A DNA stretch of 64,000 nucleotides from Halobacteriovoraceae bacterium (GCA_963719505.1 CAVRCF010000003.1:356969-420968), one strand, 5' to 3'. Shown: positions 1 through 64,000, counted from the first letter of the stretch. The notes: generated by a model not told the origin, from the sequence alone. Numbers and translations: made by a program.

Positions 1-2
1 CA

Positions 3-686
3 ATGGAAATTCAAAAGCATAAGCTTTTTCCTTCCTTTTTGAAAAAGTATAAATCAAAAGCCGAGCTTGATGGTTTAAGAAGTAAAACGATCGCGCTTAA
101 AGGTAAGGCCGTGCCTCTTTTAACTTATGTGATGAAATCAAAAGCTTTTCCTGAAAAAAATAGATGGATTGCAACCTTTGCTCTTGGGCAAATTATGGGA
201 AAGAAGGCAGCTCCTTTTCTCTCAAAGTTTACTCAGCATCCCAACTGGCTTTTAAGACTTGCAAGTTTAAAGTCACTCATGTCTTTGGATCAAAAACAGT
301 ACAAAGGGATTTACACGCGACTTTTATCGGATAAGGCCATGATTGTTCGTCTTCAGGCTTTGGAGACAATTAAGCAGTTTGAGCTCAAAGAACTTGCTCC
401 TTATGTCTGGGCGATGCTGTATGATGACCAAAATTACTCTGGCGCTCAGGGCACAAGAAAGCGCGGAGAGATAATCCGCTCTATTATTAGAACTGTAGGG
501 GATCTCAAGTTTGAAAAGGCCACAAAGCCGATGCTGGCGATGATTCAAAAAAAGAAATATAAAGATATCCATGAAGAACTTGATTATGCTCTTTCAAAAG
601 TGACTGGCAAGGCCTCTCCTGATGGAAACCTATCGATTAAAAAGCACTTTTGGAGAACGGAATCGCTTAAGCTTGTAAGCTTGTAA
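3..686 (+). CDS. HEAT-repeat protein (possibly 5'-truncated by window edge)
   Basis: Repeated HEAT/PBS-lyase-like helical motifs (RWIATFALGQI, LRLASLKSL, VRLQALETI). Confidence 0.7.
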   Translation: MEIQKHKLFPSFLKKYKSKAELDGLRSKTIALKGKAVPLLTYVMKSKAFPEKNRWIATFALGQIMGKKAAPFLSKFTQHPNWLLRLASLKSLMSLDQKQYKGIYTRLLSDKAMIVRLQALETIKQFELKELAPYVWAMLYDDQNYSGAQGTRKRGEIIRSIIRTVGDLKFEKATKPMLAMIQKKKYKDIHEELDYALSKVTGKASPDGNLSIKKHFWRTESLKLVSL

Positions 687-744
687 TTATTACCTAAGTC
701 ACCAAAATCCTTGAAAATGAATCGCTGCGTGCTAGTATCGTCAG

Positions 745-1263
745 ATGTTAAAAACATTTGTGCTACTTTTACTTCTCTCCTGTGCTCACGCTCACGCCTA
801 TCCTGCTAGTTGCCTGGCACAAGTGAAGATTAAAATGGAAATTTTAAAGTCTAAAAACCTAGGACTCTCTCAAAGTGTGGAGGATTCAATTGCTGATAAT
901 ATTTACTACTTCTGTGATCTAAAGCTTCGAGATGTCGAATCTTGGGCTTGCATGAATAGATCTTTTATCAGGCAAGATAGTAAATCTGACGTTATTCATA
1001 TTGGGCCTCAGTATAAAATTTGGTTTGAGGGAGTGAACGAAGAGGGAGTCTCACCTGAAGTTTTCGCCTACCAGGAAGATCCCCAAAATGGTACCCACCG
1101 TCTTAATACCTATATTTTAAATAATGATTTCAAGCTGATGCTTAGAGGTTCGTCGCCAATAAACTTTAGGATGTATGGTATGACCGTGGATAATCGCCAA
1201 GGCAGAGATAGAGCTTTCCATAATGTAGAGTGTTTTGATGTAAGAGGGCTAACGAACTACTAG
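745..1263 (+). CDS. Hypothetical exported protein
   Basis: N-terminal signal peptide (..AHAHA), several Cys; no recognisable family. Confidence 0.6.
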   Translation: MLKTFVLLLLLSCAHAHAYPASCLAQVKIKMEILKSKNLGLSQSVEDSIADNIYYFCDLKLRDVESWACMNRSFIRQDSKSDVIHIGPQYKIWFEGVNEEGVSPEVFAYQEDPQNGTHRLNTYILNNDFKLMLRGSSPINFRMYGMTVDNRQGRDRAFHNVECFDVRGLTNY

Positions 1264-1772
1264 AAATCTTCTAGTGCTTCTTTTTCTCGAGTTTTATCAA
1301 TAACCTTTAACTTCTTATCTATTTCAATCAGTCTCTCAATTCTATAAAGAAGAGTTTTTTCTTGGATAATATCAGTGGGCTTCTCTTTCCAACCTTGAAG
1401 AAAATCATTCTCCACTCTTTGTCTTTTAAAGACTGTCACCTTTGTTACTTTTCGACCATAGCTATAACCTTCGGCGACATTAATAAGCAGCTTAAACTCG
1501 GCAGCTTTAATAGCATCTTTACTTCCAAAAGAGTCAGCGAAATTGACTTGAAGAGTATTGTCCATCCACCTTGTTTTTATTTTTCCAGACTCTTGGTTTT
1601 GATAGGAGATATCAAATCTTTTCATTACTTGAATAACAGCTTGCCAAGTTTGGTTATAATCAGAAGCGTAAACTTGTGAAGGAATTTCAAGCTCCTCTGT
1701 TATCATCTTAAACTTTTCGTAAGAAGCACAAGAAGAGAAGAGGAATGTTAAAATGAGAAGTGCTTTAGTCAT
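1260..1772 (-). CDS. Outer-membrane lipoprotein, BamC/NlpB-like fold
   Basis: Lipobox FSSC; YNQTWQAVIQVM..ISYQNQESGKIKTRW pattern; overlaps lnt stop. Confidence 0.55.
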   Translation of the reverse strand: MTKALLILTFLFSSCASYEKFKMITEELEIPSQVYASDYNQTWQAVIQVMKRFDISYQNQESGKIKTRWMDNTLQVNFADSFGSKDAIKAAEFKLLINVAEGYSYGRKVTKVTVFKRQRVENDFLQGWKEKPTDIIQEKTLLYRIERLIEIDKKLKVIDKTREKEALEDF

Positions 1773-3348
1773 GTCTTAATCTTATCCTTAAAAGATGAAA
1801 AATAAAATAAAGAATCCAAAGAGGGAATATCGTCAAAAGACCAAAGCGCTGAAAGAGCGTTCTATCATTGACACCAAAGTTTGTTTTTATATCTAAATTT
1901 CCTGTTTTAAAAACCCCTAAACGTCTACTTTCTGTTCCATCAGGGTAAATAATAGAGCTAATACCTGTGTTGGTTGATCGGATGATGGGGATATTAAATT
2001 CAAGAGCTCTCCACTTGGCCAAAAAAAGATGTTGCTCCGGCTCCATGGTCTGACCATACCAAGAGTCGTTGGTAAGATTTATCATAAAGTGAGGCCTGTT
2101 TTTCAAAGAGTTCAAATAATCTCTAATGAACTCAGGTTTTAAAAGTTCATAGCAAATTGTACTGATAAACTGAGATCCATTTTCCAATTCAAAGACTGTA
2201 AATCGATCGCCTTCTTTGAAAAAGGAAATATTTTGAATATACGAGCTAAGGTATTTATTAAAGGGACCAAACGGGAGAGTTTCTCCAAAAGGAATGAGCA
2301 CTTGTTTATTGTAGTGGTCAAGAAGCTCTCCACTATCAGAGATATGAAAAGCTGTATTGCTTTCGGTTTTAAAATAAGAGCTGTCATCGTTTTTTCTTTG
2401 ACTATCGTAACCACCAACAAAAAGATTAGAATTTTGATTAATAGCAATCTGGGTCATCACAAGAGGGATATCGGTCTCACTCATTTGTTCTAGGTTTGTT
2501 CGAAGAGAGAACGGATAAGCTGTCTCAGGCCAAATTATAATATCTAATGCAGAAGAGAAGGGGCTGGGTTTATTAGAGAGACTTTTATAGCGATTGATAA
2601 CTTGACCTACCGATGCGTAAGTTCCTTTTTCTGAATCAATTTTTAAAAAATTAGAGATATTGGCCTGAACGATTCTTATATTCGTCTCAATTCTTTTTGA
2701 AGTATTTGTTTCTGGAATGAAAAAGGGGTTAAGAATAATAAATAAAATCACTGAGGCGTAGTTGAAAATATTAAATTTTTTGTTCTTAAAGAGCGAGAGA
2801 AATTCAAAGACCAGCAGATAACTAAAAAAAGAATAAATAGGAAGTCCAGCGATATGAGCGAAGCCCAAGTATTGGCTTAAAGCGATAATCGGTTGCCCCA
2901 AAAAGACGTTGAACTGCTGAGGCACCAAGTACTCACAAAGTGTGAGAAATAAAGCGAGAACAAAACTAAAAAGTCCGCGATCAAGGTTTTCGAGTGTTCG
3001 ACTATCTTTTTGAAAAAAGTGAATGATAAATAAAGCAGCCCAGTAGTGGGGGGTGATGATAAGACTAAAAAGAGCGTTGAGTAAAATCGCCACAGGATAA
3101 GGAAGGGCACCAAACTCCATCAACGTATTGGCGATCCAATAGAAGCCTGTCAGATTAAAGGCGAGATTAAAAGTGAGAAGGTAGAAGATCTTGGTCTTGA
3201 GCTTGTCCGTATTTAAGACAAAGAAAAAAAGAATTCCCACGCCAATCATAGGTGTGATGATAAGGCTTTGAGAGATGAGGCTTGGATAACCTAAAGCGTA
3301 GAGAACACCTGCAAAAAGCAAAAAAGCGTATGGTTTGATTTTTTCCAT
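1765..3348 (-). CDS. lnt: Apolipoprotein N-acyltransferase
   Basis: Multi-TM N-terminus; VQANI, IIWPETA, YNKQVLIPFGE, ICYE, NLTNDSWYG, RSTNTGIS nitrilase-fold motifs. Confidence 0.95.
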   Translation of the reverse strand: MEKIKPYAFLLFAGVLYALGYPSLISQSLIITPMIGVGILFFFVLNTDKLKTKIFYLLTFNLAFNLTGFYWIANTLMEFGALPYPVAILLNALFSLIITPHYWAALFIIHFFQKDSRTLENLDRGLFSFVLALFLTLCEYLVPQQFNVFLGQPIIALSQYLGFAHIAGLPIYSFFSYLLVFEFLSLFKNKKFNIFNYASVILFIILNPFFIPETNTSKRIETNIRIVQANISNFLKIDSEKGTYASVGQVINRYKSLSNKPSPFSSALDIIIWPETAYPFSLRTNLEQMSETDIPLVMTQIAINQNSNLFVGGYDSQRKNDDSSYFKTESNTAFHISDSGELLDHYNKQVLIPFGETLPFGPFNKYLSSYIQNISFFKEGDRFTVFELENGSQFISTICYELLKPEFIRDYLNSLKNRPHFMINLTNDSWYGQTMEPEQHLFLAKWRALEFNIPIIRSTNTGISSIIYPDGTESRRLGVFKTGNLDIKTNFGVNDRTLFQRFGLLTIFPLWILYFIFHLLRIRLRHD

Positions 3349-3380
3349 ACGCTTATAGTAAATGATTTAATTGTTTTTGA

Positions 3381-4460
3381 CTATTTTGTCGCTACGTTTC
3401 TTCCAGTTGAGAAAAGCTTTCCATGAACGTGACTTGCGATATCTAGTGCTCTGGATGCATCGAGCTTTCCACCACCGAGAACTTTACCTTTTAGAGTCTT
3501 AGCTTTTAGTGATGAGCTGATAATAATATTTCTTACTTGTTGGTAATTAAACTCAGGAAATTGAGATTTAACTAAAGCGACAACACCAGTAACAAAGGCC
3601 GTTGCTTGAGAAGTTCCTGTCATGAACCCTGCACCATTATTAGGAATTGCTGACTTAATTCTAAAACCTGGAGCTGCGATATCAACTGATTTTGATCCCC
3701 AGTTTGAAGCAGAGATTAAATTATTTGATTCGTCGTGAGCTCCAACCGTGATGATATTTGAGAGTCCATAACTTGCAGGGTAGTAGGCATTCTTTTTTCT
3801 ATCAATATTTGATCTTTCATTTCCAGCTGCTGCGATAACAAGGATTCCCTTTCTCTCAGCTTTCTTTAAGACTGCAAGCTCTGCTACGCTGGCCTCTGGA
3901 CCTCCGCCTGAGTAGTTGATGATATCAACATTTTGATCAACAGCGTACTCAAGGGCCTTGATTGTTGAATCTAGGTTTGCTTGGCCTGATGCTTTTGGAT
4001 TATAGTATTTTAAAGCGAGAATTCTAACATCTGGAAAAATACTTTTTACAATTCCTGAGACGTGAGTTCCATGCCCGTGTGAGTCGTCTGGTGTCGTCGT
4101 TGGAGACTTTGTTGAAAAATCCATACCGTAGTTCTTTTTATCCAACTTTCCTTTAACTGCTACAAGATTGTCTTTTAGAAAGGGATGGTTGAATTGGATT
4201 CCGGTATCCACAACTGCAACAGTAATATCTTTTTTCTTATGAAATCTTTTCCACGAAGCTGATAAGTTAATTGATGACTTTGAGTTATTCGGATCGATTC
4301 CCCAGCTGGTAAATCGGCTTGTTAGGTTTGTCGGAGCATAAAAAGAGCTCGACTCCTTCTTAACAACAAGATTAGTTGTTTTTAATGACTTTGATTGAAC
4401 TGATGAAGTAGCGACAAGAGTTGCTGCTAGTAATGTGATTTTCAAGTTCATTTTCAACAT
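3381..4460 (-). CDS. Secreted subtilisin-family (S8) serine protease
   Basis: Signal peptide; triad motifs VVDTG, HGTHV, GTSQA; AAAGN oxyanion motif. Confidence 0.93.
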   Translation of the reverse strand: MLKMNLKITLLAATLVATSSVQSKSLKTTNLVVKKESSSFYAPTNLTSRFTSWGIDPNNSKSSINLSASWKRFHKKKDITVAVVDTGIQFNHPFLKDNLVAVKGKLDKKNYGMDFSTKSPTTTPDDSHGHGTHVSGIVKSIFPDVRILALKYYNPKASGQANLDSTIKALEYAVDQNVDIINYSGGGPEASVAELAVLKKAERKGILVIAAAGNERSNIDRKKNAYYPASYGLSNIITVGAHDESNNLISASNWGSKSVDIAAPGFRIKSAIPNNGAGFMTGTSQATAFVTGVVALVKSQFPEFNYQQVRNIIISSSLKAKTLKGKVLGGGKLDASRALDIASHVHGKLFSTGRNVATK

Positions 4461-4501
4461 AATTTAACCTTCGGCTTTAAGTATAGTCTCACACATATAG
4501 A

Positions 4502-4517
4502 AGCAAGTTACTTGCCA
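4502..4517 (-). promoter_or_regulatory. Putative sigma-54 (-24/-12) promoter of the subtilase
   Basis: Minus strand TGGCAAGTAACTTGCT: GG-N10-GC with TTGC, about 40 nt upstream of the start codon. Confidence 0.7.
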
Positions 4518-4602
4518 ATACTTAAAGTGTGATTCCTTATACTTATAGAACTTATCTGTGTCTAATGTTTAAACATGTACCTAAAAAATTGATAATTTGA
4601 TC

Positions 4603-4630
4603 AAAAAAAACCCTCAAGAGACTTGAGGGC
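4603..4630 (-). terminator. Intrinsic terminator downstream of dksA
   Basis: Minus strand CCCTCAAG-tct-CTTGAGGG followed by T8. Confidence 0.85.
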
Positions 4631-4685
4631 TAAACTACTAGAATATTTAATCTTTTGGAGTGTTTTAACGTTAACTGGACTAAAT

Positions 4686-5054
4686 TTAGGCTCTTCTGCT
4701 GAATTGGTGAGAAGCTTCGCGCTCTCTTTCTTCGGCAACTTCTAGGCAAAATTCCGCCCATGGCTGAGTCTTTAGTCTTTTTTCAGAAATTTCTTCTCCA
4801 GAATCTAGGCAGATTCCATAAGATCCATCTTCTATTCTTTCAAGTGCAGCATCTATTCTTCTGAGCTTGACCATTTCTTTTTCACGTATGCTAAATGAAA
4901 CTTGTTGATTTACTGTGTTGTTGGCAAGATCGGCTTCATCGGCAACTGGCTCTATCTTTAGGTCTTCAAGATTGCTGAGAATTCCACTGTTAAGTATCTG
5001 ATTTCTCGATTCAAGCAGTCTTGTTTTAAAAAACTCTGTTTTCTTTTTGTCCAT
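4686..5054 (-). CDS. dksA: DksA/TraR family transcription factor, two-cysteine type
   Basis: DEAD acidic tip, ALERIEDGSYGIC..GEEI..KRL..P; start moved to ATG 5054 after a GGAGGAG RBS. Confidence 0.88.
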   Translation of the reverse strand: MDKKKTEFFKTRLLESRNQILNSGILSNLEDLKIEPVADEADLANNTVNQQVSFSIREKEMVKLRRIDAALERIEDGSYGICLDSGEEISEKRLKTQPWAEFCLEVAEEREREASHQFSRRA

Positions 5055-5272
5055 GATCTTCTCCTCCGTGATTAATTGCTTTGATTTCCCACTCAGATCC
5101 TTGAAAGGGAAAGTCATCAAAGCCCAATAATTTTAACTCACTTTGTAACCCGAGATCAAGAAGAATGAAACTAGGCAAGAATTGTGTAAGTATTTGTTTG
5201 AAAACCCTAAATAGGAAAAATTGACAGTCTTTGTCTAGAATAGATATGATAGTCGTTAGTCTTTAATTATAG

Positions 5273-6646
5273 GTGGTTAGGAATATCTTAATAAAACTGA
5301 TACCCATATTTATTTTTATCTCAGTTCTTGTTTCAAGTTGTGGGAAGAAAATTGAAGAAGATAGTTCTTCAGGCGATCCACCTACTCGTGAAGATAGGGG
5401 GATAGATCCTGCAGATGATCAAAGAGTGCGTGAATTTATCTCCAAGCAAACCATTACTTGTGAGGATCAAAATGAGTGTTCCAGAAGCGTCGCTAAAGTT
5501 GTTGTGCTTAATAGGCAAGCGGTAAAGTTTTGCACCGGCACTCTTATTCAAAAAAACATTGTTGCCGTCGCCTCAAGTTGCCTCACCCGTGCGCTTAGAG
5601 TTCCTGGAATTAGCTGTTTTGAAAGTGTGCATATTTTGTTTCCAGAAACAAAGTACAGAAATAAGAAAACTGTAAAATGCCAACGAATTATTCAAAGTGA
5701 TAATAATAACTTTGCCGACTCCGCTCTTTTAAAAACAGATGTCGCCCTTATTGAACTTCAAGATGATGTGAGTAGTAGAAGTGCGAGGTACTCAAACGAA
5801 GGCTTTAGAGAGAATGGAATCTACACAGCTTGGAAGGTCAATGTTCAAAACCAATACGATGCAACCATAACGCAAGATAAATGTAGCGCCCTTTTTGGAA
5901 GCTATGCCAATCCTTTTGTGACAAGTTCAAAAGCGCCTTTTATGACCGTTAGTGGTTGTCCATTTCAAGAAGGAAATTTAGGGGCTCCACTTGTTAACTT
6001 CAGAGGTGAAGTCAAAGGTATTATTAGCGCTCCAGTCAATCAGGGGTTAATCGACTCTTTAAAGAGGGCTGGAAGCCTAAGGGAAGAAGTCAGTAAGATT
6101 GCTCACGTTTCTAACTTTTCGTGTTTTACCTATCCCTTTGACTCCGACTCCTTGGATCCTGAATGCAAGGTCTCTGTAAGTGAGATCAAATTAAAGATTT
6201 TAAGAATCGAGATGCTTAATAGAGACTCTGTTCACGATGAAAATAAGGCTGACATTAAAGAAGAGCTTGAAGAGTATCGACGCTACTTCAAATGGAATAT
6301 AGACTTTGTTAAAAATCAACAAGACGATTTTTATGAAACTCATATCACAAGTCCCAAGTGTTTATTTAGCTCGGCTTCTTGGCTTGGTGAGTTTAGAAAT
6401 GGAAGAAAGTATCGAACTTGGGTCACCAAAGAGATCTCTTATAAAAACTATATTTTAAAAAATAAACTTGATCGATTTTTAAAACCCGTTTCAGTTGCAA
6501 CGATTACTCCACCGAAATCTTATTTCCTCTCTTTCAGTCCTTCAAGGGTTTACGAAAACGGAAATACTAATCTCTATATTAATTCAAGCTTGTTTGGGGC
6601 AGACACTGTGACGGAACATAGTATCGTCAGAGAAGAATGTCGTTAA
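5273..6646 (+). CDS. Lipoprotein with trypsin-like (S1) domain, catalytic triad degenerate
   Basis: Lipobox VSSC; FCTGTLI..VAVASSC, DVALIEL and EGNLGAPL align with the S1 TAAHC/DIAL/GDSGGP motifs. Confidence 0.7.
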   Translation: MVRNILIKLIPIFIFISVLVSSCGKKIEEDSSSGDPPTREDRGIDPADDQRVREFISKQTITCEDQNECSRSVAKVVVLNRQAVKFCTGTLIQKNIVAVASSCLTRALRVPGISCFESVHILFPETKYRNKKTVKCQRIIQSDNNNFADSALLKTDVALIELQDDVSSRSARYSNEGFRENGIYTAWKVNVQNQYDATITQDKCSALFGSYANPFVTSSKAPFMTVSGCPFQEGNLGAPLVNFRGEVKGIISAPVNQGLIDSLKRAGSLREEVSKIAHVSNFSCFTYPFDSDSLDPECKVSVSEIKLKILRIEMLNRDSVHDENKADIKEELEEYRRYFKWNIDFVKNQQDDFYETHITSPKCLFSSASWLGEFRNGRKYRTWVTKEISYKNYILKNKLDRFLKPVSVATITPPKSYFLSFSPSRVYENGNTNLYINSSLFGADTVTEHSIVREECR

Positions 6647-6684
6647 CGGTTTAATGCCTTCAAGACAGTTAAAGAACATAGACT

Positions 6685-7713
6685 TTATTGCTTAAGATCT
6701 CTCCAGCTTTTTCCTTCTCTACGTCTAGAATTCTTTTGCCAATACTCTACAGCTTTTAAATGTTCTTTGTAAGTTGGAGTAAAAACATGAGTGCCATCAT
6801 TTTTAGAAACAAAGTAGATAAAGTCGTGTTCTTGTGGTTCTAGAACAGCTTTAATCGCGGCTAAAGAGGGGCTTGCAATAGGTCCAAGTGGCAGGCCACT
6901 CATTTTGTAGGTGTTATATTTTGTTTTTTGAAGGAGATGCTTTCGTCTTAAGTTTCCATCAAAGTTTTCCCAGATTCCATAGATTGTCGTAGGATCTGCT
7001 TGTAAACGCATTCTCTTTTTTAATCTATTGAGATAAACTCCAGCAATCGTCTTTCTTTCAAATTTTGCCCCAGTCTCTTTCTCAACAATTGAAGCTAATG
7101 TGATGACTTGGTATTTTGAAAGATTACTTTTTGAAAAGTTTAGATTTGAAACCTTCTCATTAAAGAGTCTTACCATTGTTGCAACAACGATATTTGCAGG
7201 AGTATTGGGAGCAAACTTGTAGGTGTCAGGAAAGAGGTAACCCTCTAGGCTAGGAGCTTGTGCTGAAATTAACGCAATATTTTTAGGATTTCGGCAAGCT
7301 TTCACAAAGGCTTTATAGGTTGTGATTTTACTTTGCTCAAAAATTTTACCAATCTCGAACATGTTTTTGCCTTCGGGAATAGTAACACTTGTAAGGATAG
7401 GAGTTCCGTTGGTGAGGGTTTCGAGAACCTCTCCCATATCCATGCCGTCGGTGATGGCATAAGTCCCAGCTTTAAACTTTGTCAGCGAGTCATTAAATTT
7501 TGTGTAGTAGTGAAAAAGTCTAGCATTATCGATGATTTTTGCTTTTTTAAGACGGTAATTGATGCTGGAAAAACCTTCTCCTGAACGAATAGTAAAGCTC
7601 GTTTGAGGACCAGAGTAGGGTTTGTAAAAAGCAAACATAATTTGAGCGAGCCCAAAAATAACTAAAAATAAGACGGCTACAATTGATAGCCCAATGACGG
7701 ATCTTTTATTCAT
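6685..7713 (-). CDS. mltG: Endolytic transglycosylase MltG
   Basis: N-terminal TM; TIPEG, LEGYLFPDTY, LASIVEKE, LQADPT, GLPLGPI motifs. Confidence 0.95.
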   Translation of the reverse strand: MNKRSVIGLSIVAVLFLVIFGLAQIMFAFYKPYSGPQTSFTIRSGEGFSSINYRLKKAKIIDNARLFHYYTKFNDSLTKFKAGTYAITDGMDMGEVLETLTNGTPILTSVTIPEGKNMFEIGKIFEQSKITTYKAFVKACRNPKNIALISAQAPSLEGYLFPDTYKFAPNTPANIVVATMVRLFNEKVSNLNFSKSNLSKYQVITLASIVEKETGAKFERKTIAGVYLNRLKKRMRLQADPTTIYGIWENFDGNLRRKHLLQKTKYNTYKMSGLPLGPIASPSLAAIKAVLEPQEHDFIYFVSKNDGTHVFTPTYKEHLKAVEYWQKNSRRREGKSWRDLKQ

Positions 7714-7750
7714 GCGAAAAGTCTAAAGGATTGATTTAACTCTGTCCCAA

Positions 7751-8215
7751 CTAATTTTCGGCGAGATTGACGAATTGCTCTAAAATGATTGAGGCACTCA
7801 TTGCGTCAATCTTGGTAAGATCAACTTTGAAGTTGTAGCGGGGATCATTTTTCATTCGCTCTTCGGCTTCAAAAGTCGTGAGCGTTTCATCAATATAATA
7901 GACGGGAATTGAGACTGAATTTTTTAACTTGTCACCAAAAGCCTTAATGGTCTTGGTCATGGTCGATTCTCGTCCGTCAGTAAAGCGGGGGATGCCCAAA
8001 ATGATAATATCGATGAATTCTTCGGACAGAATCTTTTGAATTTCGGATATTAATTGCTCATCTGACTCATATTTAACTCTTCCAAAGAGAAGGATCATGG
8101 GGTCGATATTGACCTTGTAGTTAGACAAGCCAGTGAATTTCTGTCCATAATCGATCGCCAACAGGTGCTTTCGATCGATGTCAGATTTTTTGGGGGATAT
8201 TTCCATGCTTGACAT
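7751..8215 (-). CDS. ruvX: YqgF/RuvX pre-16S rRNA nuclease
   Basis: LAIDYG, LGIP, IDETLTT, IDAMSASIIL motifs. Confidence 0.9.
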   Translation of the reverse strand: MSSMEISPKKSDIDRKHLLAIDYGQKFTGLSNYKVNIDPMILLFGRVKYESDEQLISEIQKILSEEFIDIIILGIPRFTDGRESTMTKTIKAFGDKLKNSVSIPVYYIDETLTTFEAEERMKNDPRYNFKVDLTKIDAMSASIILEQFVNLAEN

Positions 8216-8326
8216 CCTACTCCAAGAAGCTATTATTTACCATATCAAACAATACTAATCAGATTCATTCAGTAACAAAAGTCTATCGAGTGAAATTCCC
8301 TAAATGTGCCATTTTTCGGAGAATCC

Positions 8327-9578
8327 ATGCATTTAAATGAACTAAGAGAAAAAGAAATTAAAGAACTTACAAAAATTGCGACTAAAGACGGTATTGATAA
8401 CACTGCCGGAATGAAAAAACACGAAATCATTTTCGCTCTCTTAAAAAAGACTGCTGAAAAAGAGAGTCTATCTATGGTGAAGGTGTTTTAGAAATTCTTC
8501 CTGATGGATTTGGATTTTTAAGATCTCCAGATTACAACTATCTTCCAGGTGCGGATGATATTTATGTCAGCTCCTTCTCAAATAAGAAGATTTGGCTTAA
8601 GAACAGGTGATACAATTGACAGGTGAAATTAGACCGCCAAAAGAAGGCGAGAGATATTTTGCTCTTTTAAAGATTGAGACAATTAACTCTCAGACTCCAG
8701 CAAGAACATAAACAAACAGTTCTTTTCGATAACTTAACTCCATTATACCCTGAGAAAAAAATTAATCTTGAAGGCAGATCCAACGGGTATTCGACTCGAA
8801 TTATCGATCTTTTTGTTCCTCAAGGTTTTGGACAAAGATGTTTAATCGTTGCACCTCCAAAAGCAGGTAAGACTGTTTTACTTCAAGATATTGCCAACTG
8901 CAATTTCAACCAATCATGCGGAAGCAAAGCTTAATTGTTCTTCTTATTGATGAGAGACCAGAAGAAGTTACAGATATGAAACGAAGTGTAAAGCTGAGGT
9001 TATTTCAAGTACATTTGATGAGCCAGCATCACGACACGTTCAAGTTGCTGAGATGGTTATCGAAAAAGCGAAAAGATTAGTTGAAGCGGGACAAGATGTT
9101 ATTATTCTTCTTGATTCAATTACTCGTCTTGCTCGTGCATACAACACAGTTATTCCACCAAGTGGAAAGATTCTCTCTGGTGGTGTTGACTCAAACGCCC
9201 TTCATAAACCGAAAAGATTTTTTGGTGCTGCTAGAAATATCGAAAATGGTGGATCTCTTACAATTATTGCAACAGCACTTATTGATACGGGCTCTAGAAT
9301 GGATGAAGTTATCTTTGAGGAATTCAAAGGAACTGGTAACTCTGAGATTCAACTTGATAGAAAGCTTATGGAAAAAAGAATTTTCCCTTGTCTCGACATA
9401 AATAAGTCTTCGACACGTAAAGAGGATCTTCTTATCGCTCCAGAAGATATGCAAAAAACATTTATTCTTCAGACGAGTTCTTCACCCAATGAATACAATC
9501 GATTCGATGGAATTTGTTTTAGATAAAATAAAAAATACCAAAGACAATGCTGGATTTATGGATTTGATGAATGGTTAA
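8327..9578 (+). pseudogene. rho: Transcription termination factor Rho, split by about 8 single-base indels (probably sequencing errors)
   Basis: Fragments join to a full-length Rho: [68 protein letters not shown]; start ATG 8327, stop TAA 9578. Confidence 0.93.
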
Positions 9579-9580
9579 TA

Positions 9581-10700
9581 ATGCTTAAAAAAGTATAACT
9601 TATTCTTCTTGGAAAGCAGTACACAAGTATTGGTGGACAAGCTGTTATTGAAGGAGTGATGATGCGTTCTCCGAATGCATTTGTCGTGGCCGTTAGAAAG
9701 CCGGATGGAACGATCAGACTTCGTCGCGATCAATGGTTTGGTCTTTCTCAGAAATGGAACTTCTTAAGAAAACCATTTTTCCGTGGAATTATTATGCTGG
9801 TTGAGACAATGGCAAACGGAATTGTCTCTCTTAATTATTCTGCTAATATTGCCATGGATGAAGAGATGAAAGAGGAAGCCTTAAAAAAAGGTAAAACTCT
9901 GGAACAATACGAAGCCTCAAAAAAGAAAAAAGAGAAAATTGATTGGGCGACATTTTTTACCATTGCAACAAGCTTTGCTTTTGGGATGGGACTTTTTGTT
10001 TTCGTTCCCCACGCAGCGACTGCAGGGATTGCGAATACTTTTTAACCTCAATTGGGATCTTGATGGTTTTGCCTTTCACTTTGTTGATGGAGTTATAAAA
10101 GCTTGTATTTTTATTCTCTATATTTGGCTTATAGGATTTCTGCCTGATATTAAAAGAGTTTTCCAATATCACGGTGCGGAACATAAATCGATTTCTACTT
10201 TTGAAGCTGGAGATGCACTGACTGTGGAAAACGCGAGAAAATATACAACTCTTCACCCTCGATGTGGAACGAGCTTTATTTTCTTTTTGCTTTTTATCTC
10301 AATCATTATTTTTTCCGTTCTTTTTACAATTGTTCCAATAGGTCAGGGTCTTCCGCTTGTGCTTAAGCACCTTACTGCGATTGTTGTTAAAATAGGTTTT
10401 ATGATTCCTGTGGCCGGTATCTCTTATGAGATTATAAAACTTGCTGGGAAGTATCCTAATAATCTTGCTTGTAAGTCCTTGAGTATGCCTGGGATGATGC
10501 TGCAAAAATTAACGACGAAAGAGCCGGATGACACTCAATTAGAGATCGCTTTATCCAGTATCAAAGCCGTACTTTTTCTAGAAGATAAATATAATCTTAA
10601 AGATGCAAAAGAGAGAGTTATCTCACAAGAAGAGATCGATATTGAGAACTTGGATGCAATTGAAAGCGCCAATACCTCACTTAACGATTTTTTGGAGTAA
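9581..10700 (+). pseudogene. DUF1385 (YqhQ-like) membrane protein, frameshifted
   Basis: IGGQAVIEGVMMR, FQYHGAEHK, HPRCGTSF, LQKLTTKEP motifs spread over two frames, breaking near 10035; in-frame TAA near the start. Confidence 0.85.
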
Positions 10701-10706
10701 TACACT

Positions 10707-11780
10707 ATGTCTATGTTCGATCAATTAGATCAAGTTGTTAAAAAGTTTGAAGAGCTGACTGAGAAGATGGCCGATCCTACTCTTTACGACAGACAAGATG
10801 AATTCAAGCAAGTCTCTACTGACCGTGGAAATATGGAAGACTTGGTTATTTGTTATAGAAAATATAAAAAAATAAAATCAGATCTTGCTGGAGCTAAAGA
10901 GCTTCTTCGCTCTGAAGATGACGCTGAAATGAAAGAGATGGCCAAAGAGGAAATCTCTGAATACGAAGCCCTTATCCCAGCACTTGAAGCTGAGCTTCAA
11001 GTTCTTCTGCTTCCAAAAGATCCTCTCGATGATAAGAACATTATGCTTGAGCTAAGAGCTGGAGCTGGTGGAGATGAAGCCTCAATTTTTGTTGCAGACG
11101 TTTTTAGAATGTATAGAAATTACTTTTCAACTTTAGGTTTTAAATGTGAAATCGTCTCAACTTCAGAAGGAGATGAGGGGTTAAAAGAAGTTATCGCCTC
11201 TGTCACTGGAGATAAAGTCTATTCTAAAATGAAATATGAGTCTGGGGTTCATAGAGTTCAAAGAGTTCCAAAGACTGAATCTCAAGGGCGTGTTCATACC
11301 TCTACTATCACAGTTGCAGTTATGCCTGAAGCTGATGAAGTAGACTTTCAACTCGATCTAAACGACGTTAGAATTGATGTCTATCGTTCAGGTGGAGCTG
11401 GTGGGCAGTCGGTAAACACCACCGACTCAGCTGTTCGAGTAACACATATTCCAACGGGAACTGTTGTTGCCAATCAAGATCAAAAGTCACAATTAAAAAA
11501 TAAAGAAAAAGCCCTAAGAATTCTTAGAAATAGAATCTACGATAAAATGCTTCAAGAGCACAATAAAGGTATCGCAGATGAAAGAAAAGGACTTGTTGGA
11601 ACGGGAGATAGGTCTGAGAGAATTAGAACCTACAACTTTCCACAAGGAAGACTTTCTGATCACAGAATTGGTCTAACTCTTTACAGTCTTGATAAAATTA
11701 TTGAAGGTGACCTTGCACCTGTTACCGATGCTTTAATCGCACACAATCAAGCCACACTCCTTCAGGGTAATGAAGACTAA
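10707..11780 (+). CDS. prfA: Peptide chain release factor 1
   Basis: PKT tripeptide (RVPKTE), GGQ motif, RSERIRTYNFPQ. Confidence 0.98.
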   Translation: MSMFDQLDQVVKKFEELTEKMADPTLYDRQDEFKQVSTDRGNMEDLVICYRKYKKIKSDLAGAKELLRSEDDAEMKEMAKEEISEYEALIPALEAELQVLLLPKDPLDDKNIMLELRAGAGGDEASIFVADVFRMYRNYFSTLGFKCEIVSTSEGDEGLKEVIASVTGDKVYSKMKYESGVHRVQRVPKTESQGRVHTSTITVAVMPEADEVDFQLDLNDVRIDVYRSGGAGGQSVNTTDSAVRVTHIPTGTVVANQDQKSQLKNKEKALRILRNRIYDKMLQEHNKGIADERKGLVGTGDRSERIRTYNFPQGRLSDHRIGLTLYSLDKIIEGDLAPVTDALIAHNQATLLQGNED

Positions 11781-12624
11781 GTCCATTAGAGATCACTTTA
11801 AGGTTTACTTCGAGAAGAATCAAAAACGTCTTGACCTCAATTATCCAGGAATTCAATTTCAGCGATTTCTTCAAGAGTACTGTGAGTATGATAGCTCTAA
11901 CCCAGATGATCCTTATGTTATGGAAAATCCTGGTTTCTTTGAAAAACTTACTCAAGGTGTGCCTTTTGAGTATATGAACTTCAAATCATTTTTTTATAAA
12001 CAAGAATTTTATGTGAATAAAGATGTTCTTATTCCTCGTTCTGAAACAGAAATCCTTTGTGAAAAAGCCATCGACTTTATTGAATCTCACTATCATGATG
12101 ACTTCTCACTTCTTGATGTTGGGACAGGATCAGGTGTTATCGCACTAACAGTGGCCACTGAAATTAAAAATAAGCTGAAGATAAAAGCCACCGATGTATC
12201 TAACTCTGCTTTAGAAGTCGCCAATATAAATTACGATAATCTTTTCTCTCAAATTCCTATAACCACAAGAATTGAGTTTGAAAACAGAGATCGACTTTTT
12301 GGAATCGATGAGACATTTGACCTTATTGTAAGTAATCCACCGTATATCAAAGAGATCACTGATAGAGAACATGTTCACCCTCAAGCTGAAATGCATGAAC
12401 CTCATCTTGCTTTATTTTTAAATGATGAGACTTATGACAAGTGGTTTGAAACTCTTTTTGAACAGGTCTCGGTCTGTTTAAAAGCTGGAGGATTATTCAT
12501 CATGGAAGGGCATGAACATCATCTGAAAGCACAAAGAGTACAGGCTTCTCCTTTTTTTGAGAGTTTAGAAGTTCTTTGTGATTATACTGGACGAGATCGA
12601 TTCCTAATCGGGAGAAAGAAATAA
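11770..12624 (+). CDS. prmC: Release factor glutamine methyltransferase
   Basis: VLIPRSETE, LDVGTGSG, VSNPPY; directly follows prfA. Confidence 0.93.
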   Translation: MKTKSIRDHFKVYFEKNQKRLDLNYPGIQFQRFLQEYCEYDSSNPDDPYVMENPGFFEKLTQGVPFEYMNFKSFFYKQEFYVNKDVLIPRSETEILCEKAIDFIESHYHDDFSLLDVGTGSGVIALTVATEIKNKLKIKATDVSNSALEVANINYDNLFSQIPITTRIEFENRDRLFGIDETFDLIVSNPPYIKEITDREHVHPQAEMHEPHLALFLNDETYDKWFETLFEQVSVCLKAGGLFIMEGHEHHLKAQRVQASPFFESLEVLCDYTGRDRFLIGRKK

Positions 12625-13220
12625 TGAAAAAAATCCTTCTGCTTTTTATGATGGGTTGTGCTTCAATTACTCCCGACTTTAAACAAGAGGAAGTTATTGC
12701 GGGGAAGTCACAAATTGTTTTCTATTGGCCCTCTCAGTGGCAATCACAGTGGGGAAGATATATTATCTCTATCAATGGCGAAGATAAAATCGTTTTGAGA
12801 AACGAGGGATACTTCTCAATAAGGGTAGATGTTGGAAGAATTGATATCAGCTCAAGACATTTTCAAAATAAAGATTTTATCTTAAACACCAAACTTCACG
12901 CTAAAAGTAAAAAACAATATTTTTTAAAACTCGATACTCAGCCAAAAGAGGTTACTCTGATGAGTGCGATGGGAGATATTACTTCCGTTGGAACTGTTAT
13001 TTCTGGGCTAAAGTCACATCAAAAATTAAAAGAAGGAAGAGGGTCTTACAAGGACGCCTCTAATTATATTAAAGCTGAACAGTTGAAACTTGAAATGGAA
13101 CATAAAAAGACCAAGCCCTTAGGCTTCCATGTGCTCACTCAAATAGAAAACGATGTGGCCTTATTAGAACTTGAGACGTGTTGCTCTTCAAAAAAGACAG
13201 ATAAAATACAAAAGGATTAA
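12624..13220 (+). CDS. Lipoprotein, DUF2846-like
   Basis: Short lipoprotein signal (MMGC-AS); IVFYWP..ISING..LRNEGYF pattern. Confidence 0.55.
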   Translation: MKKILLLFMMGCASITPDFKQEEVIAGKSQIVFYWPSQWQSQWGRYIISINGEDKIVLRNEGYFSIRVDVGRIDISSRHFQNKDFILNTKLHAKSKKQYFLKLDTQPKEVTLMSAMGDITSVGTVISGLKSHQKLKEGRGSYKDASNYIKAEQLKLEMEHKKTKPLGFHVLTQIENDVALLELETCCSSKKTDKIQKD

Positions 13221-13223
13221 ATC

Positions 13224-14492
13224 ATGGATAAACTCATTGTAAAAGGACCGACCACTTTAAGTGGAGAAGTTAGAGTCTCAAGTGCAAAAAATGCATCTCT
13301 ACCTATTCTTGCGGCAACGATTTTATATCCAGGAAAAATAAACTTCAAGAACCTCCCAGGTCTAAGTGATATAAACTTCTTTACGCAAATCTTAGAAAGC
13401 TTAGGAGCCGTTGTTTTAAAAACAGATTCTGGACATCTGATCGATGGTGAGAATATTAATCGTGTCACGGCAGATTATGAGCTTGTGAGAAAGATGAGGG
13501 CTTCGGTCTTGGTTCTTGGTCCACTTTTAGCGAGATTTAAAAAAGCTAAAGTCTCTCTTCCTGGTGGCTGTGCTATTGGAACGAGACCTGTTGATATACA
13601 CCTAAAAGGTCTTGAGGCTTTAGGGGCAAAAATTGAGATTGAAGAGGGGTATATTAATGCCAGCTGTGACAAGCTAATCGGTGCATCAATTCACCTCTCT
13701 TTTCCTTCGGTTGGGGCTACTGAAAATCTAATGATGGCCGCGTGCTTTGCACAGGGTGAAACCATTCTTGAAAATGCAGCCTGTGAGCCTGAGATTGAAG
13801 ATCATGCTAATTTTCTAAATGCCTGTGGTTTTGAAATCACTGGGGCCGGTACTTCAACGATTAAAATTCAAGGGAAAACAATTGATGATATTAAGTCTGG
13901 TAAAACGATTGATTACTCCATTATAGGAGATCGAATCGAAGCGGCGACCTATATCATAGCTGGTCTTATGACGGATTCTGAAATAACAGTTACAGGCTTT
14001 AACCCAAAGCATATTGAAGAGGTTTTAAAGGTCTTAAAGTCGATGGGAGCAAAGCTTGAAGTTTCCAAAGACTCTGTGAAGGTCTTTAAGTCTGGAAAAC
14101 TCAATGGTGCAAAAATTGAAACCAGACCTCATCCAGGTTTTCCTACTGATGTTCAAGCCCAGCTTATGAGTCTGATGGGAGTTTCAAGAGGGTATTCAAT
14201 TGTTAGTGAGAAGATCTTTGAAAATCGCTTTATGCATGTTCCAGAGCTTGTCAGAATGGGGATGAAAGTTGATCTTGATGGGCATTATGCTTTTATAAGA
14301 GGCGTGGAGAAGCCCTCAGGTGCTCCTGTTATGTGTACTGATCTTCGAGCAAGTGCGGCTCTTATTTTATCTGCTCTTCTCGTTGATGGAGAAACGACAA
14401 TAAATAGGATTTATCATCTCGATCGAGGTTACGAAAATATCGAAGGGAAACTCAAGTCTCTTGGAGCAAATATTAAAAGGGTGAAAGAATAA
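13224..14492 (+). CDS. murA: UDP-N-acetylglucosamine 1-carboxyvinyltransferase
   Basis: AKNASLP, MRASVLVLGPL, LPGGCAIGTRP, PGFPTD, DLRAS, HLDRGYE. Confidence 0.98.
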   Translation: MDKLIVKGPTTLSGEVRVSSAKNASLPILAATILYPGKINFKNLPGLSDINFFTQILESLGAVVLKTDSGHLIDGENINRVTADYELVRKMRASVLVLGPLLARFKKAKVSLPGGCAIGTRPVDIHLKGLEALGAKIEIEEGYINASCDKLIGASIHLSFPSVGATENLMMAACFAQGETILENAACEPEIEDHANFLNACGFEITGAGTSTIKIQGKTIDDIKSGKTIDYSIIGDRIEAATYIIAGLMTDSEITVTGFNPKHIEEVLKVLKSMGAKLEVSKDSVKVFKSGKLNGAKIETRPHPGFPTDVQAQLMSLMGVSRGYSIVSEKIFENRFMHVPELVRMGMKVDLDGHYAFIRGVEKPSGAPVMCTDLRASAALILSALLVDGETTINRIYHLDRGYENIEGKLKSLGANIKRVKE

Positions 14493-14833
14493 TGGACTGT
14501 TTATTTTGTAAAATCATAAATGATGAGATTCCTTCAACAAAAGTTTTTGAAAATGAAAACGTTTTGGGGTTTGTGGATATCAATCCCATGGCAAAGAAGC
14601 ACTTTCTTTTTATTCATAAAGAACACACTACGGATATTAATGATTTAAGTCTTGTTCATCCAAATCATTTGGCTGACGTTTTTAGTGCTATCCATTCTTT
14701 TACAACGGATAGTGGTCTTTCAAATTCTGGCTTTAGAGTTGTAACAAATAAAGGTTCAGAAGCTGGTCAAACTGTCTTCCATACTCATTTTCATGTTCTC
14801 GGTGGAGAGCAGTTAAAAGGGTTTGGAGCTTAG
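14492..14833 (+). CDS. HIT family nucleotide hydrolase (HinT-like)
   Basis: DCLFCKI start; GQTVFHTHFHVLGG histidine triad. Confidence 0.93.
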   Translation: MDCLFCKIINDEIPSTKVFENENVLGFVDINPMAKKHFLFIHKEHTTDINDLSLVHPNHLADVFSAIHSFTTDSGLSNSGFRVVTNKGSEAGQTVFHTHFHVLGGEQLKGFGA

Positions 14834-14834
14834 T

Positions 14835-15605
14835 TTACTTCTCTGCTTGAAGACCTGAGAAAAGAGCAATGAGAATTGATTGTTGTAATTGATTGAAAGT
14901 GTTTAGCTTGGCCATAAGAAGGATCGGGCTTAATTCAATCTTTGCTGTCGCAATAAGATGTCCTCTGTCTGAGTCGTACTCGGTAATGCTGAATTGCTCG
15001 CCAAAGTCTTTCTCATAGTCTTCCATGATTTTAGCTTCTTTTTCTTTTCCATCAAAAAGTTGTGGTGATTTTTTACCTTTTACGTATGAATAGCAAAGAG
15101 TATTTTTCGCCCCTTTTTCTTTTTGTTTTTCTGTGGGCTCTTTTAAATCATGGAAAATCATTGTGAGCTCGTGGGTGGCAAGGTTTGTTTTTAAGATAAA
15201 CCAAAGCTCTTCAAAGAAAGCATTTCTATCATTGATCCAAAGATCGCGCAAATAGGTGATAAGGCTGTAGATCTGTTCAATTGTTTTTACGTTATTTGTA
15301 AGAATCCATCTGGCATTTACTTTTGTGTAAAGATCAATCAGCTCTTCAAAGTTTAGGTCTTCAAAGATTTCCTTTTCAACACCCAAAGATTCACTTGGTG
15401 TGACAGGATAAAACTTTCCCTCTGCATTTACGACATCTTGGATGGCATCCATATCCTCTTCGTTTGAGAAAAAAAGAAGGTTGAGGTTTTGTTCTTTAAG
15501 GTTGGTCATGTCTATGACTTTAGATTTAGCTGATTTATTGGCGACATCTAGATCTTTTATCATTACTTGAGCTGGTGACTTTATATATCCAATCTTAATT
15601 GACAT
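14835..15605 (-). CDS. Hypothetical cytoplasmic protein
   Basis: 256-aa ORF with RBS; no recognised motif. Confidence 0.6.
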   Translation of the reverse strand: MSIKIGYIKSPAQVMIKDLDVANKSAKSKVIDMTNLKEQNLNLLFFSNEEDMDAIQDVVNAEGKFYPVTPSESLGVEKEIFEDLNFEELIDLYTKVNARWILTNNVKTIEQIYSLITYLRDLWINDRNAFFEELWFILKTNLATHELTMIFHDLKEPTEKQKEKGAKNTLCYSYVKGKKSPQLFDGKEKEAKIMEDYEKDFGEQFSITEYDSDRGHLIATAKIELSPILLMAKLNTFNQLQQSILIALFSGLQAEK

Positions 15606-15677
15606 GATTTATTCCCTATCCTTTTGGTCTGATTTGTTTTTATTCTAACAGACCGGTTTTTAAGTTACAATATCTAG

Positions 15678-16301
15678 GTGAAAGCAATAGCTCTAATATC
15701 TCTATTTTTGATTTCCTTCAGCTCTCTGGGTCAAGATGAGAGGTTTTATCGTAAAATTTTTACGGGTGAATTAACAGATAAGACGCAAGAGGCCATTCAG
15801 TATAAAGTTATCGTTAGATCTCCCAGATATGAAATTGATCTTAACCAAGATAAAATCATGGAAACGATACGAGTTGAAAAAAAAGATGGTTATGATTTTT
15901 TCCTCATTTTTGATCAGTTTGGTCGAGAAATCTTTAATCAAAGACTTCCGGCCATCGGAGCCAAGAGTAGACTTTTAAAAATAGACTTAAAATCCATCAC
16001 AAAAGATGTCAACACATTGATCCTTCATTTCTATGAGGGTGCTATTGATTCAACCAAATTTGAAGCAACGGCAAAACTTTTCTTTGTGACTTTCCAAAAG
16101 AATGATTTAAAAAAGATAAAGTTTTTTAACGGACCTCATTTTTTCCACGAAAAGGAAAAGGGAAGTCAGTATCTAAACCGCCGCTACACTGTCAATACTC
16201 TCGACTATAATAACGATGGCTCCCGTGAGATAAGTGTCTCTTATAATAAAATTAGTCGGATCTACTTCTATACCAGTTCAGGTGAATGGAAAATGCTCTA
16301 A
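15678..16301 (+). CDS. Exported protein with two FG-GAP-like Ca-binding loops
   Basis: Signal peptide; DLNQDKIME and DYNNDGSREI. Confidence 0.55.
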   Translation: MKAIALISLFLISFSSLGQDERFYRKIFTGELTDKTQEAIQYKVIVRSPRYEIDLNQDKIMETIRVEKKDGYDFFLIFDQFGREIFNQRLPAIGAKSRLLKIDLKSITKDVNTLILHFYEGAIDSTKFEATAKLFFVTFQKNDLKKIKFFNGPHFFHEKEKGSQYLNRRYTVNTLDYNNDGSREISVSYNKISRIYFYTSSGEWKML

Positions 16302-16489
16302 ATAACAAGTGTCAAATTTATTGACACCTTCTATAGAAAGTTCAAAGAGCGTACGCTAAGTCTTAAATTCCTCTATTATCTAAAAAAGAAAATTTTTGTC
16401 GTTTATCGAACATGAAAGTAATCATTTTATTAGTTTCATTATCGGTCTTGATATCAGTTAAAAACGAATCTTTAAATATAGGAGAAAAA

Positions 16490-17422
16490 ATGAAAACAAA
16501 ATCTTTAATTGGAGTGCTAAGTCTTGGAGTGTGTTTGTCCGCGTTCGCGTCTAGTGATAATTACAGAGATCTCAAGGTTAATGACGATGGAACTTCCACC
16601 ATTATAGGCCCCGCTTTCACCATTGCAACCGGTGGAAACGCGAGGATTAGTTCGAAATCAAATAGGAATGGAGTTTGTAAACTCTATGGTTTTGATCTTA
16701 TGATTGGAGAAGGTTCAATTACAGTTGGTGATGACAGAGAGAGAACGGCAGTCATCGATGGCAATGGTAGGTACTCGGCTTATACAAGTTATAATAATTC
16801 ATATAATAACAGCTATATTGACTCGATTGTTTGTGCGAGAAATCATCAAACTCTAAGCGTATCGGCCAGAACACAGCCTCTATTAAACGACGACGGATCG
16901 TTCACGTTACTAGATCCAAAAGTTGGTCATTATGATGGGGGAAGAGTGAGTCGAATCAGTGGACACTCTAATCTCGACGGTGTCTGTAACTATCATGGAC
17001 TTGGAAGGGCTCTTAATGCAACGGCGATTAGAGTTGGTGACGATAGAGAGCGCACAGTTGTTTTAGAAAGTGGGGGACGATTCCAAGGATTTAAAAAGTA
17101 CAATAATAGCTACAATAATAGTTATATTAAGAGTCTTGTTTGTGAAGCCCAAGCCGGATATCCAGATAATAATGGAGAGATTAATGAGACAGTGGAGATC
17201 TCTAGACGTGAGCTTTTAAGAATGCAAAATTTAATAACAAAGCTTCAAGAACTTACAAATGTCCTGAGAACCGATCTTCAAAGAACTCAAGCTGAAAGAG
17301 ATGCTCTTCGTGCTCAACTTGAACAAGCAATTGCTGATCTTGAAAGAGAAGTGATTGATAATGGTGAAGCTAAAAGAGAGCTTATGAAACTAAAAGCGCA
17401 ACTCCTAAGACTTGCGCAGTAA
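16490..17422 (+). CDS. Secreted protein with a tandem-duplicated two-Cys domain and C-terminal coiled coil
   Basis: ATG 16490 after GGAG; signal peptide ..AFA; two ~95-aa repeats; heptad-rich tail. Confidence 0.75.
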   Translation: MKTKSLIGVLSLGVCLSAFASSDNYRDLKVNDDGTSTIIGPAFTIATGGNARISSKSNRNGVCKLYGFDLMIGEGSITVGDDRERTAVIDGNGRYSAYTSYNNSYNNSYIDSIVCARNHQTLSVSARTQPLLNDDGSFTLLDPKVGHYDGGRVSRISGHSNLDGVCNYHGLGRALNATAIRVGDDRERTVVLESGGRFQGFKKYNNSYNNSYIKSLVCEAQAGYPDNNGEINETVEISRRELLRMQNLITKLQELTNVLRTDLQRTQAERDALRAQLEQAIADLEREVIDNGEAKRELMKLKAQLLRLAQ

Positions 17423-17458
17423 TCAACAAAAATATTTATCATTGAATGAAGCAGTCTT

Positions 17459-17881
17459 TTAGGCTGCTTTTTTCTTGTCTTCTTTTTCAGTTTGCTCAGG
17501 TCTGTGATCAGACAGGCTTGCAACATTCTCTTGTCCAATTGTATCGGCATAAGTCTGATGAGTCGTTTCCTCTTCAGTTGTCGTTCCAAGCTTTTGAGTT
17601 GATTTGTTGATGAAAAACCACATCATAAAAGGAAGAAGAGCAAAAGAGACAAGGGTTAATCCTGCAAGCCACTGAGGTGTTGCGGTCTCCATTGTATTTG
17701 GTCCCATATTATTTGCTTTAATGAAGTTCCCAAAGTTATATTGAACCTCAACTCCTACTGAAGTTGGGTTATAGCTTTCAGTTTCAACTCCCACCACAGG
17801 CTCAACTGCCGGTTTTCGAGCAAAGGAATTTGCTGAAAAAAGGGATAAGAGAACGCCTAGTAGTAAAAAATGTTTTGTCAT
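17459..17881 (-). CDS. Small exported single-pass membrane protein
   Basis: Signal peptide (NSFA), one TM helix, charged C-terminus ending KKAA. Confidence 0.65.
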   Translation of the reverse strand: MTKHFLLLGVLLSLFSANSFARKPAVEPVVGVETESYNPTSVGVEVQYNFGNFIKANNMGPNTMETATPQWLAGLTLVSFALLPFMMWFFINKSTQKLGTTTEEETTHQTYADTIGQENVASLSDHRPEQTEKEDKKKAA

Positions 17882-17912
17882 AATAAGTCTCCATTCAAAC
17901 TTCTTAAATTCT

Positions 17913-17940
17913 TTATCGGAAAAGGGTGTTCATTTCTTTA
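17913..17940 (-). promoter_or_regulatory. Putative sigma-28 (FliA) promoter
   Basis: Minus strand TAAA-N16-TCCGATAA upstream of the 17881 start. Confidence 0.65.
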
Positions 17941-18000
17941 GTTAATTTCTTTAATTGAGTGGCCCAGTAGGCAATTATTGCAATATTGCTGAAAAAACAC

Positions 18001-18028
18001 TAAAGCATTGATTGATATAGTCCGAATA
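18001..18028 (+). promoter_or_regulatory. Putative sigma-28 (FliA) promoter
   Basis: TAAA-N16-TCCGAATA upstream of the 18065 start. Confidence 0.6.
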
Positions 18029-18064
18029 GAAGGTGAAGTTACAACCTTGAAGTAGGAATAGGAC

Positions 18065-18763
18065 ATGAAAGAAATCACAGCAATGGCAGTTTTTACATTT
18101 ATTTTCTCGTACGTTATAGGCCAATCAGGCTTTTGGGGAGAGTTTAAAGAGAAAGCTGAAGTTGTGCATAATTATGAGTTCAAATCCATGATGCTGGCCA
18201 AGGAACTCAGACTTGCACAAAAAGAAATTGAAGTCTTGAGAGGCAAAATCTCCAAGATTAATTTAGAGAAAGAACACCTTGCTCTAAAGGCTGAAGATAA
18301 GTCGAGAACACTTGCGAGTGTCCCTCTTAAATCAAAAGATGACTTAGTTAATTTCGAGGTCTTTAAATGGTCTGCAGAAAAACTTCTGGGGATTGGAGAG
18401 AAAAGTCTTCACTTTAAGAAATATGAAAAAGCTTCTCAGTACTACCAAACTCTTGTGAAGAATTACCCAAGTAACAAAATTGTGACAGATAAGGTTCTTT
18501 TCGAAGCTGGTATTGCCGCTTACGAATCAAAAAAACATTATCCTTGGGCCGTAAGCCACTTTGAGACGGTAATAAAGAAGTATCCAAAATCCAAGCTAAG
18601 AAGAGGGGCTAAGCTTTGGCTAGCACTTTCTCACTATCATCAAGGGGATGAAAAAGTCTTTCTTGAGACTGTTGAAGAGTTTAGATCTAAATATAGAAAT
18701 ACAAAAGAGTGGGCCGTCCTAAGTAAATACTACGAAGACATTGCCTACAAATATAATAAATAG
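18065..18763 (+). CDS. Membrane-anchored coiled-coil plus TPR protein (CpoB/BamD-like TPR)
   Basis: N-terminal hydrophobic helix, coiled coil, YQTLVKNYPS and FETVIKKYPKS TPR motifs. Confidence 0.7.
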   Translation: MKEITAMAVFTFIFSYVIGQSGFWGEFKEKAEVVHNYEFKSMMLAKELRLAQKEIEVLRGKISKINLEKEHLALKAEDKSRTLASVPLKSKDDLVNFEVFKWSAEKLLGIGEKSLHFKKYEKASQYYQTLVKNYPSNKIVTDKVLFEAGIAAYESKKHYPWAVSHFETVIKKYPKSKLRRGAKLWLALSHYHQGDEKVFLETVEEFRSKYRNTKEWAVLSKYYEDIAYKYNK

Positions 18764-18772
18764 GAAAAGAAA

Positions 18773-19903
18773 ATGAAACATTTAGTTCTTTTATTATTCA
18801 TTTTAGGTGCAAGCTTCGTTCACGCAAAAACTGTGGCAAGAGTTCTCGAAGTTGAAGGTAATGCTTTTAACTTTATGAGTTCTAAAAAAGCAAAGCAACT
18901 TATCTATGGTTCGAAAATTGAAGAAGCTTCAGTTGTTATGGTCGAAGACGGAGCCGTTGTTTCACTGAAGGATGAAGAGGGAAGAGTCTATCATCTTGGT
19001 GGAGGTTCGCAGGTAAAACTTTTTAGTAAGTTGATTGAAGTTCAAAAAGGATACCTTTGGGTTTCTTCTAAACTAAACTCAATTGGAACCATTAGTTCTG
19101 CAAATGCTGTCGTTAAATACACTCAAGGACAATTCATTTTTAATTTTGATAATTATAGATCTAAATCACAGGTTATGGCCTTAACGGGTAATGTTCAGCT
19201 CTCTAATAGTGTGGAGCCTGAACTTCTTGTTGAAATTCCAGCGGGGCACTTTTCATTTGTCGATAATAAGATTGATGAAGGTATGCCAAGGGGCGCAACC
19301 AGAGTGGGATTGAGTTCATACAAAGCCTTTAAAAGTGTCTTTGACAATAACCAAATGATTCAACACAAAAGCTTTGATAGAGCTTTTGGGGATGAGGAAG
19401 CACCAAAAAGAGCTATAGCTTCTGTTGAGCCGACTCCAAAAAGAGGGAAAATCATTTATTTTGATGAAGGGTCCTCTCGAGTTCCAGCATCAACTAAACC
19501 AGATGCTATGAGCTATTACAAAAGTGTTAAACCTTCCAAAAAAGTTGTAAAGAAAGTCAAAAAAGTAAAAATGAGGTTCTTTGGTTTCGATGATACTCCT
19601 TCAAGACAGGTGGCAAGTGTGCCGACTCCAGCATCTCACATAAAGGACTCCATTCTTAAAGAGAGACAAAGACTTCAAAATGAGATTATGCAGTTAGAGA
19701 AAAAGAAAATTGCTGCAAAGTATAAAGCTCAGATAGAGGAGAGAAGACAACCTTCGTCAGTCACCCCCTATGCTGATAAAGCAACTGCTTTTGAAAAAAG
19801 TCTAAAGAAAAGCGAGCAGCTAAATAAAAGACATTCAGATGAGAGAAACTCTCTTATTGATGAGTTGGAATCTTATAATAGAGCTTACGAGAAGCAGTAC
19901 TAA
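18773..19903 (+). CDS. Exported FecR-like domain protein with low-complexity tail
   Basis: Signal peptide; ARVLEVEGNA..LIYGSKI..VEDGAVVSL FecR-type beta pattern. Confidence 0.6.
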   Translation: MKHLVLLLFILGASFVHAKTVARVLEVEGNAFNFMSSKKAKQLIYGSKIEEASVVMVEDGAVVSLKDEEGRVYHLGGGSQVKLFSKLIEVQKGYLWVSSKLNSIGTISSANAVVKYTQGQFIFNFDNYRSKSQVMALTGNVQLSNSVEPELLVEIPAGHFSFVDNKIDEGMPRGATRVGLSSYKAFKSVFDNNQMIQHKSFDRAFGDEEAPKRAIASVEPTPKRGKIIYFDEGSSRVPASTKPDAMSYYKSVKPSKKVVKKVKKVKMRFFGFDDTPSRQVASVPTPASHIKDSILKERQRLQNEIMQLEKKKIAAKYKAQIEERRQPSSVTPYADKATAFEKSLKKSEQLNKRHSDERNSLIDELESYNRAYEKQY

Positions 19904-20022
19904 AAATACTGCTTTTACCTTACTGTCTTCGTCTACTAAAGACCCTTTCATTCTTTGTATAATTCAATCTTAAAATATGTTAAAATCTCTTCAAATAATC
20001 TCTTATATTTGAAGGAAAAATC

Positions 20023-21486
20023 ATGTTTTATTCCAAAGAACCAGGCCTTACCTATGATGATGTTTTACTCATGCCAAACTACTCAGAGATACTTCCTCAC
20101 CAAGCAATTTTAAAAACAAAATTCAGTAAAAATATTGAATTAAATATTCCCATTGCAAGTTCTGCGATGGATACAGTGACGGAGTCGAGAACGGCAATCA
20201 CCATGGCCCAAGAAGGTGGCATTGGTGTTATTCACAAAAATCTTGATATCAAAGCCCAAGCAAAAGAAGTGATGAAAGTTAAAAAGTTTGAGTCGGGAAT
20301 CATCATGGATCCTATCTGTGTCAAAGAGAATCAAACCTTAAAAGAGATAAGAAAAGTTGTTGAGAAATATCACTTCTCCGGATTTCCTGTCTTGGATGAA
20401 TCGGCAAAGGTTGTTGGGATCATAACGAATAGGGATCTTCGATACGAGCCAGATCTCACTAAGTTTGTATCAGATGTGATGACGGGCATCGATAAACTTG
20501 TAACAGCTCCCGAGGGAGTAACTTTAGATGAGGCCAAAAAGATTCTTCATACTCATCGAATTGAAAAACTTCCTATTGTTCATTCATCGGGAACTTTAAT
20601 AGGTCTTGTGACAGTTAAAGATATTGAAAAGTCGATTGCTTATCCAAATGCGAATAAAGATAAGCTTGGGCGCCTAAGAGTTGCTGCAGCAATTGGTGTG
20701 GGTGATAGAGAGTTAGAAAGAGCTCGAGCTCTCGTTGAAGCCGAGGTGGACGCGATTTTAATTGATACAGCTCATGGTCACTCCAAAGGAGTGATTGAAA
20801 TGGTTAAAAAAGTAAAGGCAATCTCAGAAGCTGTGGACGTCATTGCTGGAAATGTGGCGACAAAAGCGGGGTGCGAAGACTTGATTAAAGCTGGAGCCGA
20901 TGGAATAAAAGTTGGTATCGGTCCTGGAAGTATATGTACCACGCGAGTGATTGCGGGAATTGGAGTTCCTCAACTTCAAGCTCTTCTTGATTGTAAAGAT
21001 ATCTGTCACGAAAAGGGTGTACCCTTTATTGCTGATGGGGGAATTAAATATTCGGGCGACATTGTCAAAGCTCTCGCTGCAGGGGCCAGCACCGTTATGA
21101 TTGGATCTCTTTTTGCTGGGACTGATGAAGCTCCAGGAGAGAGAGTCATTTACCAAGGTCGAGCTTACAAAATGTATCGTGGTATGGGTTCTATGGGGGC
21201 GATGGTTAGAGGCTCAAAAGATCGTTATGGGCAAGGTAGTGTGACGGAAGATAATAAACTTGTTCCAGAAGGAATTGAAGGACAGGTGCCATTTAGAGGA
21301 TCACTTTCAGAGAATGTTTATCAACTTCTTGGTGGTGTAAGGTCTGGAATGGGTTATACCGGAGCTAAAACTCTTGAAGAACTAAGAGAGAAGGGGCAAT
21401 TTGTCAAAATTTCTCCGGCAGGTTTAAAAGAGAGTCACCCTCATGATGTGACAATAACAAAAGAAGCTCCTAATTACAGAAGTTAA
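20023..21486 (+). CDS. guaB: IMP dehydrogenase
   Basis: [19 protein letters not shown] pair, [24 protein letters not shown]. Confidence 0.98.
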
Positions 21487-21511
21487 AACAAAAAATTAAA
21501 AAGGAAATTAA

Positions 21512-23053
21512 ATGGATATCTGGATTGTAGACTTTGGATCTCAATACACTCAACTCATTACAAGAAAATCAAGAGAGCTTGGTTATTCAAGTGTTATTGT
21601 GACCTACGACAATGCTATTGAGAGACTTGATGCCGGAGAAAAACCAATGGGATTTATTCTCTCTGGTGGTCCACAGTCAGTCTTTGAAGATAAGTCAGAC
21701 TATTCAAAAATACTAGATAGCAAGCTTCCGGTTTTGGGAATTTGTTATGGAATGCAAATCATCGCCCAGTACTTTGATGGGAAAGTTGAAAGAGGTCTTC
21801 AAGGTGAGTATGGACATGCTGAGGTTTCCGCTGAAAGTGATTTTGATTTTCCTAAGATGCCGAAAAAGTTTAACGTATGGATGAGTCACTTTGATCATGT
21901 TGTTAACCCTCCAAGTGGGTTTAAAGTTATTCTTAGATCAAATAATAATCTTATCTCTGCAATTCGAGATAAAGATAGAAAAATAATGGCCTTACAGTTT
22001 CATCCGGAAGTTAACCATACAGAATTTGGAAATGAAATTCTAAGTTACTTCTTTGAAGAGGTCGCACAGCTTAAAAGTAACTGGTCAAATGATAAAATGC
22101 TTGAAGGATGTATTGCAGAAGTTCAAGAGGTAAAAGGCCATAAGGTTCTTTGTGCCTTCTCTGGTGGTGTCGACTCTTTGGTTGCGGCTACAATTGCCCA
22201 TGATGTACTAGGAGACGACCTTTACTGTTTCTTTGTCGACAATGGACTTTTAAGACCTCAAGATTATCATCATATTGAGCTTCTTAAAAAAGAGACACCA
22301 CTGAATATTGAAGTCATAGATGCGAAGCAATTATTCTATGATCGCTTGGCAGGGCTTGGCGATCCAGAAGATAAAAGAAAGGCCATTGGAAAAACTTTTA
22401 TCGAAGTCTTCGAAAAGAAAGTTCACGACTTTGAATCTAGTCATAATTTTAAATTTAGCTATCTTCTCCAAGGAACGTTGTATCCAGATGTTATAGAATC
22501 TATTTCTCCTCATAAAAAAGGAGGGAAGTCTGTGACGATAAAGTCTCACCATAATGTGGGAGGTCTTCCAGAGAGAATGAATCTGAAACTTTTAGAGCCT
22601 CTAAAATTTCTTTTTAAAGATGAAGTAAGAAGGTTAGGAGAGTCAGTTTCTCTTCATCATGATTGGGTTTATAGACATCCTTTTCCGGGACCTGGAATCG
22701 GAATTAGAGTTCTTGGTGAAATAAAACCTCATTACGTAAAGATGGTTCAAGACTCTGATCAAATTCTTTTTGAGGAACTCAAGGAATCTGGATTTTACGA
22801 AGCTTGTTGGCAAGCTTTCACAGTCCTACTTCCCGTTAAAACTGTTGGAGTAAAAGGTGATGCCAGAGCCTATGAAGAAGTCATCTGTGTGAGGATAGTG
22901 AACTCAACGGATGGAATGACGGCCACATGGACAGATTTCTCTCATGCTTTTCTTTCGAAAGTATCCAATAGAATTACGAATGAAGTCGCCGGTATTACAA
23001 GAGTTGTTTATGATATCACCAGCAAACCTCCCGGCACTATCGAGTGGGAGTAG
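21512..23053 (+). CDS. guaA: GMP synthase (glutamine-hydrolysing)
   Basis: DFGSQY, GICYGMQ, QFHPEV, SGGVDS, IKSHHNVGG, KPPGTIEWE. Confidence 0.98.
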   Translation: MDIWIVDFGSQYTQLITRKSRELGYSSVIVTYDNAIERLDAGEKPMGFILSGGPQSVFEDKSDYSKILDSKLPVLGICYGMQIIAQYFDGKVERGLQGEYGHAEVSAESDFDFPKMPKKFNVWMSHFDHVVNPPSGFKVILRSNNNLISAIRDKDRKIMALQFHPEVNHTEFGNEILSYFFEEVAQLKSNWSNDKMLEGCIAEVQEVKGHKVLCAFSGGVDSLVAATIAHDVLGDDLYCFFVDNGLLRPQDYHHIELLKKETPLNIEVIDAKQLFYDRLAGLGDPEDKRKAIGKTFIEVFEKKVHDFESSHNFKFSYLLQGTLYPDVIESISPHKKGGKSVTIKSHHNVGGLPERMNLKLLEPLKFLFKDEVRRLGESVSLHHDWVYRHPFPGPGIGIRVLGEIKPHYVKMVQDSDQILFEELKESGFYEACWQAFTVLLPVKTVGVKGDARAYEEVICVRIVNSTDGMTATWTDFSHAFLSKVSNRITNEVAGITRVVYDITSKPPGTIEWE

Positions 23054-23203
23054 TTTTGCAAACTTTTAGAGCCTATCCTTTTGGGCTTTAAGCTTCTAAG
23101 TGGCTGTTATTAATAGCGGATGTTAAGTAATAGAAAAAGATTCCATGTATTTCACTATACTTATAAATGATAATATTAAAGAGGAACTTTACTGGGAGTC
23201 TGC

Positions 23204-24582
23204 GTGCAAAAATTAACAATATTTTTAATTTTTCTTTCTTTTTTTAGCGGCAATTCATTTGCTGAAGACGGTAACTATCAGTGCGCAGCAGGGGACCTCA
23301 CTGTAGATGTTAGTAATATGACTGAGGTCCTAAGTAATATTACCCCTGATGCTTGTAATGAAACTTCAAATGATGTTGATTTAATAAATATGATGAAGTG
23401 TGTGCCTCTAGCTATGGAGATGTACGACAAAAATGAAGAAGTCCTCAAAGAATGTGAGGGTGTATCTAAGTCTTACTATTTTTCGGGATTAATGAGAAGT
23501 TTAATTGGACCCAAATATCCTGGCAGAGAGGATCTAAAAGATGAAAAGTCTTCAATTGTCGACTTTATGCATATGGATGGTTTAGCTGCAACAACATCGA
23601 AAAAGCAGATTACTGAAGAGTTAACTCGAAATATTTTACAATTTGCTGGAAAAACGAACTGTCCCATTTACAGAATCAAAGTTGAAAGAAAGTACGATAT
23701 GCCTCTTATTGTCGATTCTATAAAAATTGGTGATCGCTCTTCTCAGATGGACGTGTTATCAGAGACGAATTAATCCGTCGGAAGCAGAGGGCTTTATAGA
23801 GCCCCTGAATGAGTCATTAGAAAGTGAAGAAACTAAGGAGAAGACAATTCGTTCTAAAGATGCAAGAGCGTTTTACCAGAAAGTATGGGCAAACAATTTG
23901 GGCATCAGGTGTATCTCAATCGACTTGTTCGACAAAAGTTGTAAAGGACAATCCAAGATACTATCGAAGAGCAACTTTACCGGCACCCACATGTAGTGGA
24001 AGAGTTACAATTAATTTTAAAAATGACTCAGCAGAAATTTCGAGCTCTAATTTGTCTGAATTGATGACTTCAGATGAATACACTAAGCTAAGAACTTGTA
24101 TCAATAAGTTTGAAGCCCAGAAACTTGAAGTAAAGCATATAAGAATAAACGGTTCTGCCAACAGATTTACGGGTAAAAATATTCCTGGGCAAATGAGTGA
24201 GGCCACAGCTCTAAATAAAGATCTAGCTTTAAGAAGGGCAGAAAGTACAAAAGATAAAGTTATTGGAGATCTTCTGGGAGCTAATTTGCTTAGCAAGTTT
24301 ACGGATTCAGGAAAGAAGATAACAGTTCTAGCATCGGGAACTCATGGCGATGGAACATCAGGTCCATGTCCTTATTCAACAGATATTGATAGTAACGGCT
24401 TTTACAAAGTCAAAGAAGAATTTAAGGATAAGGATTCTTTAGAGAAATATAGATATGCTTCAATCGATGTTGTCTTTGAAGATTTGCCAGCGAGACAATT
24501 AACGACCGAAGAAAAAAGTAAAGAGTGGAGAGCTATTCAAGCTAGAGTTGGGTGCCGATCTTATACTGTAAAGTGTCAGTAA
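23204..24582 (+). pseudogene. Exported Cys-rich protein with a degenerate C-terminal OmpA-like domain, split over three frames
   Basis: Signal peptide in the first ORF; consecutive overlapping ORFs; INFKNDSAEI..INGSANR..NKDLALRRAES..YRYASI resemble OmpA_C. Confidence 0.5.
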
Positions 24583-24585
24583 TAA

Positions 24586-25257
24586 CTAGTCGTAAGTGAT
24601 TGGATCAACAACTCCAGCTTCTTTAAATCCTCTCAGGCGTAGTGCACATGAGTCGCACTCGCCACAAGCCTTATCAGCTCGGGCATAGCAAGACCAAGTC
24701 ATTTCAAGTGGGGCTTTATGGTCCATGGCCAGTTTAACAATTTCTGATTTTTTCATCATGATAACAGGAGTCTCAACTTTGATGTCTCCATCTTTTGTAC
24801 CCTGTTTTATAAGTTCATTATACGCCTCATAATACTGAGGACGACAATCTGGATAGCCAGGAGAGTCTTCATAGTTTGCCCCGATATAAATTTTCTTGGC
24901 CCCAATTACTTCAGCCACAGACACGGCCATGGCAATGATATGAGTGTTTCTAAAAGGAACATAACTTGAAGGAATTAAGTCAGAGTCACCGGCAAACTTT
25001 GAGACTTCGATTCTTCCATCCGTAAGAGAGCTTCCTCCTATTTGAGAGAGAAAATTCATATCTATAATCTTTTGATGATTTTTATCGACACCATAGAAAT
25101 CTGCAATCTTATCAAAGCATTCTCTTTCTTTGTGAGAAGTTTTTTGACCGTAGTTTAGGTGAAGAAAGGTTAGCGACTTATGGTTCTCATTCGCTACTGC
25201 GGCGACGGCTAAAGAGTCCATCCCTCCACTTACAAGAACAATCGCGTGATCACTCAT
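24586..25257 (-). CDS. queC: 7-cyano-7-deazaguanine synthase
   Basis: SGGMDS, YGQK, YVPFRN, GYPDCRP, TWSCY..CGECDSC. Confidence 0.96.
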   Translation of the reverse strand: MSDHAIVLVSGGMDSLAVAAVANENHKSLTFLHLNYGQKTSHKERECFDKIADFYGVDKNHQKIIDMNFLSQIGGSSLTDGRIEVSKFAGDSDLIPSSYVPFRNTHIIAMAVSVAEVIGAKKIYIGANYEDSPGYPDCRPQYYEAYNELIKQGTKDGDIKVETPVIMMKKSEIVKLAMDHKAPLEMTWSCYARADKACGECDSCALRLRGFKEAGVVDPITYD

Positions 25258-27029
25258 TATAAAGCCTCAATTGTCTTATTAATAAAACTCTCAATTGTCT
25301 CTATTCTTTCTTGAGCTTTTTCTTTTTTAGACTTTAAATCTCCTTCAGAGATTTTAATCATCGTGTAAAACTTTATCTTAGGCTCAGTACCAGATGGCCT
25401 TAAAAAGAGTTGGTTTCCAGATTCAAATTTAAATCCTAGAACATTACTTTTTGTCATCTCTATCTCAGACTCAGAGTTCGTTTTAAGATTTTTTTCTTTT
25501 TGAGTTTCAAAGTCCTGAAAGACTTCAGTGACTTCATCCGCTATTTGTTCTTTAAAGTTTTCTCTAAAGTAAGCCATAATATTATCTATTTTTTCTTTGC
25601 CGGCGATACCTTCATAAGTGTTTGCGATGAGGCTTTCTTGGGCGTACCCATGTTCTTCGTAGATTGAATCGAGGGCATCGACCAATGTTTTCCCATTGAG
25701 TTTATGAAAAAGTGTTATTTCATTCATCATGGCCATCGCACCGACAGCATCTTTATCTCTGGCTTTATCGTGAGTCATATAACCAAAAGACTCTTCACTT
25801 GCAAAAACAAAATTATAGTCCGTTCCAGCCTCTTGAAGATCTCTCCACTTTCTGGCCATCCATTTGAAACCCGTAAGAGTATCAACTACTGTACCGCCAA
25901 AAGATTCAACGATGTTATTTTGAAGACCACTTGTCACAATACTTTTTAAAACAAGTGGATTAGCAGGTAGTTTATTTTGTTTTTTCAATTCACTAAAAAT
26001 ATAATCAATCATTAAAAAGGCGATTTGGTTTCCGTTAAGGTATTCGGGTGCTCCTTTGTGATTAACAACAACACCGAGTCTATCTCCGTCGGGATCAGTC
26101 CCGTAGGCCACGTCAGCATTAATCGCCATCATTTTATCTACTGCAAACTTTAAGGCTTTAGGATCTTCTGGGTTTGGAGTTGTTTCAACTGTTGTGAAGT
26201 TTCCATCAAAAACAGCTTGATCGGGAATAATATGGAAATTTTCAAAACCTAGTCTCTTACTGATCGTCTTACAAGGAATGAAACCCGTTCCGTGAAGAGG
26301 AGTGTAGACAAAGCTTGCTGCTTTTGGGTTGTCTTTAATCATCTTAGGATTTATTGAAATTTCTTCAATCATCTTATAGAAAGATTCGTTAACTTCTTCA
26401 CCGATCCATTCAATCATATTTTCTTTTACAGCTTGATTGAAATCCATTGTTTTTACTTGATTCCAGTCGTTGATTGCCTCGTATGATTCAATAATATTTC
26501 CATCTTCTGGAGGTGTAACCTGTGAGCCATCAGACCAGTAGGCTTTAAAACCGTTATAAGCTTTGGGATTGTGACTTGCTGTTATCATAACACCACAGAT
26601 ACAGTCATAATATCTAACGGCATAGGAGAGCATTGGAGTAGGAGTTAAATCAGAGAAAATATAGGCTTTTATTCCGTTGGCCGCAAATACTGTTGCCACT
26701 TCTTTTGCAAATTCGAAAGAGAAGTTTCGACAATCATAAGACACTGAAGCTTTTGGGTTTTTAGGGTTACTAGCGAGAGCAACATTGGCCATTGCCTGAA
26801 CGGCTTTTCTCACATTGTATTTATTTATTCTATTTGAGCCCATTCCAATAATAGAGCGAAGCCCACCTGTTCCAAACTCAAGATTTTTATAAAATCTATC
26901 AGTGATCTCCTCTTCTTCGATAGCATAGTCTTTTAAGAGGGAAGTTATCTCATTCCTATCATCTTCATCGATGTACTGATCATTTGCCCAAGTTTTTGCA
27001 AGTTTTAACGCTGTTTCTTTCATATACAA
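25257..27029 (-). CDS. Phosphoglucomutase/phosphomannomutase
   Basis: FGTGGLR, ITASHNP, DPDGDR, TLTGFK, EESFG, RPSGTEPKIK. Confidence 0.93.
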   Translation of the reverse strand: MYMKETALKLAKTWANDQYIDEDDRNEITSLLKDYAIEEEEITDRFYKNLEFGTGGLRSIIGMGSNRINKYNVRKAVQAMANVALASNPKNPKASVSYDCRNFSFEFAKEVATVFAANGIKAYIFSDLTPTPMLSYAVRYYDCICGVMITASHNPKAYNGFKAYWSDGSQVTPPEDGNIIESYEAINDWNQVKTMDFNQAVKENMIEWIGEEVNESFYKMIEEISINPKMIKDNPKAASFVYTPLHGTGFIPCKTISKRLGFENFHIIPDQAVFDGNFTTVETTPNPEDPKALKFAVDKMMAINADVAYGTDPDGDRLGVVVNHKGAPEYLNGNQIAFLMIDYIFSELKKQNKLPANPLVLKSIVTSGLQNNIVESFGGTVVDTLTGFKWMARKWRDLQEAGTDYNFVFASEESFGYMTHDKARDKDAVGAMAMMNEITLFHKLNGKTLVDALDSIYEEHGYAQESLIANTYEGIAGKEKIDNIMAYFRENFKEQIADEVTEVFQDFETQKEKNLKTNSESEIEMTKSNVLGFKFESGNQLFLRPSGTEPKIKFYTMIKISEGDLKSKKEKAQERIETIESFINKTIEAL

Positions 27030-27082
27030 ATTAGCCTTTTTTAAGTATTATAAATCCTCAAATATGAGTGTGGAGGAAATAA

Positions 27083-27337
27083 ATGTCAAATAAAGAGATG
27101 AAGCATCCAAAGAATATACCTGGAAGGTTTTACTGTACAGACCCAGATGATGAAAATGGAGAAGGATGCATTGCGTGTAACGTTTGCTACAACGGAGCTC
27201 CGGACTTTTACGCTGAGGATGAGGACGGAAATGCCTACATCTATAAGCAACCAGAGACAGAAGATGAAATTGAGATGTGTATAGAACAAATGGAAGCCTG
27301 TCCAGTAGGGTCTATCGGCGATGATGGTAAAGAATAG
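27083..27337 (+). CDS. Single-cluster ferredoxin
   Basis: CIACNVC...CPVGSI, acidic; GGAGG RBS. Confidence 0.9.
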   Translation: MSNKEMKHPKNIPGRFYCTDPDDENGEGCIACNVCYNGAPDFYAEDEDGNAYIYKQPETEDEIEMCIEQMEACPVGSIGDDGKE

Positions 27338-27359
27338 CAACCATTTATATTGATCATTT

Positions 27360-27390
27360 AAAAACTCCCAGAAATAGGGAGTTTTTTTTT
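27360..27390 (+). terminator. Intrinsic terminator
   Basis: AAAACTCCC-agaaata-GGGAGTTTT plus T-run. Confidence 0.85.
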
Positions 27391-27456
27391 GCTAGAAATT
27401 CCTTGTATTTAGACTAAACTATAACGACTTATTAATAATTTACCCCGGAGTATAAT

Positions 27457-28740
27457 ATGGATCCAACGCCGATCGAAATATTAGCCACTGTGTTATTCGC
27501 ACTTGCTGTGCTGCACACATTTTTAGTCAAAAAATTTGAAGAAATTGCACACAAGTATCCAAATGGATCAATTGGTGAGAATACTTTCCATTTTCTTGGA
27601 GAAGTAGAAGCCGTTTTTGGTATGTGGGCTGCAGTCTTAGTTCTTTCAATTATGGCTTATAGTGGTGGGGGAGCTGGGATAACATTTCTTGAGTCTCTTA
27701 ACTTTACTGAGCCTGGATTTGTTTTTGTTATTATGGCCATGGCGGGTACTAGACCTGTTATTAAGTTTGCAGAATCATTGATTATCGCTTTTTCAAAAAT
27801 TTTTCCCTACGATGAAAAAAGATCTTTTTTTATGTCAGCGATGATCTTTGGACCTCTATTAGGATCTTTTATTACTGAACCAGCGGCGATGACAGTTACC
27901 GCTCTCATCTTACAAAAGAACTTTTATTCCAAACCAGATATGTCTATGAAGTTTAAGTATGCCACTTTGGGTCTTCTTTTTGTGAACATCTCCATTGGTG
28001 GAACTCTTTCTCACTTTGCAGCACCACCAGTTTTAATGGTTGCAGGAAAATGGGGATGGGGCTTTAGTCATATGTTTATGCACTTTGGATACAAAGCAGC
28101 TATTGCGATTGTTATCTGTACTTTTGTTATCTCAGCGATTTATAAAAAAGAGCTTGTTGGGCAGTTTTTATTGAGAGAAGAAACTGGAGAGAAGATGCAT
28201 CCGACTTGGTGGATCACTTTAACTCACCTTGTCTTTCTTGCACTAGTTGTTTTAACGGCTCACCATATGATTGTCTTTTTTGCTATTTTTCTTTTCTTTT
28301 TAGGCTTCACGTCGGTAACTCAAGAATATCAAGACTCTGTAAAACTAAAAGAATCTCTCCTTGTTGGGTTTTTCTTAGGTGGTTTAGTCACTTTGGGCTC
28401 ACTTCAAGCTTGGTGGTTAAAACCTGTTTTAAGTGCACTTGGGGATATACCTCTTTACCTAGGAGCGACTGGACTTACGGGTATCACAGATAATGCGGCT
28501 TTGACCTACCTTGGATCACTTGTTGATTTATCGGATGCTAAAAAGTACTACCTCGTTGCCGGTGCTGTAACTGGTGGTGGTTTAACTGTCATCGCGAATG
28601 CTCCAAACCCTGCCGGGTTTGGTATATTAAAACAAAACTTTGGAGAAGACGGAATTAGTCCTCTAGGACTTCTAAAAGCCGCTTTATTTCCAACTTTTAT
28701 TGCCTTATTAGCATTTTACTTTCTAGGTCCTAAATTCTAG
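27457..28740 (+). CDS. Putative Na+/H+ antiporter (DUF1504 family)
   Basis: Polytopic; HFLGEVEAVFG, GSFITEPAAMT, TDNAALTYL, GGGLTVIANAPNPAG. Confidence 0.85.
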   Translation: MDPTPIEILATVLFALAVLHTFLVKKFEEIAHKYPNGSIGENTFHFLGEVEAVFGMWAAVLVLSIMAYSGGGAGITFLESLNFTEPGFVFVIMAMAGTRPVIKFAESLIIAFSKIFPYDEKRSFFMSAMIFGPLLGSFITEPAAMTVTALILQKNFYSKPDMSMKFKYATLGLLFVNISIGGTLSHFAAPPVLMVAGKWGWGFSHMFMHFGYKAAIAIVICTFVISAIYKKELVGQFLLREETGEKMHPTWWITLTHLVFLALVVLTAHHMIVFFAIFLFFLGFTSVTQEYQDSVKLKESLLVGFFLGGLVTLGSLQAWWLKPVLSALGDIPLYLGATGLTGITDNAALTYLGSLVDLSDAKKYYLVAGAVTGGGLTVIANAPNPAGFGILKQNFGEDGISPLGLLKAALFPTFIALLAFYFLGPKF

Positions 28741-28749
28741 TCATTATAG

Positions 28750-28778
28750 TTAAACCCAAGTGTAATGCTTGGGTTTAA
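28750..28778 (+). terminator. Probable intrinsic terminator
   Basis: TTAAACCCAAG..CTTGGGTTTAA inverted repeat followed by a T-rich tract. Confidence 0.7.
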
Positions 28779-28869
28779 TTTTATCATAACCTACCAATTG
28801 TTAAGTTTTATTTTCCGCCTTTCGACTAGAATGTAGTTTGAGCTACAATAGAGAAAACGGAGTTTCTTT

Positions 28870-29184
28870 TTGAAAATATTCTTCATCTTACTATTCAGTT
28901 TACCTGTTTTTTCGTCGACGTTTGATAACGATTTTGACGGATACAGCTCAAAGGTAATGATAAATCAAACCAGAGATGCCCTTTTGAGTTACTCTTTCAT
29001 TAAAGAGCGCTCCCAAAAACTAACAAAAGACTTTCAAGAAAAAGTTTTAGGTGATTACGCTGACAAGATCCTTCTTATCGCTCCGTTTATATTGGGAGAA
29101 GTTGAAATAAACTCGAACGATGTTCGATTCTACGTCAATGCTAAAAAAGAGAAAGGTGGAGTCGAGTATGTCTATAATTTCTAA
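28870..29184 (+). CDS. Small exported hypothetical protein
   Basis: Signal peptide; C-terminal aromatic beta-signal-like end (VEYVYNF). Confidence 0.55.
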   Translation: MKIFFILLFSLPVFSSTFDNDFDGYSSKVMINQTRDALLSYSFIKERSQKLTKDFQEKVLGDYADKILLIAPFILGEVEINSNDVRFYVNAKKEKGGVEYVYNF

Positions 29185-30175
29185 ACTCGTCCTTATTTTT
29201 ATCCTCTGTTCTACGGCTTTTGGAGAGGATATGAAAGTTCTCTTTAAAAAAGGCAAAGTCCAAAAAATAAATCTTGAAAATAAAAAACTTAATATTGATA
29301 GCGGTGATGTCCTGGTCGAGGGAGATATTCTCTTAACGGGAGAAGATTCTTTTGTCGTTGTGACCTTAAAGGGACATTCTACTCATAAGCTTGAACAAAA
29401 CTCACAGATCACAATTTTGAGTCTTCCTTATTACTTCAAAGGATCTAAGGAACTAGATCAAGGTGCGAGCTTTCTTTTAAAAGCGGGAACGATTTTTTCT
29501 GACGTTGTAACAACTGAAGGAGTAAAGTCTTTAACCATCAAATCCAATAATACTGTAATGGGTGTCAGAGGAACAAAGTTTTTAGCCTCTCGTGAAGAAG
29601 AAACTCAAAATGTGTGGCTTTTGGTAAAGTCAGGAGAAGTCGAAATTCACAATGAACTCTCTGGTGATAAAGATATTTTGATCACAGAGCAAGGAGTTGT
29701 TGTTGAAAATGATAGAACATTCACTGGAGTGAAAAGATATGAAATCCTAAAGGAGTTGTCTTGGGACATGTCTCCGGCTTCCGTTTTTAACTCTTTTGCT
29801 AAAAAGAAGCAACAGGCGCTTTCAGAGTATTCACAGAAAAAGACAAAGTGGAATCGAAACGAAGTTATCTACAGTCAAAAAGAAAAAAGATGGAATAGAG
29901 AGCAGCGCGACTATGAGGAACGCACAAAAAGCCTTAAATCAGTGAAAATTAAAAAGAGAAGAAAAGCGCAAATTAAAGAATCGATAAATAAGTCTCCAAA
30001 AGATTTAGCGAGGGGAATAAAGAATAAAAATAAGATAAGAAGAAATGATTTTCTGGAGTTGAGGCAGAAGAGAAAAATTCAACGAAAACTTGATCAAAAT
30101 GATTTGAAGGATAAGAGAAAGAATAATCGTCCCAAGCCGACACGTAGTAGACCAACCGACTCAAGCACTAATTAG
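29168..30175 (+). CDS. Exported FecR-domain protein with basic low-complexity tail
   Basis: EGDILLTGEDS..., TVMGVRGTKF, LLVKSGEVEI FecR motifs; ATG 29168 gives a signal peptide. Confidence 0.75.
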   Translation: MSIISKLVLIFILCSTAFGEDMKVLFKKGKVQKINLENKKLNIDSGDVLVEGDILLTGEDSFVVVTLKGHSTHKLEQNSQITILSLPYYFKGSKELDQGASFLLKAGTIFSDVVTTEGVKSLTIKSNNTVMGVRGTKFLASREEETQNVWLLVKSGEVEIHNELSGDKDILITEQGVVVENDRTFTGVKRYEILKELSWDMSPASVFNSFAKKKQQALSEYSQKKTKWNRNEVIYSQKEKRWNREQRDYEERTKSLKSVKIKKRRKAQIKESINKSPKDLARGIKNKNKIRRNDFLELRQKRKIQRKLDQNDLKDKRKNNRPKPTRSRPTDSSTN

Positions 30176-30232
30176 AATGAGATAAAAATCATTTTTTATT
30201 CACTCCTACCGATAAGTTGGGTAGGAGAACTA

Positions 30233-30751
30233 ATGCTGCAACAATTTTTAAGACCAAAGAGATTTAAAACAAAAGAAGACTTCTTTTTTGAGTTTTTTCA
30301 AAACCCTGAACATTCTTGGATTGCCAATGATAGGTATATTAAATCAAACTTTGAAGAATTTTTTAGTCTGGTTCCTCTAAACATCTTAAGAGAGCTTTAC
30401 GGACAAGGTGATATTTGGTTTATTCCCTCTTCAGGCAAGTTTAGTTGTGCTATACAGCCAATCCGTTGCTCGATCGTTATGGTCTTTCCTGAATTTCACA
30501 AAATGTTACGCTCCTTCAGTCCTGATGATGCTTGTGCAGTATTGGCCCACGAATTAGGACATATCTTTTATAAGCACTCGGATAGAAAGTTAGATGTTTT
30601 AGAAGCACAAGTCGAAGCTGATAAGTTTGCTATCGATCTTGGTTTTGGACGCGAACTAGAGTCTTTTTTAAACACGATGCCTGAGGGATTAGAGAAGAGA
30701 GTTCGATTATCCTATTTAACCTCTCGCCACTTTGAAGCCGTCCTAGATTAA
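30233..30751 (+). CDS. M48-like zinc metallopeptidase domain protein
   Basis: AVLAHELGH (HExxH) and downstream EADKFA. Confidence 0.75.
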   Translation: MLQQFLRPKRFKTKEDFFFEFFQNPEHSWIANDRYIKSNFEEFFSLVPLNILRELYGQGDIWFIPSSGKFSCAIQPIRCSIVMVFPEFHKMLRSFSPDDACAVLAHELGHIFYKHSDRKLDVLEAQVEADKFAIDLGFGRELESFLNTMPEGLEKRVRLSYLTSRHFEAVLD

Positions 30752-30754
30752 AAA

Positions 30755-30982
30755 TTATCTGCATTTAGTTTTTATATAACCACCAGGAAGAGCAACTTCT
30801 TTTTCAGAAATAGGACTCGCACCTTTTTTCGTTATGGTTAATTTTGCAAAACCTTCATTGAACCCACTAATTTGCCATATAGTTGACTCATCCGGTTTTT
30901 GTATGCATTGACCGACCTTAAATTTTTCTCCAAAGCATGAAACAAGTAATAAAAGCGATGAAATAAGAATTAATTCTTTCAT
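30755..30982 (-). CDS. Small lipoprotein
   Basis: Lipobox LVSC; GGAG RBS. Confidence 0.6.
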   Translation of the reverse strand: MKELILISSLLLLVSCFGEKFKVGQCIQKPDESTIWQISGFNEGFAKLTITKKGASPISEKEVALPGGYIKTKCR

Positions 30983-31020
30983 ATAAACTCCTGGTGAATA
31001 TAATAGGTTAAGGAGTTATT

Positions 31021-31536
31021 ATGGGATTTTGGAATATCTTTAGCAATAAAAATTCAGCGGATTCGGCTAAAAAGTACAGCTCGCTTCATTATGAAGTCAA
31101 GGAGATGTATCCAGACATGTCTGAGGAACAGCTTATAAAAATCACTTGTATCGCTGGTCTTTTTGCCAGAGTTGCCTATGTCGACTTCTCTTTAGAAGAA
31201 TCAGAGATTGATCATATGAAGGCTGCCCTTAAAGAGATGACCGACTTTAAGGACGAGGAGATCAACAGCATTGTTGGTGTCGCCAATAAGCATATCAAAG
31301 AGCTCGCTGGTTTAGAGAATCATAAATACGTCTATTCTCTTAAAGAAGTTATGGATCAAAATGAGAGATATAAGATCATTGAAGCCCTCTTTTATGTGGC
31401 CGCTAGTGATGGAACTGTTTCAAATGATGAGTCGGAAGAAATTAGAATTATTAATAAAGGTTTTGATTTATCAGACAGACACTTCGCAGCCGCCCGAGCA
31501 AAAGTGTCGGATAAACTTGGGGCCCTAAGAGGGTAA
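31021..31536 (+). CDS. TerB/DjlA-like family protein
   Basis: ARVAYVD..EESE and FYVAASDGTVSNDESEEIRII TerB-type motifs. Confidence 0.8.
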   Translation: MGFWNIFSNKNSADSAKKYSSLHYEVKEMYPDMSEEQLIKITCIAGLFARVAYVDFSLEESEIDHMKAALKEMTDFKDEEINSIVGVANKHIKELAGLENHKYVYSLKEVMDQNERYKIIEALFYVAASDGTVSNDESEEIRIINKGFDLSDRHFAAARAKVSDKLGALRG

Positions 31537-31580
31537 AGAGTTCTTTTTGAAATCCTTGATATTATTGATATAATATTGTC

Positions 31581-33398
31581 GTGAGCGACTCAACGGTAAA
31601 GAACATTCAAAATTCAGATTTAAAATTAAAAAAGTTTAATTCACTTGATGGTTCACATCCTTTTAAAAAAGTTCTTCCAGAGGGATTTGTTGATTATAAG
31701 GCCAGGTTAAGACCTGGTGCTAAGGTAAGATATTTTAATTTCGACTTAGCAAAAGAGATGGGTCTTATACCAAAAGACCATGATCATAAATTGGATAAAG
31801 AATTAACGGAAAAAATAATTAACACCTTTGGCATTATCATCATCAATGAATTCGATATTGAAAACAAAAAAGAGTATCCCAAAAAAGAAATTAAAGATGG
31901 CTCATACATGGCCACTCGCTACCTTCAACTTCAACATAAAGACAAAAAAGGTAAGTCCTCTGGAGATGGAAGAAGTATCTGGAATGGTCGAGTCAGGCAC
32001 AATAATCAGCTATGGGATGTCTCTAGTTGTGGAACTGGAGCAACAAGACTGAGTCCAGCCACAACAAAATTTAATAAATTTTTTGAAAACGGGGATCCTT
32101 CTATCTCTTATGGCTGTGGATATGCTGAAATTGATGAGGGGATTGCACAAGCTCTCTTTAGTGAAGTTTTCTATCAAAATAATGTTCGAACGGAAAGAAC
32201 ACTTGCTGTTTTAGAATTTGAAAAAGGCTACGCTATCAACGTGCGGGCCCATCAATCTTTGTTGAGACCAAGTCACTTCTTTATGTATTTAAAACAAAAT
32301 GAAGTCGAACCTCTTAAGGATCTTCTGGATTACTATATAGAAACCCAAAGGGGATTAAAGTCTTTTGAAAACTGTCCAAAAGGTGATGGGAAATACAAAT
32401 TTTTTCTCCAATCTTTTGCCAAAGTTTTTGGACAAGTGGCAGCTACATTTGAAAATGAGTATATCTTTTGTTGGCTTGATTGGGACGGGGACAATATCTT
32501 AATGGACGGTAGTATTATTGACTACGGTTCTATCAGGCAGTTTGGGCTCTTTCACTCTGAGTACCGATACGATGATGTAGATAGATTTTCAACATCAATA
32601 CTGGAGCAACGAGATAAAGCTCGCTATATCGTTCAGACCTTTGCCCAAGTTGTTGACTATGTTCTTTGTGGAGAAAAGAAGAATATTCATGCTTTTAAAA
32701 GAGACGAAAGTCTTAAGATTTTTGATCGTGAATTTGAAAATGAAAAAAATAGAAGCTTACTTTTTAAAATTGGTTTCTCACAAAAGGAAGTGAATAGTCT
32801 TCTCAAAAATGAGATCAAAACTATTTTGCAGTATCGAAAAGTTTTTTCATATTTTGAAAGAGCAAAAAGTAAAAAGGGAATTATAAAGGTTGCTGATGGT
32901 GTCACTTGGGATGCTATTTTCTGTATAAGGGATATTCTTCGCACTTTACCCAAGCTGATTATAACAAGAAAAGAAAAAATACAAGATGAAGAGTTTATCT
33001 CAATATTGAGATCTAACTACGCGACAGATAAAGATTGCGAAATAAATCCTTACCGCAGCAAGATGATAAAGTCTTTTCAAGAGCTTTATTGGAAGCTTGT
33101 TGAACTTGTGGCAAAAAATAATAGAACCTCTTTTGAAAAACAAATTCTCGATGTCTCCATGCGATCTGCAGTCATTAATAAAATGGCAAGAGTGACAGGT
33201 GATTCGGTCTCACTTATTGTTGAGCAGCTTTTAAAAGAGCGCAATAAACTCTCGGTTGGAGAAGTTTATGATGTCATAAGAGACTTTGCTCAAATCCAAA
33301 ACTTTAATCCACTTAAAACACCTGTCGAGAACCGGGAAGTGAGCGGACTTGTTAAAAAATTCTTTGAAATTGTGAAAGATAATAGGGAAGGCTTATGA
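31581..33398 (+). CDS. Divergent SelO/YdiU-like pseudokinase (protein adenylyltransferase family)
   Basis: GDGRSI, GTGATRLS, SEVF..TERTLAV, LRPSHF and DNILMDGSIIDYG align with SelO motifs. Confidence 0.72.
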   Translation: MSDSTVKNIQNSDLKLKKFNSLDGSHPFKKVLPEGFVDYKARLRPGAKVRYFNFDLAKEMGLIPKDHDHKLDKELTEKIINTFGIIIINEFDIENKKEYPKKEIKDGSYMATRYLQLQHKDKKGKSSGDGRSIWNGRVRHNNQLWDVSSCGTGATRLSPATTKFNKFFENGDPSISYGCGYAEIDEGIAQALFSEVFYQNNVRTERTLAVLEFEKGYAINVRAHQSLLRPSHFFMYLKQNEVEPLKDLLDYYIETQRGLKSFENCPKGDGKYKFFLQSFAKVFGQVAATFENEYIFCWLDWDGDNILMDGSIIDYGSIRQFGLFHSEYRYDDVDRFSTSILEQRDKARYIVQTFAQVVDYVLCGEKKNIHAFKRDESLKIFDREFENEKNRSLLFKIGFSQKEVNSLLKNEIKTILQYRKVFSYFERAKSKKGIIKVADGVTWDAIFCIRDILRTLPKLIITRKEKIQDEEFISILRSNYATDKDCEINPYRSKMIKSFQELYWKLVELVAKNNRTSFEKQILDVSMRSAVINKMARVTGDSVSLIVEQLLKERNKLSVGEVYDVIRDFAQIQNFNPLKTPVENREVSGLVKKFFEIVKDNREGL

Positions 33399-34054
33399 GA
33401 CTCGTCTTCTACAGTGGAGGCCACGACTTTGAGAATAGTCTTTTGGATGAATCCTTATTAGGACTTGCCGGAAAAAATCCTCAAGTCACTTATATCCCTT
33501 CCTGTTCTTACCTTTGTGACCAGGACTTTCGAGAGTTTGTTGAGCAGTACGGAAAATACAATATCCATAATATTATTAATTTCCCCATCGATAATGACTA
33601 CACTGAAGTTTTAAAAGAAGAAGTTTTTAAATCTGATATTATTCATTTGTCAGGAGGGAATACTTTTTACTTTTTAAAACATCTTCGAAAGACGGGAATG
33701 TTAGCAGAGCTTAAAAAGTATGTGCGAAGTGGAGGGATTTTAACTGGTCTCTCAGCTGGCGCTATCATTATGACAAAGTCTATTGAGACGGCTTCATTTC
33801 CTGAGTTTGATCGCGATGAAAATGACGAGAATGTAAAAAACTTAAAAGCAATGGGGCTAGTGAACTTTGAGTTCTTTCCCCACTATAAAAACTCAAAACG
33901 ATATGACAAAGAGATCGCTATTTACTCGAGAAAAACGGACAAGCCAGTTTACGCTTGTCCCGATGGTAGTGGAATCGTTGTTGATCATGATAAGATTCAA
34001 TTTATTGGGAAAGCCTATTGCTTTCACCAAGGCAAAAAATTTATTTTAAAGTAG
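33395..34054 (+). CDS. Peptidase E / cyanophycinase family (S51)
   Basis: YIP, IHLSGGNT, GLSAGA nucleophile, FFPHY. Confidence 0.88.
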   Translation: MRLVFYSGGHDFENSLLDESLLGLAGKNPQVTYIPSCSYLCDQDFREFVEQYGKYNIHNIINFPIDNDYTEVLKEEVFKSDIIHLSGGNTFYFLKHLRKTGMLAELKKYVRSGGILTGLSAGAIIMTKSIETASFPEFDRDENDENVKNLKAMGLVNFEFFPHYKNSKRYDKEIAIYSRKTDKPVYACPDGSGIVVDHDKIQFIGKAYCFHQGKKFILK

Positions 34055-34060
34055 GAACTA

Positions 34061-35158
34061 ATGGCAATAACAAATGAAGACTTTGTTAAACTGGTAAAAT
34101 CGGCGGCATCAAATGGAGTCTCAGATATTCACATCCGTACCAATGAGAGACCTTGTTTTAGAATGAGAGGTGATCTTGTTCCGATCAAAGTTGATCCCTA
34201 CTCCTATGATGATGTAAGAGACATTGCTCTAATCCTAGTTAAAAGCGAAGAGAAAAAGAAAAATATAGATAATGAGAAAGAGCTTGATGGTTCGTATGCG
34301 ATTCCCAAAATTTGTCGAGTTCGTTATAATCTCTTTCGTTATCAAGGTAAGATGGGAATTATTCTTAGACTTATCAACGCTGAAATACCTACGACGGAAG
34401 CTCTTGGTATTCCGCCAATTGTAAACAAAATAGCACTGGCCCATAACGGATTAGTTTTAGTTACCGGTGCTACAGGTTCTGGGAAGTCCTCTACACTTGC
34501 GGCGATGATAAATCATATAAACAAAACGAAAGCTGTTCATATTTTAACTCTTGAAGATCCAGTTGAATATATTCACCAGCCAATTAAAGCTCGAATAACT
34601 CAAAGAGAGATTGGAGAGGATACCGATGATTTTGGTGGTGCTTTAAGGTCAGCTCTTAGACAAGATCCAGATATTATTCTGATCGGAGAAATGAGAGATG
34701 CAGAGACGATTAGTATTGCTATTAAGGCCGCAGAGACTGGACACTTAGTTTTTGGAACAGTTCATACCACTGATGCTTTAAATACTATTGGTCGACTTAT
34801 CTCTATGTTTCCACCAGAAGAGCAGGACGCAGTTAGATCAAGAATTTCCGACAACCTTTATGCAACAGTCAGCCAAAGACTTCTTAAAACCGTTGATGGA
34901 AAGGGGAGAGTCGCCGCTTTAGAGGTCATGATTACAAGCCCAGGTATCCGAGATGCTATTAACGATCCCGATACCATTGCTGAAATCTATACTTATATCG
35001 AAAAAGGTAAAAGAGGCTCTGGAACTCAAAGTTTTGATCAGCATATTACCGATCTCTACAAAGAGGGGAAGATCTCTATGGAAGAAGCTAAAGCCAGTGC
35101 AACATCGGCTGAAGATTTTGAGAGAAACCTAATGTTTGGTGGCGGAGATGATGACTAA
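34061..35158 (+). CDS. pilT: PilT/PilU-family type IV pilus retraction ATPase
   Basis: SDIHI, GATGSGKS, EDPVE, ALRQDPDIILIGEMRD, ETGHLVFGTVH. Confidence 0.88.
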   Translation: MAITNEDFVKLVKSAASNGVSDIHIRTNERPCFRMRGDLVPIKVDPYSYDDVRDIALILVKSEEKKKNIDNEKELDGSYAIPKICRVRYNLFRYQGKMGIILRLINAEIPTTEALGIPPIVNKIALAHNGLVLVTGATGSGKSSTLAAMINHINKTKAVHILTLEDPVEYIHQPIKARITQREIGEDTDDFGGALRSALRQDPDIILIGEMRDAETISIAIKAAETGHLVFGTVHTTDALNTIGRLISMFPPEEQDAVRSRISDNLYATVSQRLLKTVDGKGRVAALEVMITSPGIRDAINDPDTIAEIYTYIEKGKRGSGTQSFDQHITDLYKEGKISMEEAKASATSAEDFERNLMFGGGDDD

Positions 35159-36132
35159 ACGAGGGATTCTATAATATCCATCATTTCATTATAGTCCTTA
35201 CTCAAGAGAAATTTTTTCTTTTTGTCCTTAGATTGGGCAATAGGGTCAAAAATATAACGAGAGACCGATTTAAGCCTTCGATTTTTAGCAAGGTCATTTA
35301 ACTTTGGCAGACTTTCCATCTGTATATAGAACTCTTTATAGTATTTGAGCATTTCGACTTTTCTCATTTGAGGATCTTCAATACTTCTTCCCGCATGAAA
35401 TTCCCGAGCAAGCCATGGTGTTTTTAAAGCACCCCTAGCAATCATAACGGAATGACAACCAGTATAGTCATAATAGTCTTCAATATCAGAGATACTCCAG
35501 ATATCTCCGTTTCCAATAATGGGAATATTTACTTGTTTGACTGCATGCTTGACGTACTGCCATTTTGCAACGCCTTTATAGAGCTCATCCCGAGTTCTAG
35601 CGTGAATTGTAATTGCTTCCACTCCTTGATCTTCTAAAAGTTTTAGAGTTGAATCAAACTGTAAATCATCCTTATAACCCACGCGAATTTTTGCTGTGAA
35701 GGTGCCTTTAAAGTTCTCTCTGATAGTTTTAATTATTGTCTTAAGATTCTTGTGGTCACTAAGAAGGTAAGAGCCACCTTGGTTTTTACACACTGTCTTC
35801 GAAGGACAACCAAGATTTATATCCAGCCAGTCGATTCCAAGTGCATCGATTCGAGCGATATGATCTTCAGTAAAAGCGGAGCTACTTGTTAAAATTTGGT
35901 AAATAGTTTTTTTCTTCAGTTCAGGAGTTGAATAAACGGTTTCCCCATAGTGCTTAAGAAGATGCTTGTCAGGATATGATCCGGTGGTTGGAATTCTTAA
36001 AAAATCGGTACAAATATAATCCCACTCTGGATAAAGAGTCGTTATAACATTTCTGTAAGCCTCATCCGTTACGCCTTCCATAGGAGCAAAGAATAATGAA
36101 TTTTCTTTAAAGGGGACCTTATTTTTCACCAA
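35155..36132 (-). CDS. tRNA-dihydrouridine synthase family protein
   Basis: APMEGVTD, DINLGCP, KIRVG, TIHART, GNGDI, VMIARGAL. Confidence 0.92.
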   Translation of the reverse strand: MVKNKVPFKENSLFFAPMEGVTDEAYRNVITTLYPEWDYICTDFLRIPTTGSYPDKHLLKHYGETVYSTPELKKKTIYQILTSSSAFTEDHIARIDALGIDWLDINLGCPSKTVCKNQGGSYLLSDHKNLKTIIKTIRENFKGTFTAKIRVGYKDDLQFDSTLKLLEDQGVEAITIHARTRDELYKGVAKWQYVKHAVKQVNIPIIGNGDIWSISDIEDYYDYTGCHSVMIARGALKTPWLAREFHAGRSIEDPQMRKVEMLKYYKEFYIQMESLPKLNDLAKNRRLKSVSRYIFDPIAQSKDKKKKFLLSKDYNEMMDIIESLV

Positions 36133-36535
36133 TGACAGTTATCACAATTTTTCTAGGACCACCATGATTTCTAAACTCACAAAGGTAAATTCCTTGCCAG
36201 GTGCCAAGGTTGAGCTTGCCATCAGTTATGGGAATTTGAAGCGATGTTCCAACAATACTTGATTTTACATGGGCAGGCATATCGTCAGGCCCCTCAAGGG
36301 TGTGCTTATAGAAGGGCTCATTCTCTGGGACTAATTTGTTGAAAATACTTTCAAAGTCTTCTCGAACGGTTTGATCTGCATTTTCGTTTATTGTTAGGCC
36401 AGCTGAGGTATGTTTGATAAATAAATTTAGTATACCTTTGTTTGGAAGATCCAGAAGTTTTTCTAAAACCTCTGAGGTAATAAGGTGAAACCCTCTGGGC
36501 TTGGGGTTAAGGACTATTTCAAGTTGAGTAATCAT
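36119..36535 (-). CDS. yjbQ: YjbQ/UPF0047 family protein
   Basis: HTSAGLTINENAD, EGPDDMPAH, LGTWQGIYLCE. Confidence 0.92.
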   Translation of the reverse strand: MITQLEIVLNPKPRGFHLITSEVLEKLLDLPNKGILNLFIKHTSAGLTINENADQTVREDFESIFNKLVPENEPFYKHTLEGPDDMPAHVKSSIVGTSLQIPITDGKLNLGTWQGIYLCEFRNHGGPRKIVITVIGEK

Positions 36536-36640
36536 TTTGGTAATCTATCTAAAATTTAGGTAGATGTCATGCTTTCTTTAAAATTTACAGCTCGAAGGAA
36601 ACCATGTGATAAAGCGTTAAATTTAATATCCAAGGAACAT

Positions 36641-37927
36641 ATGTTGCATTTTTACTTACTTCTTTTCATTTTCTCTGGGCTGTCATTTGGCGCTTCAATC
36701 ACCGAGTCAGACTTTTATAAATACGATGTTTTTTTTACAAATCCAATCTGTCAGCAATACGACTACTCTGAAGTTGTTTATTCAAACGATGGAACTCTTT
36801 TAAATTCCAAGCCCAAAAATGTCTACTGTAAACAAGGAGATAAGAATTTCAATTTGGAGAGGGAAGACTCGCCAAATTATAATTTAAGAAAGCTTATCAA
36901 TAATAGTGATGTGAATAAGATCTTTTTAACGTACCTCTCGTTTTCAGATCAATCTGTTACTGAAGCATTATGTTCGGCGATTGAACAAAGAAATCTGGAT
37001 GTGACGATTATTGTTGATTCGAAAAATGAGTCTAGAGCAAGTGCTATGGCCAAGGTGGAAAAGATTTCAAAATGTAGGGCTAAAGAGTCAGCTCTTGAAG
37101 AAGGAGAGCTTTCAAATATTCCAACAGTAATGACCAGAGGAAATATTGGTGGACTGGGGTACGCTCATAATAAAATTATCATTGCGAACTTTAAAAGCCA
37201 GCCTCGAAAATCGACGATTGTTTTCTCTTCGGGAAATATGTCTTCTGGAACAGTTCTTCATCACGAAAATTGGCATTTTCTGACAATGGATACCAGTTCA
37301 TTTTTTTATCAAATCCATCAGTGTATAAAAGAGGGGATGCTAAATCATGCCTCTAAAAAGTCACTTTTTAAAAAATTCATCTCTCAGTGCAGAGGAGCGA
37401 TAGAGTCAGAACCTGAAAGTGATATTCAAGTGTACATCGTTCCAAGTGATGGAGTAGAGGCAATGAACAACCTTACTTCTTCAATGGAGAAGGCTAAATC
37501 AATTGATGTGGCTGTCCATAGATTAACTCATAAGAGCTTTATTGCAGGGCTCGTCAAGCACTCTTCAGCTAAAAAAGTTAGACTGATAGTTGATGATGAT
37601 ATTTATTGGGCCGGAAAGCTAAAGAAAAATATTGGTTCAAGTATGCCCAGTGAAGCAGGTGGGATGAACAAAATTAGAATCGCTGGAGCTCAAATTGGTT
37701 ATATGGAGACAAACGAATCATCGAGACTTCTCCACCATAATAAATTTGTTATTTTTAATAATGCAGATGGAACAGGTAGTGTTCACACCGGAGCTGGAAA
37801 CTTTACTCATGCGGCTTTTTCCAAGAACTTTGAGAACTACTATTTCATTAAGATTCCAAAAGTTGTGGATATTTTTAATAAACAATACAAATATATGTTC
37901 GAAGAACTAGCCGAGTCACTACAATAA
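36641..37927 (+). CDS. Secreted phospholipase D-superfamily enzyme (two HxK motifs)
   Basis: Signal peptide from ATG 36641; HNKIIIAN..SSGN and HNKFVIFN..GAGN. Confidence 0.82.
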   Translation: MLHFYLLLFIFSGLSFGASITESDFYKYDVFFTNPICQQYDYSEVVYSNDGTLLNSKPKNVYCKQGDKNFNLEREDSPNYNLRKLINNSDVNKIFLTYLSFSDQSVTEALCSAIEQRNLDVTIIVDSKNESRASAMAKVEKISKCRAKESALEEGELSNIPTVMTRGNIGGLGYAHNKIIIANFKSQPRKSTIVFSSGNMSSGTVLHHENWHFLTMDTSSFFYQIHQCIKEGMLNHASKKSLFKKFISQCRGAIESEPESDIQVYIVPSDGVEAMNNLTSSMEKAKSIDVAVHRLTHKSFIAGLVKHSSAKKVRLIVDDDIYWAGKLKKNIGSSMPSEAGGMNKIRIAGAQIGYMETNESSRLLHHNKFVIFNNADGTGSVHTGAGNFTHAAFSKNFENYYFIKIPKVVDIFNKQYKYMFEELAESLQ

Positions 37928-37965
37928 GCTACCTGATCGTTATGTAAAACCGTAGTCAAACTATC

Positions 37966-38478
37966 TCAAAGGCTCTCTTTAGATAGTTTATCAAATACTT
38001 TAAAGAGCCCAAGAGCAGAAAGAGTCCACTGGAGCTCTCCTAGAGAGAGCATCTTTTTTACAGTTTCAATCTTTATTTTTCTAACATCCAAAATAGTATC
38101 TTCTCCGTCAGGATTAGGAAGTTTAGATTCTTCTAAGTCAGTTGCTAAAAAATAATAAAAATTACTATTGATTGTTCCATTGGAGCGATGAACCATAAGT
38201 TCCTCAAGTTTATTTGCTTTGAATCCCGCTTCTTCTTGCAGCTCTCTGTTAGCACAAAGAATAGGAGTCTCTCCTGGATCAATATGTCCCGTGACCATCT
38301 TTAGCCGCTGATTAGGGGTTTCATGAGGTCGCTTCTCTACGATAAAGATGATCTCGTTATCTTTCGTTAGGGGAATGACGACAAGAGAATCAGGCAAATA
38401 GACCTTCTCCCAGACATGGCCATCAACAACTCTCTCTTTAACTTGAATATATTTCCCGTCGTATTTTAATTCTTCCAT
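37966..38478 (-). CDS. NUDIX hydrolase (ADP-ribose pyrophosphatase-like)
   Basis: Nudix box GHIDPGETPILCANRELQEEAG. Confidence 0.9.
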   Translation of the reverse strand: MEELKYDGKYIQVKERVVDGHVWEKVYLPDSLVVIPLTKDNEIIFIVEKRPHETPNQRLKMVTGHIDPGETPILCANRELQEEAGFKANKLEELMVHRSNGTINSNFYYFLATDLEESKLPNPDGEDTILDVRKIKIETVKKMLSLGELQWTLSALGLFKVFDKLSKESL

Positions 38479-38508
38479 AAAATTCCTTTTCCGTACTATA
38501 ATATAAAA

Positions 38509-38853
38509 ATGGAACCAATTAGACTAGCTGTATTACCTTTAACCGATGCCAAGAGTTTGCAAGACGATTTGCGAAAAGAGGGTGTTGAGCTTATTCTTAA
38601 TCATAATGATCAGACTTGTACCAGAGGCTGTACCGTAACGGTAGAGGTTTTGGGCTTCGAAAAAGATATGGAAGCAATCGCAAAAAAATATCAAGAAAAT
38701 TATCAGAAGTTAGTTGAAGGCCATGACGTTAATTGGGAAGCAATCAACTCCGTTTTTGATCCTAGTTCAGAGTCCGTCACTTGCCCGGCTTGTACTTTTA
38801 CCTTTACTCCAACGAGTAAAGAATGCCCCGATTGTGGCCTTGTTATTGGATAA
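38509..38853 (+). CDS. Small protein with C-terminal zinc ribbon
   Basis: CPAC..CPDCG plus CTRGC. Confidence 0.65.
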   Translation: MEPIRLAVLPLTDAKSLQDDLRKEGVELILNHNDQTCTRGCTVTVEVLGFEKDMEAIAKKYQENYQKLVEGHDVNWEAINSVFDPSSESVTCPACTFTFTPTSKECPDCGLVIG

Positions 38854-39652
38854 CCTTATCAAGGTATGCTTGAAGAATTTGTTGTTCTATTAGACCTCTT
38901 GTTCGTGAAGGAACAGTTGCTCTGACGACGAGATTAATTTCATTAACTCCAGAAAACTTGACATTAATTCTTGGTTTTATCGCTGGAAGATCGAGTTGTC
39001 TTTTTGAGGCAATTTTAGCGAAGTGTCTGATGGCCTGCTCTAAATACTGCTCACAAACTTCCATTGTTGAATCGTAAAGCGCATCTCTATGTCTTTTCCA
39101 GTCGACATCTTTAATGACTGGAACGGTGAAGATATGCAAAACATAGTCTGTAGAGAATGTTTCATTTGTCACTGATTTGGTAAGAAATAAACTGTTTGGA
39201 ATTGTTACGGCCCGACCAGTGTACTGATGAGTAAGATCTCCGGGACCAACCTCCATAAGTTGCGTCGATAGAAATCCAAACTCAATAACATCTCCTCTAA
39301 TGGAGTCAATCTCGATTCTATCCCCAACACTAAAAGGCCTTGAGAAAGTTTTGTAGAATCCACCGCCAATACATAAAAGAAATTCCTTTGAGGCAATGGC
39401 GATTGCCGCAGCTACAGCAGTGAAGGGAAGGATAACGGAGTATATCTCTGTTGACCAGATGAGCAGTGCTGCAAAAATTAACGAAAGGGTAAAGAAGCCT
39501 CTAAAGTTAGAGAGAAGGCGTCTTTTATGATCAATTTGAAAGTTCGATCTTTTAACAAGATTCTCAAAGACCAAATAGGTCGTAATGAGAACAAGTGCGA
39601 TACCAACATAAATGATAGCTTCTTTATAAATAGAGAGAAATTGTAAGCCCAT
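38843..39652 (-). CDS. MscS family mechanosensitive channel
   Basis: Three TM; PFSVGDRIEID..GDV, VTIPNSLF. Confidence 0.88.
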   Translation of the reverse strand: MGLQFLSIYKEAIIYVGIALVLITTYLVFENLVKRSNFQIDHKRRLLSNFRGFFTLSLIFAALLIWSTEIYSVILPFTAVAAAIAIASKEFLLCIGGGFYKTFSRPFSVGDRIEIDSIRGDVIEFGFLSTQLMEVGPGDLTHQYTGRAVTIPNSLFLTKSVTNETFSTDYVLHIFTVPVIKDVDWKRHRDALYDSTMEVCEQYLEQAIRHFAKIASKRQLDLPAIKPRINVKFSGVNEINLVVRATVPSRTRGLIEQQILQAYLDKVIQ

Positions 39653-39690
39653 AGGAGAAGTTTACCTCCCGATGGGCCAATTGAAAAGAG

Positions 39691-41499
39691 TTAACTGTTT
39701 TCTTGTTCAGCGAAGAAACTAAGAGGTTGTCTGACAGCAACTCGTCCGCCACCTTTAGGTTTTGGAAAGTCGATAATACTTAAGACTTTACCCATGCAGT
39801 TGATCCCACCACGAGAAAACCTTTTATCTTTTGCTGTGATGTCTATTTCTGATACCTTTCCTGATCCTAGAATCGTAAAGTTTAGGTCGACAATACCCTT
39901 AATATCTTCAGAATTAGTTGCAAGTTCCTCTTGATAACAATGTCTAAACTGAGGAAGGTAGCGTTGGAGAATCTTTCTTAAAAGCTCTGGATCCATACTA
40001 CCAAGAACAACAGTTTTTGTTTGTATATATGAGGTATCTCTTCCTGCTTTAGAAGACAGTCCTTTGGATCCCATACTTGCAGCAGCTCCGGCAAGATCAC
40101 TTCCCATATTCCCAACTTCACTGGATGCAGTACCGCTTACTTGTGTGTTTAAGCTACCTGTAACCGCACTGCTGGCATTTTCTGATGCCACACTTCTTGA
40201 AGCCGTTTTTGCCACAGACTTAGAGTTTGAAAATAAACTTTTAACATTACTTTTCATTTTGAAAGCGTAAGCCTTAACTGGAGCTTTCGCCTTCTTTGTT
40301 GGCTTTGCAGGTGCTTTTTTAGGAGCAGCTTTTGCGACTTTCGTTACTTTCTTAGGTGCTTTCTGTTTTGCTTTCTTTCCCGCTTTACTATGAGAAACCT
40401 TCTTCTCTGGTTGTTTTGTTGATTTATGTCCCGTATTTTTCACTTTATCCGTTGGATTTGTAGACGCAAGCTTTTTACCATCTACTTTTGCATTGGTTGG
40501 CTTTTTGTAGATAATAGAGATCTTCTTTTTAGGCTTTGGTATTTCAAAGTTAACAAAAAGGAGCATTAAAAGAGGAAGCATAATTCCGGCAAAAACTTTT
40601 GCCGAGTCTTTAATAAAAGCTTTCTCTCTTTTTATCTGAGGAATATTAATCAAGTGATTTGGAACATCAGAGATTTCAATGAAGATCTGATAAGTACCCT
40701 TCGTCAGAATAATAACCGTAGATTCGTCATCTAGGCTCAGACTATTTTTAGAAATTGAAAATCCAGCAAGAGGGTTAATATGGACCATACCATTTTCAAT
40801 GGTGATAAAGTCCTCTTCAGCCCCTTCGAGGTTCTCGACGAGAATCGTTTTGTTTTGAAGAGTAGAGCTGGCCTTAATCGTTTTCAAATTCAAAGGAAGA
40901 TAAAATTGATCTAGGATTGTACCCGTTGTTAAAGTTGTAACCTGGATACACTTAGCATAGTCTCTTTTTTCTAATTCAAAGGACTCATCGATTTCTTCCA
41001 GCTGAATATAGTCAGAGATAGATATGTTTTTAACGGCAACTTCTGTAATAGGATTAAAATGACTTTCGTCAAAAATAATATCGCAGTATTCATCGTCGAT
41101 AAGAATTTCGTTACCCGACAATTGAGTTGGAACATAGACTTTCTCGTCGCTTGAGATAAATGCGACTTCGCTATCGAGTTGCTCAAATGTCGCCTTCTCT
41201 TCTCCACTGATAACGGTGTAGTGGATAGAGCCAATTGTGACACTATCTTCTATTGTTATAGGCGTAATTGACGTAATTCGCGATCCATTGACAAAAACAC
41301 CATTGGCACTATTGAGGTCCATAATAAGCATCATTCCATCTTTATCCGACTCGATAAGAGCATGATAGTGAGAGATAGAAGACGCACCAATTGTAATATC
41401 ACAATTAGAAGCCGAACCGACTAGTATCTTTGATTTATTAATGTCTATTGATTCAAACTGATGATCAGCAGGAATCAAATTTATACTATTTGTTTTCAT
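39691..41499 (-). CDS. GltG/PglI-like gliding protein (FHA - TM - Lys/Ala linker - AgmX/PglI C-terminal domain)
   Basis: N-terminal FHA (SHYHA..DLNSANGVFVNG), TM, LPQFRHCYQ..C..FPKPKGGG..V.QPL TonB_C-like end. Confidence 0.8.
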   Translation of the reverse strand: MKTNSINLIPADHQFESIDINKSKILVGSASNCDITIGASSISHYHALIESDKDGMMLIMDLNSANGVFVNGSRITSITPITIEDSVTIGSIHYTVISGEEKATFEQLDSEVAFISSDEKVYVPTQLSGNEILIDDEYCDIIFDESHFNPITEVAVKNISISDYIQLEEIDESFELEKRDYAKCIQVTTLTTGTILDQFYLPLNLKTIKASSTLQNKTILVENLEGAEEDFITIENGMVHINPLAGFSISKNSLSLDDESTVIILTKGTYQIFIEISDVPNHLINIPQIKREKAFIKDSAKVFAGIMLPLLMLLFVNFEIPKPKKKISIIYKKPTNAKVDGKKLASTNPTDKVKNTGHKSTKQPEKKVSHSKAGKKAKQKAPKKVTKVAKAAPKKAPAKPTKKAKAPVKAYAFKMKSNVKSLFSNSKSVAKTASRSVASENASSAVTGSLNTQVSGTASSEVGNMGSDLAGAAASMGSKGLSSKAGRDTSYIQTKTVVLGSMDPELLRKILQRYLPQFRHCYQEELATNSEDIKGIVDLNFTILGSGKVSEIDITAKDKRFSRGGINCMGKVLSIIDFPKPKGGGRVAVRQPLSFFAEQENS

Positions 41500-42298
41500 A
41501 CTTAATCTTCTTTAATATTTCAGTTTGAGTTACAGAGTAATACGAATCTGAACCTTCTGCAGAGTCGATGACTTGTTTCGCTTTATTGTGATCTCCTTGC
41601 ATGAGTAGTGCCATAGCATAGTTTGTCGCTATAGAGTCTCTTTTTGCAATTGTTGATGGAATCTTATTATAAAACCAAATTGATTGTTTATACTTTCCTG
41701 TCATTAAATTTAAATGACCTAGATTTGCTAGGAAGTCGATATCTTTAGGAGCTTTTTTGTAAAGGTCATTGAGAAGTCTTCTCGCTTTTTTATAAATCCC
41801 ATAGCGTAGATATAGCGTTGATAAGTTATACTTGGGAGTTAAGAAGTTCGGCTGAAGCTTTGTTGATTCTTCAAAGGCTTCAACGGCAAGAGTTTCTTTG
41901 CCCAGGAGGTTAAAATATAAACCAAGGTTGTTTTTTATTATCGCTTGAGTTCGAGTATCTTTGTTCGATGTTTTAAGAGCGAAATCAAAATAAAACTTAG
42001 CCTTTGGCAATTCTTCTTTCAGAAGGTAGCAAGTCGCAATTTTGTTCCAATACTTTGGGTTGTTCAGGTCTTTATCTAAAGTCTGCTTTAAGCTTTCAAG
42101 AGATTGAGAAAAATCACCACTATGGCATGATGCTAGAACAGTTTTTGATTGAACGCCTTCGAGCCTTTTTTCATTGTAGCGGCTAAAAGATTCAAATCGC
42201 AAACCATCATTTTCTGAGTCGGCGATAGTATTAACTTTCGAAGATGTTGCACATCCCACAAAAATAAAAAATGAAAGTAAAGTTATCACTCTAATCAT
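41486..42298 (-). CDS. TPR lipoprotein, GltE/AglT-like
   Basis: Lipobox FVGC; multiple TPRs (NNLG, YNLS, ANLG); operon position. Confidence 0.7.
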   Translation of the reverse strand: MIRVITLLSFFIFVGCATSSKVNTIADSENDGLRFESFSRYNEKRLEGVQSKTVLASCHSGDFSQSLESLKQTLDKDLNNPKYWNKIATCYLLKEELPKAKFYFDFALKTSNKDTRTQAIIKNNLGLYFNLLGKETLAVEAFEESTKLQPNFLTPKYNLSTLYLRYGIYKKARRLLNDLYKKAPKDIDFLANLGHLNLMTGKYKQSIWFYNKIPSTIAKRDSIATNYAMALLMQGDHNKAKQVIDSAEGSDSYYSVTQTEILKKIKYENK

Positions 42299-45129
42299 TT
42301 TTCCCCCAGGTCTAGTGTTGACAGCATCACTCCAGCAGGCGCTCTCGTTTCACCTATCTGAAGTATCTGATAGGCGCTATGAGTTTTTCTTTGGGTAAAG
42401 GTTAAGATATTATTTGAAGAGACAAATTGATTTGCCTGTTTTTTATAATTTGCACTCTGACTTCCAATTTGAGAGCTGACAGAAATCATTTGTGCTCTAA
42501 ACTGCTTTTGAAAGTCTTTGTCATCAACGGGAACTTCAATGTTCTTGATTTCAGTTGCAAAGTCTTCAACGAAGCTTGTCAGCTTATCATAGGCCATGAC
42601 AGAAATTTCAGGATGGGCCATTGCAAGAAGGTTGTCACCTTGTTTTAAAATCGGCTGAATTGACGTTAGTCTATTTGATAGGGCAGTGTTAAAAGCCTCC
42701 GGATCAAATGTTTTTCCAATTCTTACTTTTTCTTTCAAATGTTTATTTATTGACTGGTCTAGCTTTTCTAAACCAAGCTTACTTTGAGTGAATATTTGAC
42801 ATGACTTGCAGTTTAAATCAGAGATTTTTGAGCTGTAGAGAATTTCTTTTCGTTTATTTTTGCCATAGTACTTCCAGTATAGGTTCTCAAAGTAGACGCC
42901 AAGCTTGTCTTTAAATTCATCTTTAATTCTACTTGATGCTGCAAATTTTTCTAAGTCTGCCTCGTGGTTCATCATATATAAATGAGTGAGGATATAATCA
43001 TCAATCCACTTATTCTCTTTTGGTATACATGTTTTGTATTTATTATAAGTGAACATCGCTTTGGTGACATAGTCATTTGCGAGGTCATAGACGATAGACT
43101 TATTGTATGAGTCTAGGTTTTTTTGTTTATCTTCGTGACAAAAAAGTTGCAAGACAATCTTTTGAATATTGGCGGCATTAAGAAAATCTTGGAGTAGAGA
43201 AGATCTAAGAGAAACCTTCTCCATATATTCTCTGCGTTGAATTTTCTCTTTTATAGTAAAAAGAGGAAAAGACTTCTTGAACCACTTTACACCTCTTGAT
43301 GAATCTAAGAGGTCAATGTAGATGATACCCATATTAAATGCAGCATCTGCTCTAACTGATTTAGGGTACTTTTTCTTGTAAAAAATCTCTTTGTAACCGG
43401 CAATGGCTTCGTCTTTTTTCCCCGCGACACTGAGTTCTTGGTATCTGTTGAAAAGAATGTCCGCGAGAATTTTTTCTGTCTTCTTAGTATCTTCAAATGA
43501 GAAGTTTAAGTAGCCTTTGTACATAAGGTTAATTTTGTCAGCAATGAGATTAATATTTTCTTTCTTGATGAAGTAGTCAATTTGCTGCTTAAATAACGTC
43601 CTTTGTTCATTGATAGATTTTGGGAAGTTAGTGTGAAACACATCAATCGTCGCTTGAGACTTATCAAACCTCTCTGAAAATAAATACAGAGAAAAGAGCT
43701 TTGGATAAATAATAAAGCTTTTTTGAGATTTTGGCCAAATGGTAATATGTTTTGTGTAGGCGTACTCAAGTTCAGCTGTTTTCTGAACCTTAGAAAATTT
43801 ACCTAAATCAATACAAGAGAAAATAGAATCAATAGCTTTTTCATTGATGTCAAGATCACTTTTAGTCTCTTGTTGGGTTTCAACCGCTTCTTTATAGTAG
43901 GTGAGGGCTTTTTTGAAGTCCGCAACAGTATAGAGAGTCTCGGCTGAGTAATAGAGGTATTTAGCCTTATTCTTTTTGTCAAAGCCCGACAGAAGGTCAA
44001 AATAGCTAATAATTGTCGTGAGACGAGAAGCTGTGTATGTACCATCTTCTTTTGTGTATTCGTTTTTAAGTATAAGTTGTTGAGTCCCAACTTCTTCAGA
44101 TATCTTGTAGGTGATATCCTCTTGTTGGTAGTCCGTTAATTTAAGCTTACTAATGGCTTTACTTATCTCATGCATTTTGTATTTTTCGTTAAATTGCTTG
44201 TGAAAGTCGAACTGGAATAATCTAAGATCTGCCAATTGTATGTCTTTTTGCTTTGGATCAATATACTTTTCTGTTAGAGCTATCAACTCTATTGATTCTT
44301 TTTTATAGCCTTTATTAGCAACCTTCTTGAGGTATGAGAAAAGGGCATCGTACTTATCATCTACTTTACTTAAGATGAAATTTTTTCCACGCTCAATTTG
44401 TTTACCTAGAACATAGAAGTTCACAAGGCCACCCATGATTTGTCCTCTAAAGTCGATATAGAAGTCCTTGGATGAAAGGTCGTAAGCATGTTCTAAGGTC
44501 GAAATAGCTTTCTCAAATTTGTGAGTTTTTAAAAGACACCAACCGTAGTTATAAAGGTTTTTTGTATGCCATTCATCATCTAAGTTTTTTGTCACAATAT
44601 CGTAAAGCTCAACGGCTTTTTTATACTTTTTCTTATTGTAATAGTATTCTGCTAGTGAGGTTCTCGTTAGATACTTAATCTCACTTCCTTTCGGAGAAAG
44701 AGCAAGTGCGGACCTTAGATAGGTAAACTCTTTATCATCATAGGCGTAGTCTCTTGAGTTGAGAGCAAGGGTATAGTAGATTGCAGGCCTATAAGGAGAT
44801 CGAGGATGGCTTTTGAGTATAGATAAGCCTTGCTTTCTAGCTTTTTCGTAAAGAGCGAGAGTCTTTTTAAAAGCTTTTTTTCGCGAGATCTTCTTACCAG
44901 CGAGTCCCATTTTTACAAAACTCTCGTTTTCTTTTTGCTTCCAAAGCTTAATTTTTTCAGATTGTAGCTCTAGAAGTCTATATTTGAGACTACTTGTCTT
45001 TTTTCTGGCGCGATTAATCGTTGAGATCTCTTGATCGATCAATTTCATCAAAGCATGCCACTTGCTAACTTTCTTAGGTTTAGCACTGACACTTGTGAAT
45101 ATGAGTGTTAAAAGTAAAAAATACTTCAT
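42295..45129 (-). CDS. Large periplasmic TPR protein, GltD/AgmU-like
   Basis: Signal peptide; TPR arrays (LAEYYY, YNYGWC, AAFNMG); operon position. Confidence 0.7.
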   Translation of the reverse strand: MKYFLLLTLIFTSVSAKPKKVSKWHALMKLIDQEISTINRARKKTSSLKYRLLELQSEKIKLWKQKENESFVKMGLAGKKISRKKAFKKTLALYEKARKQGLSILKSHPRSPYRPAIYYTLALNSRDYAYDDKEFTYLRSALALSPKGSEIKYLTRTSLAEYYYNKKKYKKAVELYDIVTKNLDDEWHTKNLYNYGWCLLKTHKFEKAISTLEHAYDLSSKDFYIDFRGQIMGGLVNFYVLGKQIERGKNFILSKVDDKYDALFSYLKKVANKGYKKESIELIALTEKYIDPKQKDIQLADLRLFQFDFHKQFNEKYKMHEISKAISKLKLTDYQQEDITYKISEEVGTQQLILKNEYTKEDGTYTASRLTTIISYFDLLSGFDKKNKAKYLYYSAETLYTVADFKKALTYYKEAVETQQETKSDLDINEKAIDSIFSCIDLGKFSKVQKTAELEYAYTKHITIWPKSQKSFIIYPKLFSLYLFSERFDKSQATIDVFHTNFPKSINEQRTLFKQQIDYFIKKENINLIADKINLMYKGYLNFSFEDTKKTEKILADILFNRYQELSVAGKKDEAIAGYKEIFYKKKYPKSVRADAAFNMGIIYIDLLDSSRGVKWFKKSFPLFTIKEKIQRREYMEKVSLRSSLLQDFLNAANIQKIVLQLFCHEDKQKNLDSYNKSIVYDLANDYVTKAMFTYNKYKTCIPKENKWIDDYILTHLYMMNHEADLEKFAASSRIKDEFKDKLGVYFENLYWKYYGKNKRKEILYSSKISDLNCKSCQIFTQSKLGLEKLDQSINKHLKEKVRIGKTFDPEAFNTALSNRLTSIQPILKQGDNLLAMAHPEISVMAYDKLTSFVEDFATEIKNIEVPVDDKDFQKQFRAQMISVSSQIGSQSANYKKQANQFVSSNNILTFTQRKTHSAYQILQIGETRAPAGVMLSTLDLGEK

Positions 45130-45593
45130 TAATAATTGCCTTGTACTATAAACTTAAATTCAGTAAAACCTGCAATCGCAGATGTATGCATAACCTTTTG
45201 AAGCGACTTATAAGGTGTGTCCTTGTCAAAAACTAAGTTTACAGCTTTTGATTTCTTCGCTGCCGGCGCGCGGTCTTGTTCTTTTTTTGATTTAAGAAGC
45301 TCTAAGAGCTTTGGTATTTCTGCTCCCGATGTTGGGATCTGAGCAATAATATCTTTACCAATCCAAATATTATTATCTTTATCAACTTGTATAATAATCG
45401 CGTGGCTACCCAGTTTTCTCGCTTTAGAGTCGGGGACACTTAAGTTTTTTACAAGATCGAGTTTTAAGTCAGAAGCGTTATAACTTTTGAGAAGGAAAAC
45501 GAGTAAAATAACAAGGATATCCAAAAGAGATGTAATATCGATCTCCATCGGCTCCTTTTTTTCTCTTTTATTTTTTCCGAACATTCTTCTCAT
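45129..45593 (-). CDS. ExbD/TolR family motor subunit (AglS-like)
   Basis: DITSLLDILVILLVFLL with TM Asp; FDKDTPY. Confidence 0.88.
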   Translation of the reverse strand: MRRMFGKNKREKKEPMEIDITSLLDILVILLVFLLKSYNASDLKLDLVKNLSVPDSKARKLGSHAIIIQVDKDNNIWIGKDIIAQIPTSGAEIPKLLELLKSKKEQDRAPAAKKSKAVNLVFDKDTPYKSLQKVMHTSAIAGFTEFKFIVQGNY

Positions 45594-45601
45594 TTATAAT
45601 C

Positions 45602-46093
45602 CTATTCTTGTGTTTCAAAAATGATTTGATCAAAAAGTTTTGTCGATGCAGTCTTTCTCCCTTTATCGTCTACCGAAGGAACAACCACACCTGGTTTTAG
45701 GACTTCTCTTGCATTATCGATTACCTTTACAATCTTGTGGTACTTAAAACCTGATGTTGGCTTTAAAATAACCGACGACTCTTTAGGGTAGTCTTTCTTT
45801 ATATCGATCAAAAGGTCATTTAATAAAGAAATCTCTTTATATTGAATTTTCTTTTTCACATCTCCATTAAGTCCCGTCTTTACAGTAATGGTGTCGTCGC
45901 TTAGCTCTAATGTTAAGTTCAGCGGATCTTTCTCCGGGTGACTTTCACTGCTGGCCGAAATAGGAGCATCACTACCAATTTCAAAGATGTCCAAGAATTG
46001 AGCTGACATCAAGAGAAAGAAAATGAAGATAAAAATCGCATCCAAAATTGGGATGAGATTTAACTTCGGTGGTTTCGCTATTTTTCTTGCCAT
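45602..46093 (-). CDS. ExbD/TolR family motor subunit (AglQ-like)
   Basis: LNLIPILDAIFIFIFFLL with TM Asp; YHKIVKVIDNAR. Confidence 0.88.
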   Translation of the reverse strand: MARKIAKPPKLNLIPILDAIFIFIFFLLMSAQFLDIFEIGSDAPISASSESHPEKDPLNLTLELSDDTITVKTGLNGDVKKKIQYKEISLLNDLLIDIKKDYPKESSVILKPTSGFKYHKIVKVIDNAREVLKPGVVVPSVDDKGRKTASTKLFDQIIFETQE

Positions 46094-46103
46094 GGTTTAA
46101 GTC

Positions 46104-46856
46104 CTAAGCTGCTTCGTTTTCTACTGAGTCAATTTTAGCTGGTGCTTGCATACCTTTTTTAGTCGATAAAAGATCTGTAAGTTTCACTGAATAATGCTCC
46201 AGTTCACCCAGAATTTTTTCCGCTTTTGCAGAGAGAACTTGGTGGGCAACCATAATCGTTATCGCTGAAATAAGGCCAAAAGCCGTCGTGTTCATGGCTT
46301 TGGAAATACCGAGAGCCAGAAGTTCTGCTTTTGATGCTGCGTCTGCCGATGCAACAGCAGCAAATGATTGAATCAGACCATAGATCGTCCCAAGGAGTCC
46401 TACTAGAGTCGAAGTGTTTGCTATAAGGGCAAGGTAACCAAGTCTTTTTTCGATATGGGGAATGGCCTCTAACATACTTGCTTCCAGGGCATCTTGAATT
46501 TGTTCTTTCGACTGATTTGCTCTTTTTAAGCCATTTCTTAATACATTTGCTAGAAGTGCTTTGGAAGATGCACAGTCTTGAATTGCTGTTTGGACGTCAT
46601 TGGTTAATACTTTCTTACGAATATCTCCCATTAGACTTTGACCATCAATATCATATTTAAAAATACTTTTAAATCTTTCCAGAGCGATTGCCACACCAAA
46701 AGCCCACATTCCAAGGATGATCCACATGAAGACACCACCATCGTCCATGAATTTCGCAAATTCTTGAACGAAGTTAAGTTCTGTTTGTGTAGGTGCAGCG
46801 ACAGAGTTTACAAGCTCTGTTTGACTAGTGACGTCCTGTTTTGTTATTTCACTCAT
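46104..46856 (-). CDS. MotA/TolQ/ExbB proton-channel subunit (AglR-like)
   Basis: TLVGLLGTIYGLI, GISKAMNTTAFGL. Confidence 0.92.
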   Translation of the reverse strand: MSEITKQDVTSQTELVNSVAAPTQTELNFVQEFAKFMDDGGVFMWIILGMWAFGVAIALERFKSIFKYDIDGQSLMGDIRKKVLTNDVQTAIQDCASSKALLANVLRNGLKRANQSKEQIQDALEASMLEAIPHIEKRLGYLALIANTSTLVGLLGTIYGLIQSFAAVASADAASKAELLALGISKAMNTTAFGLISAITIMVAHQVLSAKAEKILGELEHYSVKLTDLLSTKKGMQAPAKIDSVENEAA

Positions 46857-46877
46857 CTTTTTATCCCCCGAATATTT

Positions 46878-47126
46878 TTACCTAATAAATTTTATGTCTC
46901 TTTGGATAAACTCATCAAAATCTTTTCTTCGATAGAGCTTACGCTTAAAAATCTTTCTTCTTCTCTCTTTAACGGATAAATCACCTGGAGCGATGATTGA
47001 CCCTTTAATCTCTAAGTCTCCAAGATCAAACTTTTCATATTGCTTGTACTTGTAGACAACATTTTCCTTGGCATAAACGGCAAAAGAAAATGTAAAAATT
47101 AAAATCAACAAAATGCTTTTTTTCAT
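46878..47126 (-). CDS. Small exported protein, GltF/CglF-like
   Basis: Signal peptide; KFDLGDLEIKGSIIAP..R..F..R.DF pattern; operon position. Confidence 0.6.
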   Translation of the reverse strand: MKKSILLILIFTFSFAVYAKENVVYKYKQYEKFDLGDLEIKGSIIAPGDLSVKERRRKIFKRKLYRRKDFDEFIQRDIKFIR

Positions 47127-47128
47127 GA

Positions 47129-48484
47129 CTACCTCTTTAAACATTGAGATTTTAAACCAAGGGAGTAATCACCCAGTTCGTCTGCCCAAAAAGCATTTTC
47201 GAAAGTCCAGAATTCCTGATGACTCTCTCTCTTAACATTCTCTAAAGAACCTCTTTTAAGATTCTTAGAAACTTTGTTTTTATAAACAAGGTTTCTTTTG
47301 TCTGATAAGATTTCCAACTTCAAATTGAACATCTCTGTTGCAAAAGAGTGGATCTGGTTTATGTATCGGTACATTGAGACTTTTACATAATGGTTGATTT
47401 GCTCTTTTAGGTCTTTTTTTATCTCTGCTAGCTTGTCTTGCTTTGATTTTTCATCATTCCTAACAATTTCAGTATTTAATGTATATAAAGTATTAAGATC
47501 TAGATTATATTTAACTCTCTTACTTACTTGAGTGATTAAGTTTCTTAGAAATTTACTGTCTTTCTCTGTCTCAGAAATTGGCGTAAACATCAGATCAAAA
47601 AAGTATGTGTTTGAGTTATTTTTTGCAATCACTGATCTCAATTTATTACTCTTTGGTGTGTAGTTTTCATAATACTTCTTGATGACCAATAAGGCGTCGT
47701 CATACAAACAAAGCTTGTAGTAGCTCAAAGCCTTCAAGACTTCAGCTTCAGGAGTAAAATAACTCGCCAAAAGAGGGGAGTTGTAAGTGATTAATGTACC
47801 AATCGCATTATTGTAGTTTCCCAGATAATAGTGTGACCAAGCTTTTTCAATAAGAATATATGGCCACTGAAATGACGTTTTAGGAATACTGTCGTAAAGC
47901 TTCAAGGCCATGATGAAATTTTTCTGTTTAAAGCGCATTCTGGCCCTGTTTATAAAACAGTCTTCTTTAATAATCGTAAAGTAACGTTGAACCTTTTCTT
48001 TTTGAAGTCCAATCTTTGATACTGCATCTTCTGAACATTCTGCCCAAGCCTTATCAGCTTTTTCAAATTGGTTTTGTTTATTGTAGACGGCACCTTTTAA
48101 AAGAAGAGCCTCAGGTTTAAGCCTGTGTGCTTTAGGAATTTTTCTTAGTCTTTTTATGGCATAGCTGTATTTACCGAGGTAAAAGTTCCTTTTCGCCATG
48201 ATAAGGTCTGTTTCAGGAATATTCATTTTCCTAAGTTCAAGGTCTCCGTAAGTATTAAAATAATGTGTCCCCGTATGGTCAAGAATTTTTTCAATAAGGT
48301 GCTTTGCATTCCTATCAGGGCTTTTGTACTTATACTGTTTACCAATATGATCCAAAGCAGAGAAATAGTTCTTTCTCTTATAGAGCTCTAGTGCTTCCTC
48401 ATAGATCTTATCTCTCTTGTCAGCTTTTGCGTAAGAGGTAAGTGAGAATGAAAATATCAAAATTGCGATGAGAGTTAACCTCAA
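47129..48484 (-). CDS. TPR protein, GltC-like
   Basis: Signal peptide; EKAWSHY, FTPEAEVLKAL..LCLY, C-terminal FW.FE..FWADELGDY....SQC. Confidence 0.75.
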   Translation of the reverse strand: MRLTLIAILIFSFSLTSYAKADKRDKIYEEALELYKRKNYFSALDHIGKQYKYKSPDRNAKHLIEKILDHTGTHYFNTYGDLELRKMNIPETDLIMAKRNFYLGKYSYAIKRLRKIPKAHRLKPEALLLKGAVYNKQNQFEKADKAWAECSEDAVSKIGLQKEKVQRYFTIIKEDCFINRARMRFKQKNFIMALKLYDSIPKTSFQWPYILIEKAWSHYYLGNYNNAIGTLITYNSPLLASYFTPEAEVLKALSYYKLCLYDDALLVIKKYYENYTPKSNKLRSVIAKNNSNTYFFDLMFTPISETEKDSKFLRNLITQVSKRVKYNLDLNTLYTLNTEIVRNDEKSKQDKLAEIKKDLKEQINHYVKVSMYRYINQIHSFATEMFNLKLEILSDKRNLVYKNKVSKNLKRGSLENVKRESHQEFWTFENAFWADELGDYSLGLKSQCLKR

Positions 48485-49176
48485 AATGATACTCCGATAT
48501 TTAGAGAAAAATCATTAAACTGCTTCCATTCTTTTCTGTCTGGAAACTTCGGTGAGCCTGCTTGAAAGTTTGAATTTAAGAACTCCACACCAAGGTGAAA
48601 ATTTTGATTGATGTGAAACTTTAAATTTGTTTTAAGCATAATGGGGTTGTATTCCTCACTGTCAAAAACATTCGGTGCACTTGGTGTTCTTACTGATTTA
48701 AGATTACTCTCAGCACTCATTGCTCCGTAACCCAGACCAAATGAAAGATCGAAGTAGTAAATTTTATTAAAAGTGTTTATCTTTCCATAAAATGGAGACC
48801 AAATTGCAAATACTGCAGTTGTCGAATTAGCTCTTCTTATGAAAGGTTCAGCGTCGTTGACGACCTTAACACTTTCATACGTTGAGTTTGTTGAACTTGA
48901 ATATGTATTGTACATAAGTTCCACAGCCCATTCTTCAAAGAAGTAATAACCAACTTTCATCGTCGCTCCGTTAACATCTTCAAAATCACTAGAAATATTT
49001 GTGAGATATCCAATGTCAACGTAGAGCGAGTTTTTCTTTTGGTATAACTTATTTTGAAGGACGTAGACCTTTTTATCTGGATCGAGCCAGAGAAAATCAT
49101 AAAGATCATTTTCTCCGGCAAATCCATTTAAAGGTACTACTAACATACATAACAACAACGTGTAGATTTTCTTCAC
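48481..49176 (-). CDS. Outer-membrane beta-barrel, GltA/GltB/GltH-like
   Basis: Signal peptide; VLQNKLY, WSPFYGK, terminal GVSF beta-signal. Confidence 0.8.
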   Translation of the reverse strand: MKKIYTLLLCMLVVPLNGFAGENDLYDFLWLDPDKKVYVLQNKLYQKKNSLYVDIGYLTNISSDFEDVNGATMKVGYYFFEEWAVELMYNTYSSSTNSTYESVKVVNDAEPFIRRANSTTAVFAIWSPFYGKINTFNKIYYFDLSFGLGYGAMSAESNLKSVRTPSAPNVFDSEEYNPIMLKTNLKFHINQNFHLGVEFLNSNFQAGSPKFPDRKEWKQFNDFSLNIGVSF

Positions 49177-50404
49177 TATGATTCAGCCTCGTAGGTTACA
49201 GTAATAACTTGATTGTTTTGTGGCTCTTGGCCTTCACTAAATTTGATCGTTTTCGTTGCACTGTCGTAAGTCCAAGATGAATTTATGACACCATCAACTT
49301 TCACGATAATTGCACTTGGGTTAACTGGAGTTTTACTAAGAGCAAAACTTTTCGTTAGAGTTACAATCTCAGTAGAGATGTTGAGTAGAGATGTGTAAAA
49401 ATCCGCATTGATATCAGAGATTGTTCCCCCCGAAGTGTTACTGATTTCTTGGTATCTCTCTGAACCTAAGTCATATCCATTACCCGAGTTAGCTGGATTG
49501 CTGAAAGTATCAACAATACTGTAAGCCTTCACTAGGTTCGGATTCGTCTTCCATGCAGAGATTGCGCTTAGGTGAGTCGCGATATCATTTGGTGATTGAT
49601 CTTCTTCATCAGAAACATAGATTACAGCGTAATAAGCGTCATCTCTAAAGTTCTGAGCTGCGTGCTTTTGAGTAAATGCTTCTGAAGCTAAGATACCTTT
49701 TTCACGACCAGAGCCTCTCGTTCCAACCTGAATCATACTCTGGAAGTCACTAATGAACTTTGATCTGTTTTCTGCTAACTTCTGGCTCGTGAGGGCTTCA
49801 AGAGAACCTGTTACTGGCCTACCCGCTCTATAATTAGAGCTGGTATCAGTCGTCGTAATGCTCATTTTAAAATCAACACCAAGGTCAGCAAACTGATTGA
49901 TAAAAGCGTCAAAGTTTGAAGCTAAGTTGGCCTGCTCATTTTGCATCGATCCAGAGTTATCAATAACCCAAAGAATATCAACAGTTTTTTGAGATGTAGC
50001 ATTCTGAGTGAACTCATCAACAATCGTTACAGTGCTTGTTCCGTTTGTCGCCGTCAGTTCCGTTTGTCCCGTCAGTTCCGTTCGTTCCATCAGTTCCATT
50101 TGTCCCGTCAGTTCCGTTCGTTCCATCAGTTCCATTTGTCCCGTCAGTTCCGTTCGTCCGTCAGTTCCGTTCGTTCCATCAGTTCCGTTTGTCCCATCAG
50201 TTCCATTTGTACCATCAGTTCCGTTTGTACCAACTGTACCATTCGTACCGTTTGATCCGTCAGTGTGACACCGTCGCCAGGAACATCTTCCTGATCTTGA
50301 AATGTTTCAATGTAGTCTTTCTCATAGAATTCTTCTTCATTACAAGCCGAAGTAACACAAAGTATTACGACGAGTGTAAGAAAATTTATAACCGATTTTT
50401 TCAT
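49176..50404 (-). pseudogene. CglB-like VWA lipoprotein with collagen-like stalk, frameshifted within or next to the repeat
   Basis: ATG 50404 after AGGAG; lipobox TSAC; (GTNGTD)n; VDILWVIDNSGSM MIDAS motif; three single-base indels near 50266, 50158 and 50050. Confidence 0.8.
50034..50258 (-). repeat. 18-bp coding tandem repeat, about 25 Gly-X-Y triplets
   Basis: GGN ACR AAY GGA ACT GAY units; variation falls at third codon positions in the Gly-Thr-Asn-Gly-Thr-Asp frame. Confidence 0.9.
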
Positions 50405-50593
50405 CTTGCGCTCCTGTATTAAAGTGAGCGAAAAGAAATGGCGATCATGGGACTTAATTAAATTAATAACCAAATCCAAAAGGCGATTGCCATTCGTATT
50501 TCGGTTATCTATGGAGATTGCTAACAGCTAACGTACAACGGTAAAAAACGTACAACACAATACCAGTAGGGTTTAATGAATTTATTATGGACT

Positions 50594-50621
50594 ATATCGG
50601 AATTTGTTTCAATAATATTTA
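50594..50621 (-). promoter_or_regulatory. Putative sigma-28 promoter of the gliding operon
   Basis: Minus strand TAAA-N16-TCCGATAT, same spacing as the sites at 17913 and 18001. Confidence 0.55.
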
Positions 50622-50658
50622 GGTAAAAACTTGAGGTATATTAAATGATAATAAGACG

Positions 50659-51417
50659 TTATAGAGCCTTTCTACAGTGTTTCGCATCAACGGTGTCAAT
50701 ATACTTTTCACCCTTGGTTAAGCTATCGATTTCAAAGCACTTTCCAGAACTTTTGCCCTCAGGAGTGTGGAAAATATAGACAGTCTCATTCGGTTTACAC
50801 TTTTCTTTTATGACTCTTTGAGAATATCTTTGGGCTCCGTCGGGGTGCACTTCATAGCAAGTACCCTTAAAGAAATCAGAGCCTTTATCAAAGAGATATT
50901 CTACTACATCGGGCCTGCAATGAGAGTCTTTGGTTTTTACAAAGACTATTTCTCCTGAAGAAGTGTCTTGAATAAGACAGTCTCCACGCATATTCCCGGT
51001 AGGTTTCCATTTGAAAATTTGTTCTTCGTTGTCACAGTATTTATTTTCTACTTTTTGATAGTAAGCTTTGCCTTGAGTTGGTTTATCTAAAGAATAGCAG
51101 GCGGAAGTCTTTTTTATTTGTTTGAACTCATAAATTGTTGTGTCAGTTGCGCATTTTTTTGTTTTTGTTTTCTCAATATAGTTTTGACCATTTGTCGCCT
51201 CGTCTACTATGAAGCAGTACCCACTTTCGTAATCGAAGGAAAAACTGGTTTTCTCTGGAAGACAGTTTTTTCTAGAAACTTTTAAGCGAAAAGTTTTACC
51301 TTTTGTTTTTATATCGCGCTCAAAGCAGTGGCCCTTTTTTTGATTTTCTTTGATAAAGATAAACTCAGTCTGAGCCAAAACGGTAAATGTCATAAAAAGG
51401 ATTGTTAATATGTACAT
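50659..51417 (-). CDS. Secreted protein of six ~39-aa two-cysteine repeats
   Basis: Signal peptide; repeated GxC[FY]xxDxxTxGxx[YF]x8C. Confidence 0.8.
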   Translation of the reverse strand: MYILTILFMTFTVLAQTEFIFIKENQKKGHCFERDIKTKGKTFRLKVSRKNCLPEKTSFSFDYESGYCFIVDEATNGQNYIEKTKTKKCATDTTIYEFKQIKKTSACYSLDKPTQGKAYYQKVENKYCDNEEQIFKWKPTGNMRGDCLIQDTSSGEIVFVKTKDSHCRPDVVEYLFDKGSDFFKGTCYEVHPDGAQRYSQRVIKEKCKPNETVYIFHTPEGKSSGKCFEIDSLTKGEKYIDTVDAKHCRKAL

Positions 51418-51523
51418 TTAGATATCATAACGGATTGAGAGGGCTTTTATGAAGAAAAAAATAACATTCTTGTCAATGACCATTCAAGGTGACAAATCTC
51501 TGGATCTGCTTTATCCTTTTTGC

Positions 51524-51769
51524 ATGGATAATTACTTAGATCTTTCAAAGTTTAAAACTAGTTCCATTGGGACAAATGTTGACTCCACTGATGATGTTCT
51601 TCAAATTGATTATGAATTCACCTGGTTGGGGTGGTTTTTTATCACCTTTTTTGGAACCACTCAAACACCAACTAAAATCAGTTTTACCTGCAAAAAGACT
51701 GGCGAAGTTTTTGAGGTTCTCGAGGATAAAAAGATGATTAAATACTACATGCTTCTTTGTCGTAAGTGA
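51524..51769 (+). CDS. Small membrane-associated hypothetical protein
   Basis: Hydrophobic WLGWFFITFFG segment; start uncertain (51449 or 51524). Confidence 0.5.
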   Translation: MDNYLDLSKFKTSSIGTNVDSTDDVLQIDYEFTWLGWFFITFFGTTQTPTKISFTCKKTGEVFEVLEDKKMIKYYMLLCRK

Positions 51770-51859
51770 GGCTTAGGAACATCTTCGAAGCGATAGTTTA
51801 TTTTAGCTAGAGATAAAAGTTAGACAGTAAAATAAGAAATGTTTTGGCGGATGAAAAAA

Positions 51860-51934
51860 TGGTGGTCGTGACAAGGATTGAACTTGTGACCCCCTCGATG
51901 TCAACGAGGTGCTCTCCCACTGAGCTACACGACC
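51860..51934 (-). tRNA. tRNA-Val(GAC)
   Basis: GGTCGTG acceptor stem, TAGCTCAG D-arm, CCTCG-TTGACAT-CGAGG anticodon arm, TTCAA T-loop, encoded CCA. Confidence 0.96.
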
Positions 51935-51987
51935 AATAAAAAGTTAGTATCTATTTAAGTGTTTTTACTTCAACTAGTCAATATATA

Positions 51988-53631
51988 GTGTTAAAACATG
52001 GCATGCAAAAAAGACTTGATCGAAGATTTCTGCCGTGGCTCATCGCGCATTCATTCGAATTTTGGTATTATTATATAGGTGCAACAGCATCATTGTACTT
52101 TCTGCACTATTATCAAAGTGAAATTCCCAGAATGGCGAAAGAACTAGGGGATAAAGTTGCGATTGGAAAGATCGCTGAAGTTTCTATTATGGACTTCATC
52201 TACCTTGCTATTGGGATTCTGATCTTTAGAACGCTGTCTCGTCTTTTGTTTTTTTATCCAGCGAGAATCCAGCAAAAAAGTTTAAGACTTGAGCTTATCT
52301 CAACTCTCGAAAGGGCAAATCCACAAACATATAAGGATTATAACGATGGTCAACTTTTTCAGACTATCTATAATGATCTGAATCGAATTAGAGGGTTTGT
52401 TGGGTTCGCATTGTTGCAGGTCGGGAATATCGTAATCGCTTCATCTATTTTTATTCCCAAAATTAATGAATTCAATCCGGATCTTTTGATAGCCTTTTCT
52501 CCAATGCTTCTTTGTATCGTTATTTTTACATCGGTTGCCTACTTTATGCAGCCTGTAAATGCCAAGGGGATGGACCTTGCAGGCGAGGTTCAAAATTTCA
52601 TTATTGAGTCTTATGATGCTAAAAAAACAATAAAGAATTTTCACTCAGAAAAAGCTTTTTATAAATTGTTTAAGTTTCACTCCAATGCTGAACTTTGGAA
52701 TTTCTTTGTTTATTCGGCTTCTCGCAATATCTCTTTTCCTCTTATTAAGATCGGCAGCGGAGCTTCATTGATTTGGGGAGCTATTATCATCAAGGAATCG
52801 GGTCAACCGGGAACGGCCCTTATCTTCTTTGCAGGTTTTCTTTATTTAGTTTTAGAGCCACTTATGTTGATGTCTTGGATTGGGGTCGTTACCAGTCAGG
52901 GCTTTGCATCTTGGGCCAGAATTAAAAAACTGCTCGCTTCTATTGAGACAAAGGCTGATTTAAAGATTTCAGGGGCCTTGGATGATGCAGAGGTTTTATT
53001 TTGGACAAAGCCTCAGCAAATAAAAATTAAAAAGGGAAAGTGGAATGTTCTCGTGGGAGATACGGGTGTTGGAAAGTCATATGTGTTAGAAAATTATGCA
53101 CTCCTACTTGAAGCGAATAATCAATCGATAAGTTTTATCCAACAGGAACCCTTTCTGTATAATGATACGATTAAAAATAATATCTTTTTAAATTTAGAGG
53201 AAACTCCAGAAAAAATAGAACAGGTTAAAGAATATCTGGTCATGTTCGCCCTTGATAACTTAGATAGCTCACTGGATGAGATCTTGAATATGGAAGTCGG
53301 TGAGAATGGAAAAAAAGTCTCTGGAGGACAAGCAAAGCGTGTGGCTTTAATAAGAAGTTTAATTAGTGATGTCGAGTTTATCGTTTGGGATGATCCATTT
53401 TCAAGTGTTGACTTGATTTTGGAGCGAGATATTTTGGCCAAGTTAAAAGACAACCCAAGATTAAAAAATAAAACTTTTATTTTCTCTAGTCACAGGCTTT
53501 CGACGGTGCGAAGTTGCGAGTGGCTCATCTTTTTAGATAAAAATGAAAATGAGTTTTTCCACGGCAAAACGGCAGAGATTTTAAATAAGGAAAATAAAGT
53601 AAGTGAATACTTCAATAAGCAATTGGTTTGA
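51988..53631 (+). CDS. ABC exporter (TMD+NBD), first subunit of a heterodimer
   Basis: TM helices; GDTGVGKS, VSGGQ, degenerate Walker B FIVWDD; start may be ATG 52003. Confidence 0.88.
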   Translation: MLKHGMQKRLDRRFLPWLIAHSFEFWYYYIGATASLYFLHYYQSEIPRMAKELGDKVAIGKIAEVSIMDFIYLAIGILIFRTLSRLLFFYPARIQQKSLRLELISTLERANPQTYKDYNDGQLFQTIYNDLNRIRGFVGFALLQVGNIVIASSIFIPKINEFNPDLLIAFSPMLLCIVIFTSVAYFMQPVNAKGMDLAGEVQNFIIESYDAKKTIKNFHSEKAFYKLFKFHSNAELWNFFVYSASRNISFPLIKIGSGASLIWGAIIIKESGQPGTALIFFAGFLYLVLEPLMLMSWIGVVTSQGFASWARIKKLLASIETKADLKISGALDDAEVLFWTKPQQIKIKKGKWNVLVGDTGVGKSYVLENYALLLEANNQSISFIQQEPFLYNDTIKNNIFLNLEETPEKIEQVKEYLVMFALDNLDSSLDEILNMEVGENGKKVSGGQAKRVALIRSLISDVEFIVWDDPFSSVDLILERDILAKLKDNPRLKNKTFIFSSHRLSTVRSCEWLIFLDKNENEFFHGKTAEILNKENKVSEYFNKQLV

Positions 53632-55372
53632 TTACCTCTATTTAAAGAATCATCGAAGGCTAGTCATTTTAATTATGATCTCTCTCGGTGCGGCAGCTTA
53701 TCTAGGATATCTGACGCCTAAGCTGATTTCTGACCTGTATGCCAGCTATGATGATAATAATATGTTTTATCCCGCTTTAAAAAATATAGGGATCCTCATC
53801 ATTGCTGAATACTTGGTTCAGGTGACCTATCAGGTCTGTCTCTCTCGTTATGTTCAGCACCTTATTCAAAGTATTCGTCTGAGAAGCTTTTCCAAATGGA
53901 TCAGAAGCTACGAGTCGGTGGGAGCAGGTAAATTCGGTGATAATAAATACCCTCTAGGAGAAGTCCTTTCAAGAATTCTCTCTGATACAGAGGCCATTAT
54001 TGAGCTTGTTAGTTCTGGAAGCTTAAAAATATTTATTGACCTCACTTATATTATTTCGTGTCTGATTAGTTTTATCTCTCTTAATACAACAAGTGGTCTC
54101 ACGCTTATTTTTGCTGAGGTTTTGGCCTGTATTCTTTTGGTTTTAGGGTCAAAAAAAATGTCTTCAGTTTATCTTGCCGTAAGAAAATCGATGGGGCGCA
54201 TGTCCAGAGTTGTGGCCAATATTACTGCTGGATTTAGATTTACATATTTTACTCCCAATAAGCTTTATGCTTCTAATCGCTCCTATGCTGCTTTTGAAGA
54301 CTTTCTAAAAAAGCAGTTAAAAGCTAATGTTTGGGATGCTGGATATTATTCCATCGCAGAGTCTTTATTTCCTCTGCTTTTGGTTGTTCTCGTTTTAATT
54401 TTTCCTTATTCCAATATTGTCGAGATGGCTATTTTAGCTGCGATTATAGATCTTATTCAGCGCTCAATTTCTCCCATTAAAGAATTTGCTTCGAAAATTT
54501 CGAGTATCCAAAGAGCAAAGTCTGGGTTGATTAGAATTGTTGAGTTTAATAAAGATATAGATAAACTTCCTAGTGTCTCATTTGGTGAGTTAAAGCCTGT
54601 TTTTGATTTAGATCAGATACGAGTTGATGTGAATTCATTTCATTATCCTGAAGTTAAAGACCAAAAAAGATCGGCTTTTGGGCTTGAAAATGTTGTCTTT
54701 GAAGCTGGTGCTGGGGATTTAGTGGGAATTGTGGGAATGTCAGGTTCTGGAAAGTCGACTCTTTTAAAGATTCTCTCCACTGATATTTTGGCAAATGACT
54801 CTTTGATAACCCTGAGCAAAAAGACAGGTGAAAAAATTGAGTTTTCTGGAAAGAGTCTTGATACTTTGGATGAATATAAAAGACAGGTGAGTATTGTGTC
54901 TCAAGAGTCCCATGTCTTTACCGAAAGTCTCCAGTTTAATATTACACTGAGTACCAAGACTAAAGATGACTTCGCGGAATTTTGGAATAAAGTTGCGCTG
55001 AGTATTCCTTATATAAAAAAGTGGGGGATTACTCCTGAGACAATTGTTTCTCCAAAAGACTTGTCCCTTGGGCAGAAGCAACTTTTGTCAGCGCTTCGAT
55101 CCTGTTATCTAACAAAACCTATCGTTCTTTTTGATGAGATATCATCAGGCTTAGATTCAGACCTAGAGGAAGCTTTAAGGAAGTTAGTGCTTCTTATCCA
55201 AGAAAATTCACTGACATTTATCGTCGCTCACCGTATCGAGACTATTATTCATGCAAATAAAATTATCGTTATGTCTGAGGGAAGGGTGGAGTCAATTGGA
55301 AAGCACTCAGAGCTGCTGGAGAATTCTGCTACGTATCAAGAGTTCATTACTCAACTACAGGGTGTCTCTTAA
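53603..55372 (+). CDS. ABC exporter (TMD+NBD), second subunit of a heterodimer
   Basis: GMSGSGKS, LSLGQ signature, IVLFDE, VAHR. Confidence 0.88.
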   Translation: MNTSISNWFDYLYLKNHRRLVILIMISLGAAAYLGYLTPKLISDLYASYDDNNMFYPALKNIGILIIAEYLVQVTYQVCLSRYVQHLIQSIRLRSFSKWIRSYESVGAGKFGDNKYPLGEVLSRILSDTEAIIELVSSGSLKIFIDLTYIISCLISFISLNTTSGLTLIFAEVLACILLVLGSKKMSSVYLAVRKSMGRMSRVVANITAGFRFTYFTPNKLYASNRSYAAFEDFLKKQLKANVWDAGYYSIAESLFPLLLVVLVLIFPYSNIVEMAILAAIIDLIQRSISPIKEFASKISSIQRAKSGLIRIVEFNKDIDKLPSVSFGELKPVFDLDQIRVDVNSFHYPEVKDQKRSAFGLENVVFEAGAGDLVGIVGMSGSGKSTLLKILSTDILANDSLITLSKKTGEKIEFSGKSLDTLDEYKRQVSIVSQESHVFTESLQFNITLSTKTKDDFAEFWNKVALSIPYIKKWGITPETIVSPKDLSLGQKQLLSALRSCYLTKPIVLFDEISSGLDSDLEEALRKLVLLIQENSLTFIVAHRIETIIHANKIIVMSEGRVESIGKHSELLENSATYQEFITQLQGVS

Positions 55373-55470
55373 ATTTCTCGTTCGTTTATTCCCCTTTTTG
55401 ACGAGTTCATGTATCATCTTGAAGTTATTAGAATTAAATCATAAATCAATCTGAGTCGAAAGGAGTCGTC

Positions 55471-56511
55471 ATGAGTTTAAAACTGCGTTTAGTTGCTCTA
55501 TCAATAATTGTGATCGCTTTTGGTGCGTCTTGCACTAAAGGAAATACAAAACCAAGTTATAAGTACAAAGCCGCATCGGGTGATGGTGTCGCTGTGAAAG
55601 TTGGAGATATTACTATCTCTCAAGAAGAGCTCATGAAAGGTCTTGAGACTGACCTTTATGATATCGAGCAAAAAGAATTCGATTTGAAATTTAACAAAGC
55701 TAATTCACTTGTTATTGAGAAGTTGATGGATAAAGATCCAAAGAAAAAGGGCCTATCAAATGACGAATATATGGAAAAGTATATTGTCTCAAAAATTGAA
55801 ATCACAGCAAACGATATTAACAATTTTGTAAAAGAAAAAAATATTCCTGCTGCTCAGGTTAACCCTCAGATCAAAGAGAGAATTAAGCAATATCTCATGG
55901 TAGAGAAGAAGAAAGATGCACTTGATGACTGGTTAGCTGAAAAAACAAAAAGCACACCGATCGAGATCTTTTTTAAGAAGCCAAGAAGACCTAGCTTTGA
56001 TGTAAAAGTAGGGGATGCTCCAACAATCGGTGGAAAAGATGCGAAAGTTGAAGTGGTTGAATTCTCAGACTTTCAGTGTCCATTTTGTTCAAAGGCTTCA
56101 ATTATTCTTAAGCAGTTGAAACAAAAATATGGCAAGAAAATTAAAATCGCCTTTAAACAATATCCTCTTCCCTTTCATGCTCAAGCAAAAGGAGCTGCTA
56201 TTGCTTCTCTTTGTGCAAATGACCAAAAAACAGAGTACTTTTGGAAAATGCACGATGCTATGTTTGAAAACCAGGCAAAGCTTGCAGTTGCTGACTTAAA
56301 AGAGACGGCTAAAAGAATCGGTTTGGATTCGGCAAAGTTTGATAAGTGCCTTGATTCTCAGCAGTTCTTAGCGGCAGTTGAAGCTGATATTAAGCAAGGT
56401 CAAGAAATAGGTGTTAAATCCACACCAACTTTCTTCGTCAATGGCCAACTTGTTCAGGGAGCTCAACCGATTGAAGTTTTCTCTGAAATTATTGATGCAG
56501 AATTAGAATAA
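55471..56511 (+). CDS. DsbA-family thioredoxin lipoprotein with SurA-N-like region
   Basis: Lipobox GASC; EFSDFQCPFC; GVKSTPTFFVNG. Confidence 0.9.
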   Translation: MSLKLRLVALSIIVIAFGASCTKGNTKPSYKYKAASGDGVAVKVGDITISQEELMKGLETDLYDIEQKEFDLKFNKANSLVIEKLMDKDPKKKGLSNDEYMEKYIVSKIEITANDINNFVKEKNIPAAQVNPQIKERIKQYLMVEKKKDALDDWLAEKTKSTPIEIFFKKPRRPSFDVKVGDAPTIGGKDAKVEVVEFSDFQCPFCSKASIILKQLKQKYGKKIKIAFKQYPLPFHAQAKGAAIASLCANDQKTEYFWKMHDAMFENQAKLAVADLKETAKRIGLDSAKFDKCLDSQQFLAAVEADIKQGQEIGVKSTPTFFVNGQLVQGAQPIEVFSEIIDAELE

Positions 56512-56531
56512 ACCAATAAAATAAGTCAATT

Positions 56532-56560
56532 ATCGGGGTAAGCGAAGAATTTACCCCGAT
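56532..56560. terminator. Hairpin downstream of the DsbA-like gene
   Basis: ATCGGGGTAA..TTACCCCGAT; poor U-tract. Confidence 0.5.
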
Positions 56561-56628
56561 TCAAAACAGTCCCTCTCTAATGCTATACTATTCATAACGG
56601 CCAGGATGGCCCTCATTTAATCATATAG

Positions 56629-58614
56629 GTGTTACCAATGAATGGTATTGATTATTCTAGAAAACTAGATCTTGAACGACAAAACTATCGTCAAAAAGCG
56701 GATGAAACTCGGCGGGCGGCAGAATCCTATACTAAAGATGTTAAAGAAAACTATGAAAATAAAGTTGAAGATATAAGAGAAAATAGTCTTAAGCACAAAG
56801 CAAACCTTGAAGAAAAATTTAAAGATTCCTACGACAATATGGATAGGTCCACAAGAGACGCACTTCTTGATAAGCAGCTAACTTTTAACAAAAAATTAGA
56901 TACAGAACGCAAAGAGTTTACGGGGATAAGAAAAGAAAATCTTGAAGATTTTAATCGTCGTTTTAAAGTTTTAAATGACTCTTATCAGTCTTCAATTGAT
57001 GAATTAAAAGAGACTTCTAAAGAAAGAGGGGATTACCAAAGCGAAAACTATGAGGCGAAGGTCTCAAAGTTACAGGCCGAGAAAGACCAAGCTCTCAAAG
57101 AGTTCCAATATCGATCTTCGGTTTCAAATGATGAAGTTGCTTCTGACTATAGAAAAGAGAAGAGTGAGATCATAGACGCAAAAGATAAAGAGATGCGTGA
57201 ACTGGTTAAACAGGAACAAGATAAGAGAAATTTCTTAAAAAATACCGCCGTGAAAAGTGTAGAGGATTTAAAGAATGATCAAGAAGCTTCACTCAAGAGA
57301 TTAAGTGATGTGACAGATGCTAGGATAAGAGATGTTCAAAACAACTCTTCTGCAAAAATAAATGAGTTAAATGACAAGAGCACACAAAAGCTTAGTGACT
57401 TAAATAATAAAGCTCAAAGTGAATCGTTAGCACAAAACAAAGAATTCAATGAGGCTTTCGAAAAACAGTCTTTTGAAAATAGACAAGCGATTAGAGATCT
57501 CAACTCTCACCAAAGAGCTCGTGGATTGGGTAAAGATTCTCCAGCCAACGTGAGTATAAATGAAAAGAAGCTTGAGTTGGAAAGGTTATCCAACGAATCA
57601 AGAATAGATACTCTCAAAGACCAAAAAGAAAATGTCGAAAAAATTTACGCTGAAAGAGAAGAGCGGGCAATCGATCGTTTTCAAGATGGATATCGAGAAA
57701 TGAGAATTGACCTGTCTGATAAGCTTCAAGAACAAGAAAGAGAAATGTCAGAGGTAAATAGGGTTGAGAGATACAAAGATTTAAAATTGATGTCTGAAAA
57801 GGATGACTCTCATTACAAAGTTCTCAATGAAGAAAGAGAGAACTCTTCAAGAGAAATAAATAAAGTTAAAAGAGAAGCGAGAGAAAACTTTCAAAGGGTA
57901 ACAAAAACTTACTCAGGTGATCTTAGAAATGTTCAAACGATAGCTGATGCTCAAGTTGATGAAATGAAAAAGAATACAACAGAGGAGAAAAAGAGTCTTC
58001 AAAATTCTCTGCAAGCAAATACTCAAGAAAGTCTCGCTAATGAGCGTAAAATTCAAAATGAAAAGTATTCAAAAATGGAACAGTCTTTTCAAAAGAAATT
58101 TTTGAATCTCCAAAATAAAAATACAGAAACCAAGACGGCTTATGAAAATAAGATGCGAAATCTTATCACTGCAACAAATGATAAAATTAGACAAACCAAA
58201 GAAGACCTCCAAGAATCAGCGAACAATCAGTTGAAAATGGAAAGAGAGAATAACGAATCAAAGCTGAAACAACTTCGCGATTCTATGGCACTTCTTAGGG
58301 CCACTTCGGATAAGAAATTAACGGAGCAAAGACTAGAAAATACTCAAAAAATTAGCGAACTAACCTACGGCTACGAGAATAAACTTAAGAACCAAGAAGA
58401 GAAGTTTAAAGATATTATTGATCAAAACCAAAGAAAAGCTGAAATTGATAACGATAGGCTAAGGCTTGCTACAGCTCAAGAGAAGGAAACTTTGATGGAG
58501 CAATATGAGCAAAAGCTAGAGCGTATGGAAGCCATGAATAATCAGAAGCTTACCAATATGGAAAAGTACGCTGGTCTACAAATTTCACAGAAACGTGGAT
58601 CAATTCAAGCATAA
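56629..58614 (+). CDS. Long coiled-coil protein
   Basis: About 660 aa rich in E/K/Q/N/R, almost no Pro, no TM or signal peptide; start may be ATG 56638. Confidence 0.75.
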   Translation: MLPMNGIDYSRKLDLERQNYRQKADETRRAAESYTKDVKENYENKVEDIRENSLKHKANLEEKFKDSYDNMDRSTRDALLDKQLTFNKKLDTERKEFTGIRKENLEDFNRRFKVLNDSYQSSIDELKETSKERGDYQSENYEAKVSKLQAEKDQALKEFQYRSSVSNDEVASDYRKEKSEIIDAKDKEMRELVKQEQDKRNFLKNTAVKSVEDLKNDQEASLKRLSDVTDARIRDVQNNSSAKINELNDKSTQKLSDLNNKAQSESLAQNKEFNEAFEKQSFENRQAIRDLNSHQRARGLGKDSPANVSINEKKLELERLSNESRIDTLKDQKENVEKIYAEREERAIDRFQDGYREMRIDLSDKLQEQEREMSEVNRVERYKDLKLMSEKDDSHYKVLNEERENSSREINKVKREARENFQRVTKTYSGDLRNVQTIADAQVDEMKKNTTEEKKSLQNSLQANTQESLANERKIQNEKYSKMEQSFQKKFLNLQNKNTETKTAYENKMRNLITATNDKIRQTKEDLQESANNQLKMERENNESKLKQLRDSMALLRATSDKKLTEQRLENTQKISELTYGYENKLKNQEEKFKDIIDQNQRKAEIDNDRLRLATAQEKETLMEQYEQKLERMEAMNNQKLTNMEKYAGLQISQKRGSIQA

Positions 58615-58679
58615 TCTTGTCACATATCACTCACTAGGCTAGATTGAGACTATAAATTTATGGTCTTAGGAGTTTAGGA

Positions 58680-60368
58680 ATGTCACGTCGCGCAAAAATA
58701 GTTGCAACCATCGGTCCCAGTTCAAATTCGATTGAAATGATTGAAAAGCTTATTAAAGCTGGAATGAATGTCTGCCGACTAAATATGAGCCACGGAACTC
58801 ATGATTCTCACGCACAAGTTATTTCCAATATTCGTCAAGCAAGCCTAAATCTCAATCAAGAGGTGGCCATTCTGTGTGATCTCCAAGGTCCAAAAATTCG
58901 TGTTGATAAACTTCCACAAAATCTTATGCTTGAAGCCGGTACTGAATGGGTTATCGGTGCAAGTGATGTGATGGACAAGTATCCAGAATATAAAGATAAC
59001 TTTATCCCAACAGTTTATAAAGATCTTGTGACTGACGCTCATGCAGGTGCGGTTATTCTTTTTGATGATGGTTTGATGGAAGCAAAGGCATTTGAAAAAG
59101 ATCGTGATGTTTTAAAAATAAAAATTGTGATCGGTGGAGAGTTAAAATCTAACAAAGGAATTAACCTTCCCAATGTAAATATCTCAGCGCCAAGTTTCAC
59201 TGAAAAAGATAGAGAAGACCTTCTTTTTGGTTTAAAACACGACGTTGATTATGTTGCTTTAAGTTTTGTCAGAACAAAAAAATGTATTCAGGAAGTTAAG
59301 TACCTTCTCCACAAACTTAGAAAAAATACACCTATTATTTCTAAGGTTGAAAAGCCAGAAGCGGTTGAGAATATTGATGAAATTATTGAGGTCTCTGACT
59401 GCATCATGATTGCAAGAGGTGACATGGGAGTTGAGGTTGGTAATCATCTGGTTCCGGCTATTCAAAAAGATATTATTAGAAAGTGTAATGAAGTGGGAAC
59501 TCCTGTTATAACGGCAACTCAGATGCTTGAGAGTATGACGAATAACCCAAGACCTACTCGAGCAGAGGCCAATGATGTGGCCAATGCTATTTGGGATGGG
59601 ACTGATGCTGTTATGCTCAGTGGAGAAACAGCTGGGGGGCAATACCCAGTAGAGTCAGTAACAATGATGAGTAATATTATTATTGAAGCTGAGAAAAAGC
59701 CTACAGAACGTCCTCTTCTTCGTCATATGGATATTGAAAGTGTGGCTTCCAGTGTGCAAATTGCCGCTTCAATTATTGGTGAAAAAAATAACGCCAAATG
59801 GGTTGTCGCCGTCACTCAGTCTGGTTACTCATGTTTAAAAATGAGTCGTTTCAGATCGAAGATGGAAGTTCTTGGCGTCACAAACTCACTTCAAGTCATG
59901 AGAAAAATGTGTCTTTACTGGGGAATTACTCCTTATTATTTCCTTGAAAGCGAAGAAGACCTCTCAACATTACAAGAGCAGATGATTGAGCAGTTAAAGA
60001 CTCATCAGATGGTTCACAATGGAGATAAAATTGTTATTACTCACGGTGATGGAAAGTTCTTTAAACAAGGAACTTCGAATTCTATTCGCGTTGAAATCAT
60101 TAAAGATGCCCATATCGAAGATAAAAATTCAAAAAAGAAAGATGCCATTTTACAAGAGAATATTAAAAATGGTCGCATCATCTTGGATACGGCCCAATGT
60201 GCATCTTGCCAGTCTTGTATCAATATCTGTCCTCATGACATTTGGATCAGAGATAAAAATAATGACACCATTATTAATGCGGCTACCGCAAATGATTGTG
60301 CTCGGGATATGGAATGTGTTTCAGCATGTCCAACCGGGGCTATTGAGATCATCTCAACAGATATCTAG
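58680..60368 (+). CDS. pyk: Pyruvate kinase with C-terminal ferredoxin domain
   Basis: KIVATIGP, RLNMSHG, DLQGPKIR, MIARGDMGVE, ATQMLESM, DGTDAVMLSGET; tail CASCQSCINICP..CARDMECVSACP. Confidence 0.95.
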   Translation: MSRRAKIVATIGPSSNSIEMIEKLIKAGMNVCRLNMSHGTHDSHAQVISNIRQASLNLNQEVAILCDLQGPKIRVDKLPQNLMLEAGTEWVIGASDVMDKYPEYKDNFIPTVYKDLVTDAHAGAVILFDDGLMEAKAFEKDRDVLKIKIVIGGELKSNKGINLPNVNISAPSFTEKDREDLLFGLKHDVDYVALSFVRTKKCIQEVKYLLHKLRKNTPIISKVEKPEAVENIDEIIEVSDCIMIARGDMGVEVGNHLVPAIQKDIIRKCNEVGTPVITATQMLESMTNNPRPTRAEANDVANAIWDGTDAVMLSGETAGGQYPVESVTMMSNIIIEAEKKPTERPLLRHMDIESVASSVQIAASIIGEKNNAKWVVAVTQSGYSCLKMSRFRSKMEVLGVTNSLQVMRKMCLYWGITPYYFLESEEDLSTLQEQMIEQLKTHQMVHNGDKIVITHGDGKFFKQGTSNSIRVEIIKDAHIEDKNSKKKDAILQENIKNGRIILDTAQCASCQSCINICPHDIWIRDKNNDTIINAATANDCARDMECVSACPTGAIEIISTDI

Positions 60369-61292
60369 ATGCGTGATCTTCTCTCCTTATCCGTAGAGAC
60401 TTTGCAGTCAATGCAAATTGTTGACTGGAGTTATACTGAAGAGGATAAGCCCAAAACATTTGATGACTACTCAAGTTGGGTCGATCGAAAGCTTCATGGA
60501 GAACTTGGTTATCTCGCTGATCACCGAAAAGATCTAAGACAGAGCATCTCATCTTTCTATCCCCCTTTTAAATCATCACTGGTTTTTCTTTTTGACTACA
60601 CTCCAGCTGCTAAAAAAAATAAAGAAGATGATAACCACTCGTTTGCGGCCTATACTTTGGGCTTTGATGGAATGGATTATCACTACTGGATTAAAGACAA
60701 GCTAGAAAGCTTGGCAAAGCTATTAGGTTTAAAAGAGTACTCTTTTAGTATTGATGCTCAACCAGTTTTAGAAAGAGACTTGGCCTACCGCTCGGGTCTT
60801 GGGTGGTTTGGGAAAAACTCAATGCTCATCAATAAAAATCACGGAAGTTTCTTTCTAATAAGTGCGATCTTTTTAGATCAGAAACTAGATCTCACGACAA
60901 GAACTCTTGATGTCGATCACTGTGGTACTTGTACTCGTTGCATTGATGCCTGTCCCACTGATGCCATTATTGAAGGCAGAATGATTGACGCCAATAAATG
61001 CATAAGTACTTTTACGATCGAGCACTTTAAAGATGATATTGATCCCCCCAAAGGGTATCCAACGGACAGAGGGGAGATCTTTGGTTGTGATATATGCCAG
61101 GACGTTTGCCCCTGGAATTCAAAACCTTTAGTGAACTCGACCGTTGGTGAAGAGGCCGAGTTTGTCAAAGTATTCAAAGAAACAAATTTACACGATATTT
61201 CTAATAGAGAGTTCAAAAGAATCTTTAAAGGCACTTCCTTAGAGAGAACAGGACGAGTAGGTCTTTTAAAGAATATTAAATATTTAAAATAA
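60369..61292 (+). CDS. queG: Epoxyqueuosine reductase
   Basis: DYHY, VLERDLAYRSGLGWFGKNSMLI, CGTCTRCIDACPT, FGCDICQDVCPWN. Confidence 0.92.
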   Translation: MRDLLSLSVETLQSMQIVDWSYTEEDKPKTFDDYSSWVDRKLHGELGYLADHRKDLRQSISSFYPPFKSSLVFLFDYTPAAKKNKEDDNHSFAAYTLGFDGMDYHYWIKDKLESLAKLLGLKEYSFSIDAQPVLERDLAYRSGLGWFGKNSMLINKNHGSFFLISAIFLDQKLDLTTRTLDVDHCGTCTRCIDACPTDAIIEGRMIDANKCISTFTIEHFKDDIDPPKGYPTDRGEIFGCDICQDVCPWNSKPLVNSTVGEEAEFVKVFKETNLHDISNREFKRIFKGTSLERTGRVGLLKNIKYLK

Positions 61293-62087
61293 TTACCAAG
61301 AAAATTCTTTTCTCATAAAGGCATTGATGTGACTTGCACCACTGCTTGGCTCGTGGTGAGAAAGCTTCTTTGGCTCATTCAAAGAGACTTCATTTCCTAG
61401 ACTTTTTAAATTAAACGACAAGGCTTCAGCTCCACCAGATCCCACCACCACATCATCCAAGCCTGTTATAAGGTGAATTCTTTTATTTGAAAGATCTAGC
61501 TTGAGCTTTTCTTCTTTTATCCAAGGAAAAATATTCTCAGGACTAAGAGCTGGGCTCACAAGCTGTCGTCTAAGATCTAAAGTCTTTTGATAAAAAGCGG
61601 ATTCAAAAAGATGAGTTTCCTTATGTTGGCTAATGCCAAGACCGACGCAAATCGCAGTCGTTTTAGCGGACTCAAATTCAGGTAGAGTAAGCGCCCTTAG
61701 AGCGAGTAAAGCCCCAAGGCTGTGTCCTCCAACAATGAGATCCGTCATTTCAATTTCAATTTTATTGTCCTTAAGACTTTTATTTAAAAACTTATAGGCT
61801 TCAAAGAAGCATAAATGCGCCTGAGCTTTAAAGTCATCAAATGATTCAGCTTCTTTAAAACTTCCAAGATAATGTCCGGGAAGATCAAAGATAACCGCGG
61901 GGGCTCCTGCATCAGCAAAACGCTGGGCCCAAGTGAGGCAGTCGTTTTTACTGGCCGTGTATCCATGGGTAAAGACTCCAAACTGACCTTTATAATTGTC
62001 GGGAAGTTTTGCATCTGGAAGGACTACAATCGCATCAAATGAGAAGAATTCGTTTTTTAATGTCGCTTTTTCAATTTTTATGGCCAT
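61293..62087 (-). CDS. Alpha/beta hydrolase
   Basis: THGY, FDLPGH, GHSLG nucleophile elbow, DDVV, late His. Confidence 0.82.
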   Translation of the reverse strand: MAIKIEKATLKNEFFSFDAIVVLPDAKLPDNYKGQFGVFTHGYTASKNDCLTWAQRFADAGAPAVIFDLPGHYLGSFKEAESFDDFKAQAHLCFFEAYKFLNKSLKDNKIEIEMTDLIVGGHSLGALLALRALTLPEFESAKTTAICVGLGISQHKETHLFESAFYQKTLDLRRQLVSPALSPENIFPWIKEEKLKLDLSNKRIHLITGLDDVVVGSGGAEALSFNLKSLGNEVSLNEPKKLSHHEPSSGASHINAFMRKEFSW

Positions 62088-62205
62088 AGAAAAACAATAC
62101 CTTAGGAGAGAGAATTTTAAAAGGTCATAAAACTTTTACCAGTTATATTGCCACTTTTATGCAAGGTGCTATTGTCACTCAGTTTTAAAATTCTAGGAGA
62201 ATATT

Positions 62206-62598
62206 ATGAAATTAAGTCTTTTGACCTTTATTTTTGCCCAGCTTATAACGGCAAGTGCCTTTGCTGGAACATATGTTTGTTTAGCTCAAGAGGGAAGTGA
62301 ATACGCGGATGCGGCATTGGTTTTTAACGTTGAAAACAGCGCACTTATACAGACATCAAAAGAGATGGTTGTTGAGGACGGTTTAGAAGAGGCACTAGAA
62401 GACGCTCTTGTTGCTACTGACGTAAAGGTTATGACAGCAAGATGTCCACACTGCTATACAGTTTCTGGGACGATCATGGGAGCTTACGAACTGACCCTAA
62501 ACATCCGAGATACAAAAGGAAGCTTTAGTATTAAATATGGCGATGAAGAAAGTTCTAATTCTCCTTCTGGAAACTTAGACTGTTCATTTACTAAATAA
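62206..62598 (+). CDS. Small secreted hypothetical protein
   Basis: Signal peptide SAFA; RCPHCY motif; terminal Cys pair. Confidence 0.65.
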   Translation: MKLSLLTFIFAQLITASAFAGTYVCLAQEGSEYADAALVFNVENSALIQTSKEMVVEDGLEEALEDALVATDVKVMTARCPHCYTVSGTIMGAYELTLNIRDTKGSFSIKYGDEESSNSPSGNLDCSFTK

Positions 62599-62608
62599 GG
62601 ATTCTCTT

Positions 62609-63028
62609 ATGAAAAAATTAGTCTTTTTAATAACTGCAGTTTTATCACTTAGTTCAATGGCAGATGAGACTTATATCTCATGCAAAGCCGTTGATTCAGA
62701 TATAACAATAAAGATTTCAGATGCAATCGATGAATTTGGAATGAAAGTTATCAAGGCCCAGACGAATCATCCAGATATCGGAGGAGCTACCCTAGAGACG
62801 CCTAAGTATACTGAGGTCATCAATAGGGAAGCAGGTATTTACGCTTTAAACTTCAATGCAAAACTTGAAGGCAAGAGGCTAATGGTGGAGTTTCTTTACG
62901 ATAGAGATGGTTTAATGGGAGCTGGAAGACAAGGAAAGACTCTAAAGCTTGATTACTACTACATCAACGACAGTGAGCCCGTTATCATTCAGCTTAACTG
63001 TGACGAGATGTTTGGAATTACTTATTAA
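62609..63028 (+). CDS. Small secreted hypothetical protein
   Basis: Signal peptide SSMA; single N- and C-terminal Cys. Confidence 0.65.
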   Translation: MKKLVFLITAVLSLSSMADETYISCKAVDSDITIKISDAIDEFGMKVIKAQTNHPDIGGATLETPKYTEVINREAGIYALNFNAKLEGKRLMVEFLYDRDGLMGAGRQGKTLKLDYYYINDSEPVIIQLNCDEMFGITY

Positions 63029-63134
63029 TTTTGACTCATAGCTCAGAGGTTTCCAAACTGAAAAAAGCGACATTACTCATATAATAAGTTGACGTTTTTA
63101 TTGAAAATCTTTATCTTAATCCAATAAATATTTT

Positions 63135-63210
63135 GCCCTGATAGCTCAGTTGGTAGAGCAAAGGACTGAAAATCCTTGTGTCCGTGGTTCGAGTCCGCGT
63201 CGGGGCACCA
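63135..63210 (+). tRNA. tRNA-Phe(GAA)
   Basis: GCCCTGA acceptor stem, AAGGA-CTGAAAA-TCCTT anticodon arm, GGTTCGAGTCC, encoded CCA. Confidence 0.97.
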
Positions 63211-63214
63211 AATA

Positions 63215-63243
63215 AAAACCCTTGTTTTTACAAGGGTTTTTTT
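63215..63243 (+). terminator. Intrinsic terminator after tRNA-Phe
   Basis: AAAACCCTTGT-tttt-ACAAGGGTTTT plus T-run. Confidence 0.88.
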
Positions 63244-63391
63244 ATGCCCTAAAACCAAGTCTCAAATTATTATTGTTTAGAGTTCGAAGTCATGTTAAAA
63301 TCTCTAGATCATGAACATATAAAATAAACTCAAATTTCTACTATCAACTTATCTCTAGTGTAATACTAGTGTTTTTTACGGAGTTTATTTT

Positions 63392-63931
63392 ATGAGATCA
63401 AAAATTATATATTATGTTGCTATTACTTTAGATGGATATATTTGTTCTAAAGAAGGTGGAATCGATGATTTCCTACCTTGTGAAGAATTAAATAAACATT
63501 ACTTTAATGAACTTTCTAGGTTCCAAACTACAATCATGGGAAGAAATACTTATGAGTTTGGTTATCAATATGGTCTGAAGCCAGGAGATAGAGCTTATGA
63601 GCATATGGAGCACTATATTTTTTCATCTTCCTTGAGTTTTGATAAGCGATTCAAGGGAGTCCATGTTGAGTCAAACCTGTCTCGGAATGTAATTAATCAG
63701 ATTAAAGAAAACAGCAATTCAGATATATATCTTTGTGGGGGAGGAAGCTTTGCTACTGAACTCTATAAGCTTAATTTAATCGATGAAATCTGGCTTAAAG
63801 TAAATCCTGTTCTTATAGGAAATGGTATTAAGTTTCTAGATTCTAATGATCTAAATGAGAGGCTTAAACTGCATTCAACTAGAGAGTTTGCATCAGGAAT
63901 AATTGAGTTGAGATATAATCTAGGTTCCTAA
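63392..63931 (+). CDS. Dihydrofolate reductase-like (RibD C-terminal) protein
   Basis: AITLDGYI, IMGRNTYE, IYLCGGGS, LIDEIWL..NPVLIGNG. Confidence 0.88.
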   Translation: MRSKIIYYVAITLDGYICSKEGGIDDFLPCEELNKHYFNELSRFQTTIMGRNTYEFGYQYGLKPGDRAYEHMEHYIFSSSLSFDKRFKGVHVESNLSRNVINQIKENSNSDIYLCGGGSFATELYKLNLIDEIWLKVNPVLIGNGIKFLDSNDLNERLKLHSTREFASGIIELRYNLGS

Positions 63932-64000
63932 ACTTGATAAATAAGAGCTAAATCTCAGCACGATAACCGTGTCGTCGAGACATAACTTTAATAAACTTGT

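Follow-up and report, generated by a model that had tools for sequence, protein, structure and literature searches.

An uncharacterized SelO subfamily of Bdellovibrionota that is likely to form a complex with an S51-family amidase

The described proteins closest to the one discussed here are the SelO/YdiU enzymes (PF02696), among them P. syringae SelO (6EAC) and E. coli YdiU (6K20, 6LNA, 9JYM), and for the roles of their active-site residues we rely on what is stated of these residues for SelO in PMC8097203 and for YdiU in a preprint (10.1101/692707). The S51 enzymes, as outlined in the account of the family in PMC9239234, are amidases with a Ser-His-acid triad, and the C-N amide bonds that they cleave are those of Asp-Xaa dipeptides, cyanophycin and Asp-phosphoramide-nucleotides; those of the MccG type hydrolyse the carboxamide bond of Asp-phosphoramide-nucleotides (PMC9239234), so that MccG provides a precedent for S51 enzymes acting on aminoacyl-nucleotide conjugates. 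How, then, does a locus in which a gene of each kind is found, one directly behind the other, compare with these systems? The window, that is, the whole stretch of 64,000 nucleotides that was analysed, contains the following features in the region of interest:

31021..31536, plus strand: TerB-domain gene, 171 aa (Pfam TerB 70 bits, cut-off 24.4)
31547..31574, plus strand: promoter-like site, TTGAAA, 16 nt, TG-n-TATAAT (consensus match, in the 44-nt gap 5' of the SelO-like gene)
31581..33398, plus strand: divergent SelO/YdiU-fold enzyme, 605 aa, GTG start (Pfam SelO 31.8 bits, cut-off 22.8)
33395..34054, plus strand: S51-family serine hydrolase, 219 aa (Pfam Peptidase_S51 112.7 bits, cut-off 23.9)
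34061..35158, plus strand: PilT-family type IV pilus retraction ATPase, 365 aa (TIGR01420 420.6 bits, cut-off 319.1)

The four open reading frames are arranged as the earlier note had described them, which is seen both in the ORF list and in the raw sequence: the stop codon of the SelO-like gene and the start codon of the S51 gene overlap in ATGA (33395-33398), and six bases separate the S51 stop codon TAG (34052-34054) from the ATG of pilT at 34061. The gene names proposed there, TerB, SelO, S51 peptidase and PilT, hold as well, all four family scans being above cut-off. The promoter-like site matches 11 of the 12 consensus positions, has the extended -10 TG and stops 6 nt short of the GTG at 31581; it only faintly suggests a functional promoter, because the region contains 22 such matches where 17.6 are expected. 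The TerB gene is a lineage-specific upstream neighbour that lies outside the conserved core: a homologue is found upstream of the SelO-like gene in 14 of the 76 related loci with sufficient room, and directly upstream in 11.

At the sequence level, the similarity of the 605-aa protein to SelO is weak. The Pfam SelO match (31.8 bits, merely 9 bits above the cut-off, and 29 bits in the whole-genome scan) aligns residues 104-531 with profile positions 63-437 of 466; the NCBIfam YdiU subfamily model NF000658 gives 47.9 bits against a cut-off of 431, the two SelO equivalogs give 17 and 16.5 bits against cut-offs of 850 and 900, and neither phmmer nor a family profile finds a solved SelO at E <= 1. 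The AF2 model (pLDDT 87.8, pTM 0.89) brings out the relationship: the best 9 Foldseek matches are all YdiU/SelO structures (E about 1e-13, TM on target 0.66-0.72), with the first match after them at E 1e-2, and the VIA comparison with YdiU/SelO yields Z 32.1-32.3 over 447-459 aligned residues (rmsd 3.7-3.8), an alignment that takes in residues 12-605 of the model and 2-475 of the chain; the next unrelated fold is at Z 10. An hhalign comparison of the family with 16 canonical SelOs from relatives gives a probability of 98.75% (E 1.5e-16). Judging from the model, the protein has the SelO/YdiU fold throughout its length, including the C-terminal domain, in agreement with the outcome that the earlier note had anticipated for an HMM and structure comparison. 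Unlike SelO/YdiU, it carries about 130 extra residues in the form of insertions and a longer nucleotide-base loop, and it coexists with a canonical SelO encoded in the same genome (324 bits in the genome scan), of which it is a paralogue.

Conservation was followed in 66 rows from across the phylum, 26 close homologues and 40 distant members, at about 36-100% identity. The SelO motifs quoted in the earlier note are present and, in the alignment of the 26 close homologues, invariant: GDGR (128-131), G151-T152-G153-x-T155, S194-E195...T204-E-R-x-L208, R229-P-S-H-F and D304-N305...D314-Y-G. Several residues are invariant in all 66 family members, namely R131 and D172 (R87 and D119 of E. coli YdiU), R222 and R229 (R176 and R183 of P. 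syringae SelO), and D304, N305 and the D314-Y-G triplet that stands for DFG; the P. syringae metal ligands, Asn253 and the DFG Asp262, fall on N305 and D314 in the hhalign alignment. As in SelO/YdiU, the GDGR arginine, the base-fixing Asp, two gamma-phosphate arginines, the catalytic-loop Asp-Asn and the DFG-type Asp are thus in place, and the ligands of the nucleotide phosphates, the base and the metal are, by alignment, retained. The counterpart of the activation segment is also strongly conserved, with R319, Q320, H325, E327, Y328, R329, D331, D332 and R335 invariant among the 26 sequences and R319, R329, D331, D332 and R335 invariant or nearly so in the phylum-wide rows.

Other positions differ from SelO/YdiU. 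In the profile-profile alignment, C150 of the window protein occupies the position of the beta3 Lys113, as had been read from SSCGTG in place of the LKG lysine; the close homologues have Cys (20), Ser (3), Gly (2) or Ala (1) at this position, and the distant members have Arg in 28 cases and Cys or Ser in 12. At the position of the alphaC Glu136, the window protein has Q190 and the family A, T, S, Q or C. The beta3 Lys/alphaC Glu pair is hence lost in the window's clade, with Arg at the Lys site in sister clades, and because this pair holds the gamma-phosphate in SelO, nucleotide use in the window's clade could be altered or lost. Furthermore, HGVMNTDN is replaced by WLDWDGDN, which is invariant and brings two extra Asp residues, and there is no C-terminal Cys/Sec tail, the protein ending in ...NREGL, whereas the genome's canonical SelO terminates in ...TFCGT (among the 26 close homologues, R602 never varies and E603 and G604 reach at least 90% conservation; across the 66 rows these positions vary). 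Both of these differences had been recognized in the earlier note, and its claim that the protein represents a SelO subfamily of its own, divergent and with an altered active site, is upheld by Foldseek, VIA, hhalign and residue conservation alike.

The S51 protein matches Peptidase_S51 over profile positions 4-205 of 206. Among 28 sequences, S120 (in GLSAGA, the GxSAG nucleophile of the family) and H163 (in FFPHY) are invariant and D190 is nearly so; the latter, assigned by spacing alone, is probably the third residue of the triad, with a distance of 27 from the His, compared with 28 in MccG, where it is likewise an Asp, and 35, to a Glu, in PepE (numbers as listed in PMC9239234). The protein falls within the same fold family as MccG, PepE and cyanophycinase, but reaches neither the PepE (59.9 bits, cut-off 156) nor the cyanophycinase (33.4 bits, cut-off 126.6) equivalog of NCBIfam, and its nearest solved relative is the uncharacterized Listeria protein Lmo0363 (3L4E, E 1.3e-20). 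In contrast to MccG, there is no mcc-type cluster near it, and the prediction makes it part of a complex with the SelO-like protein.

It is this hydrolase, and not PilT, that is the conserved partner of the SelO-like gene. Of the 77 loci with room for it, 76 have the S51 gene immediately downstream in the same orientation, and the 4-nt overlap recurs in 61 of the 77, the two genes being translationally coupled in the window's clade. The adjacency is also found in families f4 and f32, and in f14, where 4 of 5 loci have the two genes side by side in divergent orientation, so the linkage has outlived a rearrangement. Nevertheless, the S51 protein is not needed for the basic function of the SelO-like family, given that 33 of 40 loci from other families have no adjacent S51 gene and that in some genomes no orthologue is found: among five searched genomes without an adjacent S51 gene, the family profile finds none in two and a weak match (E 2e-10) in a third, while two relatives of this kind (G251 and G252) encode orthologues elsewhere (E about 1e-76).

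The complex prediction for the SelO-like and S51 proteins gives a score of 0.84 (0.84, 0.84 and 0.89 in individual runs), compared with 0.00 for the best of three controls, a score that is a model confidence and no measurement. Among solved complexes, 116 of 157 reach this mark, as do 2 of 215 mismatched pairs; these rates apply here only roughly, as our own alignments were used. The runs share at least 91% of contacts, the partner has a pLDDT of 91, and among the listed PDB matches of the two proteins none is described as a SelO-S51 complex. Together with the adjacency, the score argues for the functional tie between the two proteins that the earlier note had assumed. The predicted docking site is a hydrophobic patch on the C-terminal helical domain, away from the kinase-like active site, and the interface by itself does not establish that the chemistries of the two proteins are coupled. 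The interface residues L461, I475, L523, M527 and V531 are 73-85% conserved in 33 S51-linked rows and poorly conserved in 28 Arg-type rows without S51, where Lys or Glu is commonest at L523, M527 and V531 and the mean top-residue frequency is 0.30 at the interface versus 0.49 elsewhere in residues 440-605; by this comparison, the patch exists only in the S51-linked clade. One clade of 34 rows (SH-aLRT 99) unites the S51-linked members in the tree, where 26 database homologues are labelled S51-linked by extrapolation from loci and not individually. This clade lies within a larger one of 38 rows (SH-aLRT 99) that lacks a basic beta3 residue; such clade-level correlations rest on few independent evolutionary events.

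Could the pair simply continue the role of canonical SelO, that is, a redox-linked AMPylase of thiol-system proteins to which the S51 protein was added in this clade as a structural or regulatory accessory? Outside the window's family-level lineage, the neighbours of the SelO-like gene are an ATP-grasp ligase, an NAD-epimerase and a GST. The ligase, to which Foldseek assigns a glutathione-synthetase/glutathionylspermidine-synthetase fold (E 6e-15 to 1e-11), is found upstream of the SelO-like gene at 19 of the 28 Arg-type loci, and no other gene accompanies Arg-type members as often; its orthologue in the window's genome is unlinked, on another contig; the GST gene is convergent in 4 of 4 f23/f33 loci. 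Nitroreductase and hemerythrin genes adjoin the SelO-like gene in single loci. These neighbours hint at thiol metabolism and SelO is involved in redox homeostasis (according to the relevant part of PMC10364804), yet the genome retains a canonical SelO for that role, the invariant activation-segment region speaks for a single fixed substrate more than for a range of protein clients, and the S51 protein keeps its catalytic Ser and His and is therefore probably no mere scaffold. We consider this explanation unlikely, albeit worth keeping in mind.

The three genes of the window are packed in an operon-like manner, which is compatible with the proposal of the earlier note that the SelO-like protein modifies PilT by AMPylation or UMPylation, the S51 protein removes the mark and the pair controls type IV pilus retraction. 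Similarly, 32 of 80 related loci have a PilT-family gene on the same strand no more than about 3 kb downstream, and in two f14 loci from one genus a more divergent PilT-like gene (39% identity) is found at 1.35 kb from the pair. However, pilT directly follows the S51 gene in only 7 of the 80 loci and is absent from 31 in which 3.3 kb or more is available; a further 18 have it 1.5-2.1 kb away. Pfam scans of two of these 18 (L076 and L047) place two opposite-strand genes, Exo_endo_phos and PLD-like, in between, and the ORF maps of three others (L054, L067 and L088) show the same layout. No orthologous PilT occurs within 3 kb in 40 loci from other families, and PilT is found within that distance in 0 of the 33 other-family loci without S51 (f9, f13, f23 and others). 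Of the gene-neighbourhood conservation on which the proposal depended, the SelO-like/S51 link thus stands and the PilT link does not, and the three-gene module is not sustained; the operon position of pilT, one of two genes in this genome above the TIGR01420 cut-off, is lineage-specific and looks like an incidental, local juxtaposition. We know of no S51 enzyme that cuts the phosphodiester of an AMPylated side chain, and this family of amide-cutting enzymes makes a poor 'eraser'. The S51 chemistry set out in PMC9239234, in the portion devoted to it, is amide hydrolysis and not removal of phosphodiester-linked nucleotides, and the deAMPylase reported for SelO is RNase Z (PMC12663964). All this leaves PilT a quite improbable target.

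No more credence can be given to a catalytically dead protein that only scaffolds or regulates the S51 peptidase: the loss of the beta3 Lys/alphaC Glu pair in the window's clade and the remoteness of the predicted interface from the kinase-like cleft are compatible with it, but the invariance of the metal ligands, the gamma-phosphate and GDGR arginines and the base-fixing Asp in 66 of 66 members and the Arg kept at the Lys site in sister clades would be unexpected for a dead site, and because the catalytic residues are invariant, the term 'pseudokinase' of the earlier note, if taken to mean an inactive enzyme, is unlikely to apply. An S51 protein that is an unrelated housekeeping dipeptidase sharing a transcript with the SelO-like gene, as the orthologues located elsewhere in G251 and G252 might suggest, is just as hard to reconcile with adjacency in 76 of 77 loci and in four families, its persistence through the f14 inversion, the complex score far above the controls and an interface specific to the S51-linked clade.

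The explanation that we favour, and regard as reasonably probable, is a competent, divergent SelO-fold enzyme and an S51 amidase that form a complexed, two-activity pair acting on a small molecule or peptide. Under this hypothesis, the catalytically competent SelO-like protein and the Ser-His-Asp amidase would constitute a translationally coupled two-gene unit in the window's clade and most likely bind each other physically, with the C-terminal helical domain of the former as the docking site of the amidase. The SelO-like subunit would bind a nucleotide donor in the flipped manner of SelO and either transfer NMP or make an acyl- or aminoacyl-nucleotide intermediate on a single, invariant substrate, after which the S51 subunit in the complex would cut an aspartyl-type amide bond in that substrate or its product, so that the pair would be a two-activity enzyme rather than a PilT regulator, and the PilT and TerB genes would be neighbours through local genome history.

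Two known systems offer analogies. Glutamylation by SidJ proceeds through an adenylated intermediate. SidJ of Legionella is an atypical kinase-fold enzyme that catalyses this amino-acid ligation on proteins (as summarized in PMC6858067 and PMC8548325), and given this precedent, an amide-forming role of the SelO-like protein beside the amide-cleaving S51 protein is conceivable, a likeness that concerns the mechanism only. The glutathionylspermidine synthetase/amidase of E. coli, GspS (2IO7), likewise joins ligase and amidase activities on one small peptide conjugate, and the ATP-grasp ligase next to Arg-type members shares the GspS/GSS fold; unlike in GspS, the amidase here is of the S51 and not the CHAP type, and the ligase gene is not part of the window's locus. 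Of 301 genomes sampled from its phylum, 133 have the SelO-like family, which, in the searches run here, has so far been found mainly in Bdellovibrionota, a predatory-bacterium lineage that possesses in it an uncharacterized SelO subfamily that likely works in complex with an S51 amidase.

The locus comprises the following genes, and according to the window ORF list a dihydrouridine-synthase gene, convergent, comes after pilT.

31021-31536, + strand: TerB gene, 171 aa (Pfam TerB, 70 bits)
31581-33398, + strand: SelO-like gene, 605 aa, GTG start (Pfam SelO, 31.8 bits; cut-off 22.8)
33395-34054, + strand: S51 gene, 219 aa (Peptidase_S51, 112.7 bits)
34061-35158, + strand: pilT, 365 aa (PilT/PilU TIGR01420, 420.6 bits; cut-off 319.1)

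In the raw sequence, the SelO-like and S51 genes share an ATGA start/stop overlap (33395-33398) and six bases run from the S51 stop to the pilT ATG, just as the earlier note had read them; the SelO landmark motifs that it named are likewise all found and are invariant across 26 homologues. A near-consensus extended -10 promoter-like site within 31547-31581 ends 6 nt ahead of the GTG of the SelO-like gene, so that either the transcript is leaderless or the start is mis-set; the N-terminal length of homologues varies. Further upstream is a 172-aa ORF with a HELGH motif (30233-30751; Peptidase_M48 at a marginal 20.5 bits, cut-off 20.3); the closest relatives have it together with the TerB gene, ahead of the SelO-like and S51 genes. 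A toxin-antitoxin or defence role for the locus was considered and rejected because TerB, the SelO-like protein and S51 matched no PADLOC defence-system model (PilT produced generic P-loop matches only); the SelO-like gene is, moreover, single-copy and vertically conserved in the phylum sample.

The link of the 605-aa protein to SelO is thin by sequence. Its Pfam SelO score is just 9 bits over the threshold, the NCBIfam YdiU model yields 47.9 bits against a cut-off of 431, and neither phmmer nor a 26-sequence profile found a solved SelO among the PDB sequences at E <= 1, so that Pfam, profile-profile and fold comparisons were needed to recognize the relationship. By profile and by predicted fold, the link is clear. 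In hhalign comparisons, the family matches 16 canonical SelOs of relatives at 98.75% (E 1.5e-16; residues 24-403 onto 13-346) and the genome's own canonical SelO alone at 95.5%. The nine best Foldseek matches of the AlphaFold2 model (pLDDT 87.8, pTM 0.89) are YdiU/SelO structures (E about 1e-13), with the next at E 1e-2. The SelO kinase fold, on which the earlier proposal depended, is borne out by the predicted structure in the VIA comparison (Z 32.1-32.3 over 447-459 residues, rmsd 3.7-3.8), in which the next fold, that of the NIS synthetases, reaches Z 10. Given that this alignment extends over model residues 12-605 and residues 2-475 of the YdiU/SelO chain, the extra ~130 residues are insertions in a complete SelO architecture. 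Furthermore, the genome encodes a canonical SelO on another contig (467 aa, Pfam SelO 324 bits; G000:C5:702006-703139, locus L001:1495-2898), with E 3e-77 to the E. coli YdiU structures, the usual LKGSG, HGVMNTDN and LDFG motifs and the C-terminal Cys; thus, it is this protein, and not its paralogue in the window, that is the organism's SelO. A third lineage of SelO-like proteins, some 570-610 aa long (Pfam SelO 45-50 bits), is present in relatives and is represented by L123:1171-3003 in genome G012 and L122:649-2355 in genome G004. The L123 protein, which matches the window's family at 98.4% by hhalign, retains the beta3 Lys (LKGTG) but has PTAGN where NTDN is expected; the L122 gene is convergent with a PP2C-phosphatase ORF.

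The active site of SelO is described in the cited parts of two sources, where Lys113, stabilised by Glu136, coordinates the gamma-phosphate that Arg176 and Arg183 hold, and Asn253 and Asp262 bind metal; for E. coli YdiU, phosphate binding is assigned there to Arg87, Lys107, Arg170 and Arg177, fixation of the base to Asp119/Gly120, and metal binding to Asn247/Asp256 (PMC8097203; 10.1101/692707). The corresponding residues of the window protein, as mapped by hhalign, are:

R131: E. coli R87
C150: P. syringae K113, E. coli K107
D172: E. coli D119
Q190: P. syringae E136
R222 and R229: P. syringae R176 and R183
D304 and N305: Asp-Asn of the catalytic loop
D314-Y-G: DFG motif

In an alignment of 66 rows (26 close homologues and 40 orthologues drawn from the phylum's other coded families), R131, D172, R222, R229, D304, N305, D314, Y315 and G316 are invariant (66/66). 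The claim that the beta3 Lys is gone holds for the window protein, which has C150 there; among the close homologues, the position is occupied by C (20), S (3), G (2) or A (1), and among the distant members by Arg in 28/40 and by C or S in 12/40. The alphaC Glu position is acidic in none of the 66 rows. Judging from the alignment, the family is split into two active-site types that have either Arg or a small residue in place of the beta3 Lys. The catalytic loop reads WLDWDGDN, where D302 does not vary and D300 gives way to Glu in a single row (Asp in 65/66). The segment that follows the DFG-type motif is largely invariant across the phylum, with R319, R329, D332 and Q343 present in 66/66 rows and one to three exceptions at R335, E342 and D331; conservation to this degree favours an active enzyme that has a single fixed substrate.

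The word-indexed search retrieved 3512 proteins at E <= 1e-3, the named matches being Bacteriovoracaceae/Halobacteriovorax proteins annotated as 'hypothetical', 'YdiU (UPF0061)' or 'SelO family'; the profile search of 1.84 billion cluster representatives gave 585 at E <= 1e-3, of which 207 also pass E <= 1e-30. A relative is encoded in at least 593 species-level genomes. In an even sample of Bdellovibrionota, the gene is present in 133 of the 301 genomes at E <= 1e-30 (by coded family: f1 57/67, f9 25/35, f13 16/18, f4 9/20, f14 7/34, f23 6/6), and every label of the nearest ESM-Atlas clusters is Bdellovibrionota, a lead only. Contigs L040 and L100, with close homologues (50-53% identity), are labelled as Flavobacteriaceae and Nitrospirales MAGs, which may reflect mis-binning, mislabelling or gene transfer.

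Neighbourhoods were inspected at 80 + 40 + 16 loci, against the at least 593 genomes with the gene. The S51 gene directly follows in 15 of the 16 relatives' loci with a full SelO-like gene (the exception is L019) and, among the 77 of 80 genome-collection loci with at least 700 nt downstream, in 76, on the same strand, with L100 as the sole exception; the two genes overlap by 4 nt in 61/77 loci and are never more than 41 nt apart. Fourteen other coded families contributed 40 loci; in these, S51 adjoins the SelO-like gene on its downstream side in f4 (1/1) and f32 (1/1), and is located upstream on the opposite strand in f14 (5/5; within 130 nt in four loci and 2.6 kb off in one). None was found within 3 kb of the SelO-like gene in f9 (0/12), f13 (0/10) or f23 (0/3), nor in the loci of f17, f19, f22, f26, f30, f31, f33 and f36. 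S51 orthologues are encoded elsewhere in genomes G251 and G252 (E about 1e-76); the family profile detected none in G119 or G100 and only a weak match in G093. Divergent ORFs of ~200-217 aa next to the SelO-like gene in f9 loci were tried as hidden S51 genes and rejected, three of them (L128, L129, L130) having no Pfam match and a similar one at the f13 locus L134 being a nitroreductase.

In a quick tree of the SelO-like family (SH-aLRT only, midpoint drawing), the S51-linked sequences, a label that is an extrapolation for the 26 database homologues, form one 34-row clade (SH-aLRT 99) that includes one S51-less row (L166) and is nested in a 38-row clade (SH-aLRT 99) lacking a basic beta3 residue; the Arg-type sequences make up the rest of the tree. 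Taken together, the tree and the loci suggest that the linkage arose about once and was kept through four families and an inversion. At L027:5773-6177, in one relative, the S51 ORF ends after 134 codons and the tblastn similarity runs on to residue 213, so the gene may be frameshifted or broken; at L007:3-1214 (G015), in another single relative, an IS605 OrfB/TnpB-type gene (Cas12f-like TNB domain) lies immediately upstream of the pair.

So do the two proteins interact? Complex prediction, in which our own alignments were the input (26 rows for the SelO-like protein, 28 for S51), supports binding: the scores are 0.84, 0.84 and 0.89 (median 0.84), the best of three controls scores 0.00, and the score mark is one that 116/157 solved complexes and 2/215 mismatched pairs meet, a rough guide here because of the use of our own alignments. 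The runs share at least 91% of contacts, and the partner pLDDT is 91. The predicted interface is formed by residues 451-599 of the SelO-like protein (C-terminal helices) and residues 30-92 and 142/144 of S51. As an independent check, conservation was compared in the 66-row alignment: the 33 S51-linked rows keep the interface residues L461, I475, L523, M527 and V531 at 73-85%, and the 28 Arg-type rows conserve the same positions poorly, with Lys 523, Glu 527 and Lys 531 the commonest. The mean top-residue frequency at the interface, compared to other positions of 440-605, is 0.30 versus 0.49 in the Arg-type rows and 0.52 versus 0.57 in the S51-linked rows. A hydrophobic surface patch confined to proteins with an S51 partner is what one would expect of a real interface.

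The neighbours in other clades offer a further perspective. A protein of 350-400 aa is encoded upstream on the same strand in 19/28 Arg-type loci (for example, L133:4889-6079 and L131:4845-5888; set L126-L165), namely f13 9/10, f9 5/12 and 1/1 each in f17, f22, f26, f30 and f31, and in 0/12 small-residue-type loci. Because this protein has no significant sequence match in the PDB and the Pfam hints (TTL, YheCD) are sub-threshold, its fold had to be predicted; the model (pLDDT 86) matches eukaryote-type glutathione synthetases, glutathionylspermidine synthetase and E. coli YjfC/YgiC (E 6e-15 to 1e-11), which identifies it, on predicted structure, as an unannotated ATP-grasp ligase of the glutathione-synthetase/glutathionylspermidine-synthetase fold. 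The orthologue in the window's genome is on another contig (L146, G000:C5:1066421-1067566; E 2e-84). An NAD-epimerase/dehydratase gene is found within 300 nt downstream in 12/40 loci and further off in eight more, a GST gene is convergent in f23 (3/3) and f33 (1/1), and an Abhydrolase_2 gene is convergent in f9 (10/12). Such neighbours suggest small-molecule, peptide or thiol chemistry rather than pilus control.

S120 and H163 of the S51 partner do not vary, and D190 hardly does; among solved structures, the closest to this protein is Listeria Lmo0363 (E 1.3e-20), itself uncharacterised, followed by aspartyl dipeptidases, with cyanophycinases last. In the cited part of PMC9239234, PepE has Ser120-His157-Glu192 and the substrate Asp-Xaa, and MccG of S51 clade V, with the triad Ser133-His168-Asp196, cleaves the carboxamide bond joining Asp to a phosphoramide-linked nucleotide. 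The H163-to-D190 spacing of the S51 partner is similar to that of MccG, a likeness of spacing alone. All S51 reactions known to us are amide hydrolyses beside an aspartyl residue; none removes a phosphodiester-linked nucleotide.

The hypothesis that we consider most likely is that an active, nucleotide-using enzyme of the SelO fold and an S51 amidase form a complex that acts on one conserved small molecule or peptide, with the loss of the gamma-phosphate Lys entailing a changed nucleotide donor or leaving group. A more specific scenario, to be entertained only tentatively, is a dedicated two-subunit enzyme for the synthesis or processing of a metabolite or peptide found in predatory Bdellovibrionota, of the aminoacyl- or aspartyl-nucleotide type (or an acyl-adenylate-derived amide); the SelO fold would then serve a new purpose in place of AMPylating many proteins, and the donor could be a dinucleotide, such as NAD, rather than ATP. 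That the SelO-like protein AMPylates proteins in a redox-type role, with S51 merely accessory to it as a subunit, appears unlikely.

The earlier note had it that the SelO-like protein marks PilT and S51 removes the mark, a model that we now regard as improbable. Unlike S51, which adjoins the SelO-like gene in 76 of the 77 loci with room, PilT does not share the linkage: a same-strand PilT-family match lies downstream in 32/80 loci, directly after S51 in only seven (gaps 6-68 nt), and otherwise 0.9-1.3 kb (4), 1.5-2.1 kb (18) or about 3 kb away (3, with only 46-53% identity); 31 of the 80 have at least 3.3 kb of room and no PilT, and 17 have too little room to judge. In inspected loci of the ~2-kb class, opposite-strand Exo_endo_phos and PLD-like genes separate S51 from pilT (Pfam scan of L076 and L047; same layout in the ORF maps of L054, L067 and L088), and at L082, of the ~3-kb class, there are a same-strand desaturase gene and an opposite-strand PLD gene instead, so pilT is a separate transcription unit in these loci. 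The window keeps the PLD-like gene 1.4 kb further on, and its tight operon with pilT looks like local gene loss or rearrangement in one lineage. A PilT-like gene with 39% identity, 1.35 kb off in two f14 loci of one genus, provides a weak second hint in favour of the model; the window's genome has two genes above the PilT cut-off, and TerB is upstream in 14/76 loci. The role of S51 as eraser is spoken against by its amide-hydrolysing chemistry, the deAMPylase reported for SelO in the cited part of PMC12663964 is RNase Z, and the other-clade neighbours do not suggest pilus control. A dead scaffold devoid of catalysis is very improbable given the invariant active-site residues; chance co-transcription of S51 with the SelO-like gene is equally improbable.

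Membership in the superfamily is not new, considering that automatic annotation already gives some members the name 'SelO family' or 'YdiU (UPF0061)'. Among the matches listed, there was nothing relevant on SelO with peptidase E, cyanophycinase or S51 and nothing joining Bdellovibrio with YdiU, UPF0061 or SelO; the listed matches on SelO/pseudokinase do not mention Bdellovibrio, and a SelO-S51 complex is absent from the papers and structures found. We found no paper on either the subfamily or the pairing.

Few kinase-fold enzymes are as conserved as SelO. The range of reactions known for it keeps widening, with the cited part of a recent source adding NAD hydrolysis to AMPylation and UMPylation (PMC13391479). 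The SelO-like family is a compact, very strongly conserved sister family that comes in two active-site types and is predicted to have an amidase as obligate subunit, and so would be a clean natural experiment on the retuning of the flipped-nucleotide site. Should the substrate of the pair prove to be a small molecule or peptide, a metabolic role would be added to a family regarded as protein modifiers, and the pair might bear on the biology of bacterial predators.

Follow-up and report, generated by a model that had tools for sequence, protein, structure and literature searches.

Why would a bacterium attach a ferredoxin-like domain to its pyruvate kinase (PK)? This question is raised by pyk-fdx, a gene located at 58680..60368 on the plus strand (as are all features given below) of a stretch of 64,000 nucleotides from a Halobacteriovoraceae bacterium, here called the window. 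The gene consists of a single ORF of 562 amino acids without internal stop, encoding a PK with a C-terminal ferredoxin-like domain. It ends with ATC TAG (stop at 60366-60368), and the ATG of queG, encoding epoxyqueuosine reductase, directly follows at 60369. The original prediction had described a PK, a charged linker, about 60 residues carrying the motifs CxxCxxCxxxCP and CxxDxxCxxxCP, and a queG start codon abutting the pyk stop. This arrangement is confirmed by the reading frame, the profile matches and the homologues. Two readings had been offered for it, a sensing or regulatory PK and a tethered electron donor for QueG. As described below, the first gains support and the second loses it.

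The kinase part is a complete PK. In an NCBIfam profile search, the PK profile TIGR01064 matches residues 3-474 with 536.4 bits (cut-off 306.4). The A/B (barrel) domain covers residues 3-327 (58686..59660; PF00224, 396.9 bits) and the alpha/beta, allosteric C domain residues 362-471 (59763..60092; PF02887, 86.1 bits). The predicted model of the protein has a mean pLDDT of 86.7, and its residues 1-475 adopt the PK fold, as illustrated by the alignment of 370-468 residues to many solved PKs (VIA-align Z about 50, rmsd 2.0-3.6 Å). Invariant positions in 51 fused homologues include, among others, R33, N35, S37, K222, E224, G247, D248 and T280, which we take to be the catalytic columns, as in the PKs of E. 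coli and rabbit. A single PK match is present in the window's genome (G000), i.e., pyk-fdx itself. Because this is the only PK in the genome and its putative catalytic columns are invariant, any effect of the tail, whatever its role, would fall on the housekeeping enzyme.

The kinase is connected to the tail by a charged and variable linker of 21 amino acids (residues 477-497; 60108..60170), the first part of which, residues 477-487, has a pLDDT below 50 in the predicted model. The ferredoxin-like dicluster domain itself comprises 65 amino acids (residues 498-562; 60171..60365) with seven Cys and Asp543, and is recognized in Pfam by Fer4 (26.3 bits, cut-off 21.1) and, marginally, by Fer4_9 (residues 506-555; 28.0 bits, cut-off 27). 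Motif 1, CASCQSCINICP (residues 507-518; 60198..60233), is a complete CxxCxxCxxxCP with C507, C510, C513 and C517. Motif 2, CARDMECVSACP (residues 540-551; 60297..60332), reads CxxDxxCxxxCP and forms a three-Cys site with C540, C546 and C550 beside D543 (codon GAT, 60306-60308). The tail thus has not two complete CxxCxxCxxxCP motifs with eight Cys, but one complete motif and one with three Cys and Asp. Modelled alone, it reaches a pLDDT of 85. Foldseek ranks highest the delta domain or subunit of oxalate oxidoreductase and that of the Methanosarcina acetivorans PFOR (TMq 0.68-0.73), and also lists clostridial and 7Fe ferredoxins. With dicluster ferredoxins and oxidoreductase delta domains (5EXD/5C4I; PorD, 9BT4) the tail shares the same beta-alpha-beta-beta-alpha-beta fold, at an rmsd of 2.0-2.4 Å over 63-66 columns and with a sequence identity of only 24-25%. 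It resembles bacterial dicluster ferredoxins in having two CP-ending motifs at the usual spacing, but differs from them in motif 2, with three Cys and Asp instead of four Cys, and in its fusion to a non-redox kinase.

The three-Cys site with or without Asp that is seen in 7Fe and Asp-ligated ferredoxins is present at the sequence level. Such ferredoxins, namely those of Sulfolobus (1XER) and Thermus (1H98), the Pyrococcus furiosus ferredoxin 2Z8Q and FdII of Desulfovibrio gigas (1FXD), are among the sequence and fold matches of the tail. Their three-Cys site accommodates either a [3Fe-4S] cluster or a convertible [4Fe-4S] cluster with Asp as ligand. In these ferredoxins, however, it is usually motif 1 of a free carrier that is altered, while here it is motif 2 of a fused domain. 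Both motifs are kept in all 120 homologues listed, the Asp of motif 2 being D in 119 and E in one. Over 28 tails from three families, D503, C507, C510, C513, C517, P518 and I521 are invariant, as are C540, D543, C546, C550, P551, A554 and E556 (tail columns renumbered to the full protein as tail position + 494). Three positions ahead of C540, the 120 homologues listed have A, V, S, I or M, but in no case Cys. In seven tails from two other families of the phylum, f21 and f24, the corresponding position is a Cys, giving the pattern Cx2Cx5Cx3CP and eight Cys in total, a spacing that also occurs in other Fer4 proteins ('CDLCGGDPEC'). In view of this extra upstream Cys, the Asp perhaps does not replace the second Cys of motif 2: Asp543 may be a conserved loop residue, the missing ligand being the first Cys of Cx2Cx5Cx3CP. 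The three-Cys-plus-Asp site of the original prediction stands and is conserved, but its Asp may not be the Cys substitute that it was taken for. Motifs and fold together indicate that the tail most likely binds two Fe-S clusters. One would be a four-Cys [4Fe-4S] cluster; the other, at the three-Cys site beside Asp543, is predicted to be either a [3Fe-4S] cluster or a labile [4Fe-4S] cluster with a non-Cys ligand.

The fusion recurs across genomes, and together with the retention of both motifs this goes beyond chance. The sample consisted of 401 genomes of the phylum Bdellovibrionota, 101 of them from the window's family, and a contiguous fusion is present in 79 of these 101, as well as in five of seven f21 and both f24 genomes. 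An in-frame fusion is found in 158 database proteins, for which the public entries just read 'pyruvate kinase', and further divergent fused PKs, for which hardly any relatives turned up, are P0200 and the P0174 group. In the ESM Atlas, the nearest cluster comprises 63 members with PK and PK_C, 79% of which also have Fer4. Among 51 homologues, in which the linker is 21-28 amino acids long, the mean pairwise identity of the tail (0.62) is close to that of the PK C domain (0.65) and well above that of the linker (0.28), with a range of 0.62-0.73 over the domains. Compared to a congener, dN is 0.127 in the tail, 0.086 in the PK and 0.426 in the linker. As judged from these sequences, the fusion is genuine and of long standing, and its tail is under purifying selection, with a level of conservation like that of the PK C domain. 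A PK without the tail occurs in at least 11 of the 101 family genomes sampled; by this pattern the tail has been lost repeatedly and is thus dispensable in some settings.

With regard to the origin of the fusion, single or multiple, the deep nodes of the PK trees lack resolution, and the f21 and f24 tails are no nearer by score to the tails of the window's family than some free ferredoxins are. A related-locus search with the seven f21 and f24 tails yielded 14 loci, eight of which are PK fusions; the other six (L056-L061, from Phycisphaerales, Synergistaceae, Methanobacteriota, Proteobacteria, Desulfobulbaceae and Pirellulales) have no PK match. A search with the tail only, among 1.84 billion representatives, gave short top matches (P0123-P0137) that start within linker-like sequence or without Met. 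They were rejected as free-standing homologues and are interpreted as pieces of fused genes or as products of frameshifts in them. A separate protein of 90 amino acids, P0173, is perhaps a true free-standing version of the f21-type tail.

An indication of what the tail acts on comes from the kinase itself. In the predicted model, His211 (codon 59310..59312) closes barrel helix 200-212, just ahead of strand 219-223 with K222 and E224. It is present in 24/24 fused PKs of both clades, in all 51 fused homologues of alignment A1 and in 7/7 distant fused PKs, but in only two of 22 tail-less PKs, and no other core position tracks the presence of the tail in this way. In a PK tree, built with a quick method and with SH-aLRT support only, the tail-less PKs of the family are scattered inside the fused clade: fused L006 is the sister of L065 and L066 (SH-aLRT 98), as fused L008 is of L062 (SH-aLRT 90). 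In nine of the ten tail-less lineages nested among fused ones, His211 is replaced by Q, N or K. By this alignment-based measure, His211, a residue of the catalytic barrel, co-evolves with the tail. Its putative role is suggested by co-variation over few independent events, i.e., two to four fused lineages and about two well-supported to seven possible losses. Since the tail co-evolves with His211, it probably regulates PK rather than serving the product of the neighbouring queG.

The reading that we favor is that the tail is an Fe-S regulatory module acting on PK itself, to which we assign a probability of roughly one in two. The protein would be a housekeeping PK with a replacement extra C-terminal domain, consisting of a small ferredoxin fold on a tether of 21-28 residues instead of a PEP-utilising domain. 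The ferredoxin domain may dock near His211 on the A domain of its own or a neighbouring subunit. His211 itself is found where the helix leading into the strand with the putative catalytic residues Lys222 and Glu224 ends. PK activity or the stability of the tetramer would then depend on the state of the clusters, i.e., on whether they are present or lost, oxidised or reduced, and of the 4Fe or 3Fe type, by which the flux from PEP to pyruvate would be tied to oxygen, oxidative stress or the supply of iron and Fe-S clusters.

Both a regulatory add-on at this position of PK and a regulatory use of Fe-S clusters have precedents. [quoted passage not shown] They have the same layout, i.e., a complete A/B/C enzyme with an extra domain after the last strand of the C domain. 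In ECTD PKs, however, this is a PEP-utilising phospho-histidine domain and not a Cys-rich ferredoxin fold, and PKs with PEPut or ECTD domains occur in Bacillota or Cyanobacteria, whereas pyk-fdx belongs to Bdellovibrionota. NF004978, the profile for PKs with a PEPut-type extra domain, scores 538.7 bits, but only its positions 7-490 of 590 are aligned. No PEP-utiliser is found among the 15 Pfam families listed and a PEPut domain of about 100 residues is lacking, so that the add-on is indeed not of the PEP-swivel type, as had been predicted. Fe-S clusters serve as regulatory or stability switches in non-redox enzymes, e.g., glutamine PRPP amidotransferase of B. subtilis and aconitase/IRP1. These enzymes share the proposed logic, in that the integrity of the cluster reports oxygen or iron and sets activity or lifetime; in pyk-fdx, by contrast, the cluster would reside in a separate tethered domain and not in the catalytic fold. 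We know of no case of an Fe-S switch in PK or any glycolytic kinase. For B. subtilis PK, the ECTD is reported to be autoinhibitory and required for regulation by effectors (bioRxiv 10.1101/2024.08.15.607825; see also PMC9009071). This precedent for a regulatory C-terminal add-on counts in favor of the regulatory reading, as do the misfits between the distribution of the fusion and that of the proposed partners, which are discussed below.

Other observations go against regulation. The long, variable, low-confidence linker would fit a mobile electron carrier no less well, losses of the tail have occurred repeatedly (at least the 11 family genomes mentioned above), and the position of queG directly downstream in most loci of the family is possibly not coincidental. 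A more far-reaching version of the regulatory reading is possible but tentative. It holds that pyk-fdx encodes the first glycolytic kinase gated by an Fe-S cluster, in which the cluster of the three-Cys-plus-Asp site, being labile, senses oxygen, oxidants or iron and its signal is relayed via His211, possibly through a His211-Asp543 pair, to the Lys/Glu strand, thereby switching the PEP-pyruvate node between free-swimming and intracellular growth; a slippery run of A9-A11 in the linker of some relatives might even give both tailed and tail-less enzyme.

Of the alternatives, a purely structural role fares best, even though we consider it rather unlikely. The tail would then be an Fe-S, metal or disulfide domain that braces the tetramer or the A/C interface without any sensing, like subunit D of archaeal RNA polymerase. 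The fold matches indeed include non-redox ferredoxin-like domains, i.e., subunit D of the RNA polymerase of Sulfolobus (2pa8_D, 7ok0_D) and ABCE1 (6tmf_d), and the coupling with His211 would suit a docking contact whether regulatory or not. However, a three-Cys-plus-Asp site typifies clusters that are convertible or labile, as in the ferredoxins of Pyrococcus furiosus and Desulfovibrio africanus, and its near-complete conservation among the homologues listed (119/120) would be an odd choice for a pure brace. Moreover, the tail was lost repeatedly while PK was kept, which argues that folding and assembly do not need it.

It is improbable that the tail is a general electron carrier, in other words a working ferredoxin anchored to an abundant tetramer, used for example by a 2-oxoacid:ferredoxin oxidoreductase that oxidises the pyruvate made by PK. 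This idea draws on the best fold matches, the oxalate and pyruvate oxidoreductase delta domains described above, on the long and flexible linker, and on the presence in the window's genome of a two-subunit 2-oxoacid:acceptor oxidoreductase without a ferredoxin subunit of its own. The same genome nevertheless also has a free 2[4Fe-4S] ferredoxin of 62 amino acids. The two-subunit oxidoreductase (TIGR03710) is found in just 34 of 100 family genomes, in one of seven f21 genomes and in neither of the two from f24, and conversely in 27/27 and 24/34 genomes of families without the fusion. In addition, POR_N has no match above the cut-off in five tailed genomes with a completeness of 99-100%, no partner gene is consistently adjacent to pyk, and the His211 pattern is left unexplained. 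The fusion is distributed independently of 2-oxoacid oxidoreductases, and a 2-oxoacid:ferredoxin oxidoreductase as partner of the tail was rejected on this genome distribution.

The original prediction saw in the tail a possible tethered electron donor for QueG. Made just ahead of QueG from one mRNA, the tail would deliver low-potential electrons to the clusters and cobalamin of QueG. To our knowledge, no physiological electron donor of QueG has been established. The queG product (307 amino acids; 60369..61292) matches TIGR00276 marginally (202.8 bits, cut-off 200; residues 23-304 on model positions 16-299 of 337) and contains PF08331 (DUF1730, 31.6 bits) and PF13484 (Fer4_16, 69.4 bits). QueG has two clusters of low potential, reported as -575 and -510 mV (PMC5175355), that need some reductant. 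The abutting stop and start codons of the window fit such a donor, and of 24 family loci, 20 have queG directly downstream of pyk and in the same orientation, overlapping, abutting or at a spacing of at most 68 bases; queG directly follows pyk in 9/9 further tail-less loci as well. Co-expression of pyk with the gene for this Fe-S-cobalamin reductase is real in the window's family and might not be coincidental. Nonetheless, this adjacency is independent of the tail: queG is directly downstream in 19 of 22 tailed family loci, but likewise directly downstream of 10 of the 11 tail-less family PKs. Conversely, three tailed genomes gave no queG match, namely G007 (94% complete), G020 (98%) and G010 (93%), and in tailed G024 it lies 1.8 kb away on the opposite strand. 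In f21 and f24, 9/9 genomes have queG, yet it is adjacent to the fusion in 0/7 loci, and in the six of these genomes for which the queG match was listed it lies on another contig. Furthermore, queG is present in 351 of the 401 phylum genomes, most of which lack a fused PK, and a QueG donor would not explain the His211 pattern either. The adjacency of pyk and queG, which had been singled out for attention, is thus kept in the window's family but absent from f21 and f24; it is synteny of the window's family, the link to queG is weak, and a role as QueG donor is very doubtful. The upstream neighbour of pyk is conserved as well. It is a Lys/Glu-rich, coiled-coil-like ORF of 661 amino acids (56629..58614) with no Pfam match, and ORFs of the same composition are found just upstream of pyk in loci of f1, f21, f24 and f10 (646-682 amino acids) and, in a shorter form of 555 amino acids, of f13.

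Finally, an assembly or sequencing indel that joined pyk to a separate ferredoxin gene, a possibility raised from the start, is already refuted and has practically no chance of being right: pyk and ferredoxin lie in different frames in only three of the 101 family genomes (G022, G215 and G393), where the frame shifts in each case by one base within a linker stretch of A9-A11 and the ferredoxin, in its own frame, lacks a start codon, against the many in-frame fusions in family genomes and database proteins and a longest A run of six in the window's linker.

No PK-ferredoxin or PK Fe-S fusion was found in the literature searched, which lay outside subscription journals and supplements. The Fe-S add-on on PK is apparently undescribed there, and its coupling with His211 is new here. 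The tempting link between glycolysis and queuosine modification of tRNA is left poorly supported. His211, Asp543 and deletion of the tail provide ready experimental handles on the regulatory reading. Few allosteric enzymes have been studied as much as pyruvate kinase, which is known to be controlled by metabolites, phosphorylation and, in Bacillota, by the PEPut domain. With a conserved Fe-S domain on its only PK, a whole family of predatory bacteria, together with at least two sister families, would have a redox or iron input at the step that ends glycolysis.

The pyk-fdx gene is a single uninterrupted frame of 562 amino acids on the forward strand (58680..60368). NCBIfam assigns its product to the pyruvate kinases (PKs; TIGR01064, 536.4 bits vs. 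a cut-off of 306.4), and Pfam recognizes the PK barrel at residues 3-327 (396.9 bits), the PK C domain at residues 362-471 (86.1 bits) and a C-terminal dicluster ferredoxin domain, with Fer4_9 at residues 506-555 (28.0 bits, cut-off 27) and Fer4 in the same region (26.3 bits, cut-off 21.1). The tail, which follows a linker (residues 477-497), reads ...GRIILDTAQ-CASCQSCINICP-HDIW...-CARDMECVSACP-TGAIEIISTDI. The model of the Bacillus-type long PKs, NF004978 (NCBIfam), covers the protein over model positions 7-490 of 590 only. The usual PEP-utilizer add-on is thus absent, in agreement with the claim that the tail differs from a PEP-swivel domain. The TAG stop codon (60366-60368) abuts the ATG (60369) of a 307-aa ORF; together with the frame, the domain matches and the motifs, this shows the layout in the original prediction to be right throughout. 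The model of the full-length protein (pLDDT 86.7) is confident outside residues 477-487.

Upstream of pyk, the order DsbA-like thioredoxin, Lys/Glu-rich coiled-coil-like protein (no family match), pyk is seen both at 55471-58614 of the window and in a locus of another family, f21 (L029:164-3115). A coiled-coil-like ORF of 646-682 aa also precedes pyk in loci of the window's family (f1) and of families f24 and f10 (noted in L024, L025, L016 and L017), and one of 555 aa precedes an unfused pyk in an f13 locus; pairwise similarity between these ORFs is weak (E 0.02). Elsewhere in the window's own genome (G000), on contig C5, prfC, encoding peptide chain release factor 3, is present as two overlapping ORFs (L039:3133-3837 and 3815-4744; model positions 7-238 and 238-526); either the gene is frameshifted or the assembly is in error at this point.

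Searching with the C-terminal 123 residues returned 158 proteins; of the 120 listed, almost all are 556-568 aa long, and the few that name a source assign it to Halobacteriovoraceae or Bacteriovoracaceae bacteria and label the protein 'pyruvate kinase'. In a sample of 401 Bdellovibrionota genomes, f1 accounts for 101, the window's own included. The fusion is contiguous in 79 of these, again counting the window's genome, and interrupted by a frameshift in three; nine have a PK without tail, and 10 have no match to the query, among them G015, which carries a tail-less PK. The fusion is also found in five of the seven f21 genomes and in both f24 genomes, whose loci are labeled uncultured Bacteriovoracaceae, Bacteriovoracia, Oligoflexia or Bdellovibrionota. 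No match spanning the PK end and the tail was obtained in the remaining 291 genomes of the sample. Further divergent fused PKs are P0200 and the P0174 group, found in database searches. The closest ESM Atlas cluster comprises 63 proteins with PK and PK_C, 79% of which also have Fer4; its label, based on the few members with a record, is mostly Candidatus Walliibacteriota.

Motif 1 is complete in all 120 listed homologs, and motif 2 is CxxDxxCxxxCP in 119, the other having Glu for Asp. Across 28 tails from three families, 14 columns are invariant: D503, C507, C510, C513, C517, P518, I521, C540, D543, C546, C550, P551, A554 and E556 (tail-alignment position plus 494). Mean pairwise identity among 51 homologs is 0.73 for the PK barrel, 0.65 for the PK C domain, 0.62 for the ferredoxin domain and 0.28 for the linker, which measures 21-28 residues. 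Relative to a congener, dN is lowest for the PK (0.086), higher for the ferredoxin domain (0.127) and highest for the linker (0.426); dS is approximately 1.7 for the PK, with saturation in the short regions. Modeled alone, the tail adopts a bacterial ferredoxin fold (pLDDT 85). By fold it comes closest to the delta (ferredoxin) domain or subunit of two enzymes, oxalate oxidoreductase and Methanosarcina PFOR (TMq 0.68-0.73); the matches listed also include APS reductase B, subunit D of archaeal RNA polymerase and 7Fe ferredoxins.

The f21 and f24 tails have eight Cys in total, with an extra one three residues ahead of the first motif 2 Cys. Their motif 2 therefore reads Cx2Cx2Dx2Cx3CP, i.e., Cx2Cx5Cx3CP, and unrelated Fer4 proteins share this spacing, Asp included ('CDLCGGDPEC...CP'). 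Judging from these patterns, the motif 2 Asp may be a long-standing loop residue and not a stand-in for the second Cys. In f1, the upstream position holds A, V, S, I or M, with Cys in 0/120 homologs, which makes this a three-Cys site under either reading of the Asp. P0173, a 90-aa protein with a Met start, a Lys/Glu-rich lead and a domain resembling the f21/f24-type tail, may be either a true stand-alone version or a piece of a fused gene.

One position of the enzyme body tracks the tail. When cores from 24 fused PKs were compared with those from 22 tail-less ones, His was found at position 211 in all 24 fused enzymes, from both clades, vs. 1/11 tail-less enzymes in f1 and 1/11 in other families; none of the other positions among the 476 scanned behaved similarly. 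His211 is also present in all 51 rows of a larger alignment of fused homologs (A1) and in 7/7 divergent fused PKs, P0200 and the P0174 group among them. In the model, it lies at the end of barrel helix 200-212, before the strand (219-223) bearing K222 and E224. In the PK tree (a quick method, with SH-aLRT support only), tail-less f1 PKs are scattered inside the fused clade, so the tail was lost several times; for example, L065/L066 are sister to the fused L006 (SH-aLRT 98) and L062 to the fused L008 (SH-aLRT 90). Residue 211 is Q, N or K in 9/10 of these nested enzymes. The deep nodes joining the fused clades lack resolution, and few independent events lie behind the pattern. Within that limit, there is good but not conclusive evidence that tail and enzyme body act jointly at or near His211.

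Among solved PKs, those nearest in sequence, 3T05 and 2E28, align over the PK part only and carry the extra C-terminal domain of Bacillota where pyk-fdx has its ferredoxin domain. In Bacillus subtilis, that extra domain is described as autoinhibitory and required for effector control (bioRxiv 10.1101/2024.08.15.607825). Because of this analogy and the coupling to His211, we consider it about evenly probable (0.5) that the ferredoxin domain is a replacement regulatory domain, the state of its putative cluster being relayed to the barrel or tetramer. That the tail is purely a structural brace is unlikely.

More doubtful still is that the tail serves as an electron carrier for some partner other than QueG. 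A pyruvate-oxidizing enzyme appeared attractive, since G000 has a two-subunit 2-oxoacid:acceptor oxidoreductase in an operon without a ferredoxin subunit (G000:C5:451704-455348, L038; alpha subunit TIGR03710, 652 bits); a free 62-aa 8-Cys ferredoxin is encoded elsewhere (G000:C1:287089-287277). This partner was rejected, as TIGR03710 is scarce in the fused families (34/100 f1 genomes, 1/7 in f21, 0/2 in f24), compared to 27/27 and 24/34 genomes in families without the fusion, and POR_N is absent above cut-off from five tailed genomes that are 99-100% complete.

A role as electron donor to QueG, as originally proposed, is slightly less probable again. The 307-aa ORF (60369-61292) is short and barely exceeds the QueG equivalog cut-off (TIGR00276, 202.8 bits vs. 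200; model positions 16-299 of 337), with matches to Fer4_16 and DUF1730 as well; the C-terminal RNA-binding helical domain, described as reaching residue 385 in B. subtilis QueG (PMC5175355), may be partly missing. The adjacency is conserved within f1, where queG lies directly 3′ of pyk on the same strand in 20/24 loci and in 19/22 of those with a tail. However, queG also follows the PK in 9/9 further tail-less f1 loci and in G015, whereas three tailed genomes (G007, G020 and G010, 93-98% complete) have no detectable queG and another, G024, has it 1.8 kb away on the opposite strand. In f21 and f24 it adjoins pyk in 0/7 loci, although it was found in 9/9 genomes, and most of the 351/401 phylum genomes with queG lack a fused PK. 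The adjacency is a gene order at the level of f1; it does not need the tail, nor the tail the adjacency. Downstream, queG (+) converges with an alpha/beta-hydrolase gene (-, 61293-62087), a kept neighbor in most f1 loci; the stop codons abut at 61292/61293, leaving no space for a terminator.

An artifact, i.e., a fusion created by an indel, is hardly credible: instead of the free ferredoxin that relatives might have revealed, the three split genomes each have a one-base frame change within an A9-A11 run of the linker (L013:5160-5190 in G022, L036:1230-1250 in G215 and L037:2630-2650 in G393), and their ferredoxin frame lacks a start codon. The fusion is neither an artifact nor rare. In-frame relatives (L003, L012, L017 and L019) have linker runs of A9-A10, and the longest in the window's linker is A6. 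The A9-A11 run could reflect missequencing of a homopolymer, or it could be prone to slippage and so yield both tailed and tail-less enzyme.

No pyruvate kinase-ferredoxin or Fe-S fusion was found in the openly accessible literature searched; public databases already contain the fused proteins, named simply 'pyruvate kinase'. PKs bearing an additional regulatory domain at the C-terminus are known; in pyk-fdx this add-on would be of the Fe-S type. The clusters of the tail, its docking on the enzyme and any influence on kinetics are all putative. As a replacement regulatory domain, the tail would use its predicted cluster state as signal, be it holo or apo, oxidized or reduced, or with a 4Fe vs. 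a 3Fe cluster in the three-Cys site, and would pass it on to the catalytic barrel or the tetramer.
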